Assembly (NCBI GenBank): GCA_046723475.1
Contig: JBKOUQ010000147.1
Location: 23,487-87,486 of the forward strand
Direction: 5' to 3'
Length of the DNA: 64,000 bases
Origin: Candidatus Methylomirabilota bacterium
GTDB lineage: Bacteria > Methylomirabilota > Methylomirabilia > Rokubacteriales > CSP1-6
In this document: one piece after another, positions 1-64,000 of the stretch
Layout: the number at the start of each line of letters is the position of its first letter
Position numbering within the stretch: the first letter of the stretch is position 1
Notes under the pieces: generated by a model
Database searches by the model: none
Told to the model about the DNA's origin: nothing
Seen by the model: only the letters and a program-made list of their open reading frames with translations
Program-made: the position numbers and the translations under genes

Positions 1-153
1 TCCAAGGAGGCGGTGGCGGAGGCGCGCGAGCTCGTGGCCGCCTTCGCCGAGCACGCGGCCCGCGGCGCCTATGCGTTCCGCTTCAAGGGGCAGATGGTCG
101 ACGCGCCGCATCTGTCGCGCGCGCGGAAACTCATCGAGCGGGCCGGCGGCTGA
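1..153 (+). CDS. 3' end of an upstream CDS (partial, product unknown)
   Basis: Open frame from the window start ends with ...KLIERAGG then TGA at 151-153. High-GC codon usage is coherent with neighbouring genes. No recognisable motif. Confidence 0.35.
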   Translation, partial: SKEAVAEARELVAAFAEHAARGAYAFRFKGQMVDAPHLSRARKLIERAGG

Positions 154-161
154 CCACGCCG

Positions 162-1157
162 ATGCGCGCCATGGTGCTGCACGGCCAGGCGCCGATCGAG
201 CATGAGCCGCTGCGCGCCGAGGACCGCGCGCTTCCCACTCCGGCCGCCGACGAGCTGCTGATTCGCGTGCGTGCCTGCGGCGTGTGCCGCACCGATCTGC
301 ATCTCATCGAGGGCGATCTGCTGCCGCATCGCGCGCCGATCGTGCCGGGCCACCAGGTGGTCGGCGTCGTGGAAACGGCGCCGAGCGGCGCCGCGTTCGC
401 CGTGGGAGATCGCGTCGGCGTCGCATGGCTGCGCGGGACGTGCCTGCGCTGCGAGTACTGTACGTCGGGACGAGAGAATCTTTGTCGCGAGGCGCGCTTC
501 ACGGGATGGGACGCCGACGGCGGCTACGCGCAGTACGCGGCCGTGCCCGCCGCGTTCGCGTACGCGATTCCGGGCGCGTTCACCGACGTCGAGGCGGCCC
601 CGCTGCTGTGCGCCGGGATCATCGGCTTTCGCGCGCTCGAGCGCGCCGAGATGCCGCCGCGCGGCCGGCTCGGCCTCTGGGGCTTCGGGTCTTCCGCCCA
701 CGTCACGCTGCAGATCGCACGCGCGCGTGGCGCACGCGTGTACGTGTTCACGCGCGAGGGATCCCATCGCAAGCTCGCCGAAGATCTCGGCGCCGTCTGG
801 ACCGGCGACGTCGACGATGCGCCGCCCGAGCCGCTCGACTCGGCGATCGTCTTCGCGCCGGTTGGCGCGCTGGTGCCGGTGGCGCTCGAGCGGCTCGGGC
901 GCGGCGGCACGCTCGCGCTGGCCGGCATCTACATGACGCCGACGCCGCCGCTCGACTACACCCGCCACCTGTTCTACGAGCGTCAGGTTCGGTCGGTGAC
1001 CGCGAACACGCGAACGGACGGTGTGCGCCTGCTGGCCGAAGCCGCGCGCATTCCCGTGCGGCTCGCGACCACCACGTTTCCGCTCGACGACGCCAATCGC
1101 GCGCTGCAGGCGCTCAAGCAGGGCGAGTTCGCCGGCTCGGGCGTTCTGGTATCATGA
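162..1157 (+). CDS. Zn-dependent alcohol dehydrogenase (medium-chain dehydrogenase/reductase family)
   Basis: Track ORF of 331 aa. Contains GHQVVGVV, the structural-Zn Cys cluster CLRCEYCTSGRENLC, and a Rossmann GxGxxG-like LWGFGSSAHV. Confidence 0.9.
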   Translation: MRAMVLHGQAPIEHEPLRAEDRALPTPAADELLIRVRACGVCRTDLHLIEGDLLPHRAPIVPGHQVVGVVETAPSGAAFAVGDRVGVAWLRGTCLRCEYCTSGRENLCREARFTGWDADGGYAQYAAVPAAFAYAIPGAFTDVEAAPLLCAGIIGFRALERAEMPPRGRLGLWGFGSSAHVTLQIARARGARVYVFTREGSHRKLAEDLGAVWTGDVDDAPPEPLDSAIVFAPVGALVPVALERLGRGGTLALAGIYMTPTPPLDYTRHLFYERQVRSVTANTRTDGVRLLAEAARIPVRLATTTFPLDDANRALQALKQGEFAGSGVLVS

Positions 1158-1182
1158 CGCACCCATCGCAACGAGGCGATCC

Positions 1183-2466
1183 ATGAGTGATCAGAACGAT
1201 CTTCTCCAGCGCGCGGCGCGTGTGCTTCCCGGCGGCCTGCTCGGCAGTCATCGCTCGGGCCCCGGCCTCGAGTTCGTGGTTCGGCAGGGACGGGGCGCGT
1301 ATCTCTACGACGTCACCGGGCGCCGCTATCTCGACTACCTGCTCGGATCCGGCCCCATGCTGCTCGGCCACGCGCATCCGGCGGTGGTGGAGGCGGTGCA
1401 GCGACAGATGGAGCGCGGCACGTCGTACTTCGTGGTGAACGAGCCCGCCATCCGGCTGGCCGAGGAGATCGTGGCCGCGGTGCCGTGCGCGGAGCAGGTC
1501 CGCTACACCTCGAGCGGCAGCGAGGCGACGTTCTTCGCGCTCCGCGTCGCGCGCGCGTTCCGCAAGCGCGACAAGATCATGAAATTCGAAGGCGGCTTTC
1601 ACGGCACGCACGATTACGTGCTGATGAGCGTGTCGCCGCGCTCACCCAAGGCTTTTCCGGCGGCGTCACCCGACTCGGCCGGAATCCCGCCCGCGATCGA
1701 CGGCGAAGTGCTGGTGGCGCCCTACAACGATCTCGCGACCACCGAGGCGCTGATCGACGCGCACCACGACGAGCTCGCCGCCGTCATCGTCGAGCCCTAC
1801 CAGCGGACGATTCCTCCCGCGCCCGGCTTCCTCGAAGGTTTGCGGCGAGCGACGCAGCGGCACGGCGTGGTGCTCGTGTTCGACGAGATCGTCACGGGAT
1901 TTCGCTTCGCGTACGGCGGCGCCCAGGAGTTCTACGGCGTCGTGCCCGATCTCGCCGCGTTCGGCAAGGTCGTGGCGGGCGGCTTTCCGCTCGCGTGTAT
2001 CGCGGGGCCGGCGACGATCATGCGCCACTTCGATGCCGCGCTCGAGGGCACGCCGGACTACGTCTGGCAGGCCGGGACGTTCAACGGCAACGCCATCGCC
2101 GCGGCCGCCGGGCTCGCCACGCTCGGTGAGCTGCGCAAGCCCGGCACCTACGAGCGTCTGTTCGCCACCGGCGCGCGCCTGAAGGCCGGCCTGCAGGCCG
2201 CCGTCACCAAGCACGGCGTCGCTGCGCAGGTGAGCGGCGAGCCGCCGGTGTTCGACGTGTTCTTTACCGATCGCCCGCTCGTGGATTACCGCGCCACGCT
2301 CACCGCGGATCGCGCGAGGCTCACGCGCTTCAACCAGGAGCTGCTGCGCCGCGGTCTGGTGAAGGCCGTGAACAAAATCTACGTCTCGCTCGCCCACTCC
2401 GACGCCGACGTCAGTGAGACGATCGGCATCTTCGACGAGGTGCTCGCCGCGCTCGCGCGCGGCTGA
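1183..2466 (+). CDS. Class-III (PLP-dependent) aminotransferase, glutamate-1-semialdehyde aminomutase-like
   Basis: Internal ATG (aa 55 of the track ORF) gives MSDQNDLLQRAARVLPGG..GSGPMLLGHAHP, a typical HemL-like N-terminus. FDEIVTGFR matches the fold. Start follows the ADH stop after a short spacer. Confidence 0.85.
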   Translation: MSDQNDLLQRAARVLPGGLLGSHRSGPGLEFVVRQGRGAYLYDVTGRRYLDYLLGSGPMLLGHAHPAVVEAVQRQMERGTSYFVVNEPAIRLAEEIVAAVPCAEQVRYTSSGSEATFFALRVARAFRKRDKIMKFEGGFHGTHDYVLMSVSPRSPKAFPAASPDSAGIPPAIDGEVLVAPYNDLATTEALIDAHHDELAAVIVEPYQRTIPPAPGFLEGLRRATQRHGVVLVFDEIVTGFRFAYGGAQEFYGVVPDLAAFGKVVAGGFPLACIAGPATIMRHFDAALEGTPDYVWQAGTFNGNAIAAAAGLATLGELRKPGTYERLFATGARLKAGLQAAVTKHGVAAQVSGEPPVFDVFFTDRPLVDYRATLTADRARLTRFNQELLRRGLVKAVNKIYVSLAHSDADVSETIGIFDEVLAALARG

Positions 2467-2488
2467 CCTCGACCCCACGGAGGCCCGC

Positions 2489-4114
2489 ATGGACCTCAGT
2501 CGACGTGATCTCATCGTTGCTGGCGCCACACTGGCCGCGTCCGCGCTGACCCCGCGCTCGGCGCGCGCGCAGACGCCGCGGCGTGGCGGCACGCTCAGCC
2601 TTCGCCTCTGGGATCCGCCGCACTGGGACCTCGACGGCACGATCTCGTACAAGACCCACATCGCGCAGACGTTCACGCACAGCCGCCTCGTGAAGCACAA
2701 GGCGGGGCCCGGCGTGGCACCGGGGACGCTCGCGATCGAAGGCGATCTGGCGGAGTCGTGGACGCAGCCGAACGAGACGACGTACGTGTTCAAGCTGCGA
2801 CGCGGCGTCCGCTGGCACAACAAGCCTCCGGTGAATGGCCGCGAGCTAACGGCCGAGGACGTGCGCTATACCGTCGAGCGCTTTCTCACCGTCAAAGGCA
2901 ACGCGAACGCCTACATGCTGCGCTCGGTGGACAAGGTCGAGCCACTCGACAAATACACCGTGAAGTTCACGCTCAAGGAGCCGTTTGCGTGGTTTCTCGA
3001 CATGCTCGCGAACCCCATGGCCCTGGCGATCGTCGCGAAAGAAGTCGTGGACAAGTACGGTGACCTCAAGCCGTGGGAGTCGGTGATCGGGACCGGACCG
3101 TGGATGCTCGACAGCTACCGCCCGAACATCGGCTACACCTACGTTCGTAATCCTGCCTACTTCGTCGCGGGCCAACCCTACATCGACCGCATCGAAGTGA
3201 CCATCGATGAGGACAATGCCTCTCGCACGGCCTCGTTCCTCGCCGGCAAGTACGATCTTGGCTGGGAGCTTCCCGGTGGGATCAATCGCTCGGATTGGGT
3301 CCAGCTGCGCGACACACTCAAGATCAAGCGACCGAATTTGCGGGTCGTCGAATTTCCCGGCAACGTGGGCAACCACATCTCGATGCGCGTCGACCAGAAG
3401 CCGTTCAACGACGTGCGCGTGCGCCAGGCGATGTCGATGGCGCTCGACCGCAAGACGCTGGTCGACACGCTGTACGAGGGCGCGGGTGTGGCGAACCCGC
3501 CCGGCGTGCCGCTGGCGCTGAAGGACTGGTCGCTGCCGGTGGACCAGCTCGGCGAAGGCGCCAAGAACTTCGCGTATGACCCGAAGGAAGCCAAGCGGCT
3601 CCTGAGCGCCGCTGGGTATCCGAACGGCTTTCCGGCGACGATCTGCTGGACGACGTACGGCAGCCCGGTCGTCGTCGACCACGCGCAGCTCATCGTGAAA
3701 TACCTCAAGGACGTCGGCATCGACGCCAAGCTCGACACCAAGGAGTACGGTGCGTACATTTCAACGTGCTTCTACGGCAAATTCGATTCGCTGGCGTTCG
3801 GGCCCCAGACGCCGTTCCTCGACGGCGACAATTACCTGTTCGGCTATTACTATCCCGGCGAGATGAAGAATCAGAGCCACGTCAACGACCCCGTGGTGGC
3901 CGACATGCTCGTGCGCCAACGGCGGACGTTCGACGTCGCGAAGCGCCGCGAGCTGATTCACGACACTCAGCGTTATCTGGCGAAGCAGGTGTACTACACG
4001 ACGTCGGTCGGGACGATGTACACGACGCTGTCGGACGGCGCGCTGAAAAACTATGGCCCGAACCTCGGCTACGACTACGGCGGTCGGCTGGTGGCCGCCT
4101 GGCTGGATCGCTGA
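2489..4114 (+). CDS. ABC transporter substrate-binding protein, family 5 (peptide/nickel type), Tat signal
   Basis: MDLSRRDLIVAGATLAASAL is a twin-arginine signal. Length ~540 aa and Dpp/Opp-SBP-like sequence throughout. Start is at aa 26 of the track ORF. Confidence 0.9.
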   Translation: MDLSRRDLIVAGATLAASALTPRSARAQTPRRGGTLSLRLWDPPHWDLDGTISYKTHIAQTFTHSRLVKHKAGPGVAPGTLAIEGDLAESWTQPNETTYVFKLRRGVRWHNKPPVNGRELTAEDVRYTVERFLTVKGNANAYMLRSVDKVEPLDKYTVKFTLKEPFAWFLDMLANPMALAIVAKEVVDKYGDLKPWESVIGTGPWMLDSYRPNIGYTYVRNPAYFVAGQPYIDRIEVTIDEDNASRTASFLAGKYDLGWELPGGINRSDWVQLRDTLKIKRPNLRVVEFPGNVGNHISMRVDQKPFNDVRVRQAMSMALDRKTLVDTLYEGAGVANPPGVPLALKDWSLPVDQLGEGAKNFAYDPKEAKRLLSAAGYPNGFPATICWTTYGSPVVVDHAQLIVKYLKDVGIDAKLDTKEYGAYISTCFYGKFDSLAFGPQTPFLDGDNYLFGYYYPGEMKNQSHVNDPVVADMLVRQRRTFDVAKRRELIHDTQRYLAKQVYYTTSVGTMYTTLSDGALKNYGPNLGYDYGGRLVAAWLDR

Positions 4115-4136
4115 GGCGCCGCGAGGCGACCCCCGC

Positions 4137-5081
4137 GTGTTGAGGCGGTATCTCGCCCGGCGGCTCGTCGTCGCGATCCCCTCGCTGCTGATCGCGAGCG
4201 CGATCGTGTTCGCGCTACCGCGACTCATTCCCGGCGACGCCGTGCAGCTCATGCTCGCCGAGACGTCGTACGCGAAGGATATCGACGAGCTGCGCGCGAA
4301 GCTCGGGCTGGACCGGCCGTTTTACGTGCAGTATGTCGACTGGCTCGGACGCGCCGTCCGCGGCGATCTCGGCGAGTCGCTGTGGACGCGACGCCCGGTG
4401 CTGCAGGAGCTCGCACAGCGGCTGCCCGTCACCGGCGAGCTCGCCGCATACGCCACCGTCGTCGCGCTGCTCATCTCGTTGCCGATTGGGGTGCTGGCCG
4501 CCGCGCGTCAGGACAGTCTCGCCGACTACGTCGTCCGGAGCCTTGCCATCCTCGGGTTGTCGGTCCCGGCGTTCTGGCTGGCCACGTTGCTGATCGTGCT
4601 CCCGGCGATCTGGTGGGGCTGGCGGCCGCTCACGGGGTATGTGGAGTTCCGCGCCGATCCGGTCGCCCACGTCACGCAGCTGCTGCTGCCCGCGGCGATC
4701 CTCGGTATCGCGACGGCCGCGGCGCTCATGCGTCTGACCCGCGGCATGCTGCTCGAGGTGCTGCGCCAGGACTACGTGCGCACGGCGTGGGCCAAAGGCC
4801 TGGCCGAGCGCGCCGTCGTCGTCAAGCACGGGCTGCGCAACGCCGTCATCCCGGTCGTCACGCTGCTCGGCACGCAGCTGCCGCAGATCTTCGGCGGCAC
4901 CGTCGTGATCGAGACGATCTTCGGGTTGCCGGGCGTCAGTCGGTTTCTGTTCGACGCGATCAACCAGCGCGACTACCCGGTGATCCAGGGCGTGAATCTG
5001 CTGGTCGTCTCCACGGTCGTCGTCGTCAACCTGGCGGTGGACACGCTGTATGCGGTCCTCGACCCGCGGATTCGGTATTGA
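4137..5081 (+). CDS. ABC transporter permease (DppB/OppB-like)
   Basis: VLRRYLARRLVVAIPSLLIASAIVFALPRLIPGD is a canonical DppB N-terminus, with multi-TM topology. GTG/TTG start at aa 29-30 of the track ORF. Confidence 0.85.
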   Translation: MLRRYLARRLVVAIPSLLIASAIVFALPRLIPGDAVQLMLAETSYAKDIDELRAKLGLDRPFYVQYVDWLGRAVRGDLGESLWTRRPVLQELAQRLPVTGELAAYATVVALLISLPIGVLAAARQDSLADYVVRSLAILGLSVPAFWLATLLIVLPAIWWGWRPLTGYVEFRADPVAHVTQLLLPAAILGIATAAALMRLTRGMLLEVLRQDYVRTAWAKGLAERAVVVKHGLRNAVIPVVTLLGTQLPQIFGGTVVIETIFGLPGVSRFLFDAINQRDYPVIQGVNLLVVSTVVVVNLAVDTLYAVLDPRIRY

Positions 5082-6001
5082 GCGCAACACGGTCGGCCGC
5101 GCTCGAGCTCAACGGCGCGACGCCGGCCGGCGCACGTCCGCGGACGGCCGTCGTCCGTGGGACGCGGGCGGTGGCGCTCTTCGTCCGGCGCAAGCCGCTC
5201 GGCGCGATCGGCGCCGTGATCGTGGTCGCGATGCTGGTAATGGCGCTGTTCGCCGAGCAGATCGCGCCGTACCGGTACGACGAGACCGTTCGCGGCGCGC
5301 GGATGAAGCCGCCGAGCGCCGCCCACTGGCTCGGCACCGACAACCTCAGCCGCGACATGTGGAGTCGCATCGTGTACGGCGCGCGCGTCTCCATCACCGT
5401 GGGCTTTGGGACGATCGCGCTCGCCATCTCGGTCGCCACCGCGGTCGGCGTGCTCAGCGCGTACTTCGGCGGCCTGTGGGACCTCGGGGTGCAGCGCGTG
5501 GTCGACGCGTGGCTGTCCTTTCCCTATCTCGTCATCATCCTCTCGGTGATGGCGGTGCTCGGGCCGGGACGGCTCAATCTGATCGTGTCGGTGGCGATCA
5601 TTCTGGCGGCGACGAACTCGCGCGTCATCCGGGGCACGACGCTGACCGTGATGCAGAGCCAGTTCGTCGAAGCCGCACGCGCGATGGGATGCGGTCACGC
5701 GCGGATCATCGTGCGCCACCTGCTGCCGAACATCACCGCGACGATCATCATCCTGGCGACGATCGGGCTCGGCGCCGTCATCCTGGCCGAGTCCGCGCTG
5801 TCGTTTCTCGGCTTCGGCGTTCCACCGCCGTATCCGTCATGGGGCGCGATGCTGTCGGGCTCCGGGCGCACGTACATGCTGCGCGCGCCGTGGATGGCCG
5901 TCTGGCCCGGCGTCGCGATTTCGCTCGCGGTGTTCGGCTTCAACATGCTGGGCGATGCGCTGCGCGACGTGCTCGATCCACGGCTGCGCGGCGGACGCTG
6001 A
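5078..6001 (+). CDS. ABC transporter permease (DppC/OppC-like)
   Basis: Sequence ...FVRRKPLGAIGAVIVVAMLVMALFAEQIAPY...LGTDNLSRDMWSRIVYGARVS fits the DppC family. A TTG start overlaps the upstream stop (TTGA), but the exact start is uncertain. Confidence 0.8.
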   Translation: MSATRSAALELNGATPAGARPRTAVVRGTRAVALFVRRKPLGAIGAVIVVAMLVMALFAEQIAPYRYDETVRGARMKPPSAAHWLGTDNLSRDMWSRIVYGARVSITVGFGTIALAISVATAVGVLSAYFGGLWDLGVQRVVDAWLSFPYLVIILSVMAVLGPGRLNLIVSVAIILAATNSRVIRGTTLTVMQSQFVEAARAMGCGHARIIVRHLLPNITATIIILATIGLGAVILAESALSFLGFGVPPPYPSWGAMLSGSGRTYMLRAPWMAVWPGVAISLAVFGFNMLGDALRDVLDPRLRGGR

Positions 6002-6244
6002 GTCGGTTGACGGAGGACGCTGACCCGCTTGACGGCGACGCGCAAGCGGAGTAGACCGGAGCTACGGCGACGGGGAAGTTCTTCGTTGCCGTCGAGGGCA
6101 ACTCCAATCCAGGAGGTGTGGATGGAGAACGCTCCACCGGACTCGCAGGTCGCGTCGCGCTCCGCCTGCTAGCGGCGACGCGCGGCGCCCAGACCCTCGG
6201 TAGTCGACACGCTCCGGCGCACGTCGGAGCGCACGGCAACATGC

Positions 6245-6292
6245 CGTGCAGGAAACAAGGGGAGTACCGCGGGCGGCATTGCCCGCCCGCGG
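6245..6292 (-). terminator. Putative intrinsic terminator for the minus-strand small-ORF pair
   Basis: Perfect 10-bp GC stem ccgcgggcgg/ccgcccgcgg (6267-6292) with a 6-nt loop. On the minus strand it is followed by the U-rich tract CUUGUUUCC. Confidence 0.35.
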
Positions 6293-6307
6293 CCCCCGCA
6301 CCCACCC

Positions 6308-6345
6308 TAGTTTTGACCTTCGATTCTAGTTTTGACCTTCGATTC
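6308..6345. repeat. Perfect tandem direct repeat, 2 x 19 bp (tagttttgaccttcgattc)
   Basis: Seen directly at 6308-6326 and 6327-6345. It lies inside the lower-GC island and overlaps the stop of the 97-aa minus-strand ORF. Confidence 0.9.
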
Positions 6346-6619
6346 TGACCCGCGCGAGCGCGGATTGGAGCAGCCCCGAATACCAGTCGCGGGTCTCGAT
6401 CACGAGCGCGACGGCCATGCCGCGGAGGACGGTGAACGTGTGAACGATCTGTCCCTCAGGTCCGTTGTCCGAGGGCTGTGGGTCGTTCATGCTTGTGTCG
6501 GGGTGCAACGGCAGTGCCACGCGTAGATGTCCGAAATCACGTGAGCACCGATACGCGAACAGCATCTCGCGACGCAATCTCCTGCACGAAGGTCGGAAGC
6601 CAACTGTGCTTTCGGTCAC
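6326..6619 (-). CDS. Hypothetical protein (97 aa), translationally coupled to the upstream Cys-rich ORF
   Basis: Its GTG start overlaps the upstream stop (GTGA). It ends inside the 19-bp repeat and is followed by the hairpin terminator. No recognised domain. Confidence 0.35.
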   Translation of the reverse strand: MTESTVGFRPSCRRLRREMLFAYRCSRDFGHLRVALPLHPDTSMNDPQPSDNGPEGQIVHTFTVLRGMAVALVIETRDWYSGLLQSALARVRIEGQN

Positions 6620-6804
6620 GCCGCGCGCACAGCAGCGCAGCGACCGCAGCGCTTGCGGTCGAGCTCGACCCGATTGCGCAGCGGTCCCTGACAGGCAGTG
6701 CAGCGAGCGTCACGGAGCTGGACGTGATGTGCGCGGCAGGCGCCGGTGGATTCCTTCTCGGCGTGACGAGTGCAGCCGTCCCAAACACATTTTCCGAACG
6801 TCAT
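6616..6804 (-). CDS. Small Cys-rich protein (62 aa), predicted Zn-ribbon
   Basis: Strong RBS GGGAGGA sits 5 nt upstream of ATG 6804. Motifs are C-x4-C ... C-x-HH and C-x2-C-x14-C-x2-C. GC is lower than the genome average. Confidence 0.45.
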   Translation of the reverse strand: MTFGKCVWDGCTRHAEKESTGACRAHHVQLRDARCTACQGPLRNRVELDRKRCGRCAAVRAA

Positions 6805-6949
6805 TCAGGTCCTCCCTGCGCCGAAGCGCGCGAAAATGTCGCGGCGACAGTGCAAGCGATGTGCCCGGAGACGTCGTTCGACGCTGCCGCACGTTGGCGT
6901 GCGGGTGGGCGCGTCGGCAGAGAACTTTCTTTCCCACTTCGGAGCCAGA

Positions 6950-7936
6950 GTGACGACTGATTTGTTCCTCGCATCGGCGGGAATCGACGCGCTCGTACTC
7001 GAACGCGCGGTGCCGCCGAGCTGCTGGCGCGGCGTCGAGCCAGCGCCGATGGGGATGCGCGACGGCGGCGACACGCTGCTGACGTTTCCGACGTGGACGC
7101 CGCGGCGTGCCGCTGTGCACATTCTGCCGTCGTTCGCGCCCCTGACCGACGCGCCGGTCGCATTTCGGTTCGAGCTCGCGGTGCGCGCGGATGGCGAGTG
7201 GTCGCCGTGGGTTACCACGGCGACGATCGGTGATGCACAGTTCGGGTCGTTGCCGTCTGCGGCGCCCGCCTTGGCGTGTGACGTCGATGTATTTCGTACC
7301 GCACGGCCGGTCGATGCGGTTCGGCTTCGCGTACGCGTTCGCGCCGCCGTGAGCGCGCCGTGGCTGGTCGCGTTGTCGGCGGCAGACGAGGGGCCGGGCG
7401 ATGGGCTGGCCACCGCCGGGGTGGCGGTGCCGCTCGCCGTCCCGTCGCTCAGCCAGATGCAAGCCGATGCGACGCTCGGCGCGCGCATTTGCTCGCCGAC
7501 CAGCGTGGCGATGGTGCTGGGCTACTGGGGCCGCCGCGTGACGCCGACGGCGCTGGCTGCGGAGACGTTCCATCCGGCGCTCGACATCTACGGCGTGTGG
7601 CCCGCCGCGGTGCGTGCCGCCGCCGCGCGCGGCGTGGCCGGGTATCTGCTCCGTTTTCCAGACTGGGCTGCTGTGCGCTGGTGTCTGTCCCAGGGGATTC
7701 CGATCGTCGCGTCGGTGCGCTATGCGGCGGGGGACCTCACCGGCGCCGCGGTCGCCGCCACACCGGGACATCTGCTCGTGCTCACCGGCCTCGAAGACGA
7801 TGCGGTGCTTGCGAACGATCCCGCCGCTGCCACCGACAGTGCCGTTCCGCGCCGCTATCGCGCCGACGAATTCGGCCGCGTCTGGCTCGCGCGTGGTGGC
7901 GTCGGCTACGTCCTGTTCGACCCGGCTCGGCTCTAG
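6950..7936 (+). CDS. Papain-like cysteine peptidase, C39-like (Peptidase_C39_2 / YvpB-type) with an N-terminal domain of unknown function
   Basis: ARICSPTSVAMVLGYWG matches the catalytic Cys motif (NCGPTSLAMVL...Y.G) of C39-like peptidases. Start is uncertain, with candidates at 6836, 6893-6905 and GTG 6950. The GC-rich coding signal begins near 6890-6950. Confidence 0.7.
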   Translation: MTTDLFLASAGIDALVLERAVPPSCWRGVEPAPMGMRDGGDTLLTFPTWTPRRAAVHILPSFAPLTDAPVAFRFELAVRADGEWSPWVTTATIGDAQFGSLPSAAPALACDVDVFRTARPVDAVRLRVRVRAAVSAPWLVALSAADEGPGDGLATAGVAVPLAVPSLSQMQADATLGARICSPTSVAMVLGYWGRRVTPTALAAETFHPALDIYGVWPAAVRAAAARGVAGYLLRFPDWAAVRWCLSQGIPIVASVRYAAGDLTGAAVAATPGHLLVLTGLEDDAVLANDPAAATDSAVPRRYRADEFGRVWLARGGVGYVLFDPARL

Positions 7937-7998
7937 CTCGCGGCTCTCGCATCGGGTACGGCGAGCCGCGACGCGCTCCGCCAGTTGGGCGGCGCGGG

Positions 7999-8703
7999 CT
8001 AGAGGTGCGTGAGGCGCTCTTGAGGCGGCGGTGTTTCGCGGCGCAGACGACGGCGGATGAGCTCGGCCGCGATGTGGCGCCCACCGAGGCCGAAGGCGAG
8101 CGCGAGCGTGAGCACGAGTCCGCCGAACGTGATCCCGAAGGCGACGAGCACCATCTCCTTGCCGATGCCCAGGTGCGTGAGCGCCGTCGCTACGGTGAAC
8201 AGCACGACGGCCCAGTGCGCGACGCGCGACAGCAGCCGCGCCTCGGGCAGCCGCGCGTTCACCGCCGCGATGAGAATCGTGCGGCTCATGAAGTTCGCGA
8301 GCAGCCAGCCCGCGACGAGAATCAGCGATGCCGCGAAGAGCGGCGGCAAGAAGGCGAGAAGGAGTCCCGTGACGCTGTAGCCGCCGGGCGCCGCGACAGC
8401 GTCGACGCCGGAGCTGGCGAAAATCAAGAAGATCGCCCAGAAGCCGAGCATGCCGAGCACACCGGAAGGCGGTCGCTGCACGCCGGAGCGGCGAAGCGAC
8501 GCGGCGATGCCCCAGCGCTCCATCACGCGGTCGAAGCCGAACGCGCACGCGCCGCGCTCGAGCACGACCTTGGCGACCCACCCGAGCCCGAGACCGAAAC
8601 CGAGCAACACGACGAGGACGAAGAGCCCGGGCAGGATGGCCGCGAGTCGTTCGCGCGTTGCGACGAGAGCGGACCAGACTCCGTCACCCCAGCGATCGCG
8701 CAT
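7999..8703 (-). CDS. Integral membrane protein (multi-TM, MscS-N-terminal/TM-helix-repeat-like)
   Basis: 234 aa with about 6 hydrophobic helices and an Arg-rich C-terminal tail. No catalytic motif. Confidence 0.55.
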   Translation of the reverse strand: MRDRWGDGVWSALVATRERLAAILPGLFVLVVLLGFGLGLGWVAKVVLERGACAFGFDRVMERWGIAASLRRSGVQRPPSGVLGMLGFWAIFLIFASSGVDAVAAPGGYSVTGLLLAFLPPLFAASLILVAGWLLANFMSRTILIAAVNARLPEARLLSRVAHWAVVLFTVATALTHLGIGKEMVLVAFGITFGGLVLTLALAFGLGGRHIAAELIRRRLRRETPPPQERLTHL

Positions 8704-8747
8704 GGACGGTTACCACTGAAAGCCTACACCCTGTACAATGCGGCGCA

Positions 8748-9020
8748 ATGCGAACGCCCTGGCTCAGCGTGGCGCTGGCCGCCTTGGCGATCACGGCGCT
8801 CAGTGCCTGTGCCGTCGAGAAACAGTGGATGAAGGTTGGGGAGCCGTACACGACGGCGGAGTTTCGACGCGACTACGCCGAGTGCTCCAAGAAGACCGGC
8901 GAGCTGGACGAAGATTGCTTGCGCGCGCGCGGGTGGGTCGATGTCAAGCCGACGAAAGCCGATCGGGCTGCGGACGCCCCGCCGTCACCGTCGTCCCAGA
9001 ACCCCCGCTATCGAAGGTGA
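8748..9020 (+). CDS. Small lipoprotein
   Basis: MRTPWLSVALAALAITALSAC is a signal peptide plus lipobox (LSAC). Start is the internal ATG of the track ORF. Confidence 0.55.
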   Translation: MRTPWLSVALAALAITALSACAVEKQWMKVGEPYTTAEFRRDYAECSKKTGELDEDCLRARGWVDVKPTKADRAADAPPSPSSQNPRYRR

Positions 9021-9026
9021 GCTGAC

Positions 9027-9959
9027 ATGCGCTTCGGACTTTTCACGGGAATGGGAAACACGACGTGGCAGGCGGTGCTCGAGCTGTGGCGGCATGGGGC
9101 CGCCGGTGGCTGGGACGCCGCGTGCGTGACCGACCACTTCATGCCGAACACGCCGGACCGTGTCGGCGACACGATGGAATGCTGGACGACACTCGCCGCG
9201 CTCGCGGCGCTCGTGCCGAAGATGCGGGTCGGCACCATCGTCTCCGGCAACACGTATCGTCACCCGGCGGTGCTCGCGAAAATGGCGGCGCAGGTCGACA
9301 TCATCGCGGGCGGCCGTCTCATTTGCGGCATCGGCGCGGCGTGGCAGCAGAACGAGCACGAGGCGTACGGCATTCCGTTCTACACCGTGGCGGAGCGCCT
9401 CGCGCGGCTGGACGAGGCGTGTCAGGTGCTGAAGGCCCTCTGGACGCAGGAGCGCTCGACGTTCAAGGGGCGGTACTACCAGCTGTCGGACGCGCCGCTC
9501 GCGCCCAAGCCCGTGCAGCGTCCGCATCCGGAGCTCATGATCGGCGGCGGCGGCGAGAAGGTGACGCTGAAGCTCGCCGCGCGTCACGCCGACCACTGGA
9601 ACGTCTGGGGCGGCCCCGAGACCCTCGCGCGCAAAGGCGCCATCCTCGACGAGCACTGTCGCGCCGCCGGGCGCGATCCGCGGCGTATCGTACGGTCGGC
9701 GAACATGGCGCTGGCCATCACCGAAGACCGCGCCGAGATCGATCGGCTGCGCACCGGGCTGAGCCGACGGTTCGGCATGCCCGAGGCGCTTGCCAACGAC
9801 ACCGCGCTCGTCGGCTCCGCGTCGGAGATTCGCGACAAGCTCGGCCGGCTCGCGGATGCCGGGGTCGGCATGGTGTGGATCCCAACGATGTTCTTGCCGA
9901 AGGACCCGCGCCCGCTGCTCGACCGCTTCATGCAGGAGGTCGCGCCGCAGCTGCGGTGA
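9027..9959 (+). CDS. Luciferase-like monooxygenase (LLM) family, F420-dependent oxidoreductase type
   Basis: MRFGLFTGMG...VTDHF...GTIVSGNTYRHPAVLAKMAAQVD...GIGAAWQQNEHEAYG matches the LLM TIM-barrel signature. Confidence 0.85.
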   Translation: MRFGLFTGMGNTTWQAVLELWRHGAAGGWDAACVTDHFMPNTPDRVGDTMECWTTLAALAALVPKMRVGTIVSGNTYRHPAVLAKMAAQVDIIAGGRLICGIGAAWQQNEHEAYGIPFYTVAERLARLDEACQVLKALWTQERSTFKGRYYQLSDAPLAPKPVQRPHPELMIGGGGEKVTLKLAARHADHWNVWGGPETLARKGAILDEHCRAAGRDPRRIVRSANMALAITEDRAEIDRLRTGLSRRFGMPEALANDTALVGSASEIRDKLGRLADAGVGMVWIPTMFLPKDPRPLLDRFMQEVAPQLR

Positions 9960-9979
9960 GCGGCCGTCGGCGCCCTCCT

Positions 9980-10975
9980 TCACGGCCTGCCGTCGAGCGC
10001 GCGCCGCAGCTGATCGAGGTGGTTGTCGTCGTGCCACGCCATCAGCGTGAGGAACGCGTCGACGCTCACCTTGCCGCGTGTGGCGTGCGTGCCGGCGCGC
10101 TCCCACTCCGGCGGCCCGAGCGTTCTCAGGAATGCGAGCGTCTCCTCGCGACGCTTTCGGAACGCGCGCACGGCCTCGGCCGCGTCGTTGCGAACGTATT
10201 GCCGCTCGTCGGCCCACCGATCGGGATCGGGCGGGGCGAGCGGCGGGTTGTCGATCGCGATGATCGTCGCGAATCGGAGCATGAAAAATTCCTCGGTGTC
10301 GCGCAGATGGCAGATCACTTCCTTCGCGGCCCAGCTCTTCGCATCGGGCCGCCTGGCCAGCGCGGCATCGCTCTGACCGCCGATCGCCGCCACGAGCTCG
10401 TCGGCGGTCCGCTCCAGGCGCTTCAGACGCTGCTCGCGTGGCTGCTTGGCGTATTCCTCCATCGTCGGCATCCCGGTCCTCCTCAGATCCGTGACGAGCT
10501 GATGGAACAAGCTCGACTCGCGCTTGTAGAACCCTTCGGTATGGTACGAATCGTCCAGGCCCAGCACCGTGTAGTCCAGGTGGTGGCCGACCTCGTGTAG
10601 CAGGGTGCGCAGGTACGTACGGAACGCGACCACGCGCTTCTGCTTCGCGGTCCGCATCCAGAGCTGGATCTTCGGGCGCTTCCCACGCTCGGCCGTGTAC
10701 AGGCCGTGCAGCTCACCCCAGCGCGCGTGCGGGCGCGCCGCCAGCACCTCGACGCGGACCGGCGGCGCGCCGAGGACCTCCATCAGGCCCCGGATGATCC
10801 GATCGCTCGCCGCCTGCGTGGCGGCGCGATCGTCGGCGAGCAGCGCGGACTCGAGCGCGTCGATCGCGGCGGCGAAGCGCGCCGCCTCGGGAAGACGCAG
10901 TTCCGTCATGGCATCGCTGCGCCGATAGACCGCCTGCTGGGCGCGCGACAGCCGCGCGTAATACGAGAAGGGCAT
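9980..10975 (-). CDS. Fusion protein: N-terminal HExxH Zn-metallopeptidase-like domain plus C-terminal DinB_2 (DinB/YfiT-like) domain
   Basis: Real start is MPFSYY at aa 148 of the track ORF (ATG 10975). Upstream track residues are Arg-rich antisense of the crotonase gene. Motif LLHEVGHHLDY is followed by a DinB_2-like four-helix-bundle signature ending ...MAWHDDNHLDQL. Confidence 0.7.
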   Translation of the reverse strand: MPFSYYARLSRAQQAVYRRSDAMTELRLPEAARFAAAIDALESALLADDRAATQAASDRIIRGLMEVLGAPPVRVEVLAARPHARWGELHGLYTAERGKRPKIQLWMRTAKQKRVVAFRTYLRTLLHEVGHHLDYTVLGLDDSYHTEGFYKRESSLFHQLVTDLRRTGMPTMEEYAKQPREQRLKRLERTADELVAAIGGQSDAALARRPDAKSWAAKEVICHLRDTEEFFMLRFATIIAIDNPPLAPPDPDRWADERQYVRNDAAEAVRAFRKRREETLAFLRTLGPPEWERAGTHATRGKVSVDAFLTLMAWHDDNHLDQLRRALDGRP

Positions 10976-10986
10976 CGAGCTGAATC

Positions 10987-11775
10987 TTACTTGCCGGTCC
11001 AGCGGGGCGCGCGCTTCTCCAAAAACGCCTTGGCGCCCTCGACGCGATCCTCCGTGGTCCGCAGCAGCGTCGAGAGATCGCCCTCCAGGCGCAGCCCGTC
11101 CGCCAGCGACAGCTCGAGCCCCTTCACGACCGCTTCCTTTGCGTAGCGCAGCGCCACCGGCGCCTTCGCGGCCATCGTGCGCGCGAGCTCGGTCGCGGCC
11201 TTGAGCGCCTCGCCGGTCGGGACGACGCGCTCGACGAGCCCGATGCGCAACGCCTCGTCCGCGGGGATGCGCGCGCCCGTGAGGATCATCTCCAACGCCT
11301 TGCCGCGGCCTACCAGGCGTGGCAGGCGCTGCGTGCCCCCGCCGCCGGGAATGATCGCGAGATCGATCTCGGTGAGACCGAGCTGGGCGCCGGCGGCCGC
11401 GACGCGGATGTCGCACGCGAGGGCCAGCTCGAGCCCGCCGCCGAACGCAAAGCCATTGATGGCGGCGATGATCGGCTGCCAGCAGCGGTCCATCGCCTGG
11501 CGGAAGTCGACGCGGCGCCGCTGCTCGCGGAACTGAACCGGCACGAGCGGAGCCACGAACTCCCGGATGTCCGCCCCCGCCGAGAACGCGCGCTCGCCGG
11601 CCCCGGTCACGACGACGGCCTTGACGTCGTCGTCGGTGGCCAGGCCTTCGAAGCAGCGCGTGAGCTCGCGCCGCATGGCGTCGTTCATCGCGTTGTGCAC
11701 GTCGGGGCGGCGCATCGTGATCGTCGCGACGGCGTGGTCGACGTCGTACCGGATGGCTTCGTAGGGTGCGCTCAC
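10987..11775 (-). CDS. Enoyl-CoA hydratase/isomerase (crotonase family)
   Basis: VTGAGERAFSAGADI...AAINGFAFGGGLELALACD is the crotonase oxyanion-hole signature. Confidence 0.9.
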   Translation of the reverse strand: MSAPYEAIRYDVDHAVATITMRRPDVHNAMNDAMRRELTRCFEGLATDDDVKAVVVTGAGERAFSAGADIREFVAPLVPVQFREQRRRVDFRQAMDRCWQPIIAAINGFAFGGGLELALACDIRVAAAGAQLGLTEIDLAIIPGGGGTQRLPRLVGRGKALEMILTGARIPADEALRIGLVERVVPTGEALKAATELARTMAAKAPVALRYAKEAVVKGLELSLADGLRLEGDLSTLLRTTEDRVEGAKAFLEKRAPRWTGK

Positions 11776-11799
11776 ACGCGGCTCCTGTCCGTCAAGTCG

Positions 11800-12948
11800 T
11801 CAGCGGATGATCTTGCGCGCCCGCAGATCGGCGCGCGCCTGCTCGTCGTAGCCGGCCGCGCGCAGCACGTCGTCCGTGTGCTGGCCGAGCGTCGGCGAGG
11901 CGCCGACGTCGCGCGTGGGCGTCGCGGAAAACAACAACGACGAGCCGGGCAACGTGAGACGGCCGACGTCGGGGTGATCGTACTCCCGCGCGAGGCCGTG
12001 ATGTCGCGTGAGGGGATGGCGGCGAAAGTCGTCGATCGAGTGCACGGGACCGGCGGGAATGTCCGCCTGTCGCAGCACCTCGAGCCACGCATCGCGCGGC
12101 CGCGAGCGGAAGCGCGCCTCGAGGATCGGCAGCAACACCTCGCGGTTGTCGAGCCGCAGCATCCAGGACGCGAAGCGCGGATCGTGCGCGAGGTCGTCCA
12201 GGCCGAGCGCCTGGCAGAGCTTGACCCAGAACGATTGGTTGCCGCACGCGAGGAAGAGCCATTCGCCGTCGCCCGCTTGATAGAGCCGGTACGTCGGATT
12301 GTCGCGAAACACGGATTGCTTGCCAGGGTAATCGACGAAGTTGCCCGCCTGGAGCGCGGTCACCGCGTGGAGCAACGACGTCTCGACCTTCTGCCCGACG
12401 CCGGTGCGCTCGCGCACGAACAGCGCCGCCAGCACCGCTTGCGCGGTGAGGGCGGCCGCGTAGTAATCGACGAGCGCGACGCGGATATACTGCGGCGGGC
12501 CGCCGAAGCCCTGCAGCGCCATGAGCCCTGCGAGCCCCTGCAGCAGCGGATCGAATCCGGGACGATCCGCGTACGGACCGGTCGAGCCGAAGGCGGTCGT
12601 CGAGCAGTAGATCAGCCGCGGATTCAGCGCACGGAGCGCCGCGTCGCCGACGCCGAGCCGATCGGCGACACCGGGGCGCATGTTCTCCATCACCACGTCG
12701 GCGGAGTGTGCGAGACGCTCGACGACCCCGCGTCCCTCGGCATTCTTCAGATTGAGCGCGATCGACCGCTTGCCGCGGTTCCACGCGAAGAAGCCGGGCA
12801 GCTCGCGGAACGAGTCGCCTTCGAGCGACTCGACCTTCACGACGTCGGCGCCGAGGTCGGCCAGCATGGTCGCCGCGTACGAGCCCGCAATGTAGCTCGT
12901 GAGATCGATGACGCGCACGCCATCCAGCGGCGGCCGGGCATCGGCCAT
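11800..12948 (-). CDS. CoA-transferase family III (CaiB/BaiF-like)
   Basis: LDGVRVIDLTSYIAGSYAATMLADLGADVVKVE and GFDPLLQGLAGLM are family-III hallmarks. The overlapping 673-aa track ORF is an Arg-rich artefact. Confidence 0.9.
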   Translation of the reverse strand: MADARPPLDGVRVIDLTSYIAGSYAATMLADLGADVVKVESLEGDSFRELPGFFAWNRGKRSIALNLKNAEGRGVVERLAHSADVVMENMRPGVADRLGVGDAALRALNPRLIYCSTTAFGSTGPYADRPGFDPLLQGLAGLMALQGFGGPPQYIRVALVDYYAAALTAQAVLAALFVRERTGVGQKVETSLLHAVTALQAGNFVDYPGKQSVFRDNPTYRLYQAGDGEWLFLACGNQSFWVKLCQALGLDDLAHDPRFASWMLRLDNREVLLPILEARFRSRPRDAWLEVLRQADIPAGPVHSIDDFRRHPLTRHHGLAREYDHPDVGRLTLPGSSLLFSATPTRDVGASPTLGQHTDDVLRAAGYDEQARADLRARKIIR

Positions 12949-12954
12949 CGGCGC

Positions 12955-14058
12955 TCAGCGCGCCACGCGGCGCACGATCAGCTCGCGGTGGTACTCGGCG
13001 TCGCCGTACAGCGGCTCCAGCGCCTTGGCGCGCTTGAAGTACAGATGCAGGTCGTACTCCCACGTGAAGCCGATGCCGCCGTGCACCTGGATGGCCTCGC
13101 CGCACACCTTGCGCGACGCCTCGTTGATGTACGACTTGGCCACAGACGCGGCCAGCGCGGCGTCCTCGGCGCCGCTGTCGAGCGCCCACGCGGCGTAGTA
13201 CGTCGCCGAGTGCGAGTTCTCGACCTCGAGCAGCATCTCGGCGCACTTGTGGCGGATGGCCTGAAACGAGCCGATCGGCTGGCCGAACTGCTCGCGCACC
13301 TTCGCATAGTGCACCGCCATGTCGAGGCAGCGCCGCGCGGCGCCGAGCATCTCCGCGGCAGCGCCGACGGCGCCGCGCAGGAGCAGGAACGTCAGCGCTT
13401 CGGCCGGCAGCCGCGCCTCGGCGGCGACCGTCGCTTCCGCGAGGGTGATCTGGGCAAGCCTCATACCGGGATCCATGCCGGTGAGCGGCACGATCGACAC
13501 ACCCGGCGCGGACGTTTCGACCACGTACACCGCGAGCGTCCCGCCGGTGCGCGCCGGGACGAGGACGACGTCGGCGACGTGACCCCACGGGACGAACTGC
13601 TTGACGCCGGTCAGCGCGACCTTGCCGCCGCGCTCCTCGGCGCGCGTCTCGACCGCTTCGGGGCGGAAATCGAGCGCGCGCTCCATCAACGCGACCGTCG
13701 CCCTCGCGCGACCGCCCGCGATGGCGGCGAGCCACCGACTCTTCTGCGCCGGGCCTGCGAAGCGGTCGATCGCCATGGCGGCGAGCACGGTCGGCAGATA
13801 CGGCGACGGGCACGCGGCGCGACCGAGCTCTTCTTGCAGAATCGCCGTCTCGACGAGACCGAGCGCGCTGCCTCCGACGTCCTCCGGCAGGGCCAGGCCG
13901 AGCCAGCCGAGCTGCGCGATCTCCTTCCAGAGTGCCTCGCTCTCACCACGCGGATCGTCCCAGAGCGTGCGCACGTGGGCCGGCTTGCTGTGCTCGTCGA
14001 GAAATGCGCGAGCCGAATTGCGAAGCAGCTGCTGATCGGGACTGAACGAAAAGTCCAC
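12955..14058 (-). CDS. Acyl-CoA dehydrogenase
   Basis: ACAD fold with C-terminal ...QVHGGIGFTWEYDLHLYFKRA. Confidence 0.9.
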   Translation of the reverse strand: MDFSFSPDQQLLRNSARAFLDEHSKPAHVRTLWDDPRGESEALWKEIAQLGWLGLALPEDVGGSALGLVETAILQEELGRAACPSPYLPTVLAAMAIDRFAGPAQKSRWLAAIAGGRARATVALMERALDFRPEAVETRAEERGGKVALTGVKQFVPWGHVADVVLVPARTGGTLAVYVVETSAPGVSIVPLTGMDPGMRLAQITLAEATVAAEARLPAEALTFLLLRGAVGAAAEMLGAARRCLDMAVHYAKVREQFGQPIGSFQAIRHKCAEMLLEVENSHSATYYAAWALDSGAEDAALAASVAKSYINEASRKVCGEAIQVHGGIGFTWEYDLHLYFKRAKALEPLYGDAEYHRELIVRRVAR

Positions 14059-14067
14059 GCTCGCCTC

Positions 14068-15282
14068 CTACGCCTTCGACACGCGGTCGGCGCGGATCTC
14101 TTTGGGCAGCCCGAGCACGCGCTCACCGATGACGTTCTTCTGAATCTCGGAGGAGCCCGAGTAGATCGTCCCCGCGCGTGCCCACAGGAACGCGTACGCC
14201 CAGCTCGAGCGCACGCCCGACGACGAGTCGACGTCGAGCGTCGTCTCCTCGAGGCCGCCGTCGATGATCTGTCCGTAGGGTCCGAGGATCTCGAGCGCGA
14301 GCTCGTAGTAGCGCTTCTCGAACTCGCTGTACGACAGCTTCGTGATCGACGACGCCGCGCCCGGAGAGTCGCCTTTCTGCAGCGCCGACAGCACGCGGAG
14401 CGCCGCGTAGCGCTGGACTTCCATCTCCGCGTAGACGCGGCCGAGCTTGCTGCGCACGACGGGATCCTCGAGCAGCGGCTTGCCGCCGCGCGAGAGCATC
14501 ATCGCTGCCTCGACGAGCCGTTCGAAGGCCGACGCGTAGCGGGTGACGCGCGCCATCGAATTGCCCCCCCGCTCGAAACCCAGCGTGGTCTGCGCGATCT
14601 CCCAGCCCTGTCCGAGCCGGCCGATGAGGTCGCGCCGCTCGGCGCGCGCGTTGGTCATGAAGACCTCGTTGAACTCCGAGCTGCCGGTGATCTGCTTCAG
14701 CGGCCGCACCTCGACACCGGGCTGGCGCATGTTGAACAGAAGGCACGAGATGCCCTTGTGCTTGGGCACGCTCGGATCCGTGCGCGCCAGCAGGATGCCG
14801 AAGTCCGCGATGTGGCCGCCGCTCGTCCAAATCTTCTGGCCGTTGACGACGAAGTGATCGCCCTTGTCCTCGGCCCGTGTGCGCAGGCTCGCCAGGTCGG
14901 ACCCGGAGTTGGGCTCCGAGTAGAGCTGGCACCACATCTCCTCGGCCGTGAGGATCTTCCGGAGATACCGCTCTTTCTGCTCTGGTGTGCCGTGCACGAT
15001 GATCGTCGGCCCGATGAAGCCGACGCCGAGGCCGTTGATCGGCGCGGGCGCGTTGGCGCGCGCCATCTCGTCCGCGACGATCGCCTGCTGCATCGGCGTC
15101 GCGCCGCGGCCGCCGTACTCTTTGGGCCAGCCCAGGCCCACGTAGCCGGCCTCGTACATCGTGCGATGCCACGCGCGTCGCTGCTCGAGGGTCGTCAGCT
15201 CGGTGCGCGGCGTGTTCGCGGCGAACCACGCGCGCGTTTGATCACGAAACGCGCGATCGTCGGGCGAGAGTGTCAGATCCAT
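14068..15282 (-). CDS. Acyl-CoA dehydrogenase
   Basis: CQLYSEPNSGSDLASLRTRAE, GQKIWTSGG and ...YSGSSEIQKNVIGERVLGLP match ACAD N-, middle and C-terminal signatures. Confidence 0.9.
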   Translation of the reverse strand: MDLTLSPDDRAFRDQTRAWFAANTPRTELTTLEQRRAWHRTMYEAGYVGLGWPKEYGGRGATPMQQAIVADEMARANAPAPINGLGVGFIGPTIIVHGTPEQKERYLRKILTAEEMWCQLYSEPNSGSDLASLRTRAEDKGDHFVVNGQKIWTSGGHIADFGILLARTDPSVPKHKGISCLLFNMRQPGVEVRPLKQITGSSEFNEVFMTNARAERRDLIGRLGQGWEIAQTTLGFERGGNSMARVTRYASAFERLVEAAMMLSRGGKPLLEDPVVRSKLGRVYAEMEVQRYAALRVLSALQKGDSPGAASSITKLSYSEFEKRYYELALEILGPYGQIIDGGLEETTLDVDSSSGVRSSWAYAFLWARAGTIYSGSSEIQKNVIGERVLGLPKEIRADRVSKA

Positions 15283-15354
15283 CGCAGGCCTCCAGGCGAA
15301 TGGACGTTTCTAGCACGCACGATGCGGCGAGGCAAACCGGCGGCGACGTATCGA

Positions 15355-16173
15355 TCAGGCGGGCGGCGGCAGCCTATAGATCGCGGTGTGCAGGACGTGC
15401 GCGACGGGGCGCGGCGCGTCGCCGGCCACGATGATGAGATCGAGCTCGACGAACTCGCGGCCCTTTTTCTCGAACAGCGAGCGCACGCGGCCGCGCGTGG
15501 CGAGGCGCTCACCCACGCGCGCGCCGCCGAGGTGACGGACGGCGCTGCCGACGTGGATCCACGGGCCCATCTTCACGTTACGGTCGACGGCGCGATTGCC
15601 CTGCTCGAGCAGGAACCCGGGATGCACCCACCCGTCGCGTCCGCGGTAGAGCGACAGCGGCTCGCTGACCTTGGCCACATACGCCTCGGCCGCGGCGTCA
15701 TCGTAGTGGGCGCGAGGCGTCCCCACGGTCGTGATGGATGCCCAGTGCTCGCGCGTGGCGTCGGGGCGCGGCTCGGGCAGTGGCGCCTCGCCGTACGTCG
15801 CGACGTTCACGGGCGTGGGGCTCCCGGCAGGAATCGTCGCGGTCAGCGTCGCGCACTCCGGCGTCGTGGCCGTGCCCGCGGTCACGCTCACGTTGATGGT
15901 CTTGGCATCACGCGCCACGACCGTGCCGCGCACGGTCACCTCTTCCCCCGCGAGCACCGGCTTCACGAACCGCACGCTCGCCGTGCCGCGCGCCAACCAG
16001 GCGGCGCCGAACGCCGCGGCGAGCGGCTCCGTCATGTAGGCATAGATCGTCACGCCGGGTACGAGGGCGCCGGGGAACCCGTAACGCCGCGCGGTCTCGT
16101 CGTCGTGGATCTTGTTCTCACGGGTGGAAGTGTTCTTCGCGATCACGCGATATAGAGGAAGGGTTTCGGGCAC
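15355..16173 (-). CDS. MaoC-like (R)-specific enoyl-CoA hydratase / hotdog-fold dehydratase
   Basis: KIHDDETARRYGFPGALVPGVTIYAYM is the MaoC N-terminal motif, followed by a second hotdog repeat. Start set to GTG 16173 by aa counting. The 500-aa track ORF N-terminus is an artefact. Confidence 0.8.
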   Translation of the reverse strand: MPETLPLYRVIAKNTSTRENKIHDDETARRYGFPGALVPGVTIYAYMTEPLAAAFGAAWLARGTASVRFVKPVLAGEEVTVRGTVVARDAKTINVSVTAGTATTPECATLTATIPAGSPTPVNVATYGEAPLPEPRPDATREHWASITTVGTPRAHYDDAAAEAYVAKVSEPLSLYRGRDGWVHPGFLLEQGNRAVDRNVKMGPWIHVGSAVRHLGGARVGERLATRGRVRSLFEKKGREFVELDLIIVAGDAPRPVAHVLHTAIYRLPPPA

Positions 16174-16197
16174 GGCGTTGAGTATAATCCCTGCGGC

Positions 16198-16791
16198 ATG
16201 CGCGGAGCGCTGATCGCCCTGGTCGTCGTCGCCATCGTCGTGGTCGGGTTCGTCATGTGGGCGGTGAGCATCCAGAACCAGCTCGTCCGCCTCGAGCAGG
16301 ACGTCAACGAGAAGTGGGCGCAGGTCCAGAACGTCTACCAGCGCCGCGCCGACCTGATTCCCAACCTCGTCGAGACCGTGAAGGGCTTCGCCGCGCAGGA
16401 ACGGACGGTCCTGACCGAAGTGACTCAGGCGCGCGCGAGCGCGACCAGCATCAGGCTCACGCCCGAGGCCTTGAACGATCCCCAGGCCATGGCCAAGTTC
16501 CAGGCGGCGCAGAACCAGCTGTCCGGCGCGCTGAGTCGGCTCCTCGTGACCGTCGAGCGATATCCGGAGCTGAAGTCGAACCAGAACTTTTTGACGCTGC
16601 AGAGCCAGCTCGAGGGCACGGAGAACCGGATCACCATCGAGCGTCAGCGTTACAACACCGCGGTGCGTGAGTACAACACCCGGCTGCGAATCTTTCCCGG
16701 AAGCCTCGTGGCCGGGATGATGGGCTTCAAGCCCAAGGCGTTCTTCGAGGCGGCGCCGGGCAGCGAGACGGCGCCCAAAGTGAAGTTCTAG
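16198..16791 (+). CDS. lemA: LemA family protein
   Basis: N-terminal TM helix followed by the conserved LemA core QLVRLEQDVNEKWAQVQNVYQRRADLIPNLVETVKG...RYN.A...YN. Confidence 0.9.
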   Translation: MRGALIALVVVAIVVVGFVMWAVSIQNQLVRLEQDVNEKWAQVQNVYQRRADLIPNLVETVKGFAAQERTVLTEVTQARASATSIRLTPEALNDPQAMAKFQAAQNQLSGALSRLLVTVERYPELKSNQNFLTLQSQLEGTENRITIERQRYNTAVREYNTRLRIFPGSLVAGMMGFKPKAFFEAAPGSETAPKVKF

Positions 16792-16870
16792 GCTGCTTCT
16801 CGGCGTCGCGCTCCTCCTCGCCCTCACCCTTCCGCCGCCGCCCACCGCGCGTGTCAACGATTACGCCGGC

Positions 16871-17539
16871 GTGCTGTCCGCGTCGGACCGAACACGCCTG
16901 GAGGACAAGCTCGCCGCGCGCGAGCGCACGACCGGCGCGCAGATGGTCATCGCGATCTTCCCCTCCCTCGAAGGCGAAAGCCTCGAAGACGTATCGATCC
17001 GGCTCGCCGAGCAGTGGAAAGTCGGCCACAAGGGCGTCGACAACGGCGTCATCCTCCTCGTGTTCCTCAAGGACCGGAAGCTGCGCATCGAGGTCGGCTA
17101 TGGTCTCGAGCCCGTCATCACCGATGCGGTGTCGGCGGGGATCATCCGCGACGTCATCGCGCCGCGCTTCCGGGAAGGCCGCTACGCCGCGGGACTCGAA
17201 GCCGCGGTGGACGAGATCTTCGCGCGCATCGGCGGCGGTCCGGCGCCCCCTCGTGCGCGGGGCCCGGCGATGCCGAAGCCCGTCGCCAACGCGACGCTGC
17301 TGCTCATGCTGCTGATCTTCGGCGTGTTCATTGTGGCGATCGGCAGCGCGATCCGCTCGTCGCTGCGTCGCGGTTACACGGTGGACCGCGGCGGCTGGCG
17401 CTCGCATCCGCCGATCTACTGGGGCGGTGGTCCCTGGATCGGCGGCGGCGGTGGGGGCGGCGGCGGGGGGGATAGTGGGGGCGGCTTCTCGGGTGGCGGC
17501 GGCAGCTTCGGCGGTGGTGGCGCAAGCGGGGACTGGTGA
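16871..17539 (+). CDS. TPM-domain protein (YgcG-like) with TM helix and Gly-rich C-terminus
   Basis: VNDYAGVLS...MVIAIFPSLEG...GVLLLVFLKDRKLRIEVGYGLE is a TPM domain, followed by a TM helix and a GGGGGGGGGG tail. The in-frame signal-peptide-like sequence extends upstream to ~16793 with no ATG/GTG/TTG (see findings). Confidence 0.8.
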   Translation: MLSASDRTRLEDKLAARERTTGAQMVIAIFPSLEGESLEDVSIRLAEQWKVGHKGVDNGVILLVFLKDRKLRIEVGYGLEPVITDAVSAGIIRDVIAPRFREGRYAAGLEAAVDEIFARIGGGPAPPRARGPAMPKPVANATLLLMLLIFGVFIVAIGSAIRSSLRRGYTVDRGGWRSHPPIYWGGGPWIGGGGGGGGGGDSGGGFSGGGGSFGGGGASGDW

Positions 17540-18015
17540 TGCTCGGACGGCATCCGCGGTGGGCAAAACGCGTGTTCACGGAGGCCGACCTCGAAGCGGT
17601 CACGGCGGCCGTGCGCGAGGCGGAGCACCGCACCGCGGCCGAGATCCGCGTGCACGTCGAGCGCCGTGTCGCGCACGGACTCCGCCGGCGGACCCACGAC
17701 CCCATGCAGCGCGCGCGAGAGGTCTTCGCCGCGCTCGAGATGCATCGGACGACGCACCGTGCAGGCGTGCTCGTGTACCTCGCGGTCGAGGACCGCAAGC
17801 TCGCGATCGTCGGCGACGACGGCATTCACGCGCGGGTGGGTGACGAGTACTGGACGGGCGTCCGCGATCGCATGATCGAGCGGCTTCGTACGGGGGCGGT
17901 GACCGGCGCGTTGGTGGGTGCTGTCGACGAGGTCGGCTCGACCTTGGCCCAGTATTTTCCGCGCCGCCCCGGTGATATCGACGAACTGTCGGACGACGTG
18001 AGCCTCGGCCGCTAG
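17536..18015 (+). CDS. TPM-domain protein (TLP18.3/Psb32-like phosphatase fold)
   Basis: FTEADLEAVTAAVREAEHRTAAEIRVHVERR...AGVLVYLAVEDRKLAIVGDDGIH is a second TPM domain. ATGA overlap with the preceding gene. Confidence 0.85.
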   Translation: MMLGRHPRWAKRVFTEADLEAVTAAVREAEHRTAAEIRVHVERRVAHGLRRRTHDPMQRAREVFAALEMHRTTHRAGVLVYLAVEDRKLAIVGDDGIHARVGDEYWTGVRDRMIERLRTGAVTGALVGAVDEVGSTLAQYFPRRPGDIDELSDDVSLGR

Positions 18016-18137
18016 GGAGCTGGCAGAAGATCGTGACGCTGACCGCGGAAGTCGCGCGTTCAGCGGCATATCGGCTGCAGGTAACAACGATGGGGCATCG
18101 CGCCGGAATGTAAGGGTTGCAGCCGGGGGAGTTGCGC

Positions 18138-18464
18138 ATGAGGACGCTCAGTATCACGGCCGTGATCGGAGTCTGTGCCGCGCTCATGCCTGTCGTCGCA
18201 CCAGCCACGGTGCTCGCGCAATCCGCCAGTCCGGAGACCGAGATGCAGCAGGAGATGCGTCACCGCCGCGTCATCGTACGGCCCGCCGTTCCGCCGGAGC
18301 AGGTCGAGCGCGACGCCGAGCACGCCGCGGCGGAGATCCAGCGGCAACGCGACGACGCTGCCGCGCGTGAGCTGACACGTCCAACGCAGCGTGCCCCCCA
18401 GGTCGATCAGGACCTCAAGGGCGGCATCCAGACCCGCAATCTGAACAACGCCGTCCGCCGCTAG
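18138..18464 (+). CDS. Secreted hypothetical protein
   Basis: RBS GGGGGAG precedes the ATG. Signal peptide MRTLSITAVIGVCAALMPVVAPATVLAQS followed by a charged low-complexity region. Confidence 0.5.
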   Translation: MRTLSITAVIGVCAALMPVVAPATVLAQSASPETEMQQEMRHRRVIVRPAVPPEQVERDAEHAAAEIQRQRDDAAARELTRPTQRAPQVDQDLKGGIQTRNLNNAVRR

Positions 18465-18529
18465 TCGCGCGACCGTGCGGCCCTGGGCCCGGCCCCGGCG
18501 CGGGGAATCGTGCTAGGCTGCCAATCCCG

Positions 18530-19630
18530 ATGACGCGCGACGAAATTCCGACCCCCGCGCTGCTGCTCGACATGGACCGCTTCGAGCGCAATCTCGAGCG
18601 CATGGCCAAGCACGTACGCGCCGCCGGTAAGTCGCTGCGGCCGCACGCCAAGACGCACCGGTGCCCGGAGATCGCGCATCGTCAGATCGCGGCGGGCGCG
18701 CTCGGTGTCGCGTGCGCGAAGCTCGGCGAGGCCGAGGTGATGGCGCGCCACGGCATCCGCGGTTTCCTCATCACCACCGAGGTCGTCGCGCCCAGTGCCG
18801 TGCGCCGGCTGACGCGCCTGGTGGCCGAGGCGCCGGACACGATGGTCGTCGTCGACAACGCCGACAACGTCGACACGCTCGCGCGCGCCGCGGCGGACGA
18901 TGGCGTGACGCTCAACGTCCTGATCGACGTCGACGTCGGCGGTCGCCGCACGGGCGCGCAGCCGGGCGAGCCGGCCCTTGCGCTGGCTCGCCAGGTGGCC
19001 CACCGCGGTGCGCTCCGGCTACGCGGCCTGCAGGGTTACGCCGGTCACTGTGCCCACGTGATGGGGTGGGCAGCGCGTCGCGAGGCGTCGCTCGCCGCCA
19101 TGGCGCCGCTGATGGATACGCGCGCGCGGCTCGAGGCGGATGGCTTGCCGGTGGAGATCGTCGCGGGCGGCTCGACGGGGACGTGGGACATCGACGTCGA
19201 GCTGACGGGGCTCACCGAGCTGCAGAGCGGGTCCTACTGCGTGATGGACGTCGACTACCGTCGGATCGGCGACCGAAGCGGTGACTCACTGACGGCGTTC
19301 GAGATGGCGCTCACCGTGGCGACGACCGTGGTCAGTGTGCCGACGCGTGATCGTGCGATGGTCGACGGCGGACTGAAGGCGTTTTCCACGGACAAGCCGT
19401 TTCCGCCGGAGGCCGTCGAGCGGCCCGGCGTCGAGTACGGCTTCGCGGGCGACGAGCACGGGCGGCTGACGGTCATCGATCCATCGCGCGCGCCGAAGCT
19501 CGGCGAGCGCATCGAGTTCTTCCCGCCACACTGCGATCCGACGTTCAACCTCTACGACCGTCTCTGGTGTGTGCGCGGGCCGCGCGTCGAGGCGGTCTGG
19601 GACATCGCCGCGCGCGGTCGCTCGGACTGA
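18530..19630 (+). CDS. Alanine-racemase-domain PLP enzyme, D-serine dehydratase-like / D-threonine aldolase-like (DSD1 family)
   Basis: LRPHAKTHRCPEIA carries the PLP-Lys in the HAKTH motif. The C-terminal beta-domain has ...FFPPHCDPTFNLYD. Confidence 0.85.
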   Translation: MTRDEIPTPALLLDMDRFERNLERMAKHVRAAGKSLRPHAKTHRCPEIAHRQIAAGALGVACAKLGEAEVMARHGIRGFLITTEVVAPSAVRRLTRLVAEAPDTMVVVDNADNVDTLARAAADDGVTLNVLIDVDVGGRRTGAQPGEPALALARQVAHRGALRLRGLQGYAGHCAHVMGWAARREASLAAMAPLMDTRARLEADGLPVEIVAGGSTGTWDIDVELTGLTELQSGSYCVMDVDYRRIGDRSGDSLTAFEMALTVATTVVSVPTRDRAMVDGGLKAFSTDKPFPPEAVERPGVEYGFAGDEHGRLTVIDPSRAPKLGERIEFFPPHCDPTFNLYDRLWCVRGPRVEAVWDIAARGRSD

Positions 19631-19664
19631 GCACCGGGCAGCCGCGCCCGGTCATCTCAACGCC

Positions 19665-20783
19665 ATGCGCTGGGTGATCGCGCTGGCCGGCGGTCTGTGG
19701 ATCGTGATCATCGCGTGGGACACGTTCGAAGCCGTCGTGCTGCCTCGGCGGGCCACGCGCCGCTTCCGCACGACGCGGCTGTTCTTCCGCACGACCTGGT
19801 GGGCGTGGTCGGCTGTCGCGCGGCGGATACGTCCGGGCGGTCGACGCGAAGCGTGCCTGTCCTACTACGGCCCGCTGTCGCTCTTGCTGCTGTTTGCCGT
19901 CTGGGCCGCGAGCTTCATCGCGGCGTTCGCGATGGTGCAATTTGGGCTCGGCACGCGGCTCTCCGTCGAAGGCGGCGGCACATTCGCTCAGCACATCTAC
20001 ATGAGCGGGGAAACGTTCTTCACGCTCGGCCTCGGCGACATCACGCCCGTGTCTCCGCTGGGCCGCGCTCTCATGGTCGTCGAGGCGGGCATGGGCTTCG
20101 GATTTCTCGCGCTGGTGATCGGCTACGTGCCGATCCTCTACCAGTCGTTCTCTCGTCGTGAGGTCGAGATCACGCGGCTCGACGCGCGCGCGGGCTCGCC
20201 GCCGAGCGCCGAGGAGCTGCTGCGCGGACACGGTGACGACCTGGGCCAGCTCGCCGAGCTGCTGCGCGAGTGGGAGCGCTGGAGCGCGGACGTGCTGGAG
20301 TCGCATCTGTCGTATCCGGTGCTCTCGTACTACCGCTCGCAGCACGACAACCAGTCGTGGCTCGCGGCGCTGACGACGGTTCTCGATGCGAGCGCGCTCG
20401 TGAGCATCGGCGTCGAGGGCGCGTGCCAGCGACAAGCGCGCCTGACGTTTGCCATGGCGCGCCACACCGTCGCGGACATCGCGCAAGTGCTCGGGCGTCC
20501 GCCGATCGCCGACGTGGATCGACTTCCCGGCGACGAGCTGGCGCGCCTGCGCGCCTCGCTGAGCGCCGCCGGCGTCACACTGAACACCGGCGCGGGCGCC
20601 GACGACAAGCTCGCGGAGCTGCGTACGATGTACGAGCCGTACGTCGCGGCGCTCTCGCGGCATCTGCTCATGCCGCTGCCGCCGTGGCGGACGGGCGGGC
20701 GCGCGCGCGAGAACTGGCGGATCACGGCCTGGGGGCAGACGAGCGCGTCCCCCGAGGATCTGCATCCCGAGGACCGCGACTGA
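19665..20783 (+). CDS. Ion-transport (two-TM potassium-channel-like) protein with C-terminal cytoplasmic domain
   Basis: TM1, pore helix, then FTLGLGDITP resembling the K+ selectivity filter TxGxGD, then TM2. About 230 aa of C-terminal region is unknown. Start is the ATG at aa 33 of the track ORF. Confidence 0.7.
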   Translation: MRWVIALAGGLWIVIIAWDTFEAVVLPRRATRRFRTTRLFFRTTWWAWSAVARRIRPGGRREACLSYYGPLSLLLLFAVWAASFIAAFAMVQFGLGTRLSVEGGGTFAQHIYMSGETFFTLGLGDITPVSPLGRALMVVEAGMGFGFLALVIGYVPILYQSFSRREVEITRLDARAGSPPSAEELLRGHGDDLGQLAELLREWERWSADVLESHLSYPVLSYYRSQHDNQSWLAALTTVLDASALVSIGVEGACQRQARLTFAMARHTVADIAQVLGRPPIADVDRLPGDELARLRASLSAAGVTLNTGAGADDKLAELRTMYEPYVAALSRHLLMPLPPWRTGGRARENWRITAWGQTSASPEDLHPEDRD

Positions 20784-21682
20784 TGGAGCGGCGCCGCCTG
20801 GGACGGACGGACATGGAGGTCAGCGCGCTCGGGTTCGGCGGCTCGGAGATCGGCTACGAAGGTGTCGGTCAGGGCGTGGCCACGCGGCTGCTCACCGCCG
20901 CGCTCGACGCCGGGTTGAACGTCATCGACACCGCCGAATGCTACGCCGACAGCGAGGCGCTCATCGGGCGCGCCGTGAGCGATCGCCGACGCGAGTTCCA
21001 TCTGTTCACGAAAGTCGGACACGCGGCCGGCTGGGGTCGCGACGACTGGCGGCCCGCCGCGATCCTCAAGTCGATCGAGCGCAGTGTCGAGCGGCTACGC
21101 ACCGACGCGGTCGACCTCGTCCAGCTGCACTCCTGCTCGGAGGGCGTGCTGCGTCGCGGCGACGCGATCACCGCGCTCGAGACGGCGCGGGCGCGCGGGC
21201 TCACGCGTTACATCGGCTACAGCGGCGACGGCGGCGCCGCCCGCTATGCGGTGGAGACCGGAAGGTTCGACACCCTGCAGATCTCGGTGAGCGTCGCCGA
21301 CCAGGAGGCGATCGACGCGGTGTTACCAGCGGCGCGAGAGCTCGGCATGGGTGTGATCGCCAAGCGGCCGGTGGCGAACGTGGCGTGGCGGACTCGATCA
21401 CGCCCTCCGGCGAGTGCCTATCACCGCGTGTACTGGGATCGATTGCGCGCGCTCGACTATGCGTTTCTCGCGCAGCCGCTCGAGGACGCCGTCGCCACCG
21501 CGCTGCGCTTCACGCTCGGGGTGCCGGGCATCCATACCGCGATCGTCGGCACCACGAAGCCTGCGCGCTGGCGGCAAAACGCCGAGCGCGTGGCCGCGGG
21601 CCCGCTGCCGCACGCCGAGTTCGAGGCGATCCGCGTCCGCTGGCGCGAGCGCGCGGGTCGCGACTGGCACGGACAGACCTAG
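20783..21682 (+). CDS. Aldo/keto reductase
   Basis: MERRRLGRTDMEVSALGFGG...NVIDTAECYADSE...LVQLHS carries the AKR catalytic tetrad context. Start overlaps the upstream stop (TGATG). Confidence 0.85.
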   Translation: MERRRLGRTDMEVSALGFGGSEIGYEGVGQGVATRLLTAALDAGLNVIDTAECYADSEALIGRAVSDRRREFHLFTKVGHAAGWGRDDWRPAAILKSIERSVERLRTDAVDLVQLHSCSEGVLRRGDAITALETARARGLTRYIGYSGDGGAARYAVETGRFDTLQISVSVADQEAIDAVLPAARELGMGVIAKRPVANVAWRTRSRPPASAYHRVYWDRLRALDYAFLAQPLEDAVATALRFTLGVPGIHTAIVGTTKPARWRQNAERVAAGPLPHAEFEAIRVRWRERAGRDWHGQT

Positions 21683-21705
21683 ACAGCGTGGGCGGGTGCT
21701 ATGGG

Positions 21706-22524
21706 TCAGGGCGACTCCGGCGGCACGGCGCCCGGCGCGCGCCCCCGGAGCGAGGCGAGCATCTCGCGCGCACGTGGCACATCGCTCATCGTCCAGCGCG
21801 GGTGGTCAGTCGGCGCCGTTTCGCCCATCACGGCCTGCAGCTCGCGCGTGGCCTCCGACCATCTGCGCTCCGTCACGTAGAGTCGCGCGAGCTCCACGCG
21901 CCCGCCGGTGTGGTGCGGATCGAGCTCGAGCGCCCGAACAAGGAGCGCCTCGGCCTTCGCACGATCGCCGCCCATGAGCCTCGGCAGCCCGGCGGCGAGG
22001 CCGCCGGCGAGGATCAGACCATCGACACTCGACGCGTTGAGCCGCAGCACGGTCTCCGATTCATGCCGGATGGTCGTGACGAGACCAAGCGCGCGGCTGA
22101 CGCCGGCAATCTCTGCCAGGCGACCGCTGTTGAAGGCGAGCAGCAGGTGGGCGCGCTCGTTTCCAGGCGCGGCGGCGACCACTCGCTGCGCGGCGCGCGC
22201 GCCGTGCTCGTATGCGGACACGCGCTCGGCGTCCGAGCGCGCGCGGAAGTCGCCGGTGAGGAACCAGGCGCCGGACAGCTCGACGAGCGCATCGGTCGTC
22301 GGATTGCGGGCCACCTCGGCTTCCAGCAGCGCGCGGGCCCGGTCGATGCGTGCCGGATCCTCGTGCCACGCGGCGAGTAGCGCACGCGCGCTGTCGAGAT
22401 CGGGCTGCGCGGCGGCGGTGCCGGCCAGCGCGGCGAGCACCAGCAGCGTCGGTGCCACCCACCCGCGCCTTGCGGCCGCCATCACGGCGGCGGTCGGGGC
22501 GCCGTCGACGCGTGTGCGGCTCAC
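21706..22524 (-). CDS. Secreted TPR-like repeat protein
   Basis: Signal peptide MAAARRGWVAPTLLVLAALAGTAAAQ (alternative start 22482) followed by helical repeat-like sequence. Confidence 0.5.
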   Translation of the reverse strand: MSRTRVDGAPTAAVMAAARRGWVAPTLLVLAALAGTAAAQPDLDSARALLAAWHEDPARIDRARALLEAEVARNPTTDALVELSGAWFLTGDFRARSDAERVSAYEHGARAAQRVVAAAPGNERAHLLLAFNSGRLAEIAGVSRALGLVTTIRHESETVLRLNASSVDGLILAGGLAAGLPRLMGGDRAKAEALLVRALELDPHHTGGRVELARLYVTERRWSEATRELQAVMGETAPTDHPRWTMSDVPRAREMLASLRGRAPGAVPPESP

Positions 22525-22970
22525 GTCGTCGGGCGATACGCGATCAGATAGCGGTGTTCGCCCTCGAGCACGGTTTCGCCGCGCTGATTGTCGAGCGTGA
22601 CGCGCAAGGTCAGCAGACCGGCGGAGCGCTTGCGCTCCAGCGCGATGACTTCGTGACGCGGCTTGAGCGTGTCGCCGACGAACACCGCGTGGCGGAAGCG
22701 TGTCGTCTGCTCGAGGAACGCCACGATCGAGCTCTCGATCACGGCAGCGAGCGTGGAGGCGCCGACTGCGGTCATCGACGTGAGCAGCAAGCCGTGGGCG
22801 AGGCGTCGTCCGTAACGCGTGCCCTTCGCATACTCGTCGTCGTAATGGATCGGGTGCGCGTCGCCGGTCATGCCGGCGAAGAACATGAAATGGGCGTCGG
22901 TCAGCGTCTTCGACGGGCTCTCGAACCGGTCGCCGATCGTGAAGTCCTCGAACCAGCGCTGAGCCGTCAC
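22521..22970 (-). CDS. MaoC-like dehydratase (hotdog fold)
   Basis: FEDFTIGDRFESPSKTLTDAHFMFFAGMTGDAHPIHYDDEYA is the hotdog motif. The GTG start overlaps the dus stop (GTGA). Confidence 0.8.
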   Translation of the reverse strand: MTAQRWFEDFTIGDRFESPSKTLTDAHFMFFAGMTGDAHPIHYDDEYAKGTRYGRRLAHGLLLTSMTAVGASTLAAVIESSIVAFLEQTTRFRHAVFVGDTLKPRHEVIALERKRSAGLLTLRVTLDNQRGETVLEGEHRYLIAYRPTT

Positions 22971-23869
22971 CACAGCCGCCAGAACAGCTCGTACAGCTCG
23001 GCCGCGGTCTCTGCGGCGAACATCGCCGGCCGGGCGCGCGCGGCGAACGGCAGGCCGTCGGAGTACCACGCGAGGTGCTTCTTGAGCTGGACGAGCGCCG
23101 GGCGCTCGGGGAAATGTTCTTCGATGAGCGCGCAGTGCCGCCGGATCACGGCCTCGCGCTCCGGCCGCGACACGTCCACACCCCGGAAGATCCACGGTCG
23201 TCCGAGCGCGCCGCGGCCGATCATCACGGCCGCGCAGCCGGTGGTCGCCATCATCGCGCGCGCGTCGTCAACCGACCGCACGTCGCCGTTGCCGGTCACC
23301 GGCACGCGCACGGCTCGCACCACATCGGCGATGATGTCCCACGGCGCGCGGCCCGTATACTGCTGCGACCGCGTGCGCGGGTGCACGGTGACGGCATCGA
23401 CGCCCTCGCTCTCCGCGAGTCGCGCGATCTCCGGCGCGTTCACGGTCCGCTCGTCCCAGCCGCCGCGGATCTTGATGCTCAAGCTGCCCGCCACCGCCTT
23501 GCGGAGGGTGCGAACGATCACCGCGGCGCGCAGCGGATCGCGCATCAGCGCGGCGCCCTGGCCCTTGGCGACGATCTTGGCCACCGGGCAGCCCATGTTG
23601 AGATCGATCCCGTCCGCTCCCGCGGCCTCGAGCCGCCGCGCCGCCTCGGCGAGGACGTCCGGGTCCTCGCCGAGCAGCTGCATCACGAGGGGGCGCTCGG
23701 CGGGCAGGTACGACGTCAGCGCGATCGTGCGCGCGTTGTCGCGGACGAGCGCGCGGGCATCGATCTCCTCGCTGGTCGAGAGGCCGGCGCCGCACTCGCG
23801 TGCGACGAGCCGGAACGGCGCGTTCGTCACGCCGGCCATGGGAGCGAGACGCAGGTCGAGCGCGATCAC
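22967..23869 (-). CDS. tRNA-dihydrouridine synthase (Dus family)
   Basis: LAPMAGVTNAPFR...GADGIDLNMGCPVAKIV...IKIRGGWD are Dus FMN/TIM-barrel signatures with the catalytic Cys. Confidence 0.9.
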   Translation of the reverse strand: MIALDLRLAPMAGVTNAPFRLVARECGAGLSTSEEIDARALVRDNARTIALTSYLPAERPLVMQLLGEDPDVLAEAARRLEAAGADGIDLNMGCPVAKIVAKGQGAALMRDPLRAAVIVRTLRKAVAGSLSIKIRGGWDERTVNAPEIARLAESEGVDAVTVHPRTRSQQYTGRAPWDIIADVVRAVRVPVTGNGDVRSVDDARAMMATTGCAAVMIGRGALGRPWIFRGVDVSRPEREAVIRRHCALIEEHFPERPALVQLKKHLAWYSDGLPFAARARPAMFAAETAAELYELFWRLW

Positions 23870-23909
23870 CCCGTCATTCTATCGTGCACGTCGCCTCCGA
23901 CTGTGCACG

Positions 23910-24674
23910 TCAGCGCCGCGCGGCCAGCACCGCGACCGGGAAGCCGTAGTGAAGCTGCTCGCCCACGCGCCGCGTCTGGATCCCGAGCGCGTCGTCGGCC
24001 AGCGAGGCGCGGAACAGCGCGCGGATCTTGTCGGCATCGCCCGGATTCGGGAACGATCGGGCGAGCAGGCCTTCCAGCTCTCCTTCGAGCCGATAGAACG
24101 TCTGGCGCGGCTCGCCCAGGCCGACCTTGGAGAACAGCGCCAGGTGCTCGGCGGCGGGCAGCGCGCGCGTGTGCGAGGGATCGCGGAGCCGTTCCATCGC
24201 GTTGAACGCGTCCGCCTTGTCGGGCGCGGGGGCGCTGTCGATGACCATGACGGTGCCGCCCGGCGCGCACACGCGGCGCATCTCGGCAAGCACCGCGCCC
24301 GGGTCGAGGAGGTGGTGGAACGCGAAACGCGACACCACGACGGTGAACGCGCCGTCGGCGAACGGCAGCGGAAGCACGTCGCCGTGGTGCCACGTGAGGT
24401 TCGTGAGCCCCTGTTCCTTCTGCAGCTGCCGCGCGCGGTCGAGCATCGCCGGCGTGAGGTCGATGCCGGTCACGTGTCGGGCGACCTTGGCGAACGCGCA
24501 GGCAAGGATGCCGGGGCCGGACGCCACGTCGAGCACGGTATCGTCGGGCCCGCAGCCGCTGAACTCGATCACCATGCGGAGCGCCGCCTCGTCGCGGATC
24601 GACGGCGCGGTCGCGAACGGCACGGCCTGTCGCGTGAACTGATCCAGAATCGCGTCACGATGCGTTTCGCTCAT
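23910..24674 (-). CDS. Class I SAM-dependent methyltransferase
   Basis: VLDVASGPGILA is motif I, followed by ...GAFTVVVSRFAFHHL. Confidence 0.85.
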   Translation of the reverse strand: MSETHRDAILDQFTRQAVPFATAPSIRDEAALRMVIEFSGCGPDDTVLDVASGPGILACAFAKVARHVTGIDLTPAMLDRARQLQKEQGLTNLTWHHGDVLPLPFADGAFTVVVSRFAFHHLLDPGAVLAEMRRVCAPGGTVMVIDSAPAPDKADAFNAMERLRDPSHTRALPAAEHLALFSKVGLGEPRQTFYRLEGELEGLLARSFPNPGDADKIRALFRASLADDALGIQTRRVGEQLHYGFPVAVLAARR

Positions 24675-25906
24675 GTCATCCTCTTGTAGACCCGGCCGCC
24701 CTTCATGATCACGCGCAGGTTGTCCTGCACCTGGAACACCCGGAGATTCTTCAGCGGATTACCCTGCACGACGATCAGGTCGGCGTATTTGTTCGGCTCG
24801 ACGCTGCCGATGCGGTCCTGCATGCGGAACAGCTCCGCGTTGACCTTGGTCGCCGAGAGCAGCACCTCCATCGGCGTCATGACCTGGCCCTTCAGCTCGA
24901 ACTCCACCGCACGCTGAGTCATCATGTCGCCGAGCAGGTCGGATCCCGAGCCGATCTTACAGCCGGCTTTATATGCGTAGGTGAGCCCCTGCAGCGACTG
25001 CTGGCGCGCCATGTCGATCTTGGCGACCTGGTGGTCGCCGATGCCGTAGCGCTTGCCCTCGCGATAGATCGCCTCGTACGTCACCATCGTCGGCACGAGG
25101 AACGCATCCGCCTCCTTGATGGCGCGCGCGGCGGCCTCGCGGATCAGGTTGCCATGCTCGATGGAGCGGACGCCGGCTTCGATCGCGCGCCGCACCGCAG
25201 AGTCCGAGTACGCGTGGCTCAGCACGTACTTGCCGACGGCCTGCGCTTCCTCGACCGCCGCCCGCATCTCGGCCACGGTGAACTGCGTCGTGTCGAGCTC
25301 GTCGGAGGGCGACATCGCGCCGCCCGACGCCATGATCTTGATCTGGTCGACGTCGCGGCGGATGTTCTCGCGCGCGGCCCGGCGCACCTCGTCGGGGCCG
25401 TCGGCGATGAAGCCCACCATGCCGACGCAGCAGTCGATCGGGTCGGTCCACTCGGACCGCCGCCGCTTGTCGCCGTGCCCGCCCGTCTGCGAAATGTAGC
25501 GGCCGGAGACGAGCAGCCGCGGGCCGGGGAAGTGGCCCTCCTCGAGCGCCATGCGAAAGCCGTAGTCCGCGCCCCCCGCGTCCCGCACGGTGGTGAAGCC
25601 CTGCATCAGGCATTCTTCCGCGCGCTTCATCGCTCGCGCGGCGATGTACGACGGCGGGTAGAAGCGGTGCTGATCGGTGATGTTCTCGGTGACGGCGCAG
25701 ATGTGCACATGCGCGTCGGTCAGGCCGGGCATCAGCGTCGCGCCGGCGCAGTCGATGGTCGTCATCGGCCCCGGGAGCGGGCCGGGGCCGCCTTTGGCGC
25801 GCACGTCCTTGATGCGGTCGTCCTCGACGACGACGGTCGCGCCCTCGGTCGGGTCCGCCCCGGTGCAATCGATCAGAAACGCGTTGGTGAAAACCGTCAG
25901 CGACAT
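24671..25906 (-). CDS. Metal-dependent amidohydrolase (imidazolonepropionase/dihydroorotase-like superfamily)
   Basis: MSLTVFTNAFLID...PGLTDAHVHI...HAYSD...GSD. RBS GGACGGAG precedes ATG 25906. The track ORF's 36-aa N-terminal extension is rejected. Confidence 0.85.
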   Translation of the reverse strand: MSLTVFTNAFLIDCTGADPTEGATVVVEDDRIKDVRAKGGPGPLPGPMTTIDCAGATLMPGLTDAHVHICAVTENITDQHRFYPPSYIAARAMKRAEECLMQGFTTVRDAGGADYGFRMALEEGHFPGPRLLVSGRYISQTGGHGDKRRRSEWTDPIDCCVGMVGFIADGPDEVRRAARENIRRDVDQIKIMASGGAMSPSDELDTTQFTVAEMRAAVEEAQAVGKYVLSHAYSDSAVRRAIEAGVRSIEHGNLIREAAARAIKEADAFLVPTMVTYEAIYREGKRYGIGDHQVAKIDMARQQSLQGLTYAYKAGCKIGSGSDLLGDMMTQRAVEFELKGQVMTPMEVLLSATKVNAELFRMQDRIGSVEPNKYADLIVVQGNPLKNLRVFQVQDNLRVIMKGGRVYKRMT

Positions 25907-25922
25907 GTGTGGCTCCGTCCGC

Positions 25923-27467
25923 TTACCGCGGTGTGATCTTCGCCTCGTACATCCAGACTTTTTCGTCGGCACGCGGCGTCCACTCCACCGACTGCGCCAC
26001 GCCGTAGAGGTCATGTTGCTGCCAGAGGAAGACCCACGGCGCCTCGTCGTGGACCAGCTTCTGCAGCTCCGCGTAGGCCGCGGCGCGGGCCTTGGCGTCG
26101 ACGATGGTGACGGCTTTCGCGATCTTGTCGTCGAGAACCTTGTTGTTGCCGTACGACGAGTACGTCGCGTCCGCCTTGAACAGCGGCTCGATGGTGCCCT
26201 GGCCGTGGAGCGCGGGACCCCAGCCGAGGAAGAACATGTCCCCGGTGTTGCGGTTCTTGATCTTGTCCAGATGGGTGCCCCACTCGTTGACGACCACGTT
26301 GGTGTGGATGCCGAGTCGCTGCAGCTGCGCCGCGATCGCCAGCGACACGTCCTTGTCGAGCGGATAGCGCCCGGACGGCGTGTCGAGCGTCAGGTTCAGC
26401 GACTTCGGATCGACGCCCGCCTCCTTGAACAGCGCCTGCGCGCGCGCGGGATCGTACTTGTAGCAGTCCACCGGCGAGAAATCGACGTTGGTCGGGGCCA
26501 GCGGCCCGCACATCTTCGTCGCATGGCCGCGCAGCACCTGGGTGATGAGCTCGTCCACGTTGACGGCATGGTTCATCGCACGGCGCACGCGCACGTCCTG
26601 CATCGGGCCGGGCTTGAGATTCACCAGCGCCAGATAGTTGATGCGCGACGACACTGTCGAGCGCACCTTCGCCCGTCCTGACCGCTCGACGGCCTCGATC
26701 GTGTGCGGCGGCACGTCCTTCATGATGTCGATCTCGCCCGACAGCAGCGCCGCCATGCGGGCGCTGAACTCGGGGATGAACCGGAACGTGACGCGGCTGA
26801 CGTCCGCCGGTCCCTGCCAGTAATCGGAGTTGCGCTCGAGCACCAGGCGCTCGTCGCGGCGCCACTCGACGAACTTGAACGGCCCGGTGCCGATCGGCTT
26901 CTCCGCGAGCTTCTGCGGGCCCTGCTCGCGCAGCGCCTTGGCCGGCATGATCAACAGATCCGTGAGCGAAGCGTGATCGATCACGCTCGGGTACGGCTTG
27001 TCGGTGATCAGTCGCACCGTGTACGGGTCGACGATCTGCACCTCTTTGAGCGGCTTCCAGTACGCGGGCGTGGCGTAGTGGCTCTTGTTCGCCGGGTCGA
27101 GCATGTAATCGAACGTCGCCTTGACCGACTGCGCGTCGAACGGCTCGCCGTTGTGGAACTTGACGCCCTTGCGTAGCGCGAACTCCCAGGTGGTGTCGTT
27201 GATGATTTTCCACGAGGTCGCGAGCATGGGCTTGGGCTTGAGCGTCTTGGCGTCGCGGTCGAGCAGTCGGTCGTAGATGTGCTCGAGCATGTTGTTGGTC
27301 GTCCAGTCCACGATCGTCACCCCGAGCATCGTGCGCGGCTCGGCGCCGAGGCCGACGACGACTTCCTTGGTCTTCGTTCGATCCTGGGCCGCGGCCGGCA
27401 GCACGGCCGCGACGACGGCGACGACGGTGACGAGCATGATGCCCACGGCCGACCCCTGACGACGCAT
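25923..27467 (-). CDS. ABC transporter substrate-binding protein, family 5
   Basis: AGGAGG RBS precedes ATG 27467. Signal peptide MRRQGSAVGIMLVTVVAVVAAVLPAAAQD followed by SBP_bac_5-like sequence. Confidence 0.9.
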   Translation of the reverse strand: MRRQGSAVGIMLVTVVAVVAAVLPAAAQDRTKTKEVVVGLGAEPRTMLGVTIVDWTTNNMLEHIYDRLLDRDAKTLKPKPMLATSWKIINDTTWEFALRKGVKFHNGEPFDAQSVKATFDYMLDPANKSHYATPAYWKPLKEVQIVDPYTVRLITDKPYPSVIDHASLTDLLIMPAKALREQGPQKLAEKPIGTGPFKFVEWRRDERLVLERNSDYWQGPADVSRVTFRFIPEFSARMAALLSGEIDIMKDVPPHTIEAVERSGRAKVRSTVSSRINYLALVNLKPGPMQDVRVRRAMNHAVNVDELITQVLRGHATKMCGPLAPTNVDFSPVDCYKYDPARAQALFKEAGVDPKSLNLTLDTPSGRYPLDKDVSLAIAAQLQRLGIHTNVVVNEWGTHLDKIKNRNTGDMFFLGWGPALHGQGTIEPLFKADATYSSYGNNKVLDDKIAKAVTIVDAKARAAAYAELQKLVHDEAPWVFLWQQHDLYGVAQSVEWTPRADEKVWMYEAKITPR

Positions 27468-27567
27468 AGCAGCCTCCTGACCGTCGCGGCCTGTCCGGCC
27501 CGCACGACGGAGGTCAGAGTGTACCAACTGACATGGGGGGCCCCGATGTGGCCCGCCCCCACGGTCC

Positions 27568-28368
27568 CTACACGCGGAGCTTCGGGTCCAGCGAGTCCCG
27601 CAGCCAGTCGCCGACGAGATTCACGCCGAGCGCGGTAAGCGCAAGCGCCGCGCCGGGAAACGCGGCAAGCCACCATGCGACGTACAGGAAGTCACGGCTC
27701 TCACTCAGCATGCTGCCCCACGCGGGCGTCGGAGGCTGGACGCCAAACCCGAGAAACGAGATGGCGGCCTCGGCCACCACGAACTGCGAGAACTGCAGGC
27801 TTGCGACCACGATGATCGACGGCGCGACGTTCGGCAGCACGTGACGCAACAGCAGCCGCAGCTGCCCGACGCCGAGTGCCGCCGCGGCCTGGACGTATTC
27901 CCGCTCCTTGACGGAGAGTACCTCGCTACGCACGACGCGCGCGTACACGACCCAGCCCGCCGCCGACAGGCTCACGATGATGTTGCGAAGGCCGAGACCG
28001 ACGATCGCGTTGATCGTCAGCGCCAGCAGGATGAACGGAAACGACAGCTGCACGTCGGCCAGCCGCATGATGACCGTGGAGGGCCAGCGCTCGACGAAGC
28101 CGGCGACGAGACCGAGCGCGCCGCCGACGAGCGCGGTGACGAGCACCGTGCACACCCCGATGAACAGCGCCACGCGCGCGCCGAACAGCACGCGCGCGAG
28201 CAGGTCGCGACCGAGCTGATCCGTGCCGAACGGGTGACCTGGCGAGCCCGGCGGCTTGAGGCCGCTGGTGAAGTCGGTGGCGAAGGGATCGGCGGGTGCC
28301 AGCCACGGCGCCGCGAGGGCCACGACAATGACGCCGAGGGTCAGTATCAGGCCGAGGAATTTTTTCAT
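27568..28368 (-). CDS. ABC transporter permease (DppC-like)
   Basis: MKKFLGLILTLGVIVVALAAPWLAPADP...GTDQLGRDLLARVLFGARV. ATGA overlap with the upstream permease. Confidence 0.85.
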   Translation of the reverse strand: MKKFLGLILTLGVIVVALAAPWLAPADPFATDFTSGLKPPGSPGHPFGTDQLGRDLLARVLFGARVALFIGVCTVLVTALVGGALGLVAGFVERWPSTVIMRLADVQLSFPFILLALTINAIVGLGLRNIIVSLSAAGWVVYARVVRSEVLSVKEREYVQAAAALGVGQLRLLLRHVLPNVAPSIIVVASLQFSQFVVAEAAISFLGFGVQPPTPAWGSMLSESRDFLYVAWWLAAFPGAALALTALGVNLVGDWLRDSLDPKLRV

Positions 28369-29285
28369 GATCGCTGTCGCACGCGGGGGTCGAGCCAGCC
28401 GTAGGCGAGGTCCACGACGAGATTTGCCAGCGTGTACACGATCGACGTGAACCACACCGCGGCCATGACGACGGGAAAGTCGCGGTTGAGCAGCGCCTGC
28501 ACGGTGAGCCGGCCGAGACCGGGCCACGCAAAAATCGTCTCGGTGATCACGGCGCCGCCGAGCAGCTGTCCCGCCTCGAGGCCCGCGAGCGTGACGATCG
28601 GGATCGCCGAATTTCGGAGTGCGTGCTTGGCGACCACACGCGGCTCGGCCAGACCCTTGGCGCGCGCCGTCAGGACGTAATCCTCGCCGAGCGCCTCCAG
28701 CAGCGCGGAGCGGGTCAACCGCGCAACGCGCGCGGCATAGAACGCGGCGAGCACGATCGAGGGCATGACGAGATGCGAGAGACCGCCGATTCCTCCGGTG
28801 GGCAGCCAGCGGAGCTGCACGGCGAAGAGGTACATCAGCATCAGGCCGAGCCAGAAACCGGGGGTGGCTTGGCCGAGCACGGTGAGGACCGTGCCGACGT
28901 GGTCGATCGCACTGTCGCGTCGCACGGCCGTAACGATGCCGAGCGGCACGGCGATCGCGAGCGTCAATACGATTGCCGTGCCGGCCAGAAGCAGCGTCGC
29001 CGGAAGCCGCTCCAGCACGAGACCGAACGCGTCGCGCCTGTAGCGCAGCGACTCGCCGAAGTCGCCTCGGACCGCGCCCTTCACGAACCGCCCGTACTGC
29101 ACGATGAGCGGGTCGTTGAAGCCGAGGCGCTGCCGATATTCGTTGACGTCCTTTGCCTGGATGTCCATCGGCATGAACAACAGCACGGGATCGCCGGACA
29201 GGCGAACCATGAGGAAGACGGCCGTGAGCGAGAGAAACACCACCAGCACCGTCTGAGCCAGCCGTGTCGCGATGAAGGCGCGCAT
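28365..29285 (-). CDS. ABC transporter permease (DppB-like)
   Basis: MRAFIATRLAQTVLVVFLSLTAVFLMVRLSGDP with conserved EAA-loop region. Preceded by a duplicated RBS/start segment. Confidence 0.9.
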   Translation of the reverse strand: MRAFIATRLAQTVLVVFLSLTAVFLMVRLSGDPVLLFMPMDIQAKDVNEYRQRLGFNDPLIVQYGRFVKGAVRGDFGESLRYRRDAFGLVLERLPATLLLAGTAIVLTLAIAVPLGIVTAVRRDSAIDHVGTVLTVLGQATPGFWLGLMLMYLFAVQLRWLPTGGIGGLSHLVMPSIVLAAFYAARVARLTRSALLEALGEDYVLTARAKGLAEPRVVAKHALRNSAIPIVTLAGLEAGQLLGGAVITETIFAWPGLGRLTVQALLNRDFPVVMAAVWFTSIVYTLANLVVDLAYGWLDPRVRQRS

Positions 29286-29333
29286 TCAGTGTTCCTCGTC
29301 CGCGATGAAGGCGCGCATTCAGTGTTCCTCGTA
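29268..29333. repeat. 33-bp tandem duplication spanning the RBS plus first codons of the DppB-like gene
   Basis: cgcgatgaaggcgcgcattcagtgttcctcgt occurs at 29268-29299 and again at 29301-29332, period 33. On the minus strand this gives GAGGAA-ATG MRAFIADEEH* immediately followed by GAGGAA-ATG MRAFIAT... Confidence 0.9.
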
Positions 29334-30059
29334 GCGCCCATGCAGACGAACGGGTCGCCGCCGGGTGCGATAGCGGAGATTGAGCATCTCCACGAAGAGC
29401 GAGAACGCCATGGCGACGTAGATGTACGCCTTCGAGATGTGCTGGCCCATGCCGTCGGCGACGAGCACCACTCCGATGAGGAGCAGGAACGCCAGCGCCA
29501 GGATCTTGACGCTCGGGTGGCGCTCGACAAAGCCGGCGATGGCGCCCATCGAGACGAGCATGACGAGCATCGCGATGACCATGGCGGTCACCATCACGGC
29601 CAGCTCATTCGCCATGCCGACGGCGGTGATCACGGAGTCGAGCGAGAACACGATGTCGAGCACGAGAACCTGGACGAGGACGCCCGCGAAGTGGCCGCGG
29701 CCACCTGCCGCGTGCCCGACGTGGTCGACCTCGAGCTTGTCGTAGATCTCCCAGGTGGCCTTCGCAATGAGGAAGAGCCCGCCGCCGATGAGGATGAGAT
29801 CGCGTCCCGTGAGCGGGTGCCCGAGCACCACGAACAGCGGCCGCGTCAGACCCATCATCCACGAGATCGTGAACAGCAGGCCGATCCGGATGGCGAGTGC
29901 CAGCATGAGGCCCACCCGCCGCGCCGAGGCCTGCTGAGACGACGGCAGCCGACCGGTGATGATCGCGATGAAGACGACGTTGTCGATGCCGAGGACGATC
30001 TCGAGCGCGGACAGCGTGACGAGCGCCACGAGGCCGTCGGCGGTCAGGAGCACGTTCAT
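29319..30059 (-). CDS. TerC family integral membrane protein
   Basis: LEIVLGIDNVVFIAIITGRLP...VLDIVFSLDSVITAVGMA are the duplicated TerC motifs. Confidence 0.9.
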   Translation of the reverse strand: MNVLLTADGLVALVTLSALEIVLGIDNVVFIAIITGRLPSSQQASARRVGLMLALAIRIGLLFTISWMMGLTRPLFVVLGHPLTGRDLILIGGGLFLIAKATWEIYDKLEVDHVGHAAGGRGHFAGVLVQVLVLDIVFSLDSVITAVGMANELAVMVTAMVIAMLVMLVSMGAIAGFVERHPSVKILALAFLLLIGVVLVADGMGQHISKAYIYVAMAFSLFVEMLNLRYRTRRRPVRLHGRYEEH

Positions 30060-30104
30060 CGTCGGCGCATACTACCGCAGCGTCTGTCCGTATACTGGTC
30101 AGCC

Positions 30105-31259
30105 GTGCGCCGAGCCTGGCTCCTCATCGTGCTCCTCGTCGCAGCCACATCTGCGGCGGCGGCGCGCGGTCCCGACGACCTCGTCGCCGACGTGCGCCGC
30201 GCCACCGCGCGCTACCTCGACATCGCGAATGCCCGAGCCGACGGCTATCTGCAGGCGAGCGGCATGGAGCGGCAGCACGGCTACCATTTCGTGCAGCCCG
30301 CCGCCCAGGCGCGGGCGCTCGCCACCGGCACGCTCGATCTCACGGCGCCGCCGGTGTTGCTGTACGTCGAGCGCGACGGCGCGTGGCAGCTCGTTGGCGT
30401 GGAATACGCGCTGCCGTCGACGCCGAAGGACGATTCGCTACCCGGCGCCGTCTGGCATCAGCACGAGGCGTCGTGCCACTATCGCGACTTCCGTGAGATC
30501 GCGGCTCCGAGCGCGCGCGCGTGTCCCGCGCGACACCCGGCGAGCGGTGAGATCTTCGTCGCATGGCATCCGTCGCTCGCCGTCGCGCACGTGTGGGCAT
30601 GGTATCCGAATCCGGGCGGCGTGTTTGCCGAGACGAACCCGTGGCTCGCGCCCTACGGCGGTCTTGCCGCACCGGATCACCACGCCCGCAACCCGGCCGA
30701 GACCTTCTACTCGGAGTTCACCCACCGCATCGCCGGCCTCATCTTGTTGACGCTCGCCGCGCTGACGGTCTGGGAAGCCTGGCGGCCGCGTCGATTTCCC
30801 TGGAACGCGATTTCCGCGCCACTCTGGGTGGCGTTCGGCGTCTACCTCATCCCGAGCAGCGATCCCGAGTCGTGGCCGTATGGGCCGCAGCGGTTCGTGG
30901 AGATCTTCCACGATCCGCTCGTGCTCCAGCACAAGCTACTGGCATTGCTGCCCATAGCGATCGGTGTCATCACCGCGCTGCGCGCGGCCGGTGTGCTGCC
31001 GGGTCGCCGGCTGGCACGCGTGCTGGCCGTGCTGGCCTTGGCGGGCGGTGCCACGCTGTTCTTCCATTTCCACGACGGGCGTGTGCACTTCGACTCGATC
31101 TATCTGCAGCACGCGGTGATGGGCTCCACGGCGGTCGGGGTCGGCGTGGCGCTGCTCATCGGCACGCGAACGGGCGGCGTCCGGCCGTGGCTGACGTGGG
31201 CGTGGCCCGCGTTCCTGACCGCGATGGCGACGGTGCTGTTGTTCTACCGCGAGGGTTGA
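30105..31259 (+). CDS. Membrane protein with a periplasmic N-domain and a His-containing multi-TM C-domain
   Basis: Signal/TM WLLIVLLVAATSAAAA, a ~200-aa soluble region (WHQHEASCHY), then 5-6 TM helices carrying FFHFHDG and LQHAVMG. The 878-aa track ORF's upstream part is an artefact. Confidence 0.55.
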   Translation: MRRAWLLIVLLVAATSAAAARGPDDLVADVRRATARYLDIANARADGYLQASGMERQHGYHFVQPAAQARALATGTLDLTAPPVLLYVERDGAWQLVGVEYALPSTPKDDSLPGAVWHQHEASCHYRDFREIAAPSARACPARHPASGEIFVAWHPSLAVAHVWAWYPNPGGVFAETNPWLAPYGGLAAPDHHARNPAETFYSEFTHRIAGLILLTLAALTVWEAWRPRRFPWNAISAPLWVAFGVYLIPSSDPESWPYGPQRFVEIFHDPLVLQHKLLALLPIAIGVITALRAAGVLPGRRLARVLAVLALAGGATLFFHFHDGRVHFDSIYLQHAVMGSTAVGVGVALLIGTRTGGVRPWLTWAWPAFLTAMATVLLFYREG

Positions 31260-31272
31260 GGGGCTTAATCGC

Positions 31273-31833
31273 CTAACAGGCGTAGGCCTGGTCGGGAGTC
31301 CAGACGGGCTCGTAGTAGCCCGAGGAGTACGGTCGGACCTCGTAGTGGCTGTCGGTCCAGGTGCCGTCGGCGGCCCACGAGCCCGCTACCCAGACCCGCT
31401 CGGTCGTCGCGTACGGCACCCAGCGGTAGGCCCAGTAGCCGGGGCTGACGCACTCGGTCGGCTCAGTGGCGACCGTCTGTGTATAGATGATGGGCTGCTG
31501 CACGACGACGACCTGGGTCGCAGGCGGCGCGGCGACGACGGCGATCGCGTGGCGATGATGCCGACCGTCGGGCGCGGGCAGCACGGTCGACGGAAGCGGC
31601 GCGCTCACGGAGCGCGATGGCGCGAAGGGCTGGGTCGTGACCGGAAACACCGAGGTCGGCGGCACGATGTTGCTCACGGCGGGGGGCGCCACGGCGACGC
31701 GGGAGCTGATGGTGGACGGTAAGAGCGTCGTCGATCGGTCGCCGGCCGCCCAGGCGGGCGGTGCGAACAGCAACATCGCGATCGCGACGAGCGTGCCGTA
31801 ACCAAGTCTCACGCTCAGTTCGACCCCGCCCAT
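31273..31833 (-). CDS. Secreted hypothetical protein with aromatic-rich C-terminus
   Basis: Signal peptide MGGVELSVRLGYGTLVAIAMLLFAPPAWAAG, Pro/Ser/Val-rich linker, then a Y/W-rich C-terminus (YWAYRWVPY...YYEPVWTPDQAYAC). Confidence 0.5.
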   Translation of the reverse strand: MGGVELSVRLGYGTLVAIAMLLFAPPAWAAGDRSTTLLPSTISSRVAVAPPAVSNIVPPTSVFPVTTQPFAPSRSVSAPLPSTVLPAPDGRHHRHAIAVVAAPPATQVVVVQQPIIYTQTVATEPTECVSPGYWAYRWVPYATTERVWVAGSWAADGTWTDSHYEVRPYSSGYYEPVWTPDQAYAC

Positions 31834-31850
31834 CTCGCGCGTATTCAGCC

Positions 31851-32588
31851 TCACGAGCGAATTCTACTCCGCACCACCTCCCACATCAGTTCGGCCCAGC
31901 GTGCGTACCCGATATCCGAGGGATGATAGCCGTCGGCGGCCATGAGCTCGGGTCTCACCGGAACCTCGCGGCGGCTCGCGTCGTAGAGGTCCACGAGCCG
32001 CGCACCGTGGCGGCTCGCCGCGCGCGCCAGGGCCACGTTGAAGTCGACCGAGCGCCGCCCGACCTCGTCCCGCTCAGGCTGGTCTCGAAAACGTGGTGTG
32101 ACCGCGAGGTCCGGGAGGAGATTCACGACGATCACGGCGTGCGTTTCCGCCGCCAGCCCGGCGAGAATCGCGTCCACATTCGTGCCGTAGTCCGCAACCG
32201 CGACCTGTTCGGTGATGTCGTTGGGACCGACGGAGAGCGTCACGAGGTCGGGGTTGAGTGCGAGGGCGCGCGGAAGCTGACGCTCGCGCACGTCGCGCGA
32301 CGTGGCGCCGCCGACGCCGAGGTTGACGACGCGCGCGTGGCGGTACACGCCGCGAAGCCGCGTCTGAAGACGACTGACGTAGTTGAGCTCGGGACGGCTC
32401 GCGCCGATCCCCTCGACGGTGCTGTCGCCAAGAGCGACGTAGACAAGCTCCGCGTCGTGATCCGCGGGCAGCATCCGTGCCGCGGCGCCGCGCGTACCCG
32501 AGCAAGCGGCGAGCAGCGCGAGCGCCAGCGCGCTCGCCACCGCTCGGCTCACCAGCCTGCGGCCGCCTCGATCGTGCTCCGGTACCAC
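31851..32588 (-). CDS. SGNH/GDSL hydrolase lipoprotein
   Basis: Lipobox LLAACSG, GDSxxxG block I (VALGDSTVEG), GxND block III (VGPNDI) and a DGYHP block. Confidence 0.85.
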   Translation of the reverse strand: MVPEHDRGGRRLVSRAVASALALALLAACSGTRGAAARMLPADHDAELVYVALGDSTVEGIGASRPELNYVSRLQTRLRGVYRHARVVNLGVGGATSRDVRERQLPRALALNPDLVTLSVGPNDITEQVAVADYGTNVDAILAGLAAETHAVIVVNLLPDLAVTPRFRDQPERDEVGRRSVDFNVALARAASRHGARLVDLYDASRREVPVRPELMAADGYHPSDIGYARWAELMWEVVRSRIRS

Positions 32589-33500
32589 GGGGCGTCCGGG
32601 AACGTGATCGGCCGCACGGCGGGCAGCGTCACGCCGGCCTTGCGATAGGCGTCCACATACGCGCGCGCCGTGCGTGCGTCGCCGATGCCGCCGAGCATTT
32701 CCGCGAGCGACTCCGGCACCTCGCCTCTTCGATCGAACGCGGCGACACCATCGCCGAGGCCGGCCGCCTGCATCATCGCGCGATAGAACGGCTGCTCGAC
32801 GTAGCGCTTGAGCTCGCCACGGAACGCGGTCATGGCCGCGCGCCGATCGTCGCTCACCGCGAGCGGCACGGCCGCCACGATCTCGAAGCCTGCCAGCGAT
32901 TTGCCCGCGCGCTGCCGGCCGCGCTCGAGCGCGGGCACGGCGACGTCACGGACATAGGCCGGCGGGCACAGCCACAGCACGACGCCGTCGGCGATTTCTC
33001 CGGCCAGCTCGAGCATCTTGACCGACAGCGCGGCGAGGTAGATGGGCGGCGCCGCCGGCCGCGTCGGCAGGGCGAGCGACCAGCGGACACGATAGTGCCG
33101 TCCCTCGAATTCCGCGCCTGAGCCGAGCGCCGCGCGAAGAACGGCGACGTACTCGCGCATCACGGCCAGCGGCTCGACGAGCCGAAGACCGAGCATCGCC
33201 TCCATCGCGCTCTTGTGGCTGACGCCGATGCCCAGCCGGAAACGACCGGCGCTGACCTCGTTGAGCGTGCTGGCCGCCTGCGCCATCGTGATGGGATGCC
33301 GCGGGTAGATCGGCACGACGCCGTTGCCGAGCCCGATGCGCGTGGTCGCCGCGGCGTAGGCCGTGAGGACCACGAACGAGTCGCGGCCGAGTCCGTGAGT
33401 GACCCAGATGCTGTCGTATCCGAGACGCTCGGCCGTGCGCGCGAGGACGATCGCGCTGTGGAGGTCGGCGCCCGGAATCAGGTACGCGGCGAGCGGTATA
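32549..33500 (-). CDS. Luciferase-like monooxygenase (LLM)/F420-dependent oxidoreductase family
   Basis: LAAYLIPGADLHSAIVLARTAERLGYDSIWVTH...GLGNGVVPIYPRHPITMAQAASTLNEVSAGRFRLGIG. The N-terminus is undefined: no ATG/GTG/TTG near the homologous start. It overlaps the OMT 3' end. Confidence 0.65.
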
Positions 33501-34023
33501 GGCTGACCTCCATCGCGTCGTCGTCGAACTCGTACTCGCGGCTCGTGTAATCCGTCGAATTCCGGACGTGATCCAGATACGGCTTCACTTCCTTGCGGAA
33601 CACGCCGGTGTTGTCCGCGATCACGACGGCGCCGGCCACGAGCTTGGGCTGAAGCGAGCGCAGGTAGTCGAGATAGTCCTCTTTCGCCGCGTCGATGAAG
33701 ACGAAGTCGAAGCGCCCCGTCAAGAGCGGCAGCAGGCGCAGCGCGTCGCCCTGGATGACCCGTACCTTGCGACCGAGGCCCGCCTCCTCGGCGTTGTGCT
33801 TCGTCATGCGCGCGAGATACTCGCTGGTCTCCAGACACGTGAGTCGGCCGCGAGGAGGCAGCGATCCCGCGATGAGGATCGCGGAGTAGCCGAGCAGCGA
33901 GCCGATCTCCACCGCGCGCGTCGGACGATGCCGGTCGATCAGGCGGCGGATCACGCGCCCCTTGGCGCGGCCGACGTTCGGGATGTGCCAGAGCCGCGTC
34001 GTGCGGTCCATCAACGCGAGCAT
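33478..34023 (-). CDS. Class I O-methyltransferase (caffeoyl-CoA OMT-like, Methyltransf_3)
   Basis: Start MLALMDR at ATG 34023. VEIGSLLGYSAILIA is motif I, with FDFVFIDAAKEDYLDY and VIADN. Confidence 0.8.
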   Translation of the reverse strand: MLALMDRTTRLWHIPNVGRAKGRVIRRLIDRHRPTRAVEIGSLLGYSAILIAGSLPPRGRLTCLETSEYLARMTKHNAEEAGLGRKVRVIQGDALRLLPLLTGRFDFVFIDAAKEDYLDYLRSLQPKLVAGAVVIADNTGVFRKEVKPYLDHVRNSTDYTSREYEFDDDAMEVSLYRSPRT

Positions 34024-34040
34024 CCGCGCGGCTTTTTTGG

Positions 34041-34994
34041 TCACGCGGCGCCTTTGGACAATCGCGCGGCGACCGGGTCGGGCAGCGGATACTTCCGCGT
34101 CGACGGGCCCGCCTTGACGATCTGACCGGGCAGCGCGCGGCCGATGATCTCCTGCACGCGGCGACTGACGCCCACGAGGCGATCGAGATCGATCCCGGTC
34201 TGCACACCCATCGCGTGCAGGCAGTGCACGAGGTCCTCGGTGCAGACGTTGCCGGAGGCGCCGGGTGCGAACGGACAGCCGCCGAGCCCGCCGATCGAGG
34301 CGTCGAAGTTCGTGACGCCGTGCTCCATGGCGGCGAGAATGTTCGGAATCGCCATCGCGCGCGTGTCGTGCGTGTGCAGCGTCCACTCGATCCCGGGGAA
34401 GCGAGGCATGAGGTACTCGAGCACACCTCCGACCTGCCGCGGGTTCGCCATGCCCGTCGTGTCCGCGAGACCGATGGCGCGCGCGCCCATGTCGATGAGG
34501 CGACCGACGATGCGCTCGAGCTGCGTCACCGGCACGTCACCCTCGAACGGACAGCCGAAGGACGTCGAGATGCCGCAGCCGACGGCGAGCTTCGCGCGCG
34601 CGGCGACCTGCAGTACCGCCCCGAGCCTGTCGAGCGACTCGGCGATCGTCATGTTGACGTTCGCGAGATTGTGGCTTTCGCTCGCGGACAGCACCGTGTG
34701 GATCGCGTCCACCCCCGCGTCGATCGCGCGCAGTGCGCCTTTCTCGTTTGGGACGAGCGCCGCGTAGCGCGTGCCGGGTCGGCGCGTGATGCGCGCCATG
34801 ACCTCTTCGGCGTCGCGCAGCTGCGGCACCGCCTTGGGATGCACGAACGACGTCGCTTCAATGCGCGGCAGCCCGGCGGCCGAGAGCAGGTTCACGACGT
34901 CGATCTTCTCGTCGGTCGGAATGAACTCGGGCTCGATCTGAAAGCCGTCCCGCGTTCCCACCTCGCAGATCGTCACGCGCTCGGGCAGCCGCAT
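34041..34994 (-). CDS. Hydroxymethylglutaryl-CoA lyase
   Basis: VTICEVGTRDGFQ...HTHDTRAMAIPNILAAMEHG...GGLGGCP are HMGL signatures. Confidence 0.9.
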   Translation of the reverse strand: MRLPERVTICEVGTRDGFQIEPEFIPTDEKIDVVNLLSAAGLPRIEATSFVHPKAVPQLRDAEEVMARITRRPGTRYAALVPNEKGALRAIDAGVDAIHTVLSASESHNLANVNMTIAESLDRLGAVLQVAARAKLAVGCGISTSFGCPFEGDVPVTQLERIVGRLIDMGARAIGLADTTGMANPRQVGGVLEYLMPRFPGIEWTLHTHDTRAMAIPNILAAMEHGVTNFDASIGGLGGCPFAPGASGNVCTEDLVHCLHAMGVQTGIDLDRLVGVSRRVQEIIGRALPGQIVKAGPSTRKYPLPDPVAARLSKGAA

Positions 34995-35086
34995 GCCGGA
35001 ACCTCCTCGTCGCAGATGGCCAAAACTGTACCACGCCGAAATCGAACGGCTCGGCGGTGCCCCGGCATGTTCGATCGGGACCGCGG

Positions 35087-35533
35087 CTATCTCGGGCGCC
35101 GGCCGAAGATGCCGAGCCCGCGCACGGTCATGACGACTTCATCGCGCTGGTTCAGCACCTCCGTGAACGTACGCACGATCCCGCGGTCGGGCTTGCTCCG
35201 TGACGGCACCACGTCGATGACGGTGAACCGCGCGCGCAGCGCGTCGCCGGGTCGCACGGGCGCGAGCCAGCGGATCTCATCGCAGCCGGGCGAGCCGAGC
35301 GAGGCCGTGTCGGACAGGAAGCTGTCCCACATGAGTCGCATCATGATGCCGATGGTCTGCCAGCCGCTCGCGATGAGGCCGCCGAACACCGAGTGCCTCG
35401 CTGCGTCTTCGTCGACGTGGAACGGCTGCGGATCGTACTGACGCGCGAAGGTGACGATCTCGTCCTTCGTCAGCGTCCGCGCCGGCGACTCACGCACCTG
35501 TCCCGGCGTGAAGTCCTCGAGATAGAGCGGCAC
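35087..35533 (-). CDS. MaoC-like dehydratase (hotdog fold)
   Basis: FARQYDPQPFHVDEDAARHSVFGGLIASGWQT. Confidence 0.85.
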   Translation of the reverse strand: MPLYLEDFTPGQVRESPARTLTKDEIVTFARQYDPQPFHVDEDAARHSVFGGLIASGWQTIGIMMRLMWDSFLSDTASLGSPGCDEIRWLAPVRPGDALRARFTVIDVVPSRSKPDRGIVRTFTEVLNQRDEVVMTVRGLGIFGRRPR

Positions 35534-35541
35534 GCGCGCGC

Positions 35542-36708
35542 TCAGTAGGAGCGCGGCATGCCGAGGACGTGCTCGCCGATGTAGGCCATCACGAGGTTTT
35601 GATTCACCGGCGCCGTCTTGTACAGGCGCGCCTCGCGGAACTTACGCTCGACGTCGTATTCCTCGGCGTACCCGTAGCCGCCGTGGCAGTCGATACACGC
35701 GTTGCCGGCCTCCCATGCCGCCTCCGCAGCGAGGAACTTCGCCATGTTCGCCTCGGCGCCGCATGGCTCGCCGGCGTCGAACAACGCGGCCGCCTTGTCG
35801 CGCATCAGGGCCGCGGCGGCGACGCTCATGTAGGCGCGCGCGATCGGGAACTGCACGCCCTGGTTGGCGCCGATCGGCTTGCCGAAGATCACGCGCCCAC
35901 TCGAGTACGCGACGGCCTTGTCCGTGAACCACCGGCCGTCGCCGATCGACTCGGAAGCGACGAGAATACGCTCGGCGTTCATGCCGGACAGGATGTACGA
36001 GAAGCCCTTGCCCTCCTCGCCCACGAGGCAGTCGGCCGGGATCTCCATGTCGTCGAAGAAGAGCGCGTTCGTCGAGTGGTTCATCATCATGCGCAGCGGC
36101 CGGATCTCGAGCCCTTTGATGCCACGAATATCGATGAGGAACACGCTGAGCCCGTTGGTGCGGCGCTCGACCTGGTCCGCCGGTGTCGTGCGCGCGAGCA
36201 AGAGCATCAAGTCGGATTGCAGCGCGCGCGAGATGAAGATCTTCCGGCCGTTGATCACGTAGCGGTCGCCCTTGCGCACCGCCGTCGTCTTCAGCTGGGT
36301 CGTGTCGGAGCCCGCGTCGGGCTCGGTGACACCGAACGCCTGCAGGCGCAGCTCGCCCGTCGCGATCTTCGGCAGGTAGCGCTGCTTCTGCGCCTCGCTG
36401 CCGTGGCGCAGCACGGTGCCCATGATGTACATCTGCGCGTGCACCGCCGAAGCACTGCCGCCGTTGGCGTGAATCGTCTCGAGAATCAGCGCGCCATCCC
36501 GGATCGGCAACCCCGCGCCGCCGAATTCTTGAGGGATCAGCGCGCCGAGGTAGCCGGTCTCGGTCAGCTCGCGCACGAACTTTTCGGGGTACTCGCGTCG
36601 GGCGTCGAGCTCGCGCCAGTACTCGCCGGGGTAGCGGCGGCAGATCTCGGTGACCCCTTTCTCCAGGTCGCGCTGCTCGTCCGTGAGGCGGAGCGGTATC
36701 GTCGCCAT
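35542..36708 (-). CDS. Acyl-CoA dehydrogenase
   Basis: FGVTEPDAGSDTTQLKT..., GRKIFISRA, ...CHGGYGYAEEYDVERKFREARLYK. Confidence 0.9.
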   Translation of the reverse strand: MATIPLRLTDEQRDLEKGVTEICRRYPGEYWRELDARREYPEKFVRELTETGYLGALIPQEFGGAGLPIRDGALILETIHANGGSASAVHAQMYIMGTVLRHGSEAQKQRYLPKIATGELRLQAFGVTEPDAGSDTTQLKTTAVRKGDRYVINGRKIFISRALQSDLMLLLARTTPADQVERRTNGLSVFLIDIRGIKGLEIRPLRMMMNHSTNALFFDDMEIPADCLVGEEGKGFSYILSGMNAERILVASESIGDGRWFTDKAVAYSSGRVIFGKPIGANQGVQFPIARAYMSVAAAALMRDKAAALFDAGEPCGAEANMAKFLAAEAAWEAGNACIDCHGGYGYAEEYDVERKFREARLYKTAPVNQNLVMAYIGEHVLGMPRSY

Positions 36709-36717
36709 CGTGTTCCC

Positions 36718-37503
36718 CTAACGGCCCTTGAACTCCGGTTTGCGCTTCTCGTTGAACGCCCGCACGCCCTCGAGTCGGTCCTCGGTGACCACAGTCGCGT
36801 TGTACGCCTCGATGGCGAGGATCATCGCGGTGTCGAGGTCGGTCTCGCTGCCGTAGGCGATCGCCTTCTTCGCCTGTCGGACGGCGATCGGGCCGTTGCG
36901 CGCGATCGTCGTCGCGATCTCCAGCGCCTTGGCCTTCGCCTGACCGGCGGGCACCAGGTGATTGACGAGCCCCGCCGCCTTCGCCTCGTCGGCCTTGATG
37001 CGCCGGCCCGTGAAGATCAGCTCCTTGGCAAGCGGCACGCCGACGATGCGCGGCAACAGCTGCGTGCCGCCGATACCCGGAAAGATGCCGAGCGTGGTCT
37101 CCGGTACGCCGAACACGGCGGTCTCGCTCGCCACGATGAAGTCCGAAAGAATGGTGAGCTCGCAGCCGCCCGCGAGTGCCCAGCCCTCGACCGCGGCGAT
37201 CACCGGAATCGGACAGCGAAGCACGCGCATCGCGCCCTGCTCGAAGATCACGTGCTGCGCGCGCCACGCCTCATCGCTCATGCCGTTGCGCTCTTTGAGG
37301 TCCCCGCCCGCGCAGAACGCGCGGTCGCCCGCGCCGGTCAGGATCACCGCGCGCGCGTCGGGATCGCGCGCGAGCGCGTCGAAGCAGGCGAGGATGTCCT
37401 CGCCCATCGCGGTGTTCATCGCGTTCTGCTGCTCGGGGCGATTGAGGGTCACCGTGACGACGTGGCCGTTGGCGGAGCGATCGACGAGCAGGTGGCGATA
37501 CAT
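36718..37503 (-). CDS. Enoyl-CoA hydratase/isomerase
   Basis: LTGAGDRAFCAGGDLKE...IAAVEGWALAGGCELTILSD. Confidence 0.9.
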   Translation of the reverse strand: MYRHLLVDRSANGHVVTVTLNRPEQQNAMNTAMGEDILACFDALARDPDARAVILTGAGDRAFCAGGDLKERNGMSDEAWRAQHVIFEQGAMRVLRCPIPVIAAVEGWALAGGCELTILSDFIVASETAVFGVPETTLGIFPGIGGTQLLPRIVGVPLAKELIFTGRRIKADEAKAAGLVNHLVPAGQAKAKALEIATTIARNGPIAVRQAKKAIAYGSETDLDTAMILAIEAYNATVVTEDRLEGVRAFNEKRKPEFKGR

Positions 37504-37535
37504 GGGCGCTTATTGTAGCGGGGACCGCGAGTGCG

Positions 37536-38726
37536 TCATTGCACGACGCGCTGGCTCTGGAGATTCCGGACGTCGTCGAGCGTGTAGCCGAGCCACGTGA
37601 GCACGTCCGCGGAGTCCTCGCCGAGCAGCGGCGGCACGCGGCGCACGCCCGGACGTTGACCGTCCCAGCGCAGCGGCAGCCCGATCGTCCGGTAGTCACG
37701 CAGCCGTGGGTGCGGCGCCGACATGACCAAGCCGCCGGCGGCGGTCTGCGGCTCCTCGAGCACGCGATCGATGGTGAGGATTGGCGAGGCCGGGACGCCG
37801 GCGCCGCGCATGCGGTCAACGACCTCCGCCGTCTTCAGCGGCCGCGTCAGCGCGGCGACCGATTGCGCGAGCGCCTCACGATGGCGCACGCGCGACGGGT
37901 TGTCGACGAAGCGCGGATCGGAGGCGAGCGCGTCGGCGCCGAGTGCGTCGGCGAGCCGCCGGAACAGCGCGTCCGAGCCGGCCGCGATCATCACGTAGCC
38001 GTCGGCCGTGGGGAACGCCTGGTACGGTGCGATCATCGCCGTGCCCGAGCCTTGCGGCTGCGGCACCGCGCCGTCGCCGAAGTAGCCCGCGATGTGGTAC
38101 GAGACCCACGTCAACGCCGTCTCGAAGAGGGCCGTCGTCACCTCCACCGCCCGCCCCGTCCGATCGCGCTCACGGAGCGCGGCGACGATGCCGAGCGCGG
38201 CCCACATGCCGGTGCCCATGTCGACGAGCGAGGTGCCGACGCGCGCGGGCTCCTGGCCCGGATGTCCGTTGACTGACATGAGCCCGGCGTATGCCTGCAT
38301 CAGGGGATCGTAGCCGGGCAGCGAGGCGAGCGGTCCCTCGGTGCCGAACGCGGTGATCGAGCAGTACACGAGCCGGGGATTCAGCGCCGTCGCGCCGGCG
38401 AAATCGAGTCCGAGCTCGCCGATGACGCCGGCGCGCAGGCTTTGCACGAACACATCCGCGCGCCGGATGAGACGCTTGAGAATCTCGATGCCCCCCTCGG
38501 CCTTGAGGTCCAGCGCGAGGCTCTTCTTGTTGCGATTGAGCGCGACGAACACGGCGCTCTCTCGCGACCAGAACGGCGGGCCCCACGCGCGCGCATCATC
38601 GCCGCGTCCGGGACGCTCGATCTTGATGACGTCGGCGCCCATGTCGCCGAGCGTCTGGGTGCAGAAGGGGCCGGCGACGTTCTGTGTGAGGTCGGCGACG
38701 ACGATCCCGTCCAGAGGCAGAGCCAC
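37536..38726 (-). CDS. CoA-transferase family III
   Basis: GTG start gives MALPLDGIVVADLTQNVAGPFCTQTLGDMGADVIKIE. GYDPLMQAYAGLMS is present. The 83-aa track extension is rejected. Confidence 0.85.
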   Translation of the reverse strand: MALPLDGIVVADLTQNVAGPFCTQTLGDMGADVIKIERPGRGDDARAWGPPFWSRESAVFVALNRNKKSLALDLKAEGGIEILKRLIRRADVFVQSLRAGVIGELGLDFAGATALNPRLVYCSITAFGTEGPLASLPGYDPLMQAYAGLMSVNGHPGQEPARVGTSLVDMGTGMWAALGIVAALRERDRTGRAVEVTTALFETALTWVSYHIAGYFGDGAVPQPQGSGTAMIAPYQAFPTADGYVMIAAGSDALFRRLADALGADALASDPRFVDNPSRVRHREALAQSVAALTRPLKTAEVVDRMRGAGVPASPILTIDRVLEEPQTAAGGLVMSAPHPRLRDYRTIGLPLRWDGQRPGVRRVPPLLGEDSADVLTWLGYTLDDVRNLQSQRVVQ

Positions 38727-38772
38727 GGACGGCAGTGTAACAGCGGCGTCCGAGCGCGGCGAGCCGCGCCGC

Positions 38773-39129
38773 TCAGCGGTGGTATCGCGTCTCGAACAGG
38801 AGCGCGCCGCCAGGACTCGCATACGGTCCGTGGCGCATGCCCGGCGGACGGCACGCGTACATGCCCTCCGAAAACGTTCGGCCGAGCCCGAGGTCATCGA
38901 GACTGCCCTGGACGATGAGCACCTCTTCCCAGAAATCGTGCGCGATGGTCTCCGTCGTGCGGACGCCCGGGGCAAATCGCAACAGCCGCGTCACGTCGCC
39001 CGTGGCCGGATCGCGGCTGAGCACTTTCTGCTCGATCCCGGGACCGCCCGCGCCCGCCGCAGCAGAGCCGGCCACCGCTTCCCAGGGCAGATGATCAGGG
39101 CGGAAAAACTCGAGCTCGGGCTTCGGCAT
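38773..39129 (-). CDS. Cupin-domain protein (ChrR-like cupin)
   Basis: 118 aa with beta-rich sequence ...TETIAHDFWEEVLIVQGSLDD...GMYACRPPGMRHGP typical of small cupins. Confidence 0.55.
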   Translation of the reverse strand: MPKPELEFFRPDHLPWEAVAGSAAAGAGGPGIEQKVLSRDPATGDVTRLLRFAPGVRTTETIAHDFWEEVLIVQGSLDDLGLGRTFSEGMYACRPPGMRHGPYASPGGALLFETRYHR

Positions 39130-39134
39130 GCCGG

Positions 39135-39671
39135 TCAGCGTCGAGCTGGTGACGCCAGCAACGATTCAACGAGCACGTGCGCAGCCGGCGATTCCCACGG
39201 CACGGTCCCGATCGCGCGGCCGACCAGCCGGCCCTCGCGATCGATGAAGTACACCGTTGGCGGGCCCCAGACCCCGTAGATCCTGCCCGCCGTGTCGCCG
39301 CTCGTGTCGAGCAGCACCGGCGCGGTGTAGCGGCGTTCGGCGACGGTTTTTCGAACGAGGTCAGTATCCTCGCGGAACGTGACCAATCGGACTTCGAGCC
39401 CGCGATCGTGATACGCCCGGTAGAGGGCGTCGACGGAAGGCAACGCCTTCCGACAATCCGGTCACCACGTCGCCCAGAAGTAGAGGATGACGACATTGCC
39501 GCGCAGCGCCTCGAGTGTCTGCGTCTTGCCGTCGAGATCGGGCAACGATAAGGCGGGCGCCGGCTTGGGTGGCTCGTACGGCAGAATCTGCAGCGTCTCC
39601 CAGTCGGGCGCGGGCGTCGCCGCCGCCGTGAGCACGAGCACGGCGACGAGCGCCACGAGCGACCGGCTCAT
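39135..39671 (-). CDS. TlpA/ResA-like thiol:disulfide oxidoreductase, candidate selenoprotein (in-frame TGA at 39462-39464 replaces the first Cys of WCxxC)
   Basis: Signal peptide MSRSLVALVAVLVLTAAA, then ...VVILYFWATW-TGA-PDCRKALPSVDALYRAY matches FWATWCGPCR with U-x-x-C. The two track ORFs (39462..39671 and 39135..39443) are in the same frame, separated only by the TGA. A hairpin GGAAGGC-GUU-GCCUUCC starts ~10 nt after the TGA. Confidence 0.6.
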
Positions 39672-40231
39672 TTTGCCCCCGAGGCCTTGAGCGCTTGCAG
39701 CACCTCGTCGGGATTCAAGAGCTCGAGCGGGTTCTGCATGACTTTCGCATAGCGGACGACGCCCTCGCGATCGATGACGAAGTACGCGCGCTTGGCGTAC
39801 CGGTAGATCGGGCTCGCTTCGTTCATCTCCATCGCCCCGTACGCCGGTAGCATCGTGCGCCGAAAGTCCGAGAGCAGGAGGTGCTTCGTGCCGTTCTGCT
39901 TGCTGAATGCCTCGAGCGTTGCCGCGTGATCGGCACTGACGCCCACGACCTGGGCGCCTGCGGCTTCGAACTGCGGCCGGGCCGCGTCGAAGTCCGCAAT
40001 CTCCTTCGCTCAGGTCGAGGTGAACGCCTGGATGAAGGTGTAGACGACGACCGGACCCTTCGCGGTCAGGTCGGACAGCTTTACGGGCGGGGTGTTACGG
40101 TCGGCGGACTTTGGCAGCGTGAAGTCGGGGGCTTTCTCACCGACGGCCAGCGCGTGGGCCGCGCCGGCCATGATCAGCACCCCCAGCACGCCCAACAAGA
40201 CCGCCGCGCACACATGACGTCGTGGTGTCAT
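39668..40231 (-). CDS. Peroxiredoxin (AhpC/TSA-Bcp-like), candidate selenoprotein (in-frame TGA at 40010-40012 at the peroxidatic Cys position)
   Basis: RBS GAGGAGGAG precedes ATG 40231. Signal-like MTPRRHVCAAVLLGVLGVLIMAGAAHA, then ...VVVYTFIQAFTST-TGA-AKEIADFDAARPQFEAAGAQVVGVSAD corresponds to the Prx FTxVCPTEI core. Both track fragments are in-frame. ATGA overlap with the downstream Sec-TlpA gene. Confidence 0.6.
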
Positions 40232-40301
40232 CGGAGGGCTCCTCCTCGGCACAGAGGATCGCATACGCCACAAACCGCCCTCGTGCGGCCGCGGTTCCCG
40301 C

Positions 40302-41342
40302 TTATTTGCGCCCGGTGAGCTCGGCGCGCACGACGGCCGCGCCCGCGGCCAGCCCCGTGAGCTTCTGGTTGCACATGTAGCGCGGGGACCAGCCGAAGCC
40401 ACAGTCGGGGTTGAGCGTCAGCTTTTCGGCGGGACACACCTTGAGCACGCGGCGGATGCGGTTCGCGACGGAGTCCGCGGTTTCTTCCTGGAAGCCCTTC
40501 ACGTCGATGACGCCGGCGCCCAGCTCGCGGCCGTCGCCGTACTTTTGCCAGAGCTCGAGCTCGGAGAGCTCGCGACTCGCGAACTCGAGCACGAACTGGT
40601 CTGCGCGCGCCTTGAGGACACCCGGAAAGTATGGCTCGTACGAACGCGAGAAGCGTGAGCGTCCGAAGCGATTCCCGAAGCAGATGTGGAAGCCTAGCTT
40701 GGCGCGCACGCCGTCGGTGGCGAGGTTGAACAGCCGCGCCATCTCTTCGCCCGACACGTTGCCGCGCGCGGGCTCGTCGAGCTGGATCAGCTGTGCGCCG
40801 GCGGCGACAAGGCCCTTCAGCTCGGCGTTGATGACCTCCGCGAAGCGCTCGGCGACGTCCACCACGCTCTTGTACGCGCTGCCTGGATGGATCCGCGAGC
40901 CGAACGTGAGCGGGCCCGCGCACGTGGCCTTCAGCGCGCGGTGCGTGTGGGCGCGCAGGAACTCGAAGTCGCGCACGAGTCCGAACCCCGTCGACGGCAC
41001 CTCGATGCGCCCGACCGCCTCGTAGCGCTGCTGCTGGTCGTAGCCCCACGGGCCGGCCTTCCGGCGCACGGGCAGCGGCGCGATGTTCTTGATGATGCGG
41101 TAGTACGTGTCCACGTAGCCGTCCGTGCGTCGGGCCTCGCCGTCGGTAATGATGTCGATGCCCGCCGTTTCCATGTCGCGGATGGCGGTGTGCACGGCAT
41201 CGTCGAACATCTCGTCCATGTCGCCGGGGCCCATCTCGCCGGCCTCCCAGGCTTTGACAGCGGTGAACCACCAGCCGGGCTTGCCATGAGATCCGACCAC
41301 CGATGTGGGCAACAAGGGCACTTGGGTCATGCGCGAGATCAT
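40302..41342 (-). CDS. Cobalamin-independent methionine synthase C-terminal (MetE_C/UroD-like) domain protein
   Basis: 346 aa with DGEARRTDGYVDTYY, IQLDEPA and GFHICFGN...NPDCGFGWSP, a MetE catalytic-domain-like Zn site. Confidence 0.8.
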   Translation of the reverse strand: MISRMTQVPLLPTSVVGSHGKPGWWFTAVKAWEAGEMGPGDMDEMFDDAVHTAIRDMETAGIDIITDGEARRTDGYVDTYYRIIKNIAPLPVRRKAGPWGYDQQQRYEAVGRIEVPSTGFGLVRDFEFLRAHTHRALKATCAGPLTFGSRIHPGSAYKSVVDVAERFAEVINAELKGLVAAGAQLIQLDEPARGNVSGEEMARLFNLATDGVRAKLGFHICFGNRFGRSRFSRSYEPYFPGVLKARADQFVLEFASRELSELELWQKYGDGRELGAGVIDVKGFQEETADSVANRIRRVLKVCPAEKLTLNPDCGFGWSPRYMCNQKLTGLAAGAAVVRAELTGRK

Positions 41343-42079
41343 AAGCCCTGCCCGACGATGCGCGCCAGGTCGGGTCGGCCGCGGAGATCCTCGGGCGGCG
41401 CTGCGAACACGATCTCGCCGCGCTCGATCACGTAGAGCCGCGTGGTGTACGCGGGCACGTGATGGATGTTCGATTCGGCCAGAACGATGGCAAGCCCGAG
41501 TCGCGCGATCGCGGCGATCGATTCCGCGAGCTGCGGGACGATGGCCGGCGACAGCCCCTCGAACGGCTCATCGAGCAGCAGCAGCCTGGGGTCCAGCGCG
41601 AGCGCCCGCGCGATCGACAGCATTTTGCGCTCGCCGCCCGAAAGCTGCGCGCCGCCGCGCGCGCCGACAGCGTGCAGTCGCGGGAAGATCTCGTACGCGC
41701 GTGCGAGACGCTCCGCGGCCGGCCGTCCGCCCGGGCGCGTCCACGTCGCGAGCTCGATGTTTTCCGCGACGGTCAGGTCCGCGAATACCGCGCTCTCTTC
41801 CGGTGCGTAGCCGACGCCACGCGCGGCGATGGCGTGCGTCGGAGCGCCGGCGATCGACGCGCCGTCGAGCGTGATCGTTCCCGAGGTGGGACGCAGATAC
41901 CCCATGACCGTGCGAAGCGTCGTCGTCTTGCCCGCGCCGTTGCGACCGACGAGACACACCAGCTCGCCGGCCGCCGCCTCGAGCGAGATGCTGCGCAGAA
42001 TGTGACTCGCCTGGATCGACACGTCGACGTTACGCAGCACGAGCATCGCGTTACGGGCTACGCACGACCCGGCCGTCAT
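41339..42079 (-). CDS. ABC transporter ATP-binding protein (LivF-like)
   Basis: Walker A GRNGAGKTT, signature LSGGERKMLSIARAL and Walker B LLLLDEP. Confidence 0.9.
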   Translation of the reverse strand: MTAGSCVARNAMLVLRNVDVSIQASHILRSISLEAAAGELVCLVGRNGAGKTTTLRTVMGYLRPTSGTITLDGASIAGAPTHAIAARGVGYAPEESAVFADLTVAENIELATWTRPGGRPAAERLARAYEIFPRLHAVGARGGAQLSGGERKMLSIARALALDPRLLLLDEPFEGLSPAIVPQLAESIAAIARLGLAIVLAESNIHHVPAYTTRLYVIERGEIVFAAPPEDLRGRPDLARIVGQGL

Positions 42080-42852
42080 GGCTGCGTGCGCGCCGGCGTC
42101 GCGGCGATGCCCAGGACCGTCGAGACCACCCGCGCGTCCGCGCGGATCGCGTCGGGCGTCGCGTCGGCCAGCACGCGGCCCTGATGCAGCGCGACGATGC
42201 GACGCGAATACGCGAAGACGATGTCCATGTCGTGCTCCACCTGCACGATGGCCCGGGTTCCGATCCGTTCCGCGGCGCGCACGAGGGTGTCCATGATCGC
42301 GGTCTTGTCGGCGGTGCTCACGCCGCTCGTCGGCTCGTCCATGAGGATCATGTCCGGCCGCAGCGCGAAGGCGCTGGCGACATCGAGCAGCTTTTTGTCG
42401 CCCTGCGGCAGCGTGCGCGCGGGGCGTCCGAGCTTGTCGGCGAGGCCGAACAGCTCGGCAACCTCTTCGACGGCGGCGCGGACCTCCGCATCGCGGGCGC
42501 GCGTGGCGAATGGCCGTGCGGCTTGCCGCAGCCGCGACAGCGCGGCCACGGCCAGCGTGTCGGCCACGGTGAGCGCGGGAAAGATCGTCACGAGCTGGAA
42601 CGATCGCGCCATGCCGAGCCGGGCCAGCCGCACGGGTCCCGCGCCGGCGACGTCGACGCCCTTGAAGCGCACGTGGCCGGACGTGGGCGTCGCGAGCCCC
42701 GTGAGTACGTTGACCAGCGTCGTCTTGCCGGCGCCGTTGGGGCCGATGATCGACACGAATTCCCCCGCGTGCACGCGCAGGCTGACGCCGTCGAGCGCGC
42801 GCGTCGCGCCATAGGATTTGCGCACGTCCTCCGCCTCGAGCAGCACGCTCAC
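42076..42852 (-). CDS. ABC transporter ATP-binding protein (LivG-like)
   Basis: Walker A GPNGAGKTT. LPQGDKKLLDVASAFA is signature-like. Walker B ILMDEP. Confidence 0.9.
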   Translation of the reverse strand: MSVLLEAEDVRKSYGATRALDGVSLRVHAGEFVSIIGPNGAGKTTLVNVLTGLATPTSGHVRFKGVDVAGAGPVRLARLGMARSFQLVTIFPALTVADTLAVAALSRLRQAARPFATRARDAEVRAAVEEVAELFGLADKLGRPARTLPQGDKKLLDVASAFALRPDMILMDEPTSGVSTADKTAIMDTLVRAAERIGTRAIVQVEHDMDIVFAYSRRIVALHQGRVLADATPDAIRADARVVSTVLGIAATPARTQP

Positions 42853-43793
42853 GAGGCGGGTGATCGCCGCGGGTCGAGCAGGCCCATCAACCCGCGCGGA
42901 AAGAAGAGGACGACGACGGCGAGGATCGCGCCGAACACGAAGCGCCAGTACGCCGTGAGCGACATCACGGCGTCCTGGAGGAGGATGAAGACGACCGCGC
43001 CCAGGACCGGTCCGAGGAAATGCTCGAAGCCGCCGAGCAACAGCATGAACACGAGATTGCCGGAGTGCGTCCAGTACGCGAGCAGCGGGTCCGCGAGGCC
43101 CGTCGGCACGACGAGCAGCACGCCGCCGACCGCGCCGAACACGGCCGCCACGACGAACGCCGCCAGCCGATACCGGTGCACGCTGATGCCCAGCGACTCG
43201 GCCTTCGCGGGATTCTCGCGGATGCAGTGCAGCGACAGCCCGAACGGTGACGTCACGAGCCGTCGCATGACGAAGGCGGCGACGATCACAACGCCGAGCG
43301 CGTAGTAGTAGAACGGACCGGTGAGAAAGGCGACCTTGTCGAGCTGCGCGAGCGGCCGGCCCAGCAGCACCGGGCGGATCACACGCATGCCCTCATCGCC
43401 GCCGGTCAGCGTGTAGAACTTGAACAGGAACGAGTAGAAGAGCATCCCGAACGCGAGCGTCAGCACGCCGAAGTAGATCTTCACGTAGCGGACGCACAGG
43501 ATGCCGATCGGAAGCGCGACGCTCGCCGCGATCACGGCCGCGGCGGCGAGCATGATCTCGAGGCTGCGCACCCCGAGGCCCGTGAGGACCGCGGCGGTGT
43601 ACCCGCCCAGCGCGACGAACAGCGCGTGGCCGAACGACAGCAGACCGGCGCCGCCGAACAGGAGGTTGAGGCCCAGCAGCGCGATGGCGTAGCCGAACGC
43701 CGGCAGGAGGAGCGTCGTCGTGTACGGCACCCCCGCCAGCGGCAGCAGCACGAGCGCCGCCGCCGCCGCCACACCCAGCACGCGAACGATCAC
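42849..43793 (-). CDS. Branched-chain-type ABC permease (LivM-like)
   Basis: GTG start (GTGA overlap with livH-like stop) gives VIVRVLGVAAAAALVLLPLAG...LSFGHALFVALGGY... with multi-TM topology. The upstream 255 aa of the track ORF is an artefact. Confidence 0.85.
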   Translation of the reverse strand: MIVRVLGVAAAAALVLLPLAGVPYTTTLLLPAFGYAIALLGLNLLFGGAGLLSFGHALFVALGGYTAAVLTGLGVRSLEIMLAAAAVIAASVALPIGILCVRYVKIYFGVLTLAFGMLFYSFLFKFYTLTGGDEGMRVIRPVLLGRPLAQLDKVAFLTGPFYYYALGVVIVAAFVMRRLVTSPFGLSLHCIRENPAKAESLGISVHRYRLAAFVVAAVFGAVGGVLLVVPTGLADPLLAYWTHSGNLVFMLLLGGFEHFLGPVLGAVVFILLQDAVMSLTAYWRFVFGAILAVVVLFFPRGLMGLLDPRRSPAS

Positions 43794-44512
43794 GCCGTCG
43801 CCTTCGCGAAGAGACCGGCCGGCCGCAGGACGAGCACGCCGATGACGATGACGTAGACGGCGAGCATCTCGACCTCCGGCCACGTCGCGATGGCGACCGC
43901 CTTCACCACGCCGACGATCAGCGCGCCCGCGAATGCGCCGCGCATGCTGCCGAGGCCGCCGATGACGACGACCGCGAACGCCTCGACGATGACGTCGATG
44001 CCCATCTCGTTGACGGCGGCGGTCGCCGGGATCACGAGCGCGCCCCCGACGGTACCGAGGACGACGCCGAGCGTGAAGACGCGCGTGTACACGCGCGCCA
44101 TGTCGACGCCCATCGCCTCGGCCATCTCGCGATTCTCTGCCGTCGCCCGCACGATCCGGCCGAAGCGCGTACGCGCCAGCAGCCACCCCATCGCGCCTGC
44201 GATCGCGGCCCCACTGGCGATGACGACGAGGTTGTACGTCGGCACGCTCAGCGCGCCGACGCGGATCGTGCCGTAGGCGAGGTAGACGTTGCCGAGCTGG
44301 TGTGGGGCGGTGCCCCAGAAGAAGCGAATGACGTCCTCGAACATCAGCACGAGCGCGAAGGTGAGGAGGAGCTGAAAGGATTCGTCCCGGTCGTAGATCG
44401 GCCGCAGCAGGCGCTCGATCGGCGGACCGAGGACGCCGAGGACGAGCCCGGCGGCGAGCAGCACGGGAAAGAACCCGGCCGTGGGCAGCCCGGCGCCGAG
44501 CGCCCACCGCAC
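43790..44512 (-). CDS. Branched-chain-type ABC permease (LivH-like), N-terminus probably longer
   Basis: Track ORF from GTG 44512. In-frame upstream sequence LDQRLEGLTLLGILLGGVFHAAVLFLVAAGLQLVFGV... still matches LivH N-terminal helices but has no canonical start codon (see findings). Confidence 0.8.
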   Translation of the reverse strand: MRWALGAGLPTAGFFPVLLAAGLVLGVLGPPIERLLRPIYDRDESFQLLLTFALVLMFEDVIRFFWGTAPHQLGNVYLAYGTIRVGALSVPTYNLVVIASGAAIAGAMGWLLARTRFGRIVRATAENREMAEAMGVDMARVYTRVFTLGVVLGTVGGALVIPATAAVNEMGIDVIVEAFAVVVIGGLGSMRGAFAGALIVGVVKAVAIATWPEVEMLAVYVIVIGVLVLRPAGLFAKATA

Positions 44513-44664
44513 GGCGGAGACGCCGGCATACGCGCCGAGCGCGTAGAACGAGCCGCACGCGAGGTTGAGGATCCTCTGGACGCCGAAGACGAGCTGCAGT
44601 CCCGCCGCAACCAGGAACAGAACGGCGGCGTGGAAGACGCCGCCGAGCAGAATTCCGAGGAGGG

Positions 44665-45936
44665 TCAGACCTTCCAGCCGTTGATCCAGTCGTAGAGACC
44701 CACGCCCGACGGCTTTTGAATCTGCTTCGTGTCCATGGACTCGACGGGATCGATCGTCACGAAGTCGTAGCGATTTTTGTGAGTCGTGAGGCCCTGGAAG
44801 AACGTGGCCTCCATGATGTGGTCCTCACGATAGCGCCGCCGACCGGACAGTGACTCGGCCTCGACGCCTTCGAGGGCCTGGATGATCGCGTCCTGCGACG
44901 GCCACTTGCCGCCGCCCGCCTTGGCCGCCCGCTCCACGGCGGCCTTGTACGCGACGACGGTAAAGTACGCGTGGTCGGATTCGTAGTTCGGCCACTCCTT
45001 GAACTTCTCCGCGTGCCAGCGCGTGAACTCCTTGGCGAGCGCGCTCGCCTTCGGATTTTCGAAGTAAAAGCAGTTGTAGCCGAGGATCGCGCCCTCGGGC
45101 GTGAAGTCCTTCTTCAGCGCCTCGTGCACGCCGCCGCCGGTCGTGAGCACGAACTTCGTCGACTTCGTCAAGCCGGCGGCGTGCGCCTGCTTCATGAAGA
45201 TCGGCGTGTCGCCCGCCCAGTGGCAGGAAAAGACGAGATCGGGCTTGGCCTGCACGAGCGTGGCCACGTGCGACGTGAAATCCGTGGCGCCGAGCTTGGG
45301 CCAGAGCTCGCTCACGACGGAGACCTCGATCCCGTACTTCTTCATGATCGCAAGGAACGCGGCCCAGTTGTCTCGTCCGTACGAATAGTCGGGATTGATG
45401 CCGGCGACCGTCTTGAACTGCCCCTTCCACCGCCGCGCGGTCAGGATGGAGGCCATGACCGCCTCGCATTCGTTGTCGGTGGAGCGGAACGAGTACTTCG
45501 GCTTCGGCATCGATTCCTCGACACCTTTTTGTGTGGTGGCGTCCCAGGCGAGCCAGATGGTCTTCATCTCCTCCGCGGCCGGGCCGAGCGCGAGCCCGAC
45601 GCCGGTGGAGATCGCGCCGGTGACGGCGTCGACCTTGTCGGAGAGCGCCAGCTTACGGAAGCGCTCGACGGTGTCCTTCGGGCTCGACTCTTCTTCGATG
45701 ACCAGCTCGATCTTCCGTCCGAGGATGCCACCGGCGGCGTTGACCCGGTCCGTGGCGAACTGGACGCCGCGCAGCCCCGACTCGCCGACCGGGGCCAGCA
45801 CGCCGGCCTTCGCGGCCAGGACCCCGATCCGAACGGGTCCCGCCTGAGCCCGCGCGGGTGCCGCATCGAGAGGCAGGGCCCCGACGACAGCGGCAGCGCC
45901 CGAGACCTTCAAAAAACGTCGACGAGTCAAGCGCAT
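44665..45936 (-). CDS. ABC transporter substrate-binding protein (branched-chain amino acid/Leu-Ile-Val type), Tat signal
   Basis: RBS AAGGAGGAG. MRLTRRRFLKVSGAAAVVGALPLDAAPARAQ is a Tat signal. Periplasmic-binding-protein type-I fold sequence. Confidence 0.9.
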   Translation of the reverse strand: MRLTRRRFLKVSGAAAVVGALPLDAAPARAQAGPVRIGVLAAKAGVLAPVGESGLRGVQFATDRVNAAGGILGRKIELVIEEESSPKDTVERFRKLALSDKVDAVTGAISTGVGLALGPAAEEMKTIWLAWDATTQKGVEESMPKPKYSFRSTDNECEAVMASILTARRWKGQFKTVAGINPDYSYGRDNWAAFLAIMKKYGIEVSVVSELWPKLGATDFTSHVATLVQAKPDLVFSCHWAGDTPIFMKQAHAAGLTKSTKFVLTTGGGVHEALKKDFTPEGAILGYNCFYFENPKASALAKEFTRWHAEKFKEWPNYESDHAYFTVVAYKAAVERAAKAGGGKWPSQDAIIQALEGVEAESLSGRRRYREDHIMEATFFQGLTTHKNRYDFVTIDPVESMDTKQIQKPSGVGLYDWINGWKV

Positions 45937-46048
45937 GCGCTCCTCCTTGAGTAGTCCGACGGCGGCGTCGGGCCGGTCATTGTAGCCTGCGGCCGCGCGC
46001 GGATGCTATAGTCGGCGCGTTCCCACTCGCGATCCGCCGGGGGAGACT

Positions 46049-48307
46049 GTGTACGTCAGGTTTTGGGGCACCCGCGGCTCCATCGCCGCGCCCGGTGCCA
46101 GCACGGCGCGCTATGGCGGCAACACCTCGTGCACCGAAGTCCGGACGCCGGACGGCACGTTGATCGTGCTCGACTGCGGCACGGGCGCCCGGGAGCTCGG
46201 GCTGCATCTCACGCAAACGCTGAAGCCGCCGATCCACGTGCATCTGTTCATCGGCCACACACACTGGGACCACATCCAGGGGTTCCCGTTTTTCGTCCCG
46301 GCCTTCATCCCGGGCGTCGAGCTCAGCGTCTACGCGCCGCTGGGCTTCCAGCAGAGCCTCGAGGAGGCGATGGCGGGGCAGATGGAGTATTCGTACTTTC
46401 CCGTCAAGCTCCGCGACCTGCGCTCGCGGCTGCATTTCACCGAGCTCGAAGAGGGCTTTTTCCGCGTGGGCGACGTGCTCGTCGAGACGCAGTACCTGAA
46501 TCACACCGCGCCCACGATCGCGTACCGCATCACCAGTCAGGGCACCACGCTGGCGTACGTCGCCGACCACGAGCCGTTCTGGAAGCCGGACGAGGGAGGC
46601 CTGCAGCACCCGGGCGACCAGCGCCACGTCGCGTTCATGAAGCATGCGGACCTGGTGATTCACGACGCGCAATACACCGACGAAGAGTATCGCCAGCGCG
46701 TCGGCTGGGGGCATTCACCGATCGAGTACGCGATCGACGTGGCTATGGATGCCGGCGTTCGACGCCTCGCCCTTTTTCATCACGACCCCACGCACGACGA
46801 CGCCGTCATGGAGCAACTCGAAGCTTCGGCACAGGCGCGGGCTCGTGCGGCCGGCTCGAGCCTCGAGGTATTTGCGGCGCGTGAAGGCGTGCACCTGAGG
46901 CTCGCCGGCGACGGGCGCGCGGCGCCCGTGTCCGAGGTGTCGGCGTTGCGGCGGCGGAGCGTGGCGGGCGCCCGCATCCTCGTCGTCAGCGGCGACGACG
47001 CGCAAGTGATGGCGATCGAGGACATGCTCGCCGACGACGGCATGGTCGCGCTGCCGGTCCGCGACATGCAGGCCGCGGTCACGCGCGGGACGGAGCATAT
47101 GCCGGACCTCGCGATCGTGGACGCCGATCTGCCGCTCGCGGAGGGCGTCAGTCTGATTCCCGACTTTCGCGCGCGCTTGAACCGCCCGAGCTTCCCGATC
47201 GTGCTCCTGGCCGATCGACCGGACGGCGCCGCTGACGGCGGCCGCAGCGGTGCCACCGACTATCTGGCGAAGCCGTACAGCCCGCCCATGCTGCGGGCGC
47301 GCGTCCGCGCGTGGCTGGCGCGTAGCGCGGCGGCGCTCGATGGTTCGGCCGGCGCCGAGCAGGCGGGCGTCGCCGCCACAGCGTCGCAGGACCGAGTCAG
47401 CACGCGCACATTGCTCTCGAGCATCCTGTCGTCCATTCCGCTTTTCAAGAAGTGCACGCCGTCGCAGCTCACGCGGCTCGTGCGACACGCGAGCGAGGAG
47501 GTCTATCCTTCCGGCCACGTCGTGATGCGTCAGGGCGAGGCGTCGGACAGCGTCTGGGTGCTGCTGTCCGGCCGTGTGCGCGTGGTGGAAGCCATGGCCG
47601 ACGGACAGGCCGAGTTGCTGCTCGGCGAGCTGGGCCGCGCCGAAGTGTTCGGTGAAGTCGGCATCCTGCGCGACCAGCCGCGTGCGGCCACGATCATCGC
47701 GGTGGAGCGCACGCACTGCCTCGTGTTGCAACGCCCCGATTTCATCGCGGTACTGCAGCAATCACCCGAGCTCGCGAACGCGCTGCTCCGCGTCGTGGCG
47801 GGACGTCTTTACGACGCCGACCGGAAGCTCGCGCGCTATGCGCCGGACCCGCTCACGGGCCTCGCCAGCCGCCGCGCGTTCTACGATCAGTATCGTCGGC
47901 TCGCCGCGGGCGCGCGGCGTCGCAAGAACGGGGTGCTGCTGCTGACGCTCGACGTCGTCAGGCTCAGATCCGTCAACGACAGCTTCGGCTACGCGCTCGG
48001 CGACGAGATTCTCCGGACGGTCGCCGACGCGCTCGTTGAATCGACGCGTACGACCGATCTCGTTGCACGGCACGGCGGCGACGAGTTCGCCGTCCTGTTG
48101 CTCGACGCCATGCCGCAGGACGTGGAGACTGTCGTGGCGCGCGTCCGGGACAAGCTCGCGACGCTCGCCGTGCGGCGCCGGGTGCCGGTCCCCATCGAGT
48201 GCTCGATGGGGATTGCGTGGAGCGCATCGCCGCCCGAGAACGCCGAGGAGCTGCTTCGCGAGGCCGACCGCGACATGCAGGAGCGACGCACCGCGGGCGA
48301 GAGTTAG
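46049..48307 (+). CDS. Multidomain signalling protein: metallo-beta-lactamase fold, receiver (REC), cyclic-nucleotide-binding, then GGDEF diguanylate cyclase
   Basis: MBL motif HTHWDHIQG plus HDAQY/FHHDP. REC-like ILVVSGDD...DLAIVDADLP...KPYSPPMLRARVRAWL. cNMP-binding FGEVGIL...RAATIIAVERTHCLVL. GGDEF core RHGGDEFAVLL with an RxxD I-site (RTTD) 5 aa upstream. Confidence 0.85.
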   Translation: MYVRFWGTRGSIAAPGASTARYGGNTSCTEVRTPDGTLIVLDCGTGARELGLHLTQTLKPPIHVHLFIGHTHWDHIQGFPFFVPAFIPGVELSVYAPLGFQQSLEEAMAGQMEYSYFPVKLRDLRSRLHFTELEEGFFRVGDVLVETQYLNHTAPTIAYRITSQGTTLAYVADHEPFWKPDEGGLQHPGDQRHVAFMKHADLVIHDAQYTDEEYRQRVGWGHSPIEYAIDVAMDAGVRRLALFHHDPTHDDAVMEQLEASAQARARAAGSSLEVFAAREGVHLRLAGDGRAAPVSEVSALRRRSVAGARILVVSGDDAQVMAIEDMLADDGMVALPVRDMQAAVTRGTEHMPDLAIVDADLPLAEGVSLIPDFRARLNRPSFPIVLLADRPDGAADGGRSGATDYLAKPYSPPMLRARVRAWLARSAAALDGSAGAEQAGVAATASQDRVSTRTLLSSILSSIPLFKKCTPSQLTRLVRHASEEVYPSGHVVMRQGEASDSVWVLLSGRVRVVEAMADGQAELLLGELGRAEVFGEVGILRDQPRAATIIAVERTHCLVLQRPDFIAVLQQSPELANALLRVVAGRLYDADRKLARYAPDPLTGLASRRAFYDQYRRLAAGARRRKNGVLLLTLDVVRLRSVNDSFGYALGDEILRTVADALVESTRTTDLVARHGGDEFAVLLLDAMPQDVETVVARVRDKLATLAVRRRVPVPIECSMGIAWSASPPENAEELLREADRDMQERRTAGES

Positions 48308-48519
48308 CGCAGGGCGCGGGCCTGGACGGGGCCCGGCACGCCTGGGCCGGTCGATCGAGGGGATGGTGTCTTCCCCGCAAGACCCGTGTTTCGGGTATTG
48401 CGTCGGACCCGGCTGAACATCGGTGCACCATGACAGGCGCGACGCGGCGTCGATTTGCGTGGTCGAGCGGGGAAACACCATCCCCTCGATCGGTCGGCCT
48501 TGGCGTGTTGGCGCCTCGG

Positions 48520-49278
48520 TCAGCGCGCGCGCCGGCGACGCTCGACGAATGCCCGGACGCGCTCGCGTGCCGCGGCGCCCGTCCTGAGCGCGGCGCCGTA
48601 GGCGGCCGCCTCTCCGCCCGGCTTGCCGGTTCGAATCGCCGCAACGATGGCCTTCGTGGCGGCGAGGCCCTCGCGCGGTGATTTCGCGATCTCCGTCGCC
48701 CATGTCGTCGCCGTCTCCGTCAGCGTTGGCGAGGCGACCACGCGATTCACCAGGCCGAGCCGCAACGCTTCCGTCGCGTGCAGCGTCCGTCCCGTCAGCA
48801 GCAGGTCCCGGCCATGACCGCCGCCCAGCACGTCGAGCAGGCGCGCGATACCGTACGAGGGATTGAAGCCGAGCGTGACCTCGGGCAGGCCCAAGCGCGC
48901 GCGGTCGGAAGCGATCCGCAGATCCTGCGCGACCGCCAGCATGAGACCGCCGCCGAGCGCGTGGCCCTCGATCACGGCAATCGTCACCTGTGGCAGCGCG
49001 GTGAAGCGTTGCATGATCGCGGCCCATCGGTGCGAGAGCGCCTCGGCATCGGCCGGAGTGAGGTCGTCCATCTCCCCGATGTCGTTGCCGGCGCAGAACG
49101 CGCGCCCACGGCCGGTGACGAGAACGACGCGCGTGTCGTCCATGGCCGTCAGGCGATCGAGCGCCGCCTCCAGACCGTCGGCCATCGGGCGGTTCAGCGC
49201 ATTGAGCGCCTCGGGTCGATCGAGCGTCAGGCGGGCGACGCCCTCGGCGGCGGGTTCGACGACGACGAGCGTGCTCAT
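48520..49278 (-). CDS. Enoyl-CoA hydratase/isomerase family protein
   Basis: Start MSTLVVVEPAAEGVARLTLDRPEALNAL (ATG 49278). LVTGRGRAFCAGNDI...IAVIEGHALGGGLMLAVAQD. Confidence 0.85.
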   Translation of the reverse strand: MSTLVVVEPAAEGVARLTLDRPEALNALNRPMADGLEAALDRLTAMDDTRVVLVTGRGRAFCAGNDIGEMDDLTPADAEALSHRWAAIMQRFTALPQVTIAVIEGHALGGGLMLAVAQDLRIASDRARLGLPEVTLGFNPSYGIARLLDVLGGGHGRDLLLTGRTLHATEALRLGLVNRVVASPTLTETATTWATEIAKSPREGLAATKAIVAAIRTGKPGGEAAAYGAALRTGAAARERVRAFVERRRRAR

Positions 49279-50198
49279 CCGTCGGTGCGCCGCCGGCGCA
49301 GTGCCCATCCGGCGACGCCGAGCGCGACCGCGCCGAGTCCGACCGCAACGCCGGCCGCCGCGGGCCAGAAGTTCGTCCCAAACACCGCGACCTTCGAGAA
49401 CGGCGAGCGCAGCGCCCCCGGCGGCGGGACGCCATCGAGCAGTTGCTCGACGATCGCCATCGCCTCGGTCATCAGCACTTCGGTGGCCGTACGCGCGAAC
49501 GATGGGTCGGCGAGTGCGGGATGCCCGACGTAGCCGCGTCCGCCGTCGCGGACGGCGTAGTTCGGGCGCACGCGTTCCGGCCACGAGTACGTCGCCGGCG
49601 GCAGCGTGCGGTACGACGCATCCACGAGATCGGGCCGGAGCAGGAGCATGAGCGACGTCTCCCACCAGCCGCCGTGCGCGTCTTCCGCGAAGGCGCGGCG
49701 CTCATCGGCGGTGAGGGCGCGGCCCAGGCCCGCGGCGATCTTCTCGACGTACCGGCCGCGCATGAATTGCCAGGCGAGATGGCCGGTGAATGAGGCCATG
49801 GTGATACCGTGGCGCCGCGAGACGATCCCGGCCGCTTCTTCCAGCGCCGCGAGATGGCCGGGCCCGGCGTGGCCGTTGGCGATCAAGATGTAGCGAAACC
49901 CCGCCCGGGCCAGCGCGCTTCCATAGTCGACGAGCGTGTCACGCACGACGCGCTGACGGACCGAAATGGTGCCGACGCTCTCGAATGTGAACGAGCCGAG
50001 AGGCAGCGTCGGAGCCAGCACCACGTCCCAGCCGGGACGCGCGGCCACGATCCGATCGGCGACCGCCTCGGCAAAGTGCCGCGCGGCGAACGCGTCGACG
50101 CCCACGGGCAGATGCGGCCCGTGGGTCTCGAGCGGGCTGATCGTGAGCACCATCACCGTCCGCGCGCGATCGAGCGCATCGAGGGCGGGCGTGGACAT
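49275..50198 (-). CDS. Creatininase-family amidohydrolase with C-terminal TM helix
   Basis: ISPLETHGPHLPVGVD matches the creatininase EQHGPHLPLGTD motif. ...ANGHAGP. C-terminal hydrophobic segment AAAGVAVGLGAVALGVAGWAL. ATGA overlap with the crotonase start. Confidence 0.75.
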   Translation of the reverse strand: MSTPALDALDRARTVMVLTISPLETHGPHLPVGVDAFAARHFAEAVADRIVAARPGWDVVLAPTLPLGSFTFESVGTISVRQRVVRDTLVDYGSALARAGFRYILIANGHAGPGHLAALEEAAGIVSRRHGITMASFTGHLAWQFMRGRYVEKIAAGLGRALTADERRAFAEDAHGGWWETSLMLLLRPDLVDASYRTLPPATYSWPERVRPNYAVRDGGRGYVGHPALADPSFARTATEVLMTEAMAIVEQLLDGVPPPGALRSPFSKVAVFGTNFWPAAAGVAVGLGAVALGVAGWALRRRRTDG

Positions 50199-50218
50199 TT
50201 CTTCGAGCCGGTGGACGC

Positions 50219-51700
50219 TCAAAAGCTGCTCCCCCTGGTCGCGGCGAGCCATTCGTCCTTGGCGCGCTCGAGCTCGGCCACGATCGCCTCGCGCTCGGCG
50301 ATGAGCCGGCGCGCCGCAGCCTCGTGCGTGACGCGCAACAACGCCCAGCGCAGGCGACCGCGCACGCGGCCCGCGCCCGACAGATAACGATACGCGATGA
50401 GTCCGGACACCGGGAGCGATAGCGCGAACAGCGCGGCGATCGTGCCGCCGGCCGCGCGAAACACCAGCCAAATCTCGAGCCCGTAGAACAGCGGAAACGC
50501 GACCACCGACGCGAGCAGCCGCACCGTCGCGTAGTCGGTTTCCTTGTGCGCCATGCGCCGCGCCAGCCATCGCGGCCCGAGATACGGCACGGCGTTCACG
50601 ACCGTGCCGTAGACGAAGAGCGGCAAGCCGACGACGGCACGCCACGAGGCGATCACACGGCGCCGCGTCGGCACACGTTCGCCCCGCCCGCGGACGGTCT
50701 CGTCGCGGAGGCGGTGCTGTGCGAGCAACGTGCGGTACGTGCGAATGCGCTGCCACATCGCTTCGACGCGCGCGGGCTCGCGGGCCTTGAACCATCCGAT
50801 GGCGTCCACGATCGAGCGCGACAGCCGCACGAGGTCGACGCCGCGCGGACCCACCCCGCGTGCCTCCATCACCTCGCGCGCGAGCACGTCCCGGTACAGC
50901 GCCTCGATCGCCTGCAGCAGCCGCGCGTCGTCGATGCGCTCGACGTTGACGACCTCCCGCTCCATGGCCTGCTGGAGGTCGCGCGTGAGCGCGTCCACGG
51001 CCTTGACGGGGTCGTCTCGATACACCGCGGCATAGGCGTGCAGCGGCAGGGCCGAGCCGAACGAGACCAGCACGCGCGCGCGGAACGACTTGCGCGCCTC
51101 GAAGGTCAGGCCCACGGGCAGCATCTTGAGCGTGTGCGGGTGCGCGCACTCCCACGCGAGCGCGATGCGCGCCGCGCCCGTCTTGAGGCGCTGCACGCGC
51201 GCCTCGGCGTGCGTCGTGCCCTCCGGATAGATCGCGACGAGAGCGCCGCGCTCGAACGCGTCATTGCACGCCGCGAACGTGTTCGCGTTGCGGTCGGGTG
51301 TAGCCGCGTCCGCGTCCTCGGGTCGAGTCGCGGGTGGCCCGTCCGAGATGGGGCGCGCCGAGGCAGGCGGAGGCTCGTCGTGACGCGCCGAGTGACGCGG
51401 ACGTTCGTCCTGTTTTCTCCAGACGGGGATCGCGCCCGCGGCAAGGAGGAACCGGCCGACGAGCGCGTTGCGGAAGAGCGCGGCGGTGGCGAGGTAGTGC
51501 ACCTTGCGAGGCACGGCGACGCCGACCACGAGCGAGTCGATGAAGTTGTTCGGATGGTTGATGCAGAGCAGCACGGGCCCGCCGTCCGGCACGCGCTCGG
51601 GATGGCGCACGTCGAGGGCCTTGAAGAAGAACCAGACCCAGAAGCGCGCGACCGCGCGCACGGCGCGATAGAACGCGTCCATCTCCGCGCGCGGCGTCAT
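50219..51700 (-). CDS. PlsC-type acyltransferase (lysophospholipid acyltransferase family) with extended C-terminal membrane region
   Basis: INHPNNFIDSL is the HX4D motif I. VAIYPEGTTH is the PEGT motif III. C-terminal TM helices. Confidence 0.8.
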   Translation of the reverse strand: MTPRAEMDAFYRAVRAVARFWVWFFFKALDVRHPERVPDGGPVLLCINHPNNFIDSLVVGVAVPRKVHYLATAALFRNALVGRFLLAAGAIPVWRKQDERPRHSARHDEPPPASARPISDGPPATRPEDADAATPDRNANTFAACNDAFERGALVAIYPEGTTHAEARVQRLKTGAARIALAWECAHPHTLKMLPVGLTFEARKSFRARVLVSFGSALPLHAYAAVYRDDPVKAVDALTRDLQQAMEREVVNVERIDDARLLQAIEALYRDVLAREVMEARGVGPRGVDLVRLSRSIVDAIGWFKAREPARVEAMWQRIRTYRTLLAQHRLRDETVRGRGERVPTRRRVIASWRAVVGLPLFVYGTVVNAVPYLGPRWLARRMAHKETDYATVRLLASVVAFPLFYGLEIWLVFRAAGGTIAALFALSLPVSGLIAYRYLSGAGRVRGRLRWALLRVTHEAAARRLIAEREAIVAELERAKDEWLAATRGSSF

Positions 51701-51705
51701 GCGGT

Positions 51706-52077
51706 ATGATCCGCGCCGTGCTCGAGCGCCTCGCGGATCTCGTCAATGCCGACGCCGCCCTCGTGCGACGCGGGCGCTACCTGTCGACGCGCTTTCTCGT
51801 GGCGACGGGGCCGGTCACCTGGCTCGTGACGGTGCACGAGGGGCGCGTGACGGCGCTCGAGCGCGGGCCGTTCCTGCTGCGCGACTGGGCGTTCGCCGTG
51901 CGTGCGTCCGAAGAGGCGTGGCGCCGCTTCTGGGAGCCCGTGCCGCCGCCCGGCTATCACGACCTGTTCGCCCTCACCAAGGGCGGCCACGCCACCATCG
52001 AGGGGGACCTCCGGCCGCTGATGGCGAATCTGCGCTACGTGAAAGACATCCTCGCCAAGCCGCGCGGGAGCGCGTGA
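51706..52077 (+). CDS. SCP2 sterol-carrier-like domain protein
   Basis: 123 aa with ...ATIEGDLRPLMANLRYVKDIL C-terminus resembling SCP2 (GDl..amkL). Confidence 0.5.
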   Translation: MIRAVLERLADLVNADAALVRRGRYLSTRFLVATGPVTWLVTVHEGRVTALERGPFLLRDWAFAVRASEEAWRRFWEPVPPPGYHDLFALTKGGHATIEGDLRPLMANLRYVKDILAKPRGSA

Positions 52078-52929
52078 GTGGCCGAGCTCGAACCGATCGT
52101 CGGCCGCTACATGCGCCTGTCCCTCGGCGGGCGCGCGCACCGCGTGTACTTCGAGGAAGCGGGCAGCGGCATCCCGCTCGTCTGCCTTCACACGGCCGGC
52201 GCCGACGGACGACAGTTCCGACATCTGATGAACGACGCCGACGTCACCCGGCACTTCCGCGTCCTCGCGTTCGATATGCCGTGGCACGGCAAGTCGCTGC
52301 CGCCCGTCGGCTGGCAGGACGAGGAGTATCGCCTCACGACGCGCGGCTACGTGGAGCTCATCCGCGCGTTCATCGCGGCCCTCGACCTGACCCAACCCGT
52401 CGTGCTCGGCTGCTCGATCGGCGGCAAGATCGTGCTCGAGCTCGCGCGGCTGCACGCGCGCGAGTTCCGCGCGCTCATCGGGCTCGAGTCCGCCGCCTAT
52501 CAGGCGCCGTGGTACGACGACACCGGCTGGCTGCACCGCCCGGACGTCCATGGCGGGGAAGTCGCGGGCGCCCTGATGTCGGGGCTCATTGCGCCGCAGA
52601 GCCCGAGCGAGACGCGGTGGGACACGCTGTGGATGTACATGATGGGCGGCCCCGGCGTCTTCAAGGGCGATCTGTTCTTCTATCGCACCGATGGCGACTT
52701 TCGCGATCGCGTCGGGGAGATCGACACGACACGCTGCCCCCTGTTCCTGCTGACCGGCGAGTACGACTTCTCGTGCACGCCGGATGACACGGCGCGGACG
52801 GCGGCCAAGATCGCGGGCACCCGCGTCACGATCATGCGGGAGATCGGCCACTTCCCGATGAGCGAGCATCCGGCGCAGTTTCGGCGGTACCTGCTGCCGG
52901 TGCTGGACGAAATCCGCGCGCGCGGCTGA
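52078..52929 (+). CDS. Alpha/beta hydrolase
   Basis: PLVCLHTAGADGRQF, nucleophile elbow GCSIGG and catalytic His GHFPMSEHP. Confidence 0.85.
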   Translation: MAELEPIVGRYMRLSLGGRAHRVYFEEAGSGIPLVCLHTAGADGRQFRHLMNDADVTRHFRVLAFDMPWHGKSLPPVGWQDEEYRLTTRGYVELIRAFIAALDLTQPVVLGCSIGGKIVLELARLHAREFRALIGLESAAYQAPWYDDTGWLHRPDVHGGEVAGALMSGLIAPQSPSETRWDTLWMYMMGGPGVFKGDLFFYRTDGDFRDRVGEIDTTRCPLFLLTGEYDFSCTPDDTARTAAKIAGTRVTIMREIGHFPMSEHPAQFRRYLLPVLDEIRARG

Positions 52930-52940
52930 GCGCGCGCGCG

Positions 52941-53492
52941 TCATCCGCGCTTCTCCGCGAAGCCTCGCAGCAGCGCGGCGAAGTCGTCGACGACGAGCTG
53001 CTCGGCCCAGTCCGCGGCTTCCGAGTCGGCGCCGTACGCCTCGCGCATGAAGTCGATCGCCTCGCGCTTGCCGTCGAACCGACGCCAGACGTGGCCGGCG
53101 CCGCCACCCGGACGTCGCAGATGAAACACGGGGTCGGCCGGGGACTGCGGCTCATACGAAATCCGCTCGCCGAATCGGTCGAGCGTGATCCATGCCACGG
53201 CAATCCCGTGCATCGACAGCACGCGCGCGCGTATGGACTCCTCGCGAGGCAACGACTCGACGTCGCAGAGCCGCGGACCATAAAAGATGCGGACCGCCTC
53301 GTCGACGACCGCGAGACGCACGCGCATCGGCCGCTCATTCGCCTCGTCCAGCAGGCGTCGCGAGTCCTCGCCGACCCAGAAGGCGCCGCCGCCGTCGCGA
53401 TCCGCCCAGGCTTCGACCACCGAGCCTTTGGGCACCCGTGCGCGACGCCGCACCATCTCGTCGGCGTCGGGCATGAGGTAGAGGCGCCCCAT
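52941..53492 (-). CDS. Hypothetical protein
   Basis: 183-aa ORF with coherent codon usage and no recognised motif. Confidence 0.4.
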   Translation of the reverse strand: MGRLYLMPDADEMVRRRARVPKGSVVEAWADRDGGGAFWVGEDSRRLLDEANERPMRVRLAVVDEAVRIFYGPRLCDVESLPREESIRARVLSMHGIAVAWITLDRFGERISYEPQSPADPVFHLRRPGGGAGHVWRRFDGKREAIDFMREAYGADSEAADWAEQLVVDDFAALLRGFAEKRG

Positions 53493-53509
53493 CGCTCAGG
53501 CGGCGCGCG

Positions 53510-54613
53510 TCATGGAACCCGAACGAATCCTTCCATCAGGCGTCGCGCGGTGCGGTAGACGGTCACGCGCTCCGCCCACGGCGCACCGTCGCGGCTCGTG
53601 ACCGCGGCGTCGAGTGGCAGCACGCCGGAGGCGTGGCCGAGGTTGACGTCGCGGTGGCCCGCCCCGCGCGCCAGACATTCGTTGACGACGGTGCCCTCGA
53701 TCCGCGCGGCGACGGCAAGGCACATGGCCGACGTCAGCGGGAACGCGCGGTGACAGTTGCCCATCGAGATCGCGCGTGCGAGCACGTCGTAATCGCCCGC
53801 GGCGTGACGCACACCGTCGAGCCCGACGTAGTCGGCGGCCGCGGCCACGAACGCGATCTTCGGCGCCGACGCGCTCGGCCGAAGGCCCATGCGCATCGCC
53901 GCCTCCACGCGGATCTTCTCGAGGCGCGCCATGACGTCGGAATTCGCATCGACCGCCTGCGGCGTTTCCGCCGCGGTGAGCCCGACGTCACGCGCGCGAA
54001 CGAACACGAGCGGATTCGTCGCGTCGACGCACGAGGCGTCGATGCCGGCAATGACATCGCGCGGGCGCCCCGTCGGCAGCAATCGACCGGTGCCGGCGCC
54101 GCCGGGGTCGACGAAATCGAGCGCAATGCGAGCCCCACGCCCCGCGACGCCGGCGAGATCGAAGTCGCCGTCGACGGCGGCCTCGCCGTCGCGGACCGGT
54201 ACGTGGGCCAGAATGATCTTCTTCGTATTCGTGTTGTGGACCCGCACGAGCGTCTCGCCCTCGCGCGCGGCGACCAGCCGCTCGTCGATCGCGAACGGGC
54301 CGATGGCCGACGAGCAGTTGCCGCAATTGCCGTCGTATTCGACCACCGGCGACTTCACGTCGACCTGCGCAAACGTATAGTCGACGTCGGCGTCGGGATG
54401 GCTCGGCGCGCCGACGATGCACGCTTTCGAGAGCGACGAGATGCCGCCGCCGAGGCCGTTGAGCTGCCGGCCATACGGATCGGGGCTGCCGAGGGCCGCG
54501 AGCAGAATGCGATCGCGCGAGGGACCGGGAGCCGGCAGGTCGTCGGCGTGGAACACGAGGCAGCGGCTCGTGCCCCCGCGCATGTACACCGCCCGGATTC
54601 GCCGTTGGGTCAC
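53510..54613 (-). CDS. prpF: PrpF/AcnD-accessory family protein (methylaconitate isomerase / 4-oxalomesaconate tautomerase family)
   Basis: VTQRRIRAVYMRGGTSRCLVFHADDLP matches the PrpF N-terminus (mRGGTSKG). Paired DAP-epimerase-like halves with catalytic Cys (GNCGNCSS). GTG start overlaps the aconitase stop (GTGA). Confidence 0.8.
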   Translation of the reverse strand: MTQRRIRAVYMRGGTSRCLVFHADDLPAPGPSRDRILLAALGSPDPYGRQLNGLGGGISSLSKACIVGAPSHPDADVDYTFAQVDVKSPVVEYDGNCGNCSSAIGPFAIDERLVAAREGETLVRVHNTNTKKIILAHVPVRDGEAAVDGDFDLAGVAGRGARIALDFVDPGGAGTGRLLPTGRPRDVIAGIDASCVDATNPLVFVRARDVGLTAAETPQAVDANSDVMARLEKIRVEAAMRMGLRPSASAPKIAFVAAAADYVGLDGVRHAAGDYDVLARAISMGNCHRAFPLTSAMCLAVAARIEGTVVNECLARGAGHRDVNLGHASGVLPLDAAVTSRDGAPWAERVTVYRTARRLMEGFVRVP

Positions 54614-56529
54614 GCGTGTCGTCCTTTCGTGTGCGCGAGCAGGCCACCCGCGAGCAGGATGTCGCGTTCGCGCGGCGTGAGCACGCAGGACGCCGTGAAC
54701 GCGACGCCCGTGCGCGTGTTCACCACCCGCACGCGAGTCCCGGCCTCCAGAGAGCCGCGCAAGTTGTCGAGCCGCAGCCGATCGTCGCGCTCCACACCGT
54801 CGTACGCCGCCGGATCGTCGAAGGTCAGGGGCACGACGCCCCAGTTCACGAGGTTCGCGCGATGGATGCGCGCGAATGATTTGGCGATGACCGCGCGCAC
54901 GCCAAGATGCATCGGCGCGATCGCGGCGACCTCGCGCGACGAACCCTGGCCGTAAAGCTCCCCGCCCACGATGATGCTGCGACCCGCAGCACGGGCGCGC
55001 CCCACGAACTCGGCATCGACGTACTTGAACGAGAACTCCGCGATGGCGGGGACGTTCGAGCGAAACATCAGCGCCGCGGCGCCGGCGGGTGAGATGTCGT
55101 CCGTCGAGATCTTGTCGCCGAGCTTCAGCAGCACGGGTGCCTCGAGCGCGGTCGCGACCGGCTCCCCGAGCGGAACCGGCTTGATGTTCGGGCCGCGCAC
55201 AACCTCGCCACCGCCGTCCGGCGGCACGAATCCGACGTCGGACGCCGCGAACCGCTCCGGCAGCGTCACCCGCGCTTCGGCGCCGAGGGTGCGCGGATCG
55301 GTGATCACCCCGGTCACGGCGGACGCGGCCGCCACCAGCGACGAGCAGAGGTAGATCGCGTCGTCCTTCACCCCGCTGCGTCCGGCGAAGTTTCGGTTGA
55401 ACGCGCGCAGGCTGCGCGTGCCGGCGGCGGGGACGTGGCCGAGCCCTGCGCACGAGCCGCAGCTCGGCTCGGAGACGAGCACGCCGGCGGCGAGCAGGTC
55501 GGCGAGCAGCCCCTCGCGCGCCATCGTTTCGAGAATCCGATGACTGCCCGGAAACAGCACGAACGACAGCGAGGGATGCACGCGCCGGCCGCGAATCACG
55601 TTCGTCACGGACGCCATGTCGTGCCACGAGCCGTTCGTGCAGGAGCCGACGGTGACCTGCTCGATCGGCGTCCCCGCGACCTCTTCCACCGGCACGACGT
55701 TGTCCGGCGAGCCGGGCTTGGCGACGAGCGGCGTGATCGCCGACAGATCGAGCTCGATGTGCTCGTCGTACTCGGCGTCGTCGTCCGCCTGCACTGGTCG
55801 CCATGCATCACCACGGCCCAGGCGGGTGAGGAACGAGCGCGTGACCTCGTCGCTCGGGAACACGCTGGTCGTCAGCGTCAGTTCCGCGCCCATGTTCGCG
55901 ATGGTCATGCGCTGCGCGGCGAGCAGGGTTGCGACTCCGGGCCCAGCGTATTCGAAAATCTTGCCGTTACCACCGCGCACCGAGTACCGGCGCAGCAGCT
56001 CGAGGATCACGTCCTTCGCGGTGACCCATGGCGAGAGCCGTCCCGTCAGCCACACGCGGACGACCGCGGGCATCGTGAGGAAGTACGGGCCTCCGCCCAT
56101 GGCGACCGCGACGTCGAGCCCACCCGCCCCGATGGCGAGCATGCCCGCGGCGCCGCACAGCGGCGTGTGACTGTCGCTGCCGAGCAGGAGCTCGCCGGGC
56201 ACGGAGAACGTCTCCATGTGCACCTGATGGCAGATGCCGTTGCCCGGCTTGCTGAACACCGCGCCGTATTTGCGCGACGCCGCCTGCATGTAGCGATGAT
56301 CGTCGGAGTTGCGCGAATCGACCTGGTACACCTGGTGATCGATGTAGGTGACGACGCGGTTCGGCACGACGCGCGGGAAACTCATCGCCTCGAATTGCAG
56401 CCACGACTGGATACCGTTGGTGTCCGTCAACAAGACTTGATCGGCGCGCAGACCGATCTCCTCGCCGGCCACGGGCTTGCCCGCGACGAGATGCGCTTCG
56501 ATGAGTTTGCGTGTGAGGCTCAGGGGCAT
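54610..56529 (-). CDS. Aconitase-family hydratase (fused large and swivel domains; AcnD/LeuCD-like)
   Basis: 639 aa with GICHQVHME, Fe-S Cys ligands (GSCTNGS ... SCGSCAG) and a C-terminal swivel domain. Confidence 0.85.
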   Translation of the reverse strand: MPLSLTRKLIEAHLVAGKPVAGEEIGLRADQVLLTDTNGIQSWLQFEAMSFPRVVPNRVVTYIDHQVYQVDSRNSDDHRYMQAASRKYGAVFSKPGNGICHQVHMETFSVPGELLLGSDSHTPLCGAAGMLAIGAGGLDVAVAMGGGPYFLTMPAVVRVWLTGRLSPWVTAKDVILELLRRYSVRGGNGKIFEYAGPGVATLLAAQRMTIANMGAELTLTTSVFPSDEVTRSFLTRLGRGDAWRPVQADDDAEYDEHIELDLSAITPLVAKPGSPDNVVPVEEVAGTPIEQVTVGSCTNGSWHDMASVTNVIRGRRVHPSLSFVLFPGSHRILETMAREGLLADLLAAGVLVSEPSCGSCAGLGHVPAAGTRSLRAFNRNFAGRSGVKDDAIYLCSSLVAAASAVTGVITDPRTLGAEARVTLPERFAASDVGFVPPDGGGEVVRGPNIKPVPLGEPVATALEAPVLLKLGDKISTDDISPAGAAALMFRSNVPAIAEFSFKYVDAEFVGRARAAGRSIIVGGELYGQGSSREVAAIAPMHLGVRAVIAKSFARIHRANLVNWGVVPLTFDDPAAYDGVERDDRLRLDNLRGSLEAGTRVRVVNTRTGVAFTASCVLTPRERDILLAGGLLAHTKGRHA

Positions 56530-56620
56530 GTGCGCTCTACCGAATCGTTGTAGCGGGGGCCGCTTACACGGCTAGGGCCGTGGGTGGCCTGCTCGAGATG
56601 GCGCCCGGCTCCGTGCACGA

Positions 56621-57754
56621 TCAACGCTTACTCATATCCACAAAAGGTCGGCGGGTGGGGCCGACGTACTCGGCGCGCGGGCGGATGAGCCGGTTGTCGT
56701 CATGCTGCTCGACGATGTTGGCGCTCCAGCCCGCAATGCGGCCGGCCGCGATCACCGGCGTGAACAGGTCCACCGGGATGCCGAGCGAGTAGAAGAGCGG
56801 CGCGGAATAGAAGTCGACGTTCGGGATCAGACCTTTCGCGCGGCCGATGCGGTCGTGCAGCTTCACGGCCATCTCGTACCACTTGAACTGCCCCGACTCG
56901 CGACACGCCTGCTCGGCCATGCCTTTGAGAATGGCCGCGCGCGGATCGCCGGCCTTGTACACGCGATGGCCGAAGCCCATGAGACGGCGCTTCTCGGCGA
57001 GCGCCTTCTCGGTGAAGGCATCCACGTTGGCGACCTCGCCGATCTCCATCAGCGTGCGCATGACGGCTTCGCCGGCGCCGCCGTGCAGCGGTCCCTTGAG
57101 CGCGCCGACGCCGCCGGCAACCGCGGAGTGCATGTCCGATTGCGTCGACACGATCGTCCGCGTGGTGAACGTGGAGGCATTGAGCTCGTGCTCGGCGTAG
57201 AGCGTGAGGCTCGCATCGAACGCCTTGACCGCCGCCGTGCCCGGGCGCTGGCCGCTCAGCATATAGAGGAAGTTCGCCGCATGGCCGAGCCCGGCGACCG
57301 GCGAAACCGGATCCTGGCCGCTGCGCACGCGGTGGTGGGCGCAGATCGCCGTAGCGATCTGGCTCGTGAGGCGAATCGCCTTGCGCACGTTCGCCGCGTG
57401 AGAATTGTCCGTAGCGTCCGGATCGGACATGCCGAGGATCGCAACAGCGGCCTGCAGCACACGCATCGGATCGGTGGCCTTCGGCATGAGCCGAAACGCC
57501 TGGACGAGCTCACGCGGGATCTCACGCGCCGCGGACAGCGCGACGGTGAAGCCGTCGAGCAGTGCGGCCTTCGGCAGCTCCCCGTGCAGCAGCAGGTACG
57601 TCACTTCTTCGAACGTCGCCTTGCGCGCGAGCTCGTCGATGTCGTAGCCGACGTAGGCGAGACGACCGTTCTTGCCGTCGAGATCGCACAGGCGCGTCTC
57701 GGCCGCGACGACGCCCTCGAGTCCACGGATCAGCGTGCTGTCTTCCTTGCTCAT
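56621..57754 (-). CDS. Citrate synthase family (2-methylcitrate synthase-like)
   Basis: Start MSKEDSTLIRGLEGVVAAETRL (aa 50 of the track ORF). LYAEHELNASTFTTR, GFGHRVYKAGDPRA and catalytic His/Asp context. Confidence 0.9.
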   Translation of the reverse strand: MSKEDSTLIRGLEGVVAAETRLCDLDGKNGRLAYVGYDIDELARKATFEEVTYLLLHGELPKAALLDGFTVALSAAREIPRELVQAFRLMPKATDPMRVLQAAVAILGMSDPDATDNSHAANVRKAIRLTSQIATAICAHHRVRSGQDPVSPVAGLGHAANFLYMLSGQRPGTAAVKAFDASLTLYAEHELNASTFTTRTIVSTQSDMHSAVAGGVGALKGPLHGGAGEAVMRTLMEIGEVANVDAFTEKALAEKRRLMGFGHRVYKAGDPRAAILKGMAEQACRESGQFKWYEMAVKLHDRIGRAKGLIPNVDFYSAPLFYSLGIPVDLFTPVIAAGRIAGWSANIVEQHDDNRLIRPRAEYVGPTRRPFVDMSKR

Positions 57755-57866
57755 GCTCGATCCTCTTGCCGCCGGAATAGGTCTCGACGGTATACCGCCG
57801 CCCCGAGGCCCGCAAGCACGCGGCGCGCGTCCTGACGTCGGTGGAGAGGCGCGGCGAAGGAGGAGG

Positions 57867-58151
57867 CTAGCGACGCTTGCGGTCGGGCTCGCGGCCGACA
57901 TCGGTGCGGCCGGGGCGATCGGCTTGCGTGTCGTCGGGCGAGAAGCACGTGCCGGAGGTCGGCATCCGGTTGCAGTCGCGGCGCGCGGCCTCGGCGGCGG
58001 GACCCTGCAGCTTCTTGGCGCGCGCGAGGCACTCCGCCTGCGGGTTGCACGTGTACGGCTTGCCGTTGCCGCCGTCGCGGCCGCCGGCGTAGGCGAGGGG
58101 CGGCGTGGCGACGATGAGCATCAACGCGACGGCGACGAGCGCAGCGGTCAT
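57867..58151 (-). CDS. Small secreted Cys-containing protein
   Basis: MTAALVAVALMLIVATPPLAYAGG signal peptide. 4 Cys in 70 aa (CNPQAEC...C...C). The first 135 aa of the track ORF are rejected. Confidence 0.4.
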   Translation of the reverse strand: MTAALVAVALMLIVATPPLAYAGGRDGGNGKPYTCNPQAECLARAKKLQGPAAEAARRDCNRMPTSGTCFSPDDTQADRPGRTDVGREPDRKRR

Positions 58152-58216
58152 GCGGTCATTGTCCTCGAACCGTGTGACGCCTGTCGAGTGATCGATATTC
58201 AACCACCGTCGACGCG

Positions 58217-59167
58217 CTACGTCGGTCGGCGCACGCCAAACACGGGGAACACCGTCTCCGCGAACGCGTGCAGCGCATCCCAATCGTACGGCCCTTCGCG
58301 AAACGCGATGTTCACGCGGACGCACCCGGCGTCGCGAAACCGCATGAGCATCGGGAGCACCTCCTTCGGGGTGCCGCGCAGGAAGCCGTCGCGCGGGTCC
58401 TTGCCGAAGTGCGACTGGAAGATCTGCTCGCCGCGCGCCGCGCCGTTGGCGTCGGCGCCGAGGTAGAAGCCGAGGTTCACCGTCCGCGCAATCGTCTTCG
58501 GATCGCGCCCTTCCGTCTCGCACCAGCGGTCGAGCACGCGCCCTTTGGCGGTCCATTCATCCGGGCCGATGTAGGGCGCGTTCCAGCCGTCGGCGTACTT
58601 CGCCGCCGCGCGCAGCGTGCGCTTCTCGCCGCGTCCGCCGATCCAGATCGGCACGCGCGGCTGCAGCGGCTTGGGATTGTTCGGCGCGTTCTCGAGCCGG
58701 AAGTGCGTGCCTGAGAAGCTGGCTCGTCGCGACTCCGTGTCGAACAGCATGCGCATGACCTGGGCGTATTCCTCGAGCATGTTTTCACGCACGCCGATGC
58801 GCGGCCACGCATAGCCGTACGCCTTCGCCTCCGCCTCGTGCCAGCCCGCGCCGAGGCCGCAGTCGACGCGGCCGTGGGAGAGATGATCGATGGTCGTGAG
58901 GGACTTGGCGTGCAGGCCGGGATTGCGGTAGGCGACGCAGTACACGAGCGCGCCGAGGCGCACGTGTCGCGTCTCGACGGCCGCCGCCGTCAGCGTGCTG
59001 ATCGCCTCGAAGCAGTCGATCTCCCCGCCGCGCGGGGGCGACTCCTGAAAGTGATCGGAGACGGAGAACCAGTCGAAGCCGGCGCTGTCGGCGAACTTCC
59101 ACAGCCGGCGCATTTCCTCGAGCGGACCGCCCATGTGACCGATATGGATGCCGAAGCTCATCGACAT
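58217..59167 (-). CDS. Luciferase-like monooxygenase (LLM)/F420-dependent oxidoreductase
   Basis: Start MSMSFGIHIGHMGG (ATG 59167). SVSDHF, VYCVAYRNPGLHAKSLTTIDHLSHGRVDCGLGAGW. Confidence 0.8.
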   Translation of the reverse strand: MSMSFGIHIGHMGGPLEEMRRLWKFADSAGFDWFSVSDHFQESPPRGGEIDCFEAISTLTAAAVETRHVRLGALVYCVAYRNPGLHAKSLTTIDHLSHGRVDCGLGAGWHEAEAKAYGYAWPRIGVRENMLEEYAQVMRMLFDTESRRASFSGTHFRLENAPNNPKPLQPRVPIWIGGRGEKRTLRAAAKYADGWNAPYIGPDEWTAKGRVLDRWCETEGRDPKTIARTVNLGFYLGADANGAARGEQIFQSHFGKDPRDGFLRGTPKEVLPMLMRFRDAGCVRVNIAFREGPYDWDALHAFAETVFPVFGVRRPT

Positions 59168-59175
59168 CGCGCGCC

Positions 59176-60849
59176 TCAGCTGAACGACGGATCGACGCGG
59201 ACGTCGATCAGCATGGGGCCGCCGCTGGCGAGCGCGCGGCCCACGGCCGGCCCGACGTCGGCCGCCTTCTCCACCCGCTCGCCGGCCACGCCGAGCGAGC
59301 GCGCGAGGCCGACGTAGTCGATCGCCGGATCGACGAGGTCCATCGCCACGTACGTGTCGTCCTCGGCGGAGAAGCCCTTGAGCGCCTTCGTGCGCTCCTT
59401 GAGGATCCGATACGAGCCGTTGTTGATGATGACGTACACGATGGCGAGCGATTCGTGCGCCGCCGTCCACAGCGCCTGCGCGGTGTACATCGCGCTGCCG
59501 TCGCCGACGAGCGCGAGCACCGGCCGACGGGGTAGCGCGAGCTTGACACCGAGCGCCGCGGGGAGGCCCCAGCCGATGCCTCCGCCGCGGAGGCTGAAGA
59601 ACGACTTCGCGTCCGCGCAGCGGAAGAAGTTGCGGATGCCGGGCGACGACGAGATGGCCTCGTCGACGATGACCACGTCGTCGGGCACCACCTGCGAGAC
59701 GGCGTGAACGAGCGCGAGCGGCGCCATCGGCGACTTCCGGGCGTCGTCCGCGGCGCGTCGCGCGAGGTCGTCGCGCTCGCGCGCGTGCTTCGCCATGAGC
59801 GCCTCGCGGCGCTTGCCCGCGTCGGGGTGACCGGTCTTCCCGGCGTGCCGGCGGACGGCCTCACACAGCTCGGGCAGCGACGCCTTGGGGTCGCCCTGGA
59901 TCGCAACGGTGGCGGGATAGTTCTTGCCGAGCTCCCACGGATCGACGTCGAGATGCACAACGTCGAGACCCGGCGGCATGGGGTCCACGTCAGAGGGCAG
60001 CGAGAGCGTGAACAGATCGCCACCCACCGAAAACAGCAGGTCGTGGCGCATGAGCAGACCTTTGATGCCGGGACCGAGCCGCGGCATCGATCCGGCATAG
60101 AGTGGGTGCGTGAACGGAAAGCTGCACGTCGACGACACACCCTCGAGCATCACGGGCGCGCCGATGAGCTCGGCAAGCGCGACGAGCTCCGCCAGCGCAT
60201 CGCTGTGCGCGACCGCGTCGCCGGCCACGATGAGCGGCGCGCTCGCGGCGACGAGCCGCCGCGCCGCCTCGTCGACGGCGGCGCGATCGCCGACCAGGCC
60301 CGGCGCCACGCGCGTTGGCGCGAGCAGATCGAGGTTGTCGCGCTCCGCGTTCAGCACGTCGACGGGCAGTGACAAGAACACGGGCCCGCTCGGCTGTGCC
60401 AGCGCGGTCTTGACGGCACGACGAACGATGCGCGGCAGGTCCTCGAGGCGGCGCGCCTCCGTCGACCATTTCACGTATGGCGTCGCGACCGGTGGCAAGT
60501 CGGACCAGAGAATCGGCTCCGTCACCGTGAAGCATTGATCGTGCTGTCCGGCCGTGAGGAGCAGCGGCGAATGCGCCTTGTAGGCGTCGTAGAGCATGCC
60601 CATCGCGTTGCCGAGGCCCGGTGAGACGTGAACGTTGACGGCGGCAAGGCCGCCATGGGCCTGCGCGTAGCCGTCGGCCATCGAGATCGCGACCGCTTCC
60701 TGCAGTGCCAAGACGTAGCGGATGCCGGGCTCGCGGGCGAGGCCGTCCATCAGCGGCAGCTCGGTCGTGCCCGGGTTGCCGAACATCACGGACACCCCCT
60801 CGCTTTTGAGAATCTCGAGGAAGGCTTGCTTGCCGGAAATGTATGCCAT
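59176..60849 (-). CDS. Thiamine-pyrophosphate enzyme (acetolactate synthase/benzoylformate decarboxylase family)
   Basis: N-terminal TPP-Pyr domain (VMFGNPGTTELPLMD), central domain, and C-terminal TPP-binding GDG..(N) motif LVGDGSAMYTAQALWTAAHESLAIVYVIINNGSY. Confidence 0.9.
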   Translation of the reverse strand: MAYISGKQAFLEILKSEGVSVMFGNPGTTELPLMDGLAREPGIRYVLALQEAVAISMADGYAQAHGGLAAVNVHVSPGLGNAMGMLYDAYKAHSPLLLTAGQHDQCFTVTEPILWSDLPPVATPYVKWSTEARRLEDLPRIVRRAVKTALAQPSGPVFLSLPVDVLNAERDNLDLLAPTRVAPGLVGDRAAVDEAARRLVAASAPLIVAGDAVAHSDALAELVALAELIGAPVMLEGVSSTCSFPFTHPLYAGSMPRLGPGIKGLLMRHDLLFSVGGDLFTLSLPSDVDPMPPGLDVVHLDVDPWELGKNYPATVAIQGDPKASLPELCEAVRRHAGKTGHPDAGKRREALMAKHARERDDLARRAADDARKSPMAPLALVHAVSQVVPDDVVIVDEAISSSPGIRNFFRCADAKSFFSLRGGGIGWGLPAALGVKLALPRRPVLALVGDGSAMYTAQALWTAAHESLAIVYVIINNGSYRILKERTKALKGFSAEDDTYVAMDLVDPAIDYVGLARSLGVAGERVEKAADVGPAVGRALASGGPMLIDVRVDPSFS

Positions 60850-60901
60850 GGCGGGGGATCATAAACCTCGCCGTGAGTTGATTCCAGCCCGGCTGCCTGC
60901 G

Positions 60902-61942
60902 ATGCTCTCGCCCGTGTCCGACGCCCCGCTGCTGCTCGCCGCACGCCTCAAGCCGACGCCCTTCACCCCCGTGTGGCTCATGCGTCAGGCGGGTCGTTAC
61001 CTGCCGGAGTACCGCGCGATCCGCGCGCGTCATTCGTTTCTGGATCTGTGCCGGACGCCCTCCGCGGCCGCCGAGGTGACGCTGCAGCCGATCGAGCGGC
61101 TCGGCGTGGACGCCGCGATTCTGTTCGCCGACATTCTTCTGGTCCTCGAGCCGCTCGGTGTGGGACTGGAGTTTGCGAAGGGCGAGGGGCCGGTGATCCG
61201 TCATCCGATCCGGACCGAGGCCGACGTCGCGCGGCTTGCGCCGATCGACGTCGCGAGCGCCATCGGGTTCGTGTTCGAGACGGTCCGGCTCGTCAGGCGC
61301 GCGCTGCCGGCGCAGGTGGCGCTCATCGGGTTTGCGGGAGCGCCGTTCACCGTCGCGTCCTACGTCGTCGAGGGCGGCGCGTCGCGCGACTATCTCGCCA
61401 CCAAGCGGCTGATGCGCGAGGCGCCCGCGGCGTGGCATCGACTCATGACGATCCTCGCCGAGGCGACCGCCGTCTATCTCAATGGCCAGATCGCTGCGGG
61501 CGCGCAGGCGGTGCAGGTGTTCGACTCGTGGATCGGCGCGCTCGCGCCCGACGACTACCGCGAGTTCGTGCTCCCGCACACGCGCGCGCTGATCGCGGCG
61601 CTCGCGCCCGGCACGCCGGTGATCCACTTCGGCACCGGCACGGCAGGGCTGTTGCCGCTGCTCCGCGAGGCCGGTGGCGATGTCTTCGGACTCGACTGGC
61701 GCGTGGACCTCGACGTCGGCTGGCGCGCCGTCGGCGACGATGTCGGCGTGCAGGGCAATCTCGACCCGGTCGCGCTGCTGTCGCCGCCGAAGACATTCGA
61801 GCCGGCGGTACGCGCGATCTTGCGCCGCGCGGGCGGTCGGCCGGGCCACATCTTCAACCTCGGCCACGGTGTGCTCCCATCGACGCCGGTGGAGCACGTC
61901 AAGGCGCTCGTCGACATGGTGCACGAGCTCTCCGCGCGGTGA
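60902..61942 (+). CDS. hemE: Uroporphyrinogen decarboxylase
   Basis: MLSPVSDAPLLLAARLKPTPFTPVWLMRQAGRYLPEY is the canonical HemE N-terminus. Start at aa 61 of the track ORF. Confidence 0.9.
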   Translation: MLSPVSDAPLLLAARLKPTPFTPVWLMRQAGRYLPEYRAIRARHSFLDLCRTPSAAAEVTLQPIERLGVDAAILFADILLVLEPLGVGLEFAKGEGPVIRHPIRTEADVARLAPIDVASAIGFVFETVRLVRRALPAQVALIGFAGAPFTVASYVVEGGASRDYLATKRLMREAPAAWHRLMTILAEATAVYLNGQIAAGAQAVQVFDSWIGALAPDDYREFVLPHTRALIAALAPGTPVIHFGTGTAGLLPLLREAGGDVFGLDWRVDLDVGWRAVGDDVGVQGNLDPVALLSPPKTFEPAVRAILRRAGGRPGHIFNLGHGVLPSTPVEHVKALVDMVHELSAR

Positions 61943-62880
61943 GCATCGCCCCGCGTCCGTCGATCGATTCGGTGCTGCTGATCGCTTTCGGCGGACCGAC
62001 CACGCCCTCCGAGATTCGGCCGTTCCTGGACAACGTCGCGCGCGGTCGCCGCATCCCACGCGAGCGGCTCGACGAGGTGGCGCGCCACTACGAGGCGATG
62101 CCAGGCGGCCGCTCGCCTCTCAACGTGCTCACCGAGGCGCAGGCCGCGGGACTGCGCGCGCGACTCCCACGCCGCATGCCCGTGTACGTCGGCATGCGGA
62201 ACTGGCACCCGTATCTGCACGACACGCTGGCCGCGATGGCGCGGGATGGATGCCGTCGCGCACTGGGCGTCATTCTGTCGGCGTTTCGCTCTGAGGCGTC
62301 GTGGGACCGCTACATGACGGACGTCACCGGCGCCGCGGCGCGCGTGGCGGCGCCCCCCGAGGTGGTGTACGCACCGCCGTGGTTCGAGCATCCGCGCTTC
62401 ATCGCCGCCGTGGCCGATCGCGCGGCGCGAGCGCTGGCGGAAATCCCGCCCGATGCGCGCGACCGCACCCCCATCATCTTCACCGCCCATTCCATCCCGC
62501 GCGCGATGGCCGACGTGGCGCCGTACGTCGGCGACTTCACCGCGGCCGCCGATGCCGTCGCGCGCCGGCTCGGACACTCGCGCTGGACGCTGGCCTATCA
62601 GAGTCGGAGCGGAGCGCCGCACGACCCGTGGCTCGAGCCGGACGTCGGCGACACGATCCGCGATCTGGCCAAGGCCGGGGAGCAGCGCGTGCTCGTGGTC
62701 CCGATCGGGTTCGTGGTCGACCACGTCGAGATCCTGCACGACCTCGATACCGAGGCGCGTGCGATCGCCACGCAGCACGGCCTGGCGTACCATCGCGCGG
62801 CGGCCGTGAACGATCACCCGGAGTTCATCGCGATGCTCGGCGATCTCGTTGACGCTGCGCTCGAGCCAACGGCCCCGTGA
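61939..62880 (+). CDS. hemH: Ferrochelatase
   Basis: GTG start overlaps the hemE stop (GTGA). VLLIAFGGPTTPSEIRPFL... and conserved H(183)-like IFTAHSIP. Confidence 0.9.
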   Translation: MSIAPRPSIDSVLLIAFGGPTTPSEIRPFLDNVARGRRIPRERLDEVARHYEAMPGGRSPLNVLTEAQAAGLRARLPRRMPVYVGMRNWHPYLHDTLAAMARDGCRRALGVILSAFRSEASWDRYMTDVTGAAARVAAPPEVVYAPPWFEHPRFIAAVADRAARALAEIPPDARDRTPIIFTAHSIPRAMADVAPYVGDFTAAADAVARRLGHSRWTLAYQSRSGAPHDPWLEPDVGDTIRDLAKAGEQRVLVVPIGFVVDHVEILHDLDTEARAIATQHGLAYHRAAAVNDHPEFIAMLGDLVDAALEPTAP

Positions 62881-64000
62881 ACCTTGTCATCGTCGGCGGC
62901 GGAATCACGGCGCTCGCGGCCGCCCACCGCGCGGTCGAGCTCGCCCGCGAGCGCGGTGTGAATCTGGGGTTGCGCGTCGTCGAAGCGCGGCAACGGCTCG
63001 GCGGCACCATCGCGACCGAGCGGGTCGACGGCTTTGTCGTCGAGGCGGGCCCCGACTCGTTCCTGTCGGAAAAGCCCTGGGCGCTCGCGCTGTGCCGCCG
63101 GCTCGGTGTGGAAGCACAGCTGGTCCGCACCGACGACCGGTTCCGCAAAGTGCTCGTCTGGTTTCGCGGTCGCCTGCATCCGCTGCCCGACGGCTTCCAG
63201 CTTTTGGCACCGACACGGCTCGCACCATTCGCTACCTCGTCGCTGTTCTCGTGGCGCGGCAAGGCCCGCATGGCGCTCGATCTCGTGCTGCCGCGCGGCG
63301 GCGGCGCACTCGGCGGCGACGACGAGAGTCTTGGCGGATTCGTTCGACGGCGTCTCGGCACGGAGGCGCTGCAGCGCGTGGCGCAGCCGCTGGTCGCGGG
63401 CATCTACACCGCCGATCCCGACGACCTGAGTCTGGCCGCGACGATGCCGCGCTTCCTCGACGTCGAGCGACGCCACCGCTCGCTGATCCTCGGCCTGCGA
63501 CGCGCGCTCGCGCGCGCACCGCAGTCCGGTACGAGCGGCGCGCGCTGGAGCCTGTTCGTGACGTTCGCCGACGGCATGCAGACGCTCGTGCGCACGCTCG
63601 CCGACCGCCTCCCGAACAGCGCGGTGGTGCTCGGGCAGCGCGTCGCGGCGATCGAGCGCGTGGCGACGCGCTGGCGGCTGACCAGCACCGACGGCGTGCG
63701 CTTCGATGCCGATCACGTCGTGCTCGCGTGTGAGGCGCACGTGAGCGCGCGGCTGCTGCGCCACGTGGACCCCGCGCTCGCGACGCTGCTCGGCGACATC
63801 CCCTATGCGGGCGCGGCGACCGTGTCGCTCGGGTTCCGGCGCGCTGACGTGCCGCACCCGCTCGATGCGTTTGGCTTCGTGGTCCCGAGCAGCGAGGGGA
63901 AAGGCGTCCTCGCCGCAACGTTCTCGAGCGTGAAGTACCCGGGTCGCGCGCCTGCCGGCCACGTGCTGATCCGCTGTTTTCTCGGCGGCGCGCTGAACGC
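62877..64000 (+). CDS. hemY: Protoporphyrinogen oxidase (HemY/PPOX-type), 3'-partial at window end
   Basis: GTG start overlaps the hemH stop. VNLVIVGGGITALAAAHRA is the FAD dinucleotide-binding motif. The ORF runs off the window end, so it is absent from the ORF track. Confidence 0.8.
   Translation, partial: MNLVIVGGGITALAAAHRAVELARERGVNLGLRVVEARQRLGGTIATERVDGFVVEAGPDSFLSEKPWALALCRRLGVEAQLVRTDDRFRKVLVWFRGRLHPLPDGFQLLAPTRLAPFATSSLFSWRGKARMALDLVLPRGGGALGGDDESLGGFVRRRLGTEALQRVAQPLVAGIYTADPDDLSLAATMPRFLDVERRHRSLILGLRRALARAPQSGTSGARWSLFVTFADGMQTLVRTLADRLPNSAVVLGQRVAAIERVATRWRLTSTDGVRFDADHVVLACEAHVSARLLRHVDPALATLLGDIPYAGAATVSLGFRRADVPHPLDAFGFVVPSSEGKGVLAATFSSVKYPGRAPAGHVLIRCFLGGALN

Follow-up and report, generated by a model that had tools for sequence, protein, structure and literature searches.

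The 950-base interval at positions 6001–6950 of the window (the whole 64,000-nucleotide stretch of Candidatus Methylomirabilota DNA analysed here) is most simply described by its genes. Our best explanation, which we hold to be quite probable, is that it contains three conserved small genes specific to Rokubacteria, and is neither a spacer nor a foreign island. These are a structured RNA of about 235 nt on the plus strand and two protein genes on the minus strand, orf55 (54 aa) and zn62 (62 aa), followed by a divergently oriented peptidase gene. Gene regulation has hardly been studied in Rokubacteria, an abundant and uncultured group of soil bacteria, and the locus gives two strongly conserved small-protein families without annotation anywhere. 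A sequence-only reading of the same DNA had seen a drop in GC content here. The drop is real, with a GC of 0.603 at 6301–6600 (lowest 0.7% of 300-nt windows) and of 0.653 versus 0.693 across 6001–6950 (lowest 4%), but it is only modest and local, since 6064–6297 lies at 0.70, equal to the background.

The RNA (6064–6297, plus strand) is preceded on the same strand by a predicted sigma-70-type promoter at 6028–6057, with CTTGAC at 6028–6033, a spacer of 17–18 nt and TAGACC at 6052–6057. The CTTGAC box was invariant in 33 of 33 aligned loci, and the G, T and A of the −10 element were at least 90% conserved. Conservation of the RNA locus begins exactly at the −35 box and has a second boundary at the terminal hairpin H0. 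Between these ends the alignments indicate a 5′ hairpin (6064–6092), a helix that pairs the Shine-Dalgarno/AUG region of an internal mini-ORF with CCACCGGACU, helix P3 (6152–6188), whose GCUAGC loop contains the mini-ORF stop codon, helices H2 (6210–6231) and H1 (6231–6249), all on the plus strand, and H0 (6259–6297). We evaluated covariation with RNAalifold and by counting pairs, in sets of 33 and 64 sequences. Compensatory changes were found in 287 cells, compared with 107 ± 9 in shuffled alignments, a value reached in 0 of 500 shuffles; 37 pairs had changed on both sides (27 ± 2 in shuffles). The covariation score was 0.248 against 0.06–0.08 for slid partners, with 87.9% of cells paired against 39–48%. 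Strand asymmetry and fold energy point the same way, with 91 G·U pairs on the plus strand versus 12 on the minus strand and a minimum free energy of −135.5 kcal/mol (z = −5.1). Judged by these alignments, it is a structured RNA with six covarying helices. Searches of Rfam 15 returned microRNA models as best hits (E = 0.5–6, far below gathering scores) and showed no sequence similarity to any leader in Rfam, and a tRNA and tmRNA search found none. By these comparisons the RNA is previously undescribed and constitutes a new family of more than 60 distinct members with good covariation support.

The mini-ORF inside the RNA comprises 16 codons (MENAPPDSQVASRSAC, then a stop; 6122–6172, plus strand) behind a Shine-Dalgarno sequence, AGGAGG, at 6111–6116. 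Of 35 genome loci, 33 have a mini-ORF of this length, the diverged variant of the RNA has one of 18 codons, and GGAGG or GGGGG stands 7–9 nt upstream in all 35. The consensus reads ME-x-[ATS]-P-P-[DG]-xxx-A-..., with synonymous changes in the PP[DG] codons (CCA/CCG, GAC/GAT, GGC/GGT); the metagenome loci were chosen by a pattern that itself requires PP[D/G] codons. The Shine-Dalgarno/AUG region pairs partly with the Pro-Pro-Asp codons, and the change from D to G turns a U-A pair of the helix into U-G with pairing kept. Because these codons sit in an RNA helix, RNA structure alone could explain their conservation. The Pro-Pro motif is of the ribosome-stalling type.

This arrangement resembles MgtL/MgtP of Salmonella and SecM-type arrest peptides in its Shine-Dalgarno-led short ORF, consecutive Pro codons, multi-hairpin RNA and partial base-pairing of the initiation region. 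MgtL is described as a proline-dependent pausing device (PMC12856214). Unlike the MgtL and SecM leaders, the RNA has no consistent downstream gene across its contexts: ORF, Shine-Dalgarno sequence and hairpins are present, and a same-strand gene follows directly in only some of them. The mini-ORF is at most a putative pausing device.

The GC-rich hairpin H0, which the sequence-only reading had also noticed, is conserved in relatives; read on the minus strand, UUGUUUCC comes after it. On that strand a 10-bp GC stem (6267–6292) precedes CCCCUUGUUUCC, the layout of an intrinsic terminator, which a simple terminator scanner missed because the U run is interrupted. The plus strand has no U tract after H0 in this genome; one is present in the diverged variant, which has a canonical hairpin and U-tract end on the RNA strand. 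H0 is retained in loci without the small-protein genes and therefore belongs primarily to the RNA. It is probably the 3′ end of the RNA, doubling as terminator of the convergent zn62 and orf55 genes. SR1/SR1P, par of pAD1 and txpA/RatA are dual-function sRNAs or convergent sRNA/mRNA pairs with a common terminator. The present RNA is like them in being structured, in having its own predicted promoter, in encoding a tiny peptide and in converging on small-protein genes with a terminal hairpin in common. It differs in that orf55 is not a hydrophobic toxin, in that RNA and protein genes occur independently of each other, and in that there is no complementarity beyond the shared hairpin: base-pairing of the RNA with the 5′ regions of zn62 or orf55 was not above chance.

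The 62-aa gene zn62 (6616–6804, minus strand) begins downstream of the GGGAGGA Shine-Dalgarno sequence at 6810–6816. It had been proposed from the sequence as an ORF with metal-binding-like Cys clusters, and both its reality and its metal-binding look hold up well. We found 81 close homologues with 61–92% identity, nearly all 62–63 aa long, and the start codon and Shine-Dalgarno sequence are conserved in relatives. Mean pN was 0.196 and mean pS 0.606 (dN/dS about 0.18), with the reverse pattern in the other two frames. Across 28 aligned homologues C6, C11, H14, C23, H26, H27, C35 and C38 are invariant, with C53 and C56 conserved to at least 90%. The N-terminal half is nearly invariant and carries the motif FGKCxWDGCTRHAxK-x5-C-xx-HH, to which nothing in Pfam, NCBIfam or PDB corresponds. 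The C-terminal half is variable with its Cys retained, and family-wide shows two CxxC knuckles, C35-x2-C38-x14-C53-x2-C56, whose spacing lies within the 10–20 residues of zinc ribbons. The ten conserved Cys/His fit two zinc sites, a putative C6/C11/C23/H26-27 site and a CxxC-x14-CxxC ribbon, and from this residue pattern the protein probably binds zinc.

The ribbon and the size of about 60–70 aa recall small zinc-ribbon and C4 zinc-finger proteins (DZR_2, Zn_ribbon_SprT, DksA/TraR). Unlike those families, zn62 reaches no family threshold: the protein of the window gave no hit to Pfam zinc-ribbon families (DZR_2, Zn_ribbon_SprT and others), and the 28 family members gave only sub-threshold zinc-ribbon matches (best E = 0.0028–0.1). 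It also lacks the coiled coil and the DxxDxA tip of DksA/TraR. No match to zn62 was found among Pfam, NCBIfam, PDB, phage or plasmid entries. Its AlphaFold2 model is weak (pLDDT 66), and the best fold match to it had an E of 4.5, which is not significant. When 1.8 billion representative proteins were searched with a zn62 profile, only seven clusters were found, and the gene occurs in Rokubacteria/Methylomirabilota only.

The second small protein had been read as a 97-aa ORF coupled to zn62 through a GTGA overlap. That call is over-extended, since conservation is limited to the last 54 codons (orf55, MNDPQPSDNGPEGQIVHTFTVLRGMAVALVIETRDWYSGLLQSALARVRIEGQN; 6326–6490, minus strand), and several relatives (L002, L004, L029 and L039) have in-frame stops just upstream of the orf55 Met. 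Public gene calls for it range from 54 to 107 aa, which the analysis corrects. It has 221 homologues. The aligned proteins show a core of 39 residues rich in invariant positions and always end in Asn, and variability at the three codon positions is 0.15/0.10/0.33. AlphaFold2 predicts one long helix over residues 11–52 (pLDDT 78), and neither Pfam nor PDB gave a match. Translational coupling of the pair is not borne out either: the spacing between the two genes is 36–150 nt in relatives, a separate sigma-54-type promoter precedes each of them, and orf55 has been lost alone several times, being absent from 8 of 40 genome loci that retain zn62.

The two promoters are P1, GGGCACATCGCTTGCA, at 6851–6866, 46 nt before the zn62 ATG, and P2, TGGCACTGCCGTTGCA, at 6504–6519, a perfect match to TGGCAC-N5-TTGCA before orf55, both on the minus strand. 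They fit the −24/−12 consensus of sigma-54 (RpoN) promoters such as glnAp2, pspA and nifH, TGGCAC-N5-TTGCW with GG at −24, GC at −12 and fixed spacing, and like these each of them immediately precedes a gene and is oriented towards it. The motif GGCAC-N5-TTGCW occurs just twice in 64 kb, at P1 and P2, against 0.14 matches expected, and in 44 genome loci it was found solely at these positions and only on the gene strand. Over about 100 related loci from genomes and metagenomes, promoters and genes travelled together. Wherever a zn62 locus extends far enough, P1 stands upstream of the gene, and it is absent from all loci lacking zn62. P2 is present exactly where orf55 is present, 12–16 nt before the start codon in the genome loci, and the metagenome loci agree. 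Loci without the small-protein module have no sigma-54-type motif.

We would accordingly expect zn62 to be transcribed from P1 with a normal Shine-Dalgarno leader, a prediction that shares the good probability of the explanation as a whole. P2 ends 13 nt before the orf55 ATG with no Shine-Dalgarno or GGAGG sequence between, so the predicted leader is 0–5 nt; the orf55 mRNA should be leaderless or nearly so, with no more than 5 nt before the ATG. Sigma-54-dependent transcription begins some 12 nt downstream of the GC element and requires RpoN and an AAA+ activator. The two sigma-54 promoters, the leaderless start and the ends of the RNA are sequence-based predictions. A transcript starting 0–5 nt before AUG is unlike characterised sigma-54 promoters, none of which, to our knowledge, gives a leaderless mRNA. 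A literature search for this combination found none, making a clear sigma-54 promoter pair with one predicted leaderless transcript of interest in itself.

Upstream of P1, where an upstream activator site of a sigma-54 promoter is expected, lies a conserved imperfect inverted repeat (6919–6935; GGGAAAGAAAGTTCTCT on the minus strand, consensus GGNAA-N5-TTCC), about 55–70 nt from the −24 element. It occurs in 37 of 59 zn62 loci and 0 of 13 loci without zn62, over a background of 0.056 per kb; roughly one zn62 locus in three lacks it or has only a degenerate form. Its position makes it a candidate enhancer site for a sigma-54 activator. On its other side, the start codon of the peptidase gene is only 15 nt away. 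A search of the 64-kb window for a GAFTGA-type activator gene found none; a related Rokubacteria contig (L002) does encode a Sigma54_activat protein, so sigma-54 machinery exists in the lineage.

The divergent neighbour of zn62 is a Peptidase_C39_2-family gene (6950–7936, plus strand; Pfam E = 8e-20). It adjoins zn62 in every locus with enough sequence; it is found without zn62, and zn62 is never found without it. zn62 is more conserved than this adjacent enzyme. The adjacency may simply reflect conserved synteny within a single clade.

The distribution of the locus indicates that it is old and vertically inherited. At least 38 Rokubacteria genomes have it as a single copy, with synteny extending over about 10 kb; it is confined to one phylum and is absent from the phage and plasmid collections searched. 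The small-protein module behaves as a discrete insertion/deletion unit, missing at exactly the same site in one sister clade, where the RNA abuts the peptidase gene; no repeats or integrase flank it. In the peptidase tree all loci without the module fall into a single clade, which is nested within lineages that have it, indicating one loss and not a gain. One-phylum range, synteny, lack of mobile-element matches and the tree together speak against a horizontally acquired genomic island, which the sequence-only reading had suggested as one option. That reading had further tied the small genes to missing Dpp ATPase genes. This link is not supported. DppD/F are absent in all relatives examined, and the absence is not specific to this site: in L001 and L002, the related loci with called genes listed, no ATPase gene adjoins those for the binding protein and the two permeases either.

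In the mechanism that we propose, an enhancer-binding ATPase would bind the inverted repeat upstream of P1 and turn on both small proteins together. zn62 may then serve the C39-like peptidase encoded next to it as a zinc-dependent regulator, adaptor or inhibitor. The RNA would be an independent riboregulator whose state is set by translation of its proline-containing mini-ORF.

A rather unlikely alternative to an independent riboregulator is that the RNA is the 5′ leader or attenuator of the C39-like peptidase, with the sigma-54 module lying antisense inside it in excludon-like mutual exclusion. At 13–14 loci the RNA does stand directly upstream of the peptidase on the same strand, and the 15–60 nt from H0 to the start codon leave no room for a separate promoter. 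The order of elements, a mini-ORF with its Shine-Dalgarno sequence and then three GC-rich hairpins, is also that of a leader-peptide attenuator, and MgtL provides a precedent for proline-dependent leader control (PMC12856214). However, the RNA occurs in four different genomic contexts, including before unrelated genes or facing convergent genes, and its diverged variant ends in a canonical terminator. Moreover, 650 nt and two opposing genes separate it from the peptidase in the window, and the RNA is missing from L019, L034 and L035, where peptidase and module are both present.

Extending this idea, all three elements could form one excludon-like toggle between the peptidase and its zinc-binding small partner, a proposal to which we give little credence. 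The Pro-Pro-Asp/Gly mini-ORF would sense translation capacity (proline supply or EF-P activity) and decide whether plus-strand transcription ends at H0 or continues. Read-through would run antisense across orf55 and zn62 into the peptidase gene, and activation of the sigma-54 promoters would set the opposite programme, in one case via a leaderless mRNA. If so, the module-deleted sister clade would keep the leader-to-peptidase half only.

The strict adjacency of zn62 to the peptidase gene also raises a very unlikely possibility, that zn62 is a Cys-rich RiPP or bacteriocin-like precursor cut by the C39-like peptidase, with orf55 as an accessory or immunity protein. A nearly invariant N-half and a variable C-half with Cys kept would suit a leader/core layout. 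Against this, the zn62 alignment has no Gly-Gly or Gly-Ala cleavage motif, the peptidase is stand-alone, without ABC-exporter domains, no conserved modification enzyme was found in the neighbourhood, and structural zinc sites typically show the CxxC...CxxC and C/H spacing seen here. The peptidase is, furthermore, kept without zn62 throughout one clade.

Highly improbable, and largely refuted by the present evidence, is a reading in line with the earlier proposal, in which the two genes are a toxin-antitoxin or immunity pair and their islet was acquired horizontally. In its favour are two compact small genes side by side, the local GC dip and presence/absence polymorphism of the module at a fixed site. 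The compact genes are real, as homologues and purifying selection attest. They have separate promoters and no translational coupling, the repeated loss of orf55 with zn62 retained shows that co-occurrence is not obligate, and searches of PADLOC, PHROG, phage and plasmid collections gave no matches for them. A single-copy, syntenic locus without flanking repeats or integrase, whose module-less form is one nested clade indicating loss, likewise speaks against an islet. That the small ORFs are gene-calling artefacts in a conserved non-coding region has next to no probability: their GC3 of 0.70–0.72 is below the 0.81–0.91 of neighbouring genes and long open frames are common in 69% GC DNA, but pS is about three times pN in the true frame and the pattern reverses in the other two, which refutes it, and the fixed length (62–63 aa in about 80 homologues), invariant Cys/His and conserved start codon and Shine-Dalgarno sequence also stand against it.

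Two tandem repeats (TRF) remain, both of them private duplications as judged from the relatives. The tandem repeat noted earlier exists as a perfect 19-bp × 2 duplication (6307–6346); it copies the last 19 nt of orf55, stop included, and is absent in all relatives examined, and its significance is not borne out. The other, 22 bp × 2 (5992–6035), duplicates the TTGAC box together with the stop codon of the permease gene; relatives have only one copy of the unit, GGACGCTGA-CCCGCTTGAC, so this duplication is private to the present genome.

The interval of 950 bases analysed here runs from the end of the permease genes to the start of the peptidase gene. A gene for a family-5 solute-binding protein (2414–4114, plus strand) is followed by two permease genes on the same strand, ending at 6001, and the Peptidase_C39_2 gene starts with GTG at 6950. 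Between them we established three conserved small genes, their boundaries, promoter-like motifs, RNA structure and evolutionary co-occurrence. The most interesting content, missed by the sequence-only reading of this DNA, is a pair of sigma-54-type promoters, one predicting a leaderless transcript, together with a new RNA family carrying a Pro-Pro mini-ORF.

The 62-aa minus-strand ORF and the cysteine clusters noted earlier both proved real. A search of 5.8 billion proteins gave 81 homologues of this gene, zn62 (6616–6804, minus strand), at 61–92% identity, nearly all of 62–63 aa, without annotation and from Rokubacteria/Methylomirabilota assemblies. No variation is seen at twenty positions, among them C6, C11, H14, C23, H26, H27, C35 and C38, while conservation of C53 and C56 is at least 90%. 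Averaged over 40 loci, pN was 0.196 and pS 0.606 (dN/dS ~0.18), variability was 0.37 at third codon positions versus 0.15 at first and 0.13 at second positions, and the other two frames of the region had pN > pS. We conclude that zn62 is a real gene. The residue pattern is compatible with two putative zinc sites. Searched as a profile against 1.84 billion representative proteins, the zn62 alignment returned only seven clusters and no distant relatives; there was no significant match in Pfam, NCBIfam, PDB sequence profiles, PHROGs or PADLOC, and none by tblastn against phages and plasmids. The AlphaFold2 model was weak (pLDDT 66, ~80 in the C-terminal half), and Foldseek found no fold match to it in the PDB (E ≥ 4.5). 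A possible likeness of the N-terminal motif to the C-x-V-x-G-C...C-xx-H-Y zinc knuckle beside HNH nucleases in actinobacterial and phage proteins was supported by no tool and dropped. Since zn62 was never found apart from the peptidase gene, while the peptidase gene occurs without zn62, a functional tie between the two seems plausible.

The second minus-strand gene, orf55, is shorter than the 97-aa ORF first proposed. Its homologues are called at 54 to 107 aa; because conservation is limited to the last 54 codons and several relatives carry in-frame stops directly upstream of the Met, the real gene is 6326–6490 and the longer ORF an over-extension. The GTGA coupling to zn62 likewise falls away, the two genes lying 36–150 nt apart in relatives. 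The N-terminus of the protein is acidic, Pro-rich and variable; a core of 39 residues is nearly invariant, and the last residue is always Asn. AlphaFold2 predicted one long helix, of no use for a fold search, and Pfam, NCBIfam, PDB sequence profiles, PHROGs and PADLOC gave no significant match. Within the spacer between zn62 and the orf55 promoter (6492–6615), the closest relatives (L007–L015) keep ~96 nt of recognisable similarity, which is why public calls reach 76–107 aa; in other lineages this spacer is down to 7–43 nt. Stop-codon read-through from zn62 into orf55 was rejected: the two share a frame in ~15 of 35 loci, near the one-third expected by chance. Tests of class membership also went against three further readings, namely zn62 as a RiPP precursor, zn62 and orf55 as a toxin–antitoxin pair, and the small genes as spurious ORFs, each failing on a defining one.

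Alignment of upstream regions placed a sigma-54-type motif before each gene, both on the minus strand. TGGCAC-N5-TTGCA (P2, 6504–6519) ends 12–16 nt before the orf55 start codon, without a Shine-Dalgarno sequence, and GGGCAC-N5-TTGCA (P1, 6851–6866) lies 46 nt upstream of zn62 and is followed by GGGAGGA. GGCAC-N5-TTGCW matched twice in the 64 kb, at P1 and P2, against 0.14 matches expected, and in 44 related loci it was confined to these two positions. P1 accompanies zn62 wherever zn62 occurs; P2 is found in every orf55 locus and is missing from all eight genome loci lacking orf55, and this co-occurrence pattern was repeated in 120 metagenome loci. The motifs suggest that P1 and P2 are sigma-54 dependent. 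With the GC of P2 taken as the –12 element, transcription should begin 0–5 nt ahead of the AUG, so that the message would have no leader or almost none, and translation of orf55 would then be leaderless. Upstream of P1, an imperfect inverted repeat, GGNAA-N5-TTCC (6919–6935, between the peptidase start and P1), is present in 37 of 59 zn62 loci versus none of 13 loci without zn62 and may be a binding site of the sigma-54 activator. No such activator (GAFTGA/ESELFG motifs) was found in six frames of the 64-kb window. On a related 1.84-Mb Rokubacteria contig (L002, 1–2265, minus strand), a 1349-aa protein with Sigma54_activat, AAA_16 and TPR domains is encoded ~3.7 kb from zn62, with no counterpart at the equivalent position of the window; its presence shows that the lineage uses sigma-54. 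Literature searches on Rokubacteria and sigma-54 and on leaderless sigma-54 transcripts gave no relevant match.

Beyond the 3' end of orf55, conservation at nucleotide level extends to distant relatives. The GC-rich hairpin formerly taken for a terminator exists and is H0 (6259–6297), the terminal hairpin of a structured plus-strand RNA (~6064–6297). Its putative promoter, from 6028 on the plus strand, consists of an invariant CTTGAC, a 17–18 nt spacer and TAGACC. The RNA opens with a hairpin, then AGGAGG and the 16-codon ORF MENAPPDSQVASRSAC (6122–6172, plus strand), whose stop codon sits in the GCUAGC loop of helix P3; hairpins H2, H1 and H0 follow in that order 3' of P3. By RNAalifold and a count of pairs across 33 loci, 96.7% of cells were paired, versus 35–48% for slid partners. 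In a set of 64 sequences, non-redundant at 90% identity, 287 cells had changes on both sides versus 107 ± 9 after shuffling (0 of 500 shuffles), and the covariation score was 0.248 versus 0.06–0.08 for slid partners. The RNA is read from the plus strand, since G.U pairs number 91 on that strand versus 12 on the minus strand. The 240-nt sequence has an MFE of –135.5 kcal/mol (z = –5.1). Neither Rfam at permissive thresholds nor ARAGORN matched it, a simple promoter/terminator scanner missed both the sigma-70-like box and H0, and the literature on Rokubacteria RNAs held no relevant match. We describe a covariation-supported, previously undescribed family of ~235 nt with six covarying helices, its own –35/–10 boxes and a Shine-Dalgarno-led 16-codon ORF, ME..PP[D/G]... 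(6028–6297, plus strand; alignments A3 and A4, related loci L001–L164), with at least 64 non-redundant members on Rokubacteria-type contigs and no Rfam match. On one metagenome contig (L001, ~4750–4780), a run of ~21 G breaks up the terminal hairpin region, probably an assembly or sequencing artefact.

Of 35 genome loci, 33 have a mini-ORF of 16 codons; the mini-ORF is always preceded, 7–9 nt upstream, by GGAGG or GGGGG. In one helix, the 3' part of the Shine-Dalgarno sequence and the AUG pair with the CCACCGGAC codons (Pro-Pro-Asp), so conservation of PP[D/G] may be due to the peptide, the RNA or both. By analogy with MgtL (PMC12856214), the mini-ORF could have a translation-sensing role. Predicted duplexes of the RNA with the 5' regions of zn62 and orf55 in 35 loci were no stronger than chance (mean z ~0).

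A metagenome scan with a pattern derived from the mini-ORF yielded 120 loci, 54 of them with the whole RNA, and placed the RNA in four settings. In the first, the arrangement is that of the window. The second, at 13–14 loci, has permease, RNA and peptidase in synteny but lacks both zn62 and orf55 and has no sigma-54 motif. These module-less loci include the sister-clade loci L053 (2880–3200, RNA orientation), L068, L109, L120, L122, L146, L151, L153, L154 and L156; because H0 ends only 15–60 nt before the peptidase start, the peptidase gene may there be transcribed from the RNA promoter. In the third, the RNA lies in contexts unrelated to this locus. Near-identical copies with the mini-ORF METTPPGTPAAPERVC (L048, L051, L052, L054, L061, L082, L123, L137 and L155) occupy at least three unrelated contexts, one upstream of a gene for an OmpA-C-like secreted protein and others facing convergent genes; they could represent second copies within a genome, or else loci that were rearranged. 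The fourth is a diverged variant (L064, L073, L101, L118, L121 and L150) whose ORF, MENTPP[DG]..., runs to 18 codons; it has a TTGACA box and, on the strand of the RNA, a canonical terminator made of a hairpin and a U-tract. In L073 and L101, an ORF after the variant RNA starts with a Gln-Trp-Asp-Arg motif (MPQWDR or MAQWDR). These four settings indicate that the RNA is a self-contained gene and that zn62 and orf55, with their sigma-54 motifs, form a discrete module that some loci have, and others lack, between RNA and peptidase gene. In a peptidase tree (neighbour-joining, midpoint-rooted, no bootstrap), all module-less loci form one clade nested among module-bearing lineages, and orf55 losses are scattered, which favours an ancestral module with zn62 lost once and orf55 several times.

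Of the earlier interpretation, a small metal-binding-type protein and a discrete module stood; foreign origin and a coupled pair did not, and the foreign-island reading of the interval failed a defining test of membership. The supposed low-GC island holds for 6301–6600 (GC 0.603, lowest 0.7% of 300-nt windows; 69.3% for the window); the dip over the whole interval is modest (0.653, lowest 4%), and the RNA region is at background. GC3 of zn62 and orf55 (0.70–0.72) is below that of neighbouring genes (0.81–0.91). The lack of the expected Dpp ATPase genes is no sign of replacement: no ABC ATPase gene adjoins the permeases (cluster 2414–6001), either here or in the related loci with called genes listed (L001, L002), and no gene is displaced at the interval. 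In relatives, the binding-protein/permease cluster adjoins aminotransferase, alcohol dehydrogenase and HpcH-aldolase genes. The tandem repeat noted earlier is present, as two 19-bp copies at 6307–6346 that duplicate the end of orf55; another, 22 bp twice at 5992–6035, repeats the stop codon of the permease gene together with the TTGAC box of the RNA promoter. The RNA gene is thus flanked by two duplications private to this genome, and because no relative examined has either, both look like recent slippage events without evident function.

Follow-up and report, generated by a model that had tools for sequence, protein, structure and literature searches.

The question raised by this locus is whether two adjoining genes on the minus strand, each with a single in-frame TGA at the catalytic position, encode selenoproteins, and whether the two products serve one process. 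The locus lies on a soil Rokubacteria (Methylomirabilota) contig, of which a stretch of 64,000 nucleotides (the window) was analysed. An earlier note on this DNA had proposed two side-by-side candidate selenoprotein genes, for a peroxiredoxin (Prx) and a TlpA-like thiol:disulfide oxidoreductase, which overlap within a long operon and could plausibly form a self-contained peroxide-reduction relay. The gene pair itself was borne out: the TGA is conserved in both genes and a covarying hairpin lies 3' of each. Scanning all 64 kb of the window for in-frame TGAs flanked on either side by coding signal showed a redox motif at these two only. Both TGAs recur in an independent assembly from another sample (L001), and the Prx TGA in a further sample (L002).

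The Prx gene was defined by translation, Pfam, PDB match and orthologues, with the following features.

40231..39668, minus strand: selenocysteine (Sec) peroxiredoxin gene, 187 codons, AhpC/TSA, BCP/PrxQ-like, 1-Sec type
40247..40239, minus strand: SD-like GAGGAGGAG of the Prx gene
40151..40231, minus strand: predicted signal peptide, residues 1-27, ending in AGAAHA and followed by LAVGEK
40012..40010, minus strand: UGA Sec codon, codon 74, motif T-x-x-U in the context FTST-U-AKE, at the peroxidatic-Cys position

Pfam AhpC-TSA was matched across the TGA over residues 30-161 (1.8e-28; 99.4 bits against 26, the cutoff applied to AhpC-TSA and Redoxin matches). The best PDB match was BCP 2ywn (1.5e-23, residues 26-182), and U74 was placed on its peroxidatic Cys as well as on that of 2cx3. 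T71-S-T-U74 is present, and R148 (KRAYF), near-invariant in alignment A1, has the Arg of 2ywn (AKRAVF) as its aligned counterpart. The canonical Pro of P-x-x-x-T-x-x-C is missing; Ile67 is found here, and the position is Ile, Met, Leu or Val throughout the clade, Cys forms included. For such a Pro-less Prx, peroxidase activity is not assured. Identity to the orthologues of 80 species ranges from 58 to 87%, and none of these has a Cys in the mature part (80/80). Mean identity upstream of the TGA is 0.68, and downstream of it 0.71. At the U74 site, two distant homologues, P0008 and P0019, carry Cys. Prx reached the cutoff of no NCBIfam model for peroxiredoxins, those for Prx-SUH and PrxU (NF040737, 44.5 bits against 270) among them. 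A Tat signal (MTPRRH...) was considered and rejected, the RR not being conserved in homologues.

The second gene was defined by translation, Pfam and PDB matches.

39671..39135, minus strand: Sec TlpA/ResA-like thiol:disulfide oxidoreductase gene, 178 codons, motif W-U-P-D-C
39618..39671, minus strand: predicted signal peptide or membrane anchor, residues 1-18
39464..39462, minus strand: UGA Sec codon, codon 70, first position of CxxC, context FWATW-U-PDC

Pfam AhpC-TSA (5.4e-22), Redoxin, Thioredoxin_8 and Thioredoxin_2 were all above their cutoffs, the match across the TGA scoring 78 bits against 26. The best PDB matches were 3kcm and ResA 4nmu, with U70 on the leading Cys of CxxC; the Pro-Thr of ResA (cis-Pro) is matched in the alignment by two invariant residues, P138 and T139. 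Exactly one Cys is present in the mature part of all 64 orthologues scored, and mean identity is 0.61 on either side of the TGA. There are Cys forms, whose motif is WCPDC or WCPPC, and P0121-3 and P0125 are homologues with Cys. NCBIfam equivalog cutoffs were not reached (TlpA NF047696, 61.5 against 230 bits; ResA NF002854, 82.8 against 170; DsbE TIGR00385, 43.1 against 123), and the protein falls into the broad TlpA-like superfamily only. Hydrophobic N-termini are kept in full-length Prx homologues and, in alignment A2, among TlpA-like proteins. They are followed by AxA-type cleavage sites in both proteins and their orthologues; these sites, like the two export signals listed above, were read from the sequence.

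For insertion of selenocysteine in bacteria, SelB bound to Sec-tRNA(Sec) recognises a hairpin 3' of the UGA. Candidates were compared with the published bSECIS model, i.e. a loop of 3-9 nt, a stem of 4-16 bp, a G among the loop's first two nucleotides, a UGA-to-loop distance of 16-37 nt and a minimum free energy (MFE) of -7.5 kcal/mol or lower.

39431..39455, minus strand: bSECIS-like hairpin of the TlpA-like gene, 7-8-bp G+C-rich stem, GUU loop, loop 16-17 nt after the UGA
39958..39999, conserved core 39961..39995, minus strand: Prx hairpin (candidate bSECIS), starting 11 nt after the UGA, apical loop 29 nt after it

The TlpA hairpin (-14.5 kcal/mol) satisfies the model in loop, stem, G, spacing and MFE, and its loop is AGUUG in most orthologues. 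Over 66 sequences, 97% of cells were paired and compensatory changes occurred at 3 pairs; none of 500 shuffles did as well, slid-register controls scored far lower, and the hairpin was recovered independently by RNAalifold. Within it, the Leu codon is TTG or TTA in 66/66 sequences against 5.7% in window genes, and the Pro codon is CCT in 64/66 against 4.3%, the window genes having been called with a crude GC3-based caller that left gaps. Rare codons are thus fixed at paired or loop positions, as the RNA needs. Where DNA of Cys forms was examined (four loci: L083, L084, L089 and L091), the stem was absent or weakened.

The Prx hairpin fits the model in stem, 29-nt spacing and MFE (-25.6 kcal/mol alone; z-score of -2.7 for the 64-nt stretch), but its consensus apical loop, CCU or CCC, has no G among its first two nucleotides. 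Over 79 sequences, 92% of cells were paired and 8 pairs had changed on both sides. This level of pairing and covariation was reached in 0/500 shuffles, and slid-register controls were again far lower. RNAalifold arrived at the lower helix independently; the inner helix changes register between species. No Rfam family was found in the window at gathering thresholds, a permissive scan of the locus gave chance-level matches only, and none of the described bacterial SECIS models matched in these Rfam scans.

For the comparison of Sec and Cys usage, 80 related species genomes were surveyed, nearly all from Methylomirabilota/Rokubacteria. TGA is present in Prx at all 80 loci and in the adjacent TlpA-like gene at 66/66. 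This pattern does not agree with pseudogenisation, which the earlier note had held out for a genome standing alone among Cys orthologues and having no Sec machinery elsewhere: the TGA is conserved, with equal constraint on both sides. Overall, the sequence comparisons support both as genuine selenoprotein genes.

Two other readings of the TGAs were weighed. According to one, they are pseudogene lesions or sequencing errors that are not decoded, or the organism uses TGA = Trp (genetic code 4 or 25). It would account for gene callers breaking each gene into two ORFs and for the W at the site in some JGI protein records. However, three independent samples and 80 species share this TGA, the parts before and after it being equally conserved; the true Prx stop is also TGA in 66/66 pairs; the JGI 'W' proteins continue past that stop as well, which gives them junk tails; just two in-frame TGAs in the 64 kb have a redox motif; and a Trp replacing the catalytic Cys would inactivate both enzymes. 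Because the TGAs are conserved, the hairpins covary and the hairpin decays in Cys forms of TlpA, pseudogene, sequencing error and TGA = Trp were excluded, the chance left to them being negligible. The other reading, that a SelC*-type tRNA (tRNA-ReC) with SelB and the same hairpins inserts cysteine, draws on the discussion of tRNAs that read UGA as Cys with a downstream SECIS in environmental bacteria (PMC13582414). We consider it improbable. TGC/TGT Cys forms of both proteins in relatives have lost the hairpin, which suggests that UGA plus hairpin gives something that Cys does not; the phylum is rich in selenoproteins according to published reports; and no tRNA-ReC was found with ARAGORN in the window or the related loci scanned.

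Decoding as selenocysteine requires a machinery that, as the earlier note had correctly stated, is not in the window: tblastn with E. coli SelA, SelB and SelD found none of selA, selB and selD there or in 720 kb of related loci. With ARAGORN, tRNA-Sec (selC) was found neither in the window, which has no tRNA of any kind, nor in 60 related loci. The Sec machinery must be encoded elsewhere in the genome, and since no sel genes lie in the regions searched, the Sec competence of this genome rests on comparison and on phylum-level literature, in which 63 selenoprotein genes are predicted for one Methylomirabilota MAG (PMC13188914) and hydrogenases of the Sec type are described from Methylomirabilota (PMC13582414).

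For the arrangement of the two genes, the junction and the flanking genes were compared between species.

39668..39671, minus strand: ATGA stop/start overlap of the Prx and TlpA-like genes
40302..41342, minus strand: MetE-catalytic-domain-like gene (Pfam Meth_synt_2, 1.1e-22), 70 nt upstream of Prx, context outside the unit
38773..39129, minus strand: ChrR-type cupin gene (Pfam Cupin_7, 1.7e-10), lying 5 nt downstream of where the TlpA-like gene stops, as context only

The overlap was found as first described (stop TGA 39670..39668; start ATG 39671..39669), and so were the flanking genes, with the Liv-type ABC transporter upstream. The TlpA-like gene follows Prx in 66/80 loci, each time with TGA; the other 14 loci have a paralogous Sec-Prx without an adjoining TlpA-like gene. 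Of 66 junctions scored (65 loci and the window), 53 have a 4-nt NTGA overlap, 12 a 1-nt TGATG overlap and one a gap. An overlap kept in 65/66 junctions is the signature expected of translational coupling and suggests it from sequence. Other neighbours, taken from the same crude GC3-based gene calls as above, change while the pair stays adjacent and overlapping in about 65 species, and the pair survives Sec/Cys switches in the TlpA partner. The MetE-like gene, whose product is under NCBIfam equivalog cutoffs, lies upstream of Prx in about 30 of the 80 loci only, and the cupin gene is immediately 3' of the TlpA-like gene in 7/80 and elsewhere in the fetched flank in 2 more. The tie to amino-acid uptake and acyl-CoA genes that had been seen in this arrangement was therefore reduced to local context, and the idea that the pair has a conserved link in function to the Liv, MetE-like, cupin or acyl-CoA genes was dropped, since neighbours vary among species. 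A promoter/terminator scan of the minus strand from the MetE-like to the cupin gene found no element, which fits co-transcription but does not prove it. Conservation in about 65 related species indicates that the pair is real. It probably constitutes a bicistronic cassette, conserved in Rokubacteria/Methylomirabilota, for two selenoproteins that are predicted from sequence to be exported and that would form a putative peroxide relay.

The most likely function, by analogy, is that of a relay for reducing peroxide in the periplasm, in which selenium proteins would stand in for Caulobacter TlpA→PprX. Prx (BCP/PrxQ-like, with Sec74 as sole redox residue) would reduce peroxide and end as the selenenic acid. 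Because the mature protein has no other Cys, Prx needs an outside reductant, and its oxidised form, without a resolving residue, would be reduced by a partner. The selenolate of the TlpA/ResA-like U-x-x-C motif would attack oxidised Prx to give a transient intermolecular Se-Se bond, Cys73 of the TlpA-like protein would resolve this into an intramolecular Se-S bond, and a DsbD/CcdA/ScsB-type membrane reductase, encoded elsewhere, would recycle the protein. Ribosomes would start the reductase gene mainly after finishing Prx, i.e. after decoding of the Prx UGA; the overlap would thus link expression of both proteins and tie both to the selenium supply. Electron transfer between Prx and TlpA, the Se-Se intermediate and the coupling are inferences. 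The scheme as a whole, in which a 1-Sec Prx is recycled via a transient diselenide, translation of the reductase hinges on Sec decoding in Prx and selenium supply gates both, is offered as a tentative model, possible but doubtful in its entirety. Of the relay claimed earlier, the pairing of Prx with a reductant is plausible and has a Cys precedent in Caulobacter (PMC3322552). It is not self-contained: a membrane donor is needed, and neither the window nor the 720 kb of related loci yielded a DsbD/CcdA-like donor by tblastn with E. coli DsbD.

Both genes might also encode real selenoproteins that form no peroxide relay, the TlpA-like protein serving other envelope substrates (such as those of ResA, CcmG or Bradyrhizobium TlpA in the maturation of cytochromes or copper proteins) and the Pro-less 'Prx' being another selenol oxidoreductase or a sensor. 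The absence of the canonical Pro, the NCBIfam equivalog cutoffs unmet by both proteins, the 14 loci where Sec-Prx stands without the TlpA-like gene, and ResA, StoA and DsbE as nearest named relatives of the second protein all speak for this. We nevertheless regard it as unlikely. The first protein retains the catalytic position of Prx enzymes together with their Thr and Arg, a Cys-free mature Prx must have an outside reductant, adjacency and overlap were held in about 65 species while other neighbours changed and across the Sec/Cys switches of the partner, and reduction of a periplasmic PrxQ by TlpA has a direct experimental precedent (Caulobacter, PMC3322552).

With the relay as the preferred function, the cassette is a compact natural test case for the old open question of why organisms pay for selenocysteine when Cys versions of the enzymes exist. 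Both catalytic residues of this putative two-protein envelope antioxidant relay are Sec in about 65 species. Natural hybrids (Sec-Prx with Cys-TlpA), in which only the reductase has switched, allow comparison, and with a Prx that has no other redox residue the hand-off chemistry (Se-Se versus Se-S) can be isolated. All public gene calls examined for both genes either cut at the TGA or read it as Trp, and NCBI entries for Prx relatives are truncated 'redoxin domain-containing protein' records. In practical terms, the envelope antioxidant capacity and selenoproteome size of Rokubacteria, which abound in soil, are under-annotated as a result.

Compared with known systems, the protein families themselves are not new. 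Sec-containing Prx (PF00578, T-x-x-U) is an experimentally supported bacterial selenoprotein family (PMC13188914). The Prx described here shares its AhpC/TSA fold, Sec at the peroxidatic position and TxxU; the clade differs in being exported (predicted), in lacking the Pro of PxxxTxxU, in its 1-Sec type without Cys and in staying under all NCBIfam Prx cutoffs. Prx-like thiol:disulfide oxidoreductase, thiol-disulfide isomerase-like (cd02966) and Redoxin-family UxxC proteins are likewise catalogued selenoproteins (Kryukov & Gladyshev 2004; Zhang et al. 2005, 2008; PMC13188914). The TlpA-like protein resembles them in its thioredoxin fold, U-x-x-C and a TGA aligned to Cys with a bSECIS, but they are described as single genes, whereas the gene here is the obligate downstream partner of Sec-Prx. 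The WAxxUGC family (NF041054) has another motif, and the TlpA-like protein scores 61 bits against its cutoff of 300. Neighbouring or operonic selenoprotein genes are known from grdA-grdB, Prx/SelW, the SAO and Tso operons and a single GOS Prx/Prx-like 2 read (PMC13188914, PMC2398784), the last not analysed further in its source; as in grdA-grdB and similar cases, two Sec genes stand side by side, presumably in one redox process. With these families catalogued, such neighbours noted before and 63 selenoproteins predicted in one MAG (PMC13188914, PMC2398784), the earlier description of the pair as unusual was too strong. What appears to be unreported in the searchable literature is a Prx/TlpA pair with a phylum-wide conserved stop/start overlap, and the coupled, conserved Sec/Sec pair seems undescribed.

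The closest functional counterpart is the ScsB -> TlpA -> PprX envelope peroxide pathway of Caulobacter crescentus, shown experimentally with Cys proteins (Cho et al. 2012, mBio; PMC3322552). Both systems combine a BCP/PrxQ-type Prx with a TlpA-like partner of thioredoxin fold, the two proteins being exported (as a prediction here); in Caulobacter, TlpA reduces Prx and a membrane reductase feeds the electrons. There the catalytic residues are Cys, whereas here both are Sec, Prx has neither the canonical Pro nor a resolving Cys, and the vicinity holds no gene for ScsB/DsbD. The locus tags of Caulobacter PprX (CC1673) and TlpA (CC2210) suggest distant genes, while the pair here overlaps.

Two adjacent minus-strand genes of the window, encoding a peroxiredoxin (Prx) and a TlpA/ResA-like thiol:disulfide oxidoreductase (TlpA-like protein), carry UGAs at their catalytic positions, and each UGA is followed by a conserved, covarying hairpin.

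Features of the gene pair and its flanks (window coordinates)
40302..41342, minus strand, MetE-catalytic-domain-like gene flanking the pair upstream (Pfam)
40231..39668, minus strand, Prx ORF, 187 residues, single internal stop
40012..40010, minus strand, internal TGA of Prx, codon 74, context YTFIQAFTST-U-AKEI
39958..39999, minus strand, Prx hairpin, -25.6 kcal/mol, beginning 11 nt past the UGA, apical loop 29 nt past the UGA
Prx TGA 39670..39668 and TlpA-like ATG 39671..39669, minus strand, stop/start overlap ATGA
39671..39135, minus strand, TlpA-like ORF, 178 residues
39464..39462, minus strand, single internal TGA of the TlpA-like gene, codon 70, context FWATW-U-PDCR
39431..39455, minus strand, TlpA-like hairpin with outer pairs, 8-bp G+C-rich stem, loop GUU
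38773..39129, minus strand, ChrR-type cupin gene flanking the pair downstream (Pfam)

The ATGA in which the earlier note had the Prx stop and the TlpA-like start overlap was read at 39671..39668, as stated there, and the flanking genes it had named, MetE-like at 40302..41342 and cupin at 38773..39129, were confirmed by Pfam. Pfam AhpC-TSA/Redoxin matches (residues 30-161 of Prx and 36-149 of the TlpA-like protein) spanned both TGAs. A scan of the 64-kb window, the G+C content of which is about 69%, detected a redox motif at an in-frame TGA at these two sites only. A further in-frame TGA at 29935 (plus strand, context ...RRAEAC-U-DDGS) is flanked on either side by sequence of coding-like composition; it probably arises artefactually from overlap between high-GC ORFs. 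The JGI gene caller had cut each selenoprotein gene into two fragments. Public gene calls are cut at the same codons, since the nearest protein homologues are C-terminal fragments that begin directly past the TGA position (Prx: 103-113 residues, identity up to 93%; TlpA-like: 99-102 residues, identity up to 90%).

Relatives, the closest of which were Methylomirabilota/Rokubacteria MAGs, were scanned with one genome per GTDB species; 222 were obtained and the best 80 loci kept. The earlier note had proposed checking conservation of the pair and of Sec versus Cys in related genomes. Among the best 80 of the 222, with 58-87% amino-acid identity, the codon at Prx position 74 was TGA in 80/80 loci. 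A TlpA-like gene lay directly downstream in 66/80, and its codon 70 was TGA in all 66. Independent assemblies of the same locus from two other samples had the same TGAs (L001 both, L002 the Prx TGA). Protein identity upstream and downstream of the TGA was 0.68 vs 0.71 for Prx and 0.61 vs 0.61 for the TlpA-like protein.

TGA was also the genuine Prx stop in all 66 pairs. Taken together with the two redox-motif TGAs being the only ones in 64 kb, these comparative data exclude three alternatives to decoding as selenocysteine (Sec, U), namely sequencing errors, pseudogenes and a reassigned code. Cys insertion at the UGAs by means of a SelC*-type tRNA, a mode of decoding discussed in the literature (PMC13582414), is considered very improbable, and Sec is the preferred reading.

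Several JGI 'peroxiredoxin' records (P0001-P0005, P0007, P0020) had Trp in place of both Sec and the true TGA stop, and ran on past the latter into junk tails; these 'full-length' records had thus been produced by gene calling under a TGA=Trp code, for which the in-frame TGAs were probably the trigger. The Sec position was occupied by Arg, Leu and Gly in the Prx records P0013, P0029 and P0011, respectively, and by Leu in the TlpA-like record P0124. Each of these residues is one base change from TGA; the records may reflect assembly errors, uncommon variants or copies in decay. Single-base indels split the TlpA-like genes between frames in two MFD long-read assemblies (L019:5510-6009, L040:5516-6072), for which assembly error is the probable cause and not pseudogenisation.

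Sec is inserted by SelB bound to Sec-tRNA(Sec), which reads hairpins 3' of the UGA. The loop of the TlpA-like hairpin (AGUUG in most species) started 16-17 nt past the UGA, and the MFE was -14.5 kcal/mol. Over 66 sequences, 97% of cells were paired, with compensatory changes at three pairs. This hairpin was independently recovered by RNAalifold and satisfied all four constraints of the published model of the bacterial Sec-insertion hairpin (bSECIS). The loop Leu codon was TTG/TTA in 66/66 sequences vs 5.7% of Leu codons in the window's genes, and the stem Pro codon was CCT in 64/66 vs 4.3%; the two exceptions covaried with their pairing partner. Judged from the sequences, synonymous sites in this hairpin are under RNA-level selection.

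The Prx hairpin was longer, with 92% of cells paired and both-side changes at eight pairs over 79 sequences; for example, C-G occupied pair 27-61 in 45 sequences and was swapped to G-C in 19, and at pair 38-48 the counts were 61 for C-G and 10 for G-C. Its values were reached by 0/500 shuffles, slid-register controls were far lower, and the lower helix was recovered by RNAalifold. Three of the four bSECIS-model constraints were fitted, since the apical loop CCU/CCC lacks the G expected by the model. No Rfam family matched either hairpin.

Loci with Cys forms served as controls at the DNA level: L083 and L090 for Prx, and L084, L089 and L091 for the TlpA-like gene. At the Cys-TlpA sites the SECIS-equivalent stem was weaker or gone (L084 -5.6 and L091 -4.9 vs -14.5 kcal/mol in the window) or replaced by a different small hairpin (L089, -9.5 kcal/mol). 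Over the same 60 nt, the Cys-Prx loci L083 and L090 had a different fold (-16.4 and -18.4 vs -28.3 kcal/mol in the window), part of the lower stem being retained in L090. The Prx/TlpA-like pair persists through Sec/Cys switches: Sec-Prx was paired with Cys-TlpA at four loci (L084, L089, L091 and the P0122 contig), and in L083 a Cys-Prx overlapped by 4 nt with a TlpA-like N-terminus downstream of it. The mixed pairs at L084:3462-4531, L089:2238-3331 and L091:252-1340 had WCPPC or WCPDC motifs. The TGT site of L091, with its weakened stem remnant, suggests a recent Sec-to-Cys switch.

Among 66 scored junctions (65 loci and the window), 53 had a 4-nt overlap (ATGA, GTGA or TTGA), 12 a 1-nt overlap (TGATG) and one a gap. 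In the gene table of the source contig, a 121-kb JGI metagenome contig, the pair belongs to a run of 19 genes in the same orientation, no gap exceeding 153 nt. The run includes a Liv-type binding protein, two permeases and two ATPases, the MetE-like gene, the pair itself and the cupin, then CoA transferase, enoyl-CoA hydratase, acyl-CoA dehydrogenase, MaoC and further genes. No promoter or terminator was predicted on the minus strand in the cluster around the pair, which is compatible with its co-transcription. Among the best 80 of 222 loci, a MetE-like gene was upstream in about 30; in 7 loci a cupin gene came straight after the TlpA-like gene, and 2 further loci had one at another place in the flank. 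Other loci had kinases, regulators, binding proteins and others as neighbours. Since all other neighbours vary, the conserved unit is the bicistron and not the surrounding cluster. The window cupin, which matched no NCBIfam family, starts 5 nt past the TlpA-like stop (gap 39130-39134), and may be an occasional third member.

Paralogous Sec-Prx genes without an adjacent TlpA-like gene were found at 14 of the best 80 loci, among them L038, L043, L045, L046, L053, L057, L058, L064, L072, L075, L077, L079 and L081. Many of these had the motif FTPT-U. In six, the gene was directly followed by one for an uncharacterised exported protein of about 136 residues, and at seven loci one of the next two genes encoded a family-5-like ABC substrate-binding protein. 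L029 had a second TlpA-like paralogue with a TGA, about 2 kb away on the opposite strand (7849-8376, minus strand). P0137 has the appearance of a double Sec-TlpA, fused or in tandem: its TlpA-like C-terminal part ran stop-free into a second TlpA-like N-terminus ending FFWATW-(TGA).

Prx was nearest to BCP/PrxQ peroxiredoxins (2ywn, 1.5e-23; also 2cx3). U74 fell on the peroxidatic Cys position, and T71 and R148 were retained. The Pro of the canonical PxxxTxxC was replaced by Ile67 (codon 40031-40033), and in the alignment of relatives this Pro, universal in other peroxiredoxins, was absent clade-wide from Sec and Cys forms (Ile/Met/Leu/Val instead). The mature protein had no Cys in any of the best 80 orthologues, which makes it a 1-Sec enzyme without resolving residue. 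The TlpA-like protein was nearest to 3kcm, a thioredoxin-family protein of Geobacter, and to ResA, with a W-U-P-D-C motif, cis-Pro-Thr and exactly one Cys in each orthologue scored. Neither protein reached NCBIfam equivalog cutoffs. Both have hydrophobic, signal-like N-terminal segments and are predicted to be exported.

In the proposed relay, the exported Prx would reduce peroxide, yielding a selenenic acid; the U-x-x-C partner would attack the oxidised Prx to form a transient Se-Se link, which Cys73 of the partner would resolve into an intramolecular Se-S bond. Re-reduction of the partner would fall to a DsbD/CcdA/ScsB-type membrane protein. The conserved stop/start overlap points to translation of the reductase mainly by ribosomes that have finished Prx and are hence past its UGA; such coupling would tie the amounts of both proteins together, and both to selenium supply. 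No DsbD-like gene was found in the window or 720 kb of related loci. The same range held no selA, selB, selC or selD, bearing out the earlier note, which had seen no selA/selB/selD in the window. The case for Sec competence in this genome is drawn from the comparative data and from the literature: 63 selenoprotein genes were predicted in a Methylomirabilota MAG (PMC13188914), and Sec-type hydrogenases are present in the phylum (PMC13582414).

The component families are already known. Among bacterial selenoprotein families, Sec-Prx (TxxU) is established, and the predicted ones on record include Prx-like, thiol-disulfide isomerase-like and Redoxin UxxC proteins (PMC13188914). Adjacent selenoprotein genes have been reported, among them Prx/SelW and, in GOS data, a single Prx/Prx-like 2 read (PMC13188914, PMC2398784). 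Full-text literature searches returned no account of overlapping Sec-Prx and Sec-TlpA genes conserved as a pair, nor of Rokubacteria selenoproteins beyond the 63-gene count. In Caulobacter, a ScsB->TlpA->PprX Cys relay with a PrxQ-type periplasmic Prx has been demonstrated (PMC3322552). It is the Cys version of the relay proposed here, whereas the present pair has Sec at both catalytic sites; the cassette would thus represent the TlpA->Prx envelope relay in selenium form, with its two genes joined in a coupled bicistron.

Follow-up and report, generated by a model that had tools for sequence, protein, structure and literature searches.

The window (the whole 64-kb stretch of DNA that was analysed) carries, on its minus strand, two overlapping genes, referred to here as gene 1 and gene 2, each with an in-frame TGA codon at the position of a predicted catalytic residue. 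The features of this locus are listed below.

39668..40231 (-): gene 1, predicted exported 1-Sec peroxiredoxin of the BCP/PrxQ type, 187 aa plus stop, with one UGA read through
40239..40247 (-): Shine-Dalgarno sequence of gene 1, GAGGAGGAG, 7 nt 5' of the ATG at 40231, read from the sequence
40151..40231 (-): predicted signal peptide of gene 1, MTPRRHVCAAVLLGVLGVLIMAGAAHA, with an AHA-L cleavage-type motif, by inspection
40010..40012 (-): predicted Sec codon UGA of gene 1, at the peroxidatic position (T-S-T-U, the TxxU motif)
39958..39999 (-): SECIS-like hairpin of gene 1, from folding and conservation
39135..39671 (-): gene 2, predicted exported or membrane-anchored TlpA/ResA-like thiol:disulfide oxidoreductase with a W-U-P-D-C motif, 178 aa
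39615..39671 (-): predicted signal peptide or N-terminal anchor of gene 2, MSRSLVALVAVLVLTAAAT, by inspection
39462..39464 (-): predicted Sec codon UGA of gene 2, at the first (nucleophilic) position of CxxC
39431..39455 (-): predicted bSECIS of gene 2, UG-CGGAAGGC-GUU-GCCUUCCG-UCG, from folding and conservation

The first-pass annotation had joined two open reading frames, 40010..40402 and 39668..39946, into a single gene; both are present in the ORF list and share one frame, with an offset of 342 (114 codons). The frame that runs from 40231 to 39668 comprises 188 codons, and its sole internal stop, the TGA at 40012..40010, is flanked by the residues YTFIQAFTST*AKEIADFDA. The gene also ends with a TGA, which overlaps the ATG of gene 2 (a 4-nt overlap, ATGA), so the earlier claim of translational coupling to the next gene holds.

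With U read as C, the gene 1 product matches the AhpC/TSA family (Pfam PF00578) with an E value of 1.8e-28 and a score of 99.4 bits against a gathering cutoff of 26; the match spans residues 30-161 and takes in positions 1-123 of the 124-position profile. Residues 26-182 align to the archaeal BCP/PrxQ structures 2ywn (E value of 1e-23) and 2cx3 (E value of 1e-21), and the TGA aligns with the peroxidatic Cys (Cp) of their FTxVC-TKE motif, which is where the first-pass annotation had placed it. The archaeal BCP/PrxQ proteins (2ywn/4g2e, 2cx3, and 3hjp, with E values from 1e-23 to 5e-21) are the closest solved relatives of gene 1, collinear with it throughout the mature domain; the Thr, the Cp position, and the Arg of KRA-x-F-V-ID are aligned. 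Such matches to PDB entries (E value of 1e-23) already fix the predicted fold and active-site alignment of gene 1. The Thr at position -3 of the PxxxTxxC signature is present (F-T-S-T-U versus F-T-Q-V-C of 2ywn) and the active-site Arg is kept (YAKRAYFVID versus LAKRAVFVID of 2ywn). The signature Pro at position -7 is absent, and members of this clade have Ile or Val instead (TFIQAFTSTU); since some of the Cys-containing homologues have Val there too, this substitution represents variation within the family. In contrast to gene 1, the archaeal BCPs are cytoplasmic and have Cys at the Cp position, followed at a distance of five residues by a resolving Cys (VCTKEMC); gene 1 has U-AKEI-A in this place. 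With Ala in place of the resolving Cys, the mature gene 1 protein is Cys-free, and the only Cys of the full-length product sits inside its predicted signal peptide, in an N-terminal extension upstream of the first residue that aligns to the cytoplasmic BCPs. The protein scored below the cutoffs of two NCBIfam selenoprotein models, the PrxU equivalog NF040737 (44.5 bits versus 270) and Prx-SUH NF045827 (40.6 bits versus 298).

Among 161 related loci, the codon at this position is TGA in 48 and Cys in the other 113 (TGC in 79 and TGT in 34), with no other residues, which bears out the earlier argument that a chance nonsense mutation is unlikely. Leu occupies the Sec position in a single database protein, P0029. 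TGA is found in all loci with more than 43% identity to gene 1, among them four genome assemblies that bear the label Rokubacteria, Methylomirabilota, or Binatia, and it is kept across 48 independent assemblies at about 32-77% identity. On the 3' side of the TGA, where the first-pass annotation had described the frame as conserved, differences at codon positions 1, 2, and 3 amount to 0.22, 0.20, and 0.44, respectively, and amino acid identity is 67%; this pattern indicates purifying selection on the downstream frame. The predicted Sec codon of gene 1 also passes the standard Sec/Cys-pair test. A hydrophobic N-terminal extension was detected in 42 of the 44 Sec-Prx loci that could be evaluated and in 5 of 105 Cys-Prx loci, a striking difference that comes from very few independent events, given that the neighbor-joining tree of these peroxiredoxins requires only 3 Sec/Cys changes; a general rule linking Sec with export is therefore not claimed.

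The hairpin downstream of the gene 1 TGA, already noticed in the first pass, coincides with the minimum-free-energy fold of this region (-38.5 kcal/mol over 76 nt, z = -2.4). It consists of a lower stem (CUUCGA/UCGAAG), lengthened in the window sequence by UUGCGG/CCGCAG, an upper stem (GCGGC/GCCGC), and the apical loop CCG, which begins 29 nt after the UGA. Across 27 distinct orthologues, paired cells make up 86% of the alignment, versus 32-51% in slid controls; 7 pairs have changed on both sides, and none of 500 shuffles reached the observed value. Over the 57 nt that follow the codon, the mean z score is -2.0 at the TGA loci and +0.06 at the Cys loci (p = 4.8e-14), and this difference persists in the subset with a GC content above 0.6. 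Judging from these comparisons, the predicted hairpin is conserved, covarying, and specific to the TGA loci.

The published bSECIS model calls for a loop of 3-9 nt, a stem of 4-16 bp, a UGA-to-loop distance of 16-37 nt, and a minimum free energy of no more than -7.5 kcal/mol, with the further criterion of a G at position 1 or 2 of the apical loop (PMC13188914). With an upper stem of 5 bp and a lower one of 6-8 bp, a 3-nt loop, a spacing of 29 nt, and an energy of -15 to -23 kcal/mol, the gene 1 hairpin lies within the limits for loop, stem, spacing, and energy. Its apical loops (CCG in the window, CCU in most orthologues, and CUGC) have no G at positions 1-2, so it departs from one of the four bSECIS criteria and is, as had been remarked before, not a textbook bSECIS; some real bSECIS elements also fall outside this model (PMC13188914). 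An Rfam search of the whole window at the gathering threshold produced no SECIS or other meaningful match, and in a permissive scan of positions 39350-40080 neither of the two hairpins matched any family.

Gene 2, whose own in-frame TGA had been overlooked in the first-pass annotation, is a second predicted selenoprotein gene, and its product is likely a reductase. It matches the Pfam families AhpC-TSA (E value of 5e-22), Redoxin, and Thioredoxin-like, scoring 78.5 bits against PF00578 (cutoff, 26), with U-x-x-C at the CxxC site. Its best PDB matches are 3kcm, ResA, and TlpA, with W-U-P-D-C aligned to the WCPPC of 3kcm. Relatives of TlpA, ResA, and CcmG are anchored or exported proteins. The scores of gene 2 against the NCBIfam models for ResA, TlpA, and DsbE (82.8, 61.5, and 43.1 bits) are all below the respective cutoffs of 170, 230, and 123, and the ResA-like WAxxUGC model NF041054 gives 61.3 bits versus 300, the motif here being WATW-U-PDC. 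By its sequence, gene 2 is a relative of the TlpA/ResA/CcmG families and an equivalog of none of them. TGA occupies the same position in 18 partner genes (the one in the window, those of 11 main-clade loci, and those of 6 loci with the reversed gene order), and four partner genes, in L054, L103, L105, and L078, have Cys. The bSECIS predicted downstream has an 8-bp stem, a 3-nt loop, GUU, that starts 17 nt after the UGA, and an energy of -12.4 kcal/mol; in orthologues, the stem has 7 bp and the loop is AGUUG or AGUUA. Here 91% of the cells are paired, versus 46-68% in slid controls, and the hairpin agrees with the model of PMC13188914 on all four criteria, including the loop G.

No tRNA-Sec was detected by ARAGORN in the 64-kb window or in the related loci, and tblastn searches with SelA, SelB, and SelD from E. 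coli found no selA, selB, or selD in the window or in ∼1 Mb of sequence from 160 related loci. A match to the N-terminal part of SelB in L103 and L105 proved to be a 630-aa GTPase of the TypA/BipA type, not a component of the Sec machinery. TGA is the ordinary stop codon of 30 of the 44 genes in the window, more than any other stop, and of gene 1 itself, so it has not been reassigned. For Methylomirabilota, 63 selenoprotein genes have been predicted in one MAG (PMC13188914) and Sec-containing hydrogenases have been reported (PMC13582414); a literature search for Rokubacteria and selenocysteine returned nothing relevant. Within the window, only the TGA codons at 40012 and 39464 combine two-sided coding context with a redox motif; the remaining same-frame TGAs either end one gene ahead of its neighbor, as normal stops, or belong to antisense frames.

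An adjacent TlpA-like gene is present at 21 of 48 Sec-Prx loci and at 1 of 113 Cys-Prx loci. The pair is kept in a distant clade with the reversed gene order and also where the partner has Cys. The partnership is not obligatory: in a large Sec-Prx sub-clade (TFIAAFTPT-U), no TlpA-like gene adjoins the Prx gene, which is followed by one for a small putative lipoprotein. When E. coli DsbD was used as a tblastn query, neither the window nor the surroundings of any Sec-Prx locus had a DsbD/CcdA homologue; the sole match lies beside a Cys-Prx gene in L078. A larger conserved operon was considered and rejected, as none of the MetE-like, ABC, CoA-transferase, and cupin neighbors recurs at any locus beyond the nearest relative, L001, and not all of them are found even there.

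Were the gene 1 TGA a nonsense mutation, the mark of a decaying pseudogene, or an error of sequencing or assembly, the four short ORFs returned by gene callers would be accounted for, and Sec machinery is indeed not seen in the window. Such readings are at odds with the recurrence of the TGA in 48 assemblies that diverge to about 32% identity, the third-position bias of the substitutions in the conserved frame beyond it, the same TGA pattern in the neighboring gene 2, and the conserved hairpin after each of the two TGAs; the TGA conservation in both genes and the coding constraint already effectively refute them, leaving only a negligible chance. Decoding of the UGA as a residue other than Sec is slightly less far-fetched and still very improbable. 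It could involve insertion of Cys by a SelC*-type tRNA (tRNA-ReC) through SelB and a SECIS, or of Trp or Gly under a reassigned code. tRNA-ReC-type tRNAs do put Cys at SECIS-directed UGA codons in some bacteria (mentioned in PMC13582414), and gene calls from JGI have W at the gene 1 site. However, in these W-containing proteins the real stops are translated as well, compatible with a wrong translation table, TGA is the commonest ordinary stop and terminates gene 1 as well, and the site alternates with Cys only, never with Trp or Gly. Insertion of Cys by tRNA-ReC is conceivable from the sequence, but it would hardly alter either the recoding mechanism or the biology. Selenocysteine recoding, favored from the start, remains by far the best explanation, with Sec/Cys pairs extending to ∼32% identity, coding constraint, and a TGA-specific covarying hairpin, and there is hardly any doubt that the in-frame TGA of gene 1 genuinely encodes selenocysteine.

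It is also conceivable, albeit unlikely, that both genes encode real selenoproteins that do not form a peroxidase-reductase pair, with the TlpA-like protein acting in cytochrome or copper-center maturation and the Prx using another donor or serving as a sensor or chaperone. Cytochrome and Cu-center maturation are the classical roles for which the relatives of TlpA, ResA, and CcmG are best known, and the sub-clade in which a small putative lipoprotein replaces the adjacent partner, as well as the absence of a membrane donor gene nearby, would fit this scheme. Nevertheless, conservation of the pair with a 4-nt overlap, in reversed order, and with Cys-containing partners is what one would expect of interacting proteins; a Prx that lacks a resolving Cys needs an external reductant, and the TlpA of Caulobacter reduces an exported BCP-type Prx (PMC3322552).

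The reading that we prefer, with a probability of roughly 0.85, is that a translationally coupled two-gene operon of a bacterium of the Methylomirabilota (Rokubacteria) type encodes two extracytoplasmic selenoproteins, a Sec-Prx and the Sec-containing TlpA-like partner that likely recycles it. In gene 1, Sec would be inserted at the UGA 40012..40010, directed by the hairpin with its loop 29 nt further on; in gene 2, Sec, the attacking residue of W-U-P-D-C, would be inserted via the bSECIS, which conforms to the published consensus model. Peroxide would oxidize the gene 1 selenolate to selenenic acid, which would have to be recycled by another protein, as there is no resolving Cys. Gene 2 is the likely recycler, acting through a mixed Se-Se or Se-S intermediate, and would in turn be reduced by a membrane electron transporter of the DsbD/CcdA/ScsB type encoded elsewhere.

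Peroxiredoxins that contain Sec, known from 2001 onward, rank among the most common predicted bacterial selenoproteins; the founding member is PrxU of Eubacterium acidaminophilum (Sohling et al. 2001, listed in PMC13188914). Similarly to the PrxU family (PF00578, TxxU), gene 1 combines the AhpC/TSA fold with Sec at the peroxidatic position and an in-frame hairpin after the UGA, and has abundant Cys homologues. Unlike PrxU, it is of the BCP/PrxQ type rather than the AhpC/Prx1 type, carries a predicted signal peptide and Ile for the signature Pro, and has a Cys-free mature protein and a SECIS loop without the consensus G. Gene 2 resembles the Prx-like UxxC selenoproteins in its PF00578/Redoxin match, in having U-x-x-C at the CxxC site, and in its consensus-fitting bSECIS, but does not reach any of the curated NCBIfam selenoprotein models. 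These thiol:disulfide oxidoreductases (PF00578, UxxC) reportedly go back to Kryukov and Gladyshev in 2004. They correspond to “Prx-like 1” of the GOS survey (PMC2398784). Since both Sec-Prx (TxxU) and Prx-like UxxC oxidoreductases have long been known, the locus is not new in kind: both proteins fall in known selenoprotein families, with no new family and no new recoding mechanism.

The closest parallel for the pair is the ScsB-TlpA-PprX system of Caulobacter crescentus, in which TlpA reduces the exported BCP/PrxQ peroxiredoxin PprX in the cell envelope (Cho et al. 2012, PMC3322552); TlpA-PprX is the only characterised bacterial pathway of envelope peroxide reduction. Both ingredients, a BCP/PrxQ-type Prx with an N-terminal signal extension and a TlpA-type thioredoxin-like partner, are present here, with export predicted from the hydrophobic N-terminal extensions. 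However, the Caulobacter proteins use Cys, whereas both nucleophiles here are predicted to be Sec; PprX retains the full PxxxTxxC along with a resolving Cys, whereas the gene 1 Prx has no resolving residue; and here the two genes share one operon, with no ScsB/DsbD/CcdA gene found nearby. The locus is best read as an extracytoplasmic peroxide-reducing pair, the selenium counterpart of TlpA-PprX. The conserved pairing of two predicted exported selenoproteins, one of them Cys-free, suggests such a selenium-based version and makes the gene pair a tractable case for why Sec replaces Cys in an oxidizing compartment.

A broader picture, which we put forward tentatively and rate at somewhat under even odds, is that of an all-selenium peroxide relay of the envelope. 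It would be an old operonic module in which a Cys-free exported 1-Sec Prx is recycled by a dedicated Sec-x-x-Cys TlpA-like protein, exported as well, via a selenenyl-selenide or selenenyl-sulfide bond, with a SECIS variant without the loop G in gene 1. The clade would comprise at least 36 distinct exported Sec-Prx sequences from soil Methylomirabilota, Binatia, Acidobacteriota, Dormibacterota, and Myxococcota, and the module would be one that present-day annotation systematically breaks into fragments.

Public gene calls split the two genes into four meaningless ORFs, of 73 and 92 aa and of 69 and 102 aa. Neighboring genes identical to those of this contig occur in the JGI samples 3300038976 and 3300037529. 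Among the 120 closest database proteins, 107 are fragments beginning immediately 3' of the TGA, and none contains U. The curated NCBIfam selenoprotein models capture neither protein. As a result of such fragmented gene calls and the lack of a fitting model, a whole clade of soil-bacterial selenoproteins is mis-annotated. The predicted tryptic peptides that span the Sec residues are GPVVVYTFIQAFTST-U-AK for gene 1 and GNVVILYFWATW-U-PDCR for gene 2.

Gene 1 and gene 2 lie on the minus strand and overlap by four nucleotides, and each contains a single internal in-frame stop, in both cases TGA:

40231..39668, minus strand: gene 1, BCP/PrxQ-type AhpC/TSA peroxiredoxin (Prx), 188 codons from ATG 40231 to TGA 39670..39668, with the ribosome-binding site GAGGAGGAG 7 nt 5' of the ATG
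40012..40010, minus strand: sole internal stop of gene 1, TGA, in the context YTFIQAFTST*AKEIADFDAARPQFEAAGAQVVGVSADH
39671..39135, minus strand: gene 2, TlpA/ResA-like thioredoxin-fold oxidoreductase, whose start overlaps the gene 1 stop by ATGA
39464..39462, minus strand: sole internal stop of gene 2, TGA, in the context VVILYFWATW*PDCRKALPS

The two ORFs that the first-pass annotation had joined into gene 1 are both present in the ORF list and share one frame. Translated with Cys at the stop, the product matches the Pfam AhpC/TSA domain (1.8e-28) and Redoxin, and its residues 26-182 align with the solved archaeal BCP/PrxQ structures 2ywn, 2cx3, and 3hjp (E values of 1e-23 to 5e-21). In this alignment, which also preserves Thr at position -3 and the Arg of the active site (KRAYFVID), the stop coincides exactly with the peroxidatic Cys (Cp) of the FTxVC-TKE motif, as had been claimed. 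The gene 2 product matches AhpC-TSA (5e-22), Redoxin, and Thioredoxin-like in Pfam, and its best PDB matches are 3kcm, ResA, and TlpA, the TGA aligning with the first of the two Cys in WCPPC; its context is the WCxxC active site of a thioredoxin-fold oxidoreductase of the TlpA/ResA/CcmG type. This second in-frame TGA, absent from the first-pass annotation, makes the locus a pair of adjacent candidate selenoprotein genes. A scan of the whole window found no third one. On the minus strand at 46000-48300, same-frame open segments of 568, 348, and 245 codons are split only by TGAs 47764 and 46717; they have coding-like composition, show no redox motif at the TGAs, and overlap a 752-aa plus-strand ORF of the crude gene map.

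The codon aligned to the gene 1 stop was compared in the window and 160 related loci, obtained by scanning species-representative genomes and metagenome contigs once each. It is TGA in 48 cases, TGC in 79, TGT in 34, and nothing else, which supports selenocysteine (Sec) recoding of gene 1. All loci with >43% identity to gene 1 have TGA, including L001-L004 (63-77% identity), from assemblies labeled Candidatus Rokubacteria, Methylomirabilota, and Binatia; TGA is also found in weaker relatives from Dormibacterota, Myxococcaceae, Acidobacteriota, a deltaproteobacterium, and an Alkalihalobacillus metagenome-assembled genome (MAG). Past the TGA, differences between the window and 24 orthologues amount to 0.22, 0.20, and 0.44 per codon at positions 1, 2, and 3, with amino acid identity of 67%, so this region is translated and under purifying selection, and the frame is kept downstream as first proposed. 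Among the best 120 protein database matches to gene 1, none carries U, and 107 are fragments of 100 to 125 residues that begin a few codons past the TGA. Seven seemingly full-length JGI proteins (P0001-P0005, P0007, and P0020) have Trp at the Sec codon and extend beyond their true TGA stop, again read as Trp, into chimeric C termini, which is consistent with a wrong translation table (TGA as Trp) for those contigs. Full-length Cys homologues at 53-57% identity also exist (P0008 and P0019). A close homologue from ENA, the 143-aa P0029, has Leu at Cp (FIQAFTNT-L-AKEIRDF), and could be an error, an inactive copy, or a TGA changed by a point mutation. In the Prx homologue of locus L159 (~889-900), TGA lies three codons ahead of the Cp Cys (FYRGFW-U-LLC-NSEL), the arrangement (UxxC, not TxxU) of "Prx-like" selenoproteins.

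Of the 48 TGA loci, 21 have a TlpA-like gene adjoining the Prx gene, versus 1 of the 113 Cys-Prx loci. In 11 loci of the main clade this partner lies 3' of the Prx gene and has TGA in W-U-P-x-C. In a clade of ~44% identity (L104, L106-L109, and L122), the order is reversed, and the partner ahead of the Sec-Prx gene keeps its TGA (W-U-T-I-C or W-U-P-I-C); Cys is found in the partners from L103, L105, and L054 (WCASC, WCQEC). The gene 2 site is thus another Sec/Cys pair, and the pairing of the gene with Prx survives rearrangement. No other neighbor is conserved past the nearest relative in the fetched loci, so only the two genes together form a conserved unit. A Sec-Prx subclade with TFIAAFTPT-U (L003, L004, L081, L083-L086, L093, L095, L096, and L100) has no adjoining TlpA-like gene; there, the gene after Prx is conserved and encodes ~137 aa, beginning with a lipoprotein-like N terminus (…LSAAC…). 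In the window, a 118-aa gene (38773-39129, minus strand) starts 5 nt past the gene 2 stop and is publicly called as Pfam Cupin_7 (ChrR-like cupin domain); it is found beside the pair in no other fetched locus.

The RNA downstream of both UGAs can form conserved hairpins. The one noticed in the first pass for gene 1 is contained, with its base extended, in the minimum-free-energy structure of a 76-nt segment starting at the TGA (-38.5 kcal/mol, z = -2.4). When 27 distinct sequences with TGA are aligned without gaps, with TGA as columns 1-3, its arms (columns 18-26/44-52 and 28-32/36-40) are paired in 86% of cells versus 32-51% when the partner is slid by 1-3 columns, 7 pairs are changed on both sides, and none of 500 shuffles matches the observed pairing or covariation score. 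In locus L087, for instance, GGCAUCGA/UCGAUGCC and GGGGC/GCCCC keep the pairing despite amino acid changes on both arms, and the 44%-identity clade has a hairpin of different sequence at the same place. Against shuffled sequences, the 57 nt past the codon have a mean z of -1.99 in TGA loci (n = 40) versus +0.06 in Cys loci (n = 100); the difference (Mann-Whitney p 4.8e-14) is also seen within the high-GC subset. The bacterial Sec insertion sequence (bSECIS) model of PMC13188914 specifies a 3-9-nt loop, a 4-16-bp stem, MFE of <= -7.5, G at loop position 1 or 2, and 16-37-nt spacing. The gene 1 hairpin, with its loop (CCG or CCU) 29 nt past the UGA, fits this model in all but the loop G. The gene 2 hairpin, CGGAAGGC-GUU-GCCUUCCG, fits all four bSECIS criteria: it starts 9 nt past the UGA, has its loop at 17 nt, and folds at -12.4 kcal/mol. 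Its arms pair in 91% of cells versus 46-68% in slid controls, G:C, G:U, and A:U alternate at one pair and A:U/G:C at another, and orthologues have CGGGAGG-AGUUG-CCUCCCG. No Rfam family matches either hairpin. In the reversed-order clade, the best SECIS-like hairpin of the TlpA-like gene (GCCCUC-CGUGCA-GAGGGU) is at a greater distance from the UGA than its counterpart in the clade of the window.

The comparative TGA/Cys results for both genes rule out a nonsense mutation as well as a sequencing error. TGA is an ordinary stop in 30 of the 44 crude gene models of the window and also terminates gene 1, so the code has not been reassigned; Cys as the sole alternative residue likewise speaks against reassignment. 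Less probably, the UGAs could direct SECIS-dependent insertion of Cys by a tRNA of the tRNA-ReC type, mentioned in PMC13582414. Searches of the window and of related loci totaling ~1 Mb found no tRNA-Sec, SelA, SelB, or SelD. The single SelB-like tblastn match (L103:413-2305, also in L105) was rejected as a 630-aa TypA/BipA-type GTPase, encoded directly upstream of the Cys-TlpA/Sec-Prx pair in both loci. The use of Sec in the phylum is supported by the literature, with 63 selenoprotein genes predicted in one Methylomirabilota MAG (PMC13188914) and Sec-containing group 4 hydrogenases reported (PMC13582414). We put the probability that both genes are genuinely decoded with Sec at about 0.9.

The locus is real and belongs to already known selenoprotein families. 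Gene 1 has the defining features of the broad TxxU Prx family, experimentally founded with PrxU (Sohling et al. 2001, as listed in PMC13188914), and gene 2 has those of the broad UxxC "Prx-like thiol:disulfide oxidoreductase" family, a high-confidence prediction since 2004; the GOS survey (PMC2398784) counted 253 and 225 members, respectively. Neither gene reaches a curated NCBIfam equivalog:

PrxU model: 44.5 bits, cutoff 270 bits
Prx-SUH model: 40.6 bits, cutoff 298 bits
WAxxUGC model: 61 bits, cutoff 300 bits
ResA model: 83 bits, cutoff 170 bits

The locus is distinguished by a BCP/PrxQ subtype bearing a signal peptide, the replacement of the signature Pro by Ile in gene 1, its cysteine-free mature protein, its SECIS without the consensus loop G, and the conserved operon joining a Sec-Prx to another selenoprotein, a combination not listed in the selenoprotein family literature compared, including the GOS survey. 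The interest of the locus lies mainly in this exported two-selenoprotein pair and in its systematic misannotation by public gene calls, which split the two genes into ORFs of 73, 92, 69, and 102 residues.

The N terminus of gene 1, MTPRRHVCAAVLLGVLGVLIMAGAAHA-LAVGEKAPDF, combines a basic n-region with a hydrophobic core and an AxA-type site; this extension ends exactly where cytoplasmic BCPs start, and a similar one is kept in orthologues. Hydrophobic export-type extensions occur in 42 of the 44 evaluable Sec loci versus 5 of 105 Cys loci. The neighbor-joining tree has only about three Sec/Cys changes, with the window inside one clade of 36 distinct exported Sec-Prx sequences, so this association reflects one large, old clade and is not a general law. 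Sec-Prx candidates from L065:6169 (Alkalihalobacillus macyae MAG, FYPLDWTPV-U-GAQM) and L073:6121 (Deltaproteobacteria MAG, FYPLDFTGG-U-EQEL) are separate switches on this tree, do not have the extension, and are apparently cytoplasmic. The gene 2 N terminus, MSRSLVALVAVLVLTAAAT, is predicted to be a signal peptide or membrane anchor, as in its TlpA/ResA relatives. Archaeal BCPs have a resolving Cys five residues past Cp, whereas gene 1 has Ala there, and its only Cys sits in the predicted signal peptide. This makes the mature protein a 1-Sec peroxiredoxin, dependent on an external reductant.

Comparative results and RNA signals in both genes suggest that SelB with Sec-tRNA would recognize each hairpin and insert Sec at both UGAs, and both proteins would then be exported. 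By analogy with family chemistry, the Prx selenolate would reduce peroxide and become selenenic acid. The Sec of the W-U-P-D-C partner could attack this selenenic acid, given that the two genes share an operon and that TlpA-PprX (PMC3322552) sets a precedent, and the partner's Cys would resolve the mixed bond. Such a specific relay is about an even bet. The gene 2 protein could serve in cytochrome or copper center maturation instead, and a large Sec-Prx subclade has no adjoining TlpA-like partner; this weakens the relay and leaves the Sec reading intact. In the relay, the gene 2 protein would be re-reduced by a DsbD/CcdA/ScsB-type membrane protein encoded elsewhere, none being found near the locus. 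A DsbD homologue and a TlpA-like domain (WCPYC) are encoded near Prx in a single fetched locus, L078:1614-2780 (Thermodesulfobacteriota MAG), where the Prx carries Cys and its N terminus is signal-like.
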